DNA of 64,000 nucleotides. Origin: Anaeromyces robustus. Lineage: Eukaryota. Both the position numbers and the translations under genes were made by a program. Below are positions 1 through 64,000 of the stretch, one piece after another. The DNA lies in NCBI GenBank assembly GCA_002104895.1, contig MCFG01000014.1, positions 62,001 to 126,000 of the forward strand. The letters are read 5' to 3'. Below the pieces are notes generated by a model. That model did not search any database. It was not told where the DNA came from and saw nothing but the letters and a program-made list of their open reading frames with translations. Position 1 is the first letter of the stretch, and every line of letters starts with the position of its first letter.

Positions 1-109
1 TAAGACCTGACTCAATATCTAATAATTTCTCAGTTGAAATTATTTCGTCTTCTGTATCATCAACAACATAAGTGTCAGTAGAATCATTTAATTGTCTTGT
101 CGAATTCAT
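1..109 (-). CDS. 5' end of a gene running off the left edge (MNSTRQLNDSTDTYVVDDTEDEIISTEKLLDIESGL...), product unknown
   Basis: ATG at 109-107 with an open frame to position 1. GC is clearly higher than in the adjacent intergenic DNA. Confidence 0.55.
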   Translation of the reverse strand, partial: MNSTRQLNDSTDTYVVDDTEDEIISTEKLLDIESGL

Positions 110-3100
110 TATATTATTATTATTTTAAAAAAGTAGTTTATTTTTCTTTCTTAAGGTGGTTAAAAATTAAAAATATATCAAAAGTATATTTTATAAAATA
201 TATATTATGTGATTCTCTGAGTAACAAAAAAAGTATTTTTTTTTTTAATTTTAATTTAATTTAATAATTCATTTAAAAAATATATATATGTGATTTTATA
301 TATAATTTCATATTTTTATTATTGACATTAATCCATTTATTGATAATTTATTTGTTAATATGGTATAAAATTTTTTAAATATAAAAAAATGGTATATTAT
401 TTAAACAGTACTAAAATTAAATAAAACTTTTTTCTATGAAAAAGAATAGTTTATGTTTCAATAAAATATAAATAAAAAAACAGTTTATATATATTAATAT
501 TCTTAAAATGTAACACTTTAATAAATTATTTTATATTTGATAATTATTTAAAGTACTAAAAATGTTTCTTCATTTCTATCGTTTTATATTTATTATTAAT
601 TATTTCTATTTCATAGAATTTTTTTTTTTTTTGTATATTTTTTATTTTATTATTTTTTTTTTTTTTCTTTAGAAAAATTTTAGATTTAAATAGTTTAAAA
701 ACTATTTAAATGTTACAAATATTACATAAATTAAGAATTAATTAATAATATATATAAATATAATTAATTAATATAAATATTTGTATTACTTATATATATT
801 AATTATATTTATCAATATTATTTATTTTAAAATTAATTTTTTTTTTTTAACTTTTTTTTTTTACTTATTATTTTTTTTAATGCAAATAATATTAATGTAA
901 ATCTTTTTTATTATTATTATTTGTTTTATAATATTACAATATAATAATAAATTAGTATTATAATTATATTTGTTATTATTATTATTATTATTATTTTATT
1001 ATTATATTGTTATTATTATTTGAATAAACAAACAATTCATTTTTTTAATAGACTTAGCAAATAATATAAATAATAAAAAATCAAATCTAATATATATAAA
1101 TATAAAGTAATATACTATAGTTATATATTTAATATTATATGAAATTATGCATGAATGTTGATTTATTAATCATATTTAGTAAATGTTTAAATATAATTAA
1201 GCAATAAAAAAATTAACAAGAATAATATAATTAGTATTTAGTCTTCATAATAATTAATGATAAAATATAGTTTCAATATAATAAAATGAGATAAATTAAT
1301 AATAAATATTAAATAAATAAATAAATACATTAATAAATACATAAATGTTTTTATATTTTTTTTATTTCATTTTATTTTATTGCTTTTATCATTGATAATC
1401 ATTAGTCTTAAATCATATTTATTTTATTTTTTTTTAACTGCTTTAATGAATATAAATATATATATATTTTTTACTATTATTCAAAAAACCATACTTGTTA
1501 AGCAACAAGCTTTAATTTATATTTTATAAAAAAAAATAATAAATAATAAATTAATTTAATTAAAAAACTCATAAATGGAAACATTAAAAAAAATTATATA
1601 TATAATTAATTATATTAATATATATTAATATATATTATATTTTATCATTGAAATATATTGTAATGTATATAATTAAATTAATAAATAATGGAAACTATTA
1701 TAATATACAATTTAATAAATAATATTTCTTTATTTCTTTCTTCACCTTTTTTAATTATATTTATTAAACTCTATAAACAAATTATTGATTATTGATATTC
1801 TCTTTTATAAATAAAACAAAACAAAATAAAATAAAATTTAAACCAAATAGAAAATCATTTTTAAAAACAAAACAAATAAAAAAATAAAAAAAAATAAAAT
1901 TTAAACCAAATAGAAAAATTAATATTTACTAATATTTTTATATTTTTATCAATAATCAAAAACATCATTCTGATCTCATTGTTTATATTAACATATTTTA
2001 TAAAAGGTTATTTTTTATTTTTATAAAATATGATTATATTAATATATCATATAATTTTATTCTATGACATTGAACAGAATAATATAACAATTAATATTAA
2101 GAATAAAAATAAAAATTAATAACAAGTTATTAATTAAAACAATAATATTTAAGTTTATTGCTATTAAAATACTTTCTCTTTAGACTAAATTAAACAATTT
2201 ATTTCTATCAATCTCCGTTTATCCCGAGATAAAGTAATAATTATATATATGACAGAATGATAATTAAATATATCAATCTAAATATTTTTTAATTATTAAA
2301 AAAATTATTTATATCTTCAATAACAAAATTATTTTTTTTAAAAAAAAAATAAATTAATCACATTATTTTACTTAATTTACCTTCATTTTTAACTAATTTA
2401 TATTATATTGTCTATTGTTGTTACTTTCCACCTAATTCCGAGTAACAATTGTGTAATAATTTAAAAATTAGAATAATAGTAAACAAATTACTTTTTTTCT
2501 ATATATAAATACAAATATAATAAATATTTTTTATTTATTTATTTATTTATAGTTATATATGAAAGTTAATTCTATATAAAAAAAATTTTTTTTTTAATTG
2601 TCGTTTTTATTCCTAATTATTTTAAGAAGTATTTTATAATGAATGAACTTTATGGTTTTTTATATGTAATACTAAAAAAAAATAATTAATAAATAACATT
2701 TAAATATTTATTGTTTATATATATAATATTTATATAAAATTTTATATAATATTTATTATTAATTATCCTCATTTTTTTTTAGGTAAATATATTAGCTGAC
2801 TATTCTCTACTTTTGTTTTTAATTTTGCATTTAATCCTGAACTATTAAAAAAATTTTTTTTTTTATTTTGTATAATTAATTTCAGATTAAAATTTTAATT
2901 TTAACTAAATTTAAATTAAATTTGAAAATTTTAAAAACTTTTATTAAAAATAAATAAATAAAAAAATTATATTCTTATTATATTACATTATAGTAATAGT
3001 AATATATAATTAAATATAATTAATATATAATAAATTATATTTTAATAATAGAGTAAAATATTTGTTTATAAATATTATTTTTTATTTAAAATTTAGGAAA

Positions 3101-3582
3101 CATTAGTGAATAAAATAAAATCTTTAGGAATTATGGCAATTTAATTATACTATGACAAAACCTTGTTTTTATTATTTAAAATTAAAAACAAAAAAATAAA
3201 TAAATAAATAAATATAAATGAAAGTTTATTATAATTTTTTTTTCTTTTTCAATAAAAAAATATAAAAAACAAAATATAACAAATAAATATTGCATTAAAA
3301 AAAACTGGTAATATAGAAAATATAAAATTTTTCTCAACTTTAATATAGTGAGTAAATAATTAATGATGTGGAGAAAAATAAAATACATTTAAATAAATAT
3401 CTTTATAATAAATATCGTATAGAAAATTTTTATATTGATATACTAAAAAGAAAATATATAACACTATAATTTAGTAAAACTAACTGTTAATTACATATAA
3501 TACCAAAATATATATATAAACAGAAGATATATAATTATAAATAAATTTATATATTCGTATATTTATATCATTATTTATCATA

Positions 3583-3643
<61 letters not shown>

Positions 3644-3707
3644 TGATAGTATTTATTTCATATTTTATACAATTATACTTAATTATTATTGTTAATTTGT
3701 CATTAGT

Positions 3708-3741
<34 letters not shown>

Positions 3742-3967
3742 TAAAAGAAAATTATATCAAAAAGTGTGGGGAAATCTTGTTAATATTTTTAATATAAAAA
3801 TATTAAAATAATTATTAATCATGCTTTTACATATATATTAAATACTAAAACAGTTCTTTTTATACTTATTAAATTTATTATTTTTGACCTCTTTTTTCTT
3901 CCATGTTAATATTGTTCTTAGTATTATCACATGTTTAATTTGTATTAATTTAGCTTTTCATTAATCA

Positions 3968-4429
3968 TCATACATTTTCTTTTCTCAATTTCTCAATCTC
4001 TGCAATTAAAAATGGATCTTTTTCAGGGATATAATCATAATTAGTAAATGGATTATGTGTGTAATTGTCTTTTCCAGACAGTAATTTATAAACTAACCCT
4101 TCATATGTCTCAGTGCAATCATATTTCCACGGTTCAGAATTAACTCTATAGTATAAATATCCTAAGAAACGGTAAGGATTAGGAATCTTTCGCGAGATTT
4201 CACAATTATAATTCCAAAAAAGGTTTGCAAAATTGATAGTAGTATCGCTTGTAAGGCAAGAACCTCTCATATATTGATCAATAGCACTGAACATTTGTTC
4301 CCAACCATACTTTTCAACTGTGCTGTCATATAGGTTTTGAAATTTTTCTTCTTCTTCATCAGAAAGTTCATCATCCCATCTGCGATTGAATAAAGAATCT
4401 ATTACTTCTTTTAAAGCTTGATTACTCAT
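3968..4429 (-). CDS. Intronless hypothetical protein (153 aa from MSNQ, 157 aa from the upstream ATG at 4441); bacterial-like, candidate horizontal transfer
   Basis: Non-repetitive, aromatic-rich globular ORF with no introns and higher GC than its flanks. GGAGGT lies 4 nt before ATG-AGT-AAT. Confidence 0.75.
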   Translation of the reverse strand: MSNQALKEVIDSLFNRRWDDELSDEEEEKFQNLYDSTVEKYGWEQMFSAIDQYMRGSCLTSDTTINFANLFWNYNCEISRKIPNPYRFLGYLYYRVNSEPWKYDCTETYEGLVYKLLSGKDNYTHNPFTNYDYIPEKDPFLIAEIEKLRKENV

Positions 4430-4431
4430 AT

Positions 4432-4545
4432 TTACCTCCATTTAAATTCTTTATTAAATACATTTGGAATGATTTCATATAACTTTCTTAGTGCTTCATA
4501 AACCTTATTGAAGAATTGTCTCTTAATTCTCGCTTTTATTTTAAT
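4432..4545 (-). pseudogene. 3' remnant of a possible upstream bacterial-type gene (IKIKARIKRQFFNKVYEALRKLYEIIPNVFNKEFKWR*)
   Basis: 37 stop-free codons ending TGG AGG TAA, which overlaps the SD and stops 2 nt before the next ATG. There is no start codon. Confidence 0.45.
4434..4439 (-). promoter_or_regulatory. Shine-Dalgarno-like GGAGGT (relic bacterial ribosome-binding site)
   Basis: Minus strand reads TGGAGGTAAATATGAGT, a consensus SD close upstream of the ATG. G-rich hexamers are rare in this background. Confidence 0.6.
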
Positions 4546-4932
4546 TTAATAATTAATCCTAATTTAATTATTGACCTTTTCAATTATATCTCAATTTTGA
4601 AAAAAGGATTTAAAATTGAAATAATAAAATAATTCAAATATTTTTTCTAAAAAATTTATATTAAAATCCATGAAATTTAAAATAAATTATATACAATTAT
4701 TTATTATTTATACAATTATTTATTATTTATATGGTTAAAATATTTTTACAAGATATTCCAAAAAAAGTATATATTTTAAATATTTAAACATATTTAATTA
4801 ATTAATCCTATTATCCAATCATATTCATTGATTTCTCATTTTACTTATTTATATAACAATTATAAATAATATATTACATATGTAACAGTTAAATTTTTTT
4901 TTGATGTTGTTTATTTAAAACTTTTGGTAATA

Positions 4933-5122
4933 TAGGTTTTTGAAATGAAAAAAGTGCCTATTTAATTCCTCAAATTATTTAAAACTTCAGGTAGTATAAG
5001 TTACTTCTTCATAATAGGCATAAAAAATACAATTATTTGAACTTACAATTTTCAAACTTTTGTAATTCACTTGGTAAATTAATTAGAGAAATTAAATAGG
5101 TACCTTTTCCTTTCAAAACCTG
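4933..5122. repeat. Imperfect ~45-bp inverted repeat (foldback / MITE-like)
   Basis: Left arm taggtttttgaaatgaaaaaagtgcctatttaattcctcaaatt versus reverse complement of 5081-5122, caggttttgaaaggaaaaggtacctatttaatttctctaatt. Confidence 0.6.
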
Positions 5123-5488
5123 AAAATACTTTTGTTGTTCTATAATTGTTAGATGTATATTCCAATTGGTTTCATTATAATTTCCTTTAATATTTTCAAA
5201 TTATAATATACATCTTTAAATTAAATTATATGATAGAATCAAATTTATATTTTCCTTTAATTTTTGTTATTGGAATTTCATATTTTGTATTAATATATAT
5301 AGTTCGATTATTTGCATAATAATAATTAATTCCACAGTAAATATTATCATATATATATATACATAATTTAATCTTACCATAATGAAATGTTTGTCATAAT
5401 ATAATTCTTTAAGAGATTCTTTTGGTATTTCAATTTAAATTTCATCAACAAGCGTAGAATTAGCTTAGAATAATAATTTGTATTCCAT
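5035..5488 (-). pseudogene. Degenerate coding relic of unknown family
   Basis: Reads MEYKLLF*ANSTLVDEI*IEIPKESLKELYYDKHFIM|GTAAGA, then YCGINYYYANNRTIYINTKYEIPITKIKGKYKFDSII*, then FENIKGNYNETNWNIHLTIIEQQKYFQVLKGKGTYLISLINLPSELQKFENCKFK*. Protein-like but broken by stops and a frameshift. Confidence 0.35.
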
Positions 5489-6607
5489 TTAAGGGTAAAA
5501 AAATTAAAAAGTCTTCAACCTACTTTTGTTTATTTATTTTTATATTACTTTATTTATTTGTTTATTTTTATATTCTTTATAATATAATTAAAATATTAAA
5601 AAACATAAAATAAATATGATTATTTGATGTTAACAACACAAACTTTGAAATTAATTAGAACAAACTTCAAAATATTCAATAATTATTGTATGTTATATAT
5701 TATTTTGATATTTTTATAATTTCCTATAATTTAGTTATAATTATTATTCTTTTTTTTTTTTTTCTGTGATTTCCTATAATATTTTTTATATTAAATATTA
5801 GTATTTATATCAAATATAAGAAATTTTGATAACAATATATAAAAACTATTAAAAAAATTATAATATATTCACTTTTTAAATCATTCTAAATGTGCGTGTG
5901 TTTTTTTTTTTTTTTTTTAATATTTATGGACTTTAAATAATATTAGTCACAAATTTAATTTAGAATTAAGATAAGTTCATATAAAATAAATGGAAAATTC
6001 TAAATATTAGGACAAATATAGAATTAAGATAAGTTCATAAAATAAAAAAAAAATTAAAATTTTTTCTTGTATTTTAATTTTATATATATATATTATTAAT
6101 ATAATAAAGTTTTAAATAAATTTTTTTGTATTATTATTATTTAATATTATAATTTTTTGATTATAATGATTTTTGCTATAAAAGAATTGTAAAAAAAAAA
6201 AAAAAAATAGTTTCCTTAAAAGTTCTTTATAAAAAAAAAAAAAATATTCTTTCAAATAATTTTATTAACACTTTATATTATGTTTGAAATGTAGAAATGA
6301 ATAATTATATATAACATACATTAATATAATAAATATATAATGTTTTTTTTGTTTTTATTTTTTTTTTATTTTATTAATATCCATTAAGAGACAAATAAAT
6401 TAATAAATAAATTAATAAAAATTCTATTTAATAAATAACACTTCATTTTTCTATTGATATATATAAATAATAAATAATAATAAAATAAAAAGAGATAATT
6501 TATTGTAAAAATAATATTATTATCAATAATTGTATATATGTTTGCATTCTATTATATTATTATTGAAATTATTATATTCTACTTATTTTTTTCTTGAATA
6601 ATATTAT

Positions 6608-9600
6608 TTATACTTCTCCTTCATTATTATCATTATTATCATTATTATTGTTGTTGTTGTTGTTGTTGTTATTGTTGTTATTGTTATTGTTTGTTGGTAT
6701 ATCGTTGTCTGATGATCCATAATCAATCATCAACGGATTAGAATTAGGTGGAGGTGCTCTTCTATTTAATGGCTGATTAAAATCTAAAGGATTACCATAA
6801 TAATCAAAAGATGGTGTATTTATATAATTCATATCTGGTGGTAATGGATTCATTGCATTTGCCATAGGATCCATTTGCATTGGCGGTAGTCTATAATTTG
6901 GTAATGCCGATGATGGTATATTTTGATTATAATAATTACCATAAAATCTTCTTCCTCTACCGCCTCCACGATTATTAGGTGGATATGGTTTATATGGCAT
7001 AGGCTTTCTAACCGGATAATTCTTATAACCTGGTTGACCATAAAATCCTTTCTTTTGTGGTGGTTGAGGTTGACCACGTTGTAACGGTTCATATTCCATA
7101 TTATTTAAATCTGCTGGTCCTGATGGAGGATTTTTGTTATCATTTAATTTTCGTTTTCTATTTATTATATAATTGTTATTATTATTGTTGTTGTTGTTGT
7201 TTATTTTTATATCATACATATTGTTTTAAAATAATTATAATAATTTTAATTATTATTAATTATTATTAATACATTAATACATTTGTTTGATATATATACA
7301 ATATTAATATTTATATAAAAATAATTACCTTTCATTTCCTTTTTCTTTTTTCTTATTTTTCAAATTCTTTTTATATTCTATTTCTTTTTCATCATCTGAA
7401 AATTCAATTTCCTATTTTATTATTATAAATTTAAAAAATATATATTTATATATATAATATATTAATAAATAATGAATTAAAAATTATAATATATTTTAAA
7501 ATCAATATAAAATATTATTTATTTATTTATTTATTTATTTTTTCTTTATTTAATTTAATATAAAAATTTACATCTTCTCCTGGTTCTTCATCATATTGGT
7601 TAGATGCATCAGATCCTTTTATTAATTTAATTTGTTGGGTATATGATAATTTTGCAAGTTCAGGATTGAAATATACATCTGTTCCAATTTTATACTTTTC
7701 TTTATCAATCTCACCAGCACTATTAAATCTAACAGAATAGATTGGTAACGATACTGGACCTAATGTTTCAAAAATCTATTATTATTATTATTATTTATTA
7801 TATTATTATTATTTATTATTATTAATATTATTATGACATTTTTAATTTCAATTTTTTTTTATTATAATTCTATATATAAAAAAATATAAATATATATTTT
7901 ATTTTATTAATGAAATTGGTTTATTATATTACTCTTCCAACTGGTGTTCTATCGTTGAATAATAAAATACTATCTTCATCCAATACCTGATAATTTCCAG
8001 ATATAGTCGCTTGAACTAGTACATATTCATCAACAATATTTTGAATTACACCAATTTTTGTAATTGGAATATCTTTAGGAATATCTATTGTAATTGGTTG
8101 AACTTTTGGTAATGACTAAATTGATTTAAAGAAGAAAAAAATAATATAAAAATAAAACCAATTAATATAATTATTTATAATCAATAATTATATAATTGAA
8201 AAATGAATAAAAAATAAATAAAACAGAATGAAAAGAAATACTATAATATTTTATAAATACATACGATAATTTCATGAGTAGAATGTATTAAATTTATTGT
8301 ATTATCATCATTTTCATCGTCAAGATCTTCATTATATTTATCAATTGTTTTTTTGTGTTTTTCAACTTTTTCTTTAGTTAAAACACCATCCTCACTTGAA
8401 GAATCACTTTTTTATTATTTATTATTTGTTATTTATTATTTATTATTTATTTTTTATTATTTATTATTTGTTATTTATTATTTATTATTTATTATTTATT
8501 ATTTATCATTTATTATTTATTATTTTTTTTTTTTTTTTTTAAATTTATATAATTTATAAATTATTTTTTAGTTATAATATTTATATCATTTGGTGTCATT
8601 TTGTTTTATATATACATATATATATATATAATTATATATAAAATTAAAAATTTTATTAAATTATTTTTATATATCTAATGTAACTTTAACTAAATAAAAT
8701 ATATCTTCAATTATTTTAATATGTTTTATATAAAAAAAAAAAAAAACTCTTTAAAAATATATTATCTTTATATTTCAACATACCTATCATCATCTGAACT
8801 ATCGGTATCAAAATCACTTGAACTATCTGAATCACTTGAGCTATCTGAATCACTTGAACTACTATCACTATCATTATCACTACTACCACTATCACTATCA
8901 TTATTAGTGGTTTCTTCTTTATTATCTTTATTATTATCTTTTTCCGTTTCCTTTTCTTCATTATCATTTTTAAGTTCTTTTAAATTATCAATGGTATCAT
9001 TATTTTCATTATTTTCAACATTCGATATTTCTTCACTTTTAATATTTAATGAACTATCATTTGAAAAATTTTCATTAACTTTTAATTCACTTGAAATGCT
9101 TTCTAACGATTCTTCTTGTTTAATGTCTTCTAACATAGTTGAAATGTTTTCTGCTGATTTTTCTTTGTCATTGTCTTTTACTTCTGATGAAATTTCTGTT
9201 ATTTGTTCTTTTTTTTCTATATCATTTAAATCTGATAAAATATTTTCTTCTGAATTTTCTTCTTTATTTTCCTCTATTTCATTTAAATTATCTTTTAATA
9301 TATCTTTATCCTTCTTTAATTCATTTAAAACAGATTCAGAATTATTTGAAGCGAAATCTTTTTCCTTATTATCATTTATTTCTTTAGATATTAATTTATT
9401 AATTGAATCAATTTCCATATCAATTATTTCCCCTTCTTTAGTAATTTCATCATCAATTGTTACATCAACCATTTCATCTATGTCATTTGCAATTTCCTTC
9501 AAACTTTCTTTAATAAAATCAATTTCATTAGATTCTATATTATCTGCTTTTATATTCTTATTTTCTACATTATCAATTTCATTATTAGTTTTAACTTTTT

Positions 9601-9688
9601 TTTCCATTATTGAACTTTGAACTTTTTCTTCTGAAGCTGTTTTATTTTCTAGAACATCTACTTTCTTATTATCATTATTGTTTTCCAT
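6608..9688 (-). CDS. NAF1: H/ACA RNP assembly factor Naf1 (Gar1/Naf1 domain), 6 exons: 9688-8784, 8406-8265, 8115-7933, 7775-7572, 7411-7329, 7157-6608
   Basis: Spliced GT-AG exons give an acidic N-terminus, then IGVIQNIVDEYVLVQ..VLDEDSILLFNDRTPVGR-IFETLGPVSLPIYSVRF and the Naf1 hallmark KGSDASNQYDEEPGED-EIEFSDDEKE, followed by a Pro/RGG-rich tail. Exon phases are compatible. Confidence 0.92.
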
Positions 9689-12270
9689 TATTATCTTAAT
9701 TTTACTGAATGGATTTCCAAATTGGAAATTTATTAAAAAAATTAATTTATAAATAAAATTTTTAAATTTGAAATCTTTTTTTTTATAATATATATATAAT
9801 AATAATAATACACTGTTATTTTTACTTTGTTGAAAGATATTATGACAGCTTTATATAATAATAAATACAAAAAATAAGATTAAATTTCTATTTTAATAAT
9901 AATTATATATTAATAAATAAATTATAAATTAATATTGAAATAAAAACTATAAAAAAATTAATATAAAAATTTTAAATATTAATTTTTAATTTTCAAAAAA
10001 AAAAAAAAAAAAATATTATAGTATTTTTTTTAAAAAAAAAAGAGAAATCAATAAATTTGATTGGTTAATTGGTCTAAATAAATTAAAAAATATTAATTAT
10101 AATTTTTTTATAACCTTTACTAAGCATTTATTTATTTTTAATATTATACATAATTATTCATTATTATAATAAAAAATTTTAGTAATAATAATTTTTTTGA
10201 AATAATCAATATCATAATTATTTATTCAATTAGATTTAGTAATACTAATTAATTTATTGGATTATATAAAATGTTGACATTAAATATTTTATTTTTTTAT
10301 ATTTTCTAATAGTAACGATTTATGAATTTGATACATCTAATTAATGTATATAATTTCTTTGTTATTAATGAAGAAAAATTAAAATATGTTATTAAATAAT
10401 TCACCATTAATTAATAAAAATAAAAATAATTAAAAAATATATTTTTCAATAATGATAAAAATATTAAATCTAAATTAAACATGAGAAAATAAGAATGAAA
10501 AATAAATTTCCAATATTTACTAATATAATATTTATTATAAATGAGCCAAAATAAAAAAAAAATTTAATAAATATTTTATAATAATTTACACAATATAAAA
10601 ATGATGATAATAATTGTGTTTAAACAATTATATAAATAGTACTAATATACAATTTAGAAAGGTTAAAAATTGAGTATTTTAAAAATTCCAGTATTAAGAA
10701 GATTTATATGAAAATTAAATCATTTTGAACCATTATAATATATATTTTATCGTAGTTATAGCAATAAAAAAAAAGGATTTTAATGTCAATTGGATAAATA
10801 TATCTTATTATAAAATAAGTGTTTTAAATGTCATAAAATATAATAAATAAAAAAGAAGAAAAATTATATAATATCATAATCAATAAACGATATTAATAAA
10901 TTTACTAATAAATTATCATCAATTTTAATAGATCTTATAATGAATTCATTTCAAAATATGAATTGTATGATTGCACCAATTATTAATTATTATCATTAAA
11001 TTAAAGATATCTCTTGATAATTCTAACCCATTAATAATTAATTATAGTAATAATAACAAAAAGAATTAAACAACATTATATATTAATAACAATTACAAAA
11101 AAATAATATAAATAATAAATATCAATACAAAATATAATAGTTTATATTTTTTATCATTTTTATTTTATTTTAATTTTATTTTATTTTATAATATATTATT
11201 TATTTATAATTTTATTATTTAATATTTTTTATTATTTGACAAACAAAAGTATATTTAAAAGTATTTAACATAAAATAATTATTAAATTATTGGATAAATA
11301 AATTAGCAAATTAAATACTATATAATAAATGAATGAATTTGACAAATAAAATTCAGCATGGCATATTATTTTTATTATAAATGGCTTTTGAAAATAAAGT
11401 TTACATAACAATTATTATGATAATAATTGATTAATAAAATTTTTTATAATTATGGACTTTTTAAACTTTTAAAAATATATGAAAAAGTTAAACATATTAA
11501 TTTAAATATCCTTTATTTATAATAAATGGCTGAAAAGTTGTAAATAAAATATATATGTATATATATAAGAATTTGAAATTCAATATATAAATATACATTT
11601 TATTTTGTTTTTTTACAAGCTTTTCTTTAAATTTTATTTAAAGTTTATAAGATTTATTTTTAACTCTTGACTAATCTTTTTTTAGTAATATGATTAATAA
11701 AAAAAAGGACAATTAGAAATATACAATTATTAAAAATAATAAAAAATGGATTTATATTAATAAAAAAGTATTAATATATTTTATTAATACTTTTATTTTA
11801 TAAATATTTATTATTCTCTTGTAGAAAATACGATTCTGTTAATATTATATATATACTTTTGTTTATTTGGATTATTATATAGGCATATCACTTAAAAAAT
11901 ATTTTTCCTTTATTTACTATGATTATTAGGATTATATAAAAATATTTTAATATAGATACTATAAAAATTTTTTATCGTGATCATAAATCAATTTTATTTT
12001 TTCAAACTCCTATTGAAGTTGTAATTTCATACGTTACATTAAATGATACATAATATTTTAATTATATTTATAATTATTGTTATTTATTTAAATTTTAATA
12101 TAAATTTTATTAATTACTTTTTTTTTTTTAATTAATTTTTTTTTTTTTCATTTATAATTTTAATTTATTTTTTTTTTTTTTTTTTGGTAAAGTGATGATA
12201 TTATCCTTTTATGGAATAATTAATTTGGTAAATATATATGAAATAATATTTAAAATATTGAAGTTTGTAA

Positions 12271-12337
<67 letters not shown>

Positions 12338-12990
12338 ATATAAATAAATAAATATATAAATAAATAAATAAATAAATATATAAATAAATATATATAAATA
12401 AAGGTATATTTAATAGAATTATAATATAATTAATTTTGTCTTTATTATCTTTTTATTTTTTTTATGGAGAATTTTAAAATAACAATTGAATAATTTTCAA
12501 GTTTTTTGTCCATACTTATAATGAAATTAATATTTTATTTATTAACTTCTTTTTATCTATTTAATCACACATTTATTTTCTATAAGAATTTAAAAAACTA
12601 AATACACTTACTTAAAGTATAAGCTTAAAAATATGAAATTACTGAATAATTTATAGTTATTGAAAATTTATCATATTATTTTATATTTATTATAAACTTT
12701 ATTAATTATTGATAATTAATAATTTTTACATTATTAATTATTTCTAATTTCTAATTTAATAATTATCCTGAAAATATATAAGGCTTTTTTCAATTTTATT
12801 AATTATTGATTTATAAGCGGAATATATAACTATAGACAATACTGTTTTCAATTTTTAAAATAGTTCATCGATAAGATATAAAAAATTACATTTTAATACC
12901 ATTAATCATTAATAATTATATATAATTAATGAATTAAATTTAATAAAGAAAAGTTTGTTAATTTTAAAATTTTAATAATTAAGGAAATAA

Positions 12991-64000: not shown

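What the first reader, a model, noticed from the sequence alone, without database searches (positions are those of the whole stretch)
3968..4545. Bacterial operon junction apparently fossilised in a fungal genome: intact gene, Shine-Dalgarno and tail of the upstream cistron
Seen: an intronless, non-repetitive 153-aa ORF whose ATG is preceded by GGAGGT-AAAT. That SD sits inside the last codons (TGG AGG TAA) of a 37-codon start-less reading frame that stops 2 nt before the ATG. Known: this is the layout of tightly coupled bacterial, especially Firmicute, operons, and gut fungi are known to take genes from rumen bacteria. Inferred: a fairly recent DNA-mediated transfer whose downstream gene has been kept intact. 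I do not recognise the family. A small acidic protein directly behind another gene could be an immunity/antitoxin-type partner, but that is speculation.
Basis: partly seen in the sequence, partly recalled or inferred. Interest (0 to 1): 0.75.

Follow-up and report, generated by a model that had tools for sequence, protein, structure and literature searches.

The report
Bacterial toxin-immunity gene in gut fungus
An anaerobic gut fungus carries and transcribes a small gene captured from rumen bacteria, still preceded by the last codons and ribosome-binding site of the bacterial toxin gene that sat before it, so it is most likely a stolen antidote to a bacterial toxin.

Summary
The ORF lies on the minus strand at 3968-4429 (153 aa). 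Before it lie GGAGGT-AAAT and a start-less 37-codon frame ending TGG AGG TAA.

The protein is 76-81% identical to proteins of rumen Firmicutes/Lachnospiraceae MAGs and has no Pfam family.

The 37-codon tail is homologous to the C-terminus of the gene directly upstream of the homologue in 26 of 49 assessable bacterial loci. A 22-nt junction is identical to that of one rumen contig.

That upstream gene ('B', about 170 aa, basic, no Pfam) also occurs as two other forms:
- the C-terminal domain of a 649-aa LXG (type VII secretion) protein;
- the segment behind a VENN pre-toxin segment in a CdiA orphan array.

B is therefore a polymorphic-toxin domain, and the acidic 153-aa protein is by position its immunity partner.

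The window is eukaryotic. Stranded RNA reads and two RNA contigs (952 and 1008 nt, no differences) cover the ORF plus AT-rich flanks, with no intron. Orthologues exist in Neocallimastix species.

The tail has lost G/C like silent sites, whereas codon positions 1 and 2 of the ORF have not. This indicates purifying selection on the ORF.

A precedent exists (PoNi/DUF1911 in gut fungi), so this is a new member of a known kind. Neutralisation of the toxin in the fungus is inferred, not shown.

The parts
3968..4429 (-). Intact intronless ORF, 153 codons plus TGA. It is a bacterial-type acidic helical protein ('C'), the putative immunity partner of toxin domain B.
   Evidence: Searches give the ORF. 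Homologues are 76-81% identical bacterial proteins. The AF2 model has pLDDT 94.5 and is all-alpha. RNA reads show no joints. Identity to L002 by codon position is 0.78/0.87/0.58.
4432..4545 (-). Fossil 3' end of the bacterial toxin-domain gene B: 37 sense codons plus TAA and no start codon. It now lies in the 5'UTR.
   Evidence: One search gives the translation. tblastn against bacterial loci and reciprocally gives 50% identity over 32 aa to L002 B, E 5e-6. The tail matches P0122 at 19 of 25 residues. Identity by codon position is flat at 0.73/0.77/0.73, and 15 of 29 G/C sites are now A/T.
4434..4439 (-). Fossil Shine-Dalgarno GGAGGT. It is embedded in the last codons (TGG AGG TAA) of the toxin gene, 4 nt before the ATG.
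   Evidence: The 22-nt junction is identical to L002.
4439..4441 (-). Alternative in-frame ATG in the context AAAATGG, formed across the toxin's Lys-Trp codons. L002 has GTG at this place. It would give a 157-aa product.
3770..4721 (-). Transcribed region. It comprises a 5'UTR of about 290 nt (holding the fossil and uATGs at 4671, 4499, 4478 and 4463), the ORF, and a 3'UTR with a main read boundary near 3891.
   Evidence: RNA contigs cover 3740-4718 (X2) and 3770-4721 (X4) with 0 differences. Stranded raw reads of X23 and X24 have the first mate on + almost exclusively. One search gives the uATGs and the AATAAA/ATTAAA signals at 3939, 3879 and 3793.

Best explanation
A DNA fragment of about 580 bp from a toxin-immunity operon of a rumen Clostridia-type bacterium was integrated into the genome of an anaerobic gut fungus. 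The fragment held the last 35-38 codons of the toxin-domain gene B, the Shine-Dalgarno sequence embedded in B's stop region, and the complete downstream gene C.

In bacteria, B is a basic domain of about 150 aa. It occurs in four forms:
- free-standing behind a DUF4417 gene;
- fused to DUF4417;
- as the C-terminal domain of an LXG (type VII secretion) polymorphic toxin;
- behind a VENN pre-toxin segment in a CdiA orphan array.

C is the acidic helical protein translationally coupled to B, that is, its immunity or antitoxin partner.

In the fungus, the toxin remnant and the SD are dead sequence inside a 5'UTR. C is transcribed from a fungal promoter in the AT-rich upstream DNA as an intronless mRNA of about 0.85-0.95 kb, and it is kept intact by purifying selection.

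The most likely function is stoichiometric binding and neutralisation of B-type toxins that bacterial neighbours deliver into fungal cells.

**Shown:** bacterial origin, the operon-junction homology, the eukaryotic setting, transcription and strand, the compositional decay of the tail against conservation of the ORF, and the polymorphic-toxin contexts of B.

**Inferred:** that C binds B, that B is toxic, that B-type toxins reach fungal cells, and that C protects the fungus.

The confidence of 0.6 is for the whole statement including function. My confidence is about 0.95 for the transfer with the junction fossil and for transcription, about 0.8 for C being B's neutralising partner in bacteria, and about 0.45 for protection of the fungus.
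For: **Origin.**
- One search returned 20 hits. All named ones are bacterial MAG proteins, and the top ones are 76-79% identical.
- One search found only 98 cluster representatives at E<=1e-3 among 1.84 billion proteins.
- In the tree, 5 fungal and 4 bacterial rows form a clade with support 99/98, nested inside bacterial rows.

**Junction.**
- One search shows the 22-nt junction is identical to L002, and DNA homology runs from about 4540 to the stop codon only.
- In some searches, B lies directly upstream of C in 26 of 49 assessable loci. Junctions are short or overlapping.
- The tail matches P0122 at 19 of 25 residues. P0122 is the neighbour by locus tag of P0002.

**B is a toxin domain.**
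- P0239 (649 aa) has LXG at residues 11-194 and B at 494-643, at 74% identity.
- A B homologue (46% identity) lies behind a VENN pre-toxin CDS in the CdiA region of a Cronobacter plasmid.
- B is basic (pI 9.6) and C is acidic (pI 4.6).
- Orphan and tandem copies of C, and truncated B remnants before an intact C, occur in bacteria (L033/L034, L013, L043, L038, G337).

**Fungal setting and expression.**
- Eukaryotic domains (ELMO/CED-12, PH, split HisRS) lie in the same window.
- 20 runs from 16 studies hold at least half of the sampled words.
- RNA contigs and stranded reads cover 3770-4721 without joints.
- Orthologues lie in Neocallimastix on contigs of 866 kb and 1.53 Mb.

**Selection.** Relative to L002, G/C changed to A/T as follows:

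| Region | G/C sites now A/T |
|---|---|
| Tail | 15 of 29 (52%) |
| ORF codon position 3 | 35 of 57 (61%) |
| ORF codon positions 1+2 | 26 of 117 (22%) |

Fisher tests give p=0.0026 for the tail against positions 1+2, and p=0.49 for the tail against position 3.
Against: - No direct evidence that C binds or neutralises B, or that B is toxic. Neither protein has a Pfam, NCBIfam, PHROG or PADLOC family or a convincing structural relative.
- Most bacterial contexts are the intracellular-looking cassette DUF4417-B-C (22 of the 26 loci with B), often near an XRE/ImmA pair. They are not secreted-toxin loci, so C may mainly be an antitoxin of a system with no relevance to fungi.
- The window's tail ends ...FKWR like free-standing B, not like the LXG form, which ends ...NFDLTLLQ.
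- The 5'UTR carries four upstream ATGs. One opens a uORF overlapping the start, which would depress translation.
- L002 is not the donor, so the substitution comparison mixes bacterial and fungal branches.
- Whether the window's gene and the Neocallimastix genes descend from one transfer is unresolved. The window groups with the Lachnospiraceae rows at 80/67, and fungal monophyly is not rejected (p-AU 0.097).
Confidence: 0.6

Rival explanations
1. Transcribed but functionless passenger. The fragment was captured by chance, is transcribed from a fortuitous AT-rich promoter, and is intact only because too little time has passed.
For: The toxin tail and SD are still recognisable. Upstream ATGs and an overlapping uORF sit in the 5'UTR. 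One origin for all fungal copies is not shown, so the fungal copies could be separate, younger captures.
Against: Relative to L002, the tail has lost G/C at the silent-site rate, whereas ORF positions 1+2 have not (p=0.0026). ORF identity by codon position is 0.78/0.87/0.58. Intact copies exist in at least two further gut-fungal species. RNA is present in many runs from 16 studies. The window's terminal branch (0.12) is no longer than those of its bacterial neighbours.
Confidence: 0.17
2. Co-opted helical protein. C is kept by the fungus for a role unrelated to toxin neutralisation, for example as a binding module for a fungal partner. Its bacterial role is that of an antitoxin in an intracellular DUF4417-B-C(-KptA) cassette that never meets fungi.
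For: 22 of the 26 loci with B have DUF4417 upstream. 13 of the 27 loci with B (counting L039, which has only 112 nt upstream) have a Tpt1/KptA gene nearby. XRE and ImmA genes lie beside the cassette in L002 and others. The fold is a generic helical array (best Z 7.8, which is noise level for helical models).
Against: The closest bacterial cluster (79-81% identity; P0003, P0241, P0242) is linked to the LXG-B toxin cluster. Locus tags K6F97_11240 and K6F97_11245 are consecutive, and P0242 and P0252 both list a 461,006-nt contig. B also sits in a CDI orphan array. The fungal protein keeps all nearly invariant family residues.
Confidence: 0.2
3. Assembly artefact: a bacterial contaminant read joined to fungal DNA.
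For: The only DNA run laid out as a near-complete holder (X1, share 0.99) may be the source of the assembly itself. I laid no independent DNA run.
Against: Bacterial homology is confined to about 580 bp inside DNA of 10-15% GC. RNA contigs from two different studies span the ORF plus about 200 nt and about 290 nt of AT-rich flank with 0 differences. ORF GC3 is ameliorated to 23% against 37% in L002. Orthologues lie on Mb-scale contigs in other gut fungi.
Confidence: 0.02

Closest known systems
PoNi (DUF1911) immunity gene of bacterial origin in Neocallimastigomycota (Rizvi et al., bioRxiv 10.1101/2020.10.15.341461). I read the abstract, introduction and start of results, plus passages found by term search.
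   Same: Both are bacterial toxin-immunity genes without their toxin. Both are more than 70% identical to rumen Firmicutes proteins, sit on native fungal contigs, are transcribed, and are proposed as protection against contact-dependent bacterial toxins.
   Different: The family differs: 0 of 61 members of the C alignment hit DUF1911 or any shared Pfam family. The cognate toxin here is an undescribed domain, not PoNe. A term search of that paper found no mention of an operon, upstream remnant or Shine-Dalgarno. Here the toxin's 3' end and SD are preserved.
Imm51 homologue in Caecomyces from the HGT survey of Murphy et al. 2019, as cited in the Rizvi preprint. For the Murphy preprint (10.1101/487215) I saw passages only; its supplements are closed.
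   Same: A predicted polymorphic-toxin immunity family present in a gut fungus through HGT. HGT genes in these fungi average about 31% GC and have few introns, as here (31% GC, no intron).
   Different: C is not Imm51 (no Pfam hit). I could not check whether this gene is in that survey's supplementary lists.
LXG/type VII secretion polymorphic toxin-immunity pairs of Firmicutes (general concept recalled; LXG = PF04740, tested here).
   Same: The B domain is the C-terminal domain of a 649-aa LXG protein. A small acidic gene follows the toxin domain.
   Different: Most B genes seen here are free-standing and lie behind DUF4417, not fused to LXG. The activity of B is unknown.
CDI 'orphan' cdiA-CT/cdiI modules (concept recalled; the example was seen).
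   Same: A toxin 3' fragment plus an intact immunity gene lies detached from a full toxin gene. Bacterial examples in this family are L033/L034 and L013. The fungal locus has the same layout.
   Different: In the fungus the module sits in a eukaryotic genome. The Cronobacter gene downstream of B is not detectably related to C.

Membership tests
Immunity protein of a polymorphic-toxin system | The gene lies immediately downstream of the toxin-domain gene, on the same strand, with a short or overlapping junction. | tested here: met
   26 of 49 assessable bacterial loci meet this. The gaps between the end of the B match and the start of the C match are 5-41 nt. ATGA-type overlaps occur at the junctions. 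The same junction is fossilised in the window.
Immunity protein of a polymorphic-toxin system | The upstream partner occurs as the C-terminal domain of proteins with secretion or pre-toxin modules. | tested here: met
   An LXG-B fusion, P0239, meets this. B also lies behind a VENN pre-toxin CDS in a CdiA array. Only 2 longer forms were found among 380 candidates.
Immunity protein of a polymorphic-toxin system | Orphan or tandem immunity copies occur in mobile or variable regions. | tested here: met
   Tandem copies occur in L043, L038 and G337. Orphans lie beside transposases, restriction genes and prophage lysis genes. P0093 carries 5 C-like stretches.
Immunity protein of a polymorphic-toxin system | Direct binding to, and neutralisation of, the cognate toxin. 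| not testable with these tools
   This needs co-expression rescue and a binding assay.
Known Pfam immunity families (Imm*, PoNi/DUF1911, SUKH and others) | A significant match to the family profile. | tested here: not met
   No Pfam or NCBIfam hit at E<=1 for P0001. No Pfam family is shared by more than 1 of the 61 members. A PDB sequence-profile search found none at E<=1.
Bacterium-to-gut-fungus horizontally transferred gene | Nested within a bacterial clade, with no other eukaryotic relatives. | tested here: met
   (clade support 99/98). The protein collections searched include eukaryotic sources, and only Neocallimastix proteins appeared.
Bacterium-to-gut-fungus horizontally transferred gene | Physically linked to native eukaryotic DNA and transcribed by the fungus. 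| tested here: met
   An independent genomic long-read check was not done.
Type II toxin-antitoxin antitoxin | A DNA-binding domain, or a labile antitoxin that autoregulates the operon. | tested here: inconclusive
   No HTH, RHH or AbrB family was found in C. The model is a compact 8-helix array. Lability and regulation cannot be tested here.

The most novel reading that the evidence does not exclude
Rumen Firmicutes attack anaerobic fungi with contact-dependent LXG/T7SS-type (or CDI-type) toxins carrying domain B, whose target is shared by bacteria and eukaryotes. Gut fungi have repeatedly captured the matching immunity genes from toxin-immunity operons as a heritable antidote. This locus, with its fossil toxin tail, is the direct footprint of such a capture. 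It also points to a previously undescribed toxin/immunity family pair. The frequent linkage of that pair to Tpt1/KptA hints at RNA 2'-phosphate or NAD-dependent chemistry.
Probability: 0.35. Interest if true: 0.8.

Novelty: new member of a known kind. Interest (0 to 1): 0.55.

Why it matters
Transfer of bacterial genes into gut fungi is well documented, and one immunity gene (PoNi) has been proposed before. This locus adds three things.

- **A second, unrelated immunity-type gene.** It strengthens the idea that inter-kingdom toxin warfare shapes gut-fungal genomes.
- **A rare physical footprint of the donor operon.** The toxin 3' end, the Shine-Dalgarno and the stop-start spacing are preserved. 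They show that the transfer was DNA-mediated, that the source was a toxin-immunity operon, and which gene was the neighbour.
- **An internal neutral yardstick.** The dead tail lies beside the live ORF, so selection can be read from a single sequence.

The locus also flags an uncharacterised toxin domain (LXG- and CDI-associated, no Pfam family) and its immunity family for experimental study.

Tried and rejected
- **Complex prediction of B (residues 18-170) with the fungal C.** No verdict (score 0.00 against a mark of 0.34, and the alignments were not used). This counts neither for nor against binding.
- **Fold searches for C.**
  - Foldseek against PDB and BFVD found nothing at E<=0.001.
  - VIA-align wide gave a best Z of 7.8 (rmsd 4.1, 106 aligned) among generic helical repeats (VHS/CID/ENTH-like). 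The tool's own note puts this at noise level for helical models.
- **Fold searches for B.**
  - Foldseek against PDB found nothing.
  - VIA-align wide gave a best hit of 2nmm_A, phosphohistidine phosphatase: Z 4.7, rmsd 3.4, 84 aligned. It stands above the rest (2.5 or less) but is too weak to name a fold.
- **Protein Atlas.** The nearest feature clusters are phage hypothetical proteins at 0.91. This is a lead only.
- **Family libraries.** PHROGs and PADLOC had no family for B or C. NCBIfam had none.
- **Phage and plasmid collections.**
  - C gave one weak hit (26% identity) on a 7.3-kb phage-like contig and none on plasmids.
  - B gave none in phages.
  - There is therefore no evidence for a phage or plasmid vector.
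- **Further fossils in the window.** tblastn with DUF4417, KptA, ImmA and HTH proteins found nothing.
- **Rfam on 3000-5600.** No match at E<=0.1.
- **Search for a closer donor with DNA.** 3 of 400 sampled class-level genomes hold a match, all at 61% identity or less. No donor-grade sequence was found.
- **Whole genome of the window.** Not held, so paralogues were not checked.
- **Literature.**
  - 'ORY10151' gave no relevant paper.
  - 'DUF4417' gave 4 papers, none on this cassette.
  - 'Shine-Dalgarno' + 'horizontal gene transfer' + 'eukaryot' + 'remnant' gave no relevant title among the 12 listed.
  - I therefore cannot say the locus is unpublished, only that these searches did not find it. 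The supplements of the bioRxiv HGT surveys are closed and may list it.
Full report
**1. Observation**

The window is extremely AT-rich between genes (GC 0.07-0.15). A GC hump of about 0.3 lies at 3800-4600.

On the minus strand an ORF runs from 4429 to 3968: 153 codons plus TGA. Read 5' to 3', the sequence before it is ...AAA TGG AGG TAA AT ATG.
- GGAGGT lies 4 nt before the ATG.
- It forms the last codons (TGG AGG TAA) of a 37-codon frame (4545-4435) that has no start codon.

The SD-like motif by itself is weak evidence. GGAGG-N4-9-ATG occurs 3 times in the window (0.38 expected; 1 of 100 shuffles reached 3). The identical 13-mer at 29794-29809 lies inside a eukaryotic C2H2 zinc-finger coding region. 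The case therefore rests on homology.

**2. Bacterial origin of the ORF**

The 153-aa protein (P0001) has no Pfam or NCBIfam family at E<=1.

A word-indexed search of 5.8 billion proteins gave 20 hits. The best were 76-79% identical, and those with names were hypothetical proteins of Firmicutes, Lachnospiraceae and Abditibacteriota MAGs.

An exhaustive HMMER search of 1.84 billion representatives gave only 98 at E<=1e-3, so the family is small. In a sample of 400 genomes of the class of one carrier, 3 held a match.

Cluster look-up showed that one hit cluster (P0005, P0244, P0245, P0246) consists of proteins of Neocallimastix species on contigs of up to 866 kb and 1.53 Mb. These are 78-80% identical to P0001.

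A maximum-likelihood tree of 31 rows gave these results:
- The 5 fungal rows and 4 bacterial rows (P0002, P0003, P0241, P0242) form a clade with support 99/98, nested among other bacterial rows.
- Inside it, the window's protein groups with the Lachnospiraceae cluster only weakly (80/67).
- A single fungal clade is not rejected (p-AU 0.097).
- The direction of transfer is therefore clearly bacterium to fungus. One transfer versus two remains open.

**3. The upstream tail is the neighbour's C-terminus**

Scanning metagenome contigs with an alignment of the family gave 51 loci, and one more came from a genome collection.

tblastn of the 37-aa tail against these loci hit the C-terminus (...KLY..NP.LF...KWR) of the gene that ends just before the homologue. 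The reciprocal search with the L002 protein hit 4530-4435 of the window (50% over 32 aa, E 5e-6).

Counted over all 52 loci, 49 have at least 150 nt upstream, and 26 of those have this gene ('B') ending within 5-41 nt of the homologue's match. L039 adds one more with only 112 nt upstream, and L023 has a partial B 154 nt away.

The DNA alignment with L002 shows a 22-nt junction, TGGAGGTAAATATGAGTAATCA, that is identical. Homology begins at about 4540 and ends at the stop codon.

- Its source name carries locus tag IJS61_10410, and P0002 carries IJS61_10415.
- Both list a longest contig of 52,415 nt.
I infer adjacency from the tags and did not see the DNA.

No further fossil of the cassette (DUF4417, KptA, ImmA, HTH) is in the window.

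**4. What the bacterial cassette is**

In L002 the order is:
- an XRE-type HTH gene;
- an ImmA/IrrE peptidase (PF06114);
- DUF4417 (PF14386, E 5e-39);
- B (170 aa);
- C (the homologue);
- Tpt1/KptA RNA 2'-phosphotransferase (PF01885, E 4e-41).

Start and stop codons abut or overlap. DUF4417 lies upstream in 22 of the 26 loci with B. KptA is in 15 of 52 loci, 13 of them with B.

B has no family in Pfam, NCBIfam, PHROGs or PADLOC. The search for longer forms found two:
- a 649-aa protein with an LXG domain at residues 11-194 and B at 494-643 (74% identity);
- a DUF4417-B fusion.

In the plasmid collection, a 46%-identical B domain lies directly behind a CDS annotated 'VENN motif pre-toxin domain-containing protein'. 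It sits downstream of a hemagglutinin-repeat (CdiA-type) gene and beside a MafI immunity gene.

A domain that appears at the C-terminus of LXG proteins and after VENN is, by the established logic of polymorphic toxin systems, a toxin domain (this principle is recalled from memory). The small gene that follows it is its immunity gene.

Several observations are consistent with this:
- B is basic (pI 9.6) and C is acidic (pI 4.6).
- C occurs as orphan or tandem copies next to transposases, restriction genes and prophage lysis genes.
- C is fused to Sel1 repeats or DUF7674 in a few proteins.
- Bacteria themselves hold truncated B remnants before an intact C (L033/L034, about 64 residues; L013). 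This is the same layout as in the fungus.

The closest bacterial cluster to the fungal protein (P0003, P0241, P0242; 79-81%) is linked to the LXG-B cluster. Tags K6F97_11240 and K6F97_11245 are consecutive, and P0242 and P0252 both list a 461,006-nt contig. The window's tail, however, ends ...FKWR like free-standing B, not like the LXG form.

**5. Structures**

With 61 aligned sequences, C folds with pLDDT 94.5 into eight helices. No solved or viral predicted structure matches convincingly.

B folds with pLDDT 90.4 as an alpha/beta domain behind a disordered Gly-rich N-terminus. Its only notable neighbour is phosphohistidine phosphatase (Z 4.7, rmsd 3.4, 84 aligned), which is too weak to use.

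The activity of B is unknown. Invariant His, Arg and Cys residues are listed.

**6. The locus is fungal and expressed**

The window carries ELMO/CED-12 and PH domains and a histidyl-tRNA synthetase split over exons. Typical N-rich low-complexity ORFs lie beside the locus.

Of the 24 public runs listed, 20 from 16 studies hold at least half of the sampled words of 3700-4900. Six are on record as RNA, and one DNA run may be the source of the assembly.

Laid on 3740-5100:
- RNA contigs of 1008 nt (X2, covering 3740-4718) and 952 nt (X4, covering 3770-4721) match with 0 differences.
- Raw stranded reads of X23 and X24 (101 and 74 reads laid) cover about 3880-4720.
- The first mate lies almost only on the + strand. 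In the usual stranded library this means RNA of the minus strand, which is the strand of the ORF.
- No joints were seen, so there is no intron.
- Five molecules begin at 3891, near an ATTAAA/AATAAA signal.

The mRNA therefore includes the fossil tail and the SD in a 5'UTR of up to about 290 nt. That UTR holds upstream ATGs at 4671, 4499, 4478 and 4463, and the 4478 uORF overlaps the start.

An in-frame ATG at 4441-4439 has a good eukaryotic context (AAAATGG). It is built across the toxin's Lys-Trp codons, where L002 has GTG. The fungal protein may therefore start four residues earlier than annotated. This is untested.

**7. Selection and age**

Identity to L002 by codon position:

| Region | Position 1 | Position 2 | Position 3 |
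|---|---|---|---|
| ORF | 0.78 | 0.87 | 0.58 |
| Tail (26 codons) | 0.73 | 0.77 | 0.73 |

The ORF has GC 31% and GC3 23%, against 38% and 37% in L002.

G/C sites of L002 that are A/T in the window:

| Region | Sites changed |
|---|---|
| Tail | 15 of 29 (52%) |
| ORF position 3 | 35 of 57 (61%) |
| ORF positions 1+2 | 26 of 117 (22%) |

The Fisher test gives p=0.0026 for the tail against positions 1+2, and p=0.49 for the tail against position 3. The tail thus drifts like silent sites towards the fungal AT bias, while the amino-acid-determining positions of the ORF are held.

Two caveats apply. L002 (68% identity) is not the donor, and the tail is short.

The degree of decay, and the 20-22% divergence from the Neocallimastix copies, argue against a very recent event.

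**8. Comparison with the literature**

A preprint reports the PoNi (DUF1911) immunity gene in four gut-fungal genera and cites an Imm51 homologue in Caecomyces. I read its abstract, introduction and first results. A term search of it found no mention of an operon remnant.

The HGT survey of gut fungi reports that HGT genes have about 31% GC and few introns (passages only). DUF4417 is reported as enriched in phages and prophages (passages).

The present gene is not DUF1911 or any Pfam immunity family. I did not find this locus in print with the searches.

**9. Verdict**

It is a bacterial toxin-immunity operon junction fossilised in a gut-fungal genome, with the immunity-type gene alive and transcribed.

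It is a new member of a known kind (immunity-gene capture by gut fungi). It involves an undescribed toxin/immunity family pair and an unusually explicit donor footprint.

The protective function in the fungus remains an inference.

Noticed in passing
window 29794-29809 (+): The identical 13-mer GGAGGTAAATATG occurs inside a eukaryotic C2H2 zinc-finger coding region (translated ...PKGGKYDEV...). This is a chance twin of the SD-ATG motif and a useful negative control.
   Followed up: yes
L002 5462-6013; also L001, L005, L015, L016 downstream of C; opposite strand upstream in L013, L017-L019, L027, L028, L035-L037, L040: A Tpt1/KptA RNA 2'-phosphotransferase gene is linked to the B-C cassette: 15 of 52 loci, 13 of them with B. 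It lies directly after C even where B is absent (L001, L005). It may hint at the chemistry of toxin B (RNA 2'-phosphate or NAD-dependent) or at a repair function.
   Followed up: partly
L002 3602-4486; P0240: A DUF4417 gene (also matching phrog_940 'nuclease') precedes B in 22 of the 26 loci with B and is fused to B in one protein. Its role in the cassette is unknown.
   Followed up: partly
window 16358-29470 (+): A single open frame of 4,370 codons. Its first 1,881 residues have no Pfam family at E<=0.001.
   Followed up: no
window 3580-3640 and 3705-3735: A long (ATT)n microsatellite and a poly-T run lie just downstream of the gene's 3' end.
   Followed up: no
P0244, P0005, P0246 versus P0245 (Neocallimastix cluster): Three of the four fungal-cluster proteins lack 7 residues (SKPWHYD region) that are present in P0245 and in all bacterial relatives. 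This is either a real deletion or a gene-model artefact.
   Followed up: no
window 4832-4874: Very deep RNA contigs (depth 650-790) in X2 and X4 touch only 18-21 nt here and then run on unlike the window. These are spurious low-complexity matches, not transcription of this place.
   Followed up: partly
window 6608-7225 and 8768-9850 (-): Neighbouring N-rich, RGG-rich and acidic Ser/Asp-rich ORFs have no Pfam hit at E<=0.001.
   Followed up: partly
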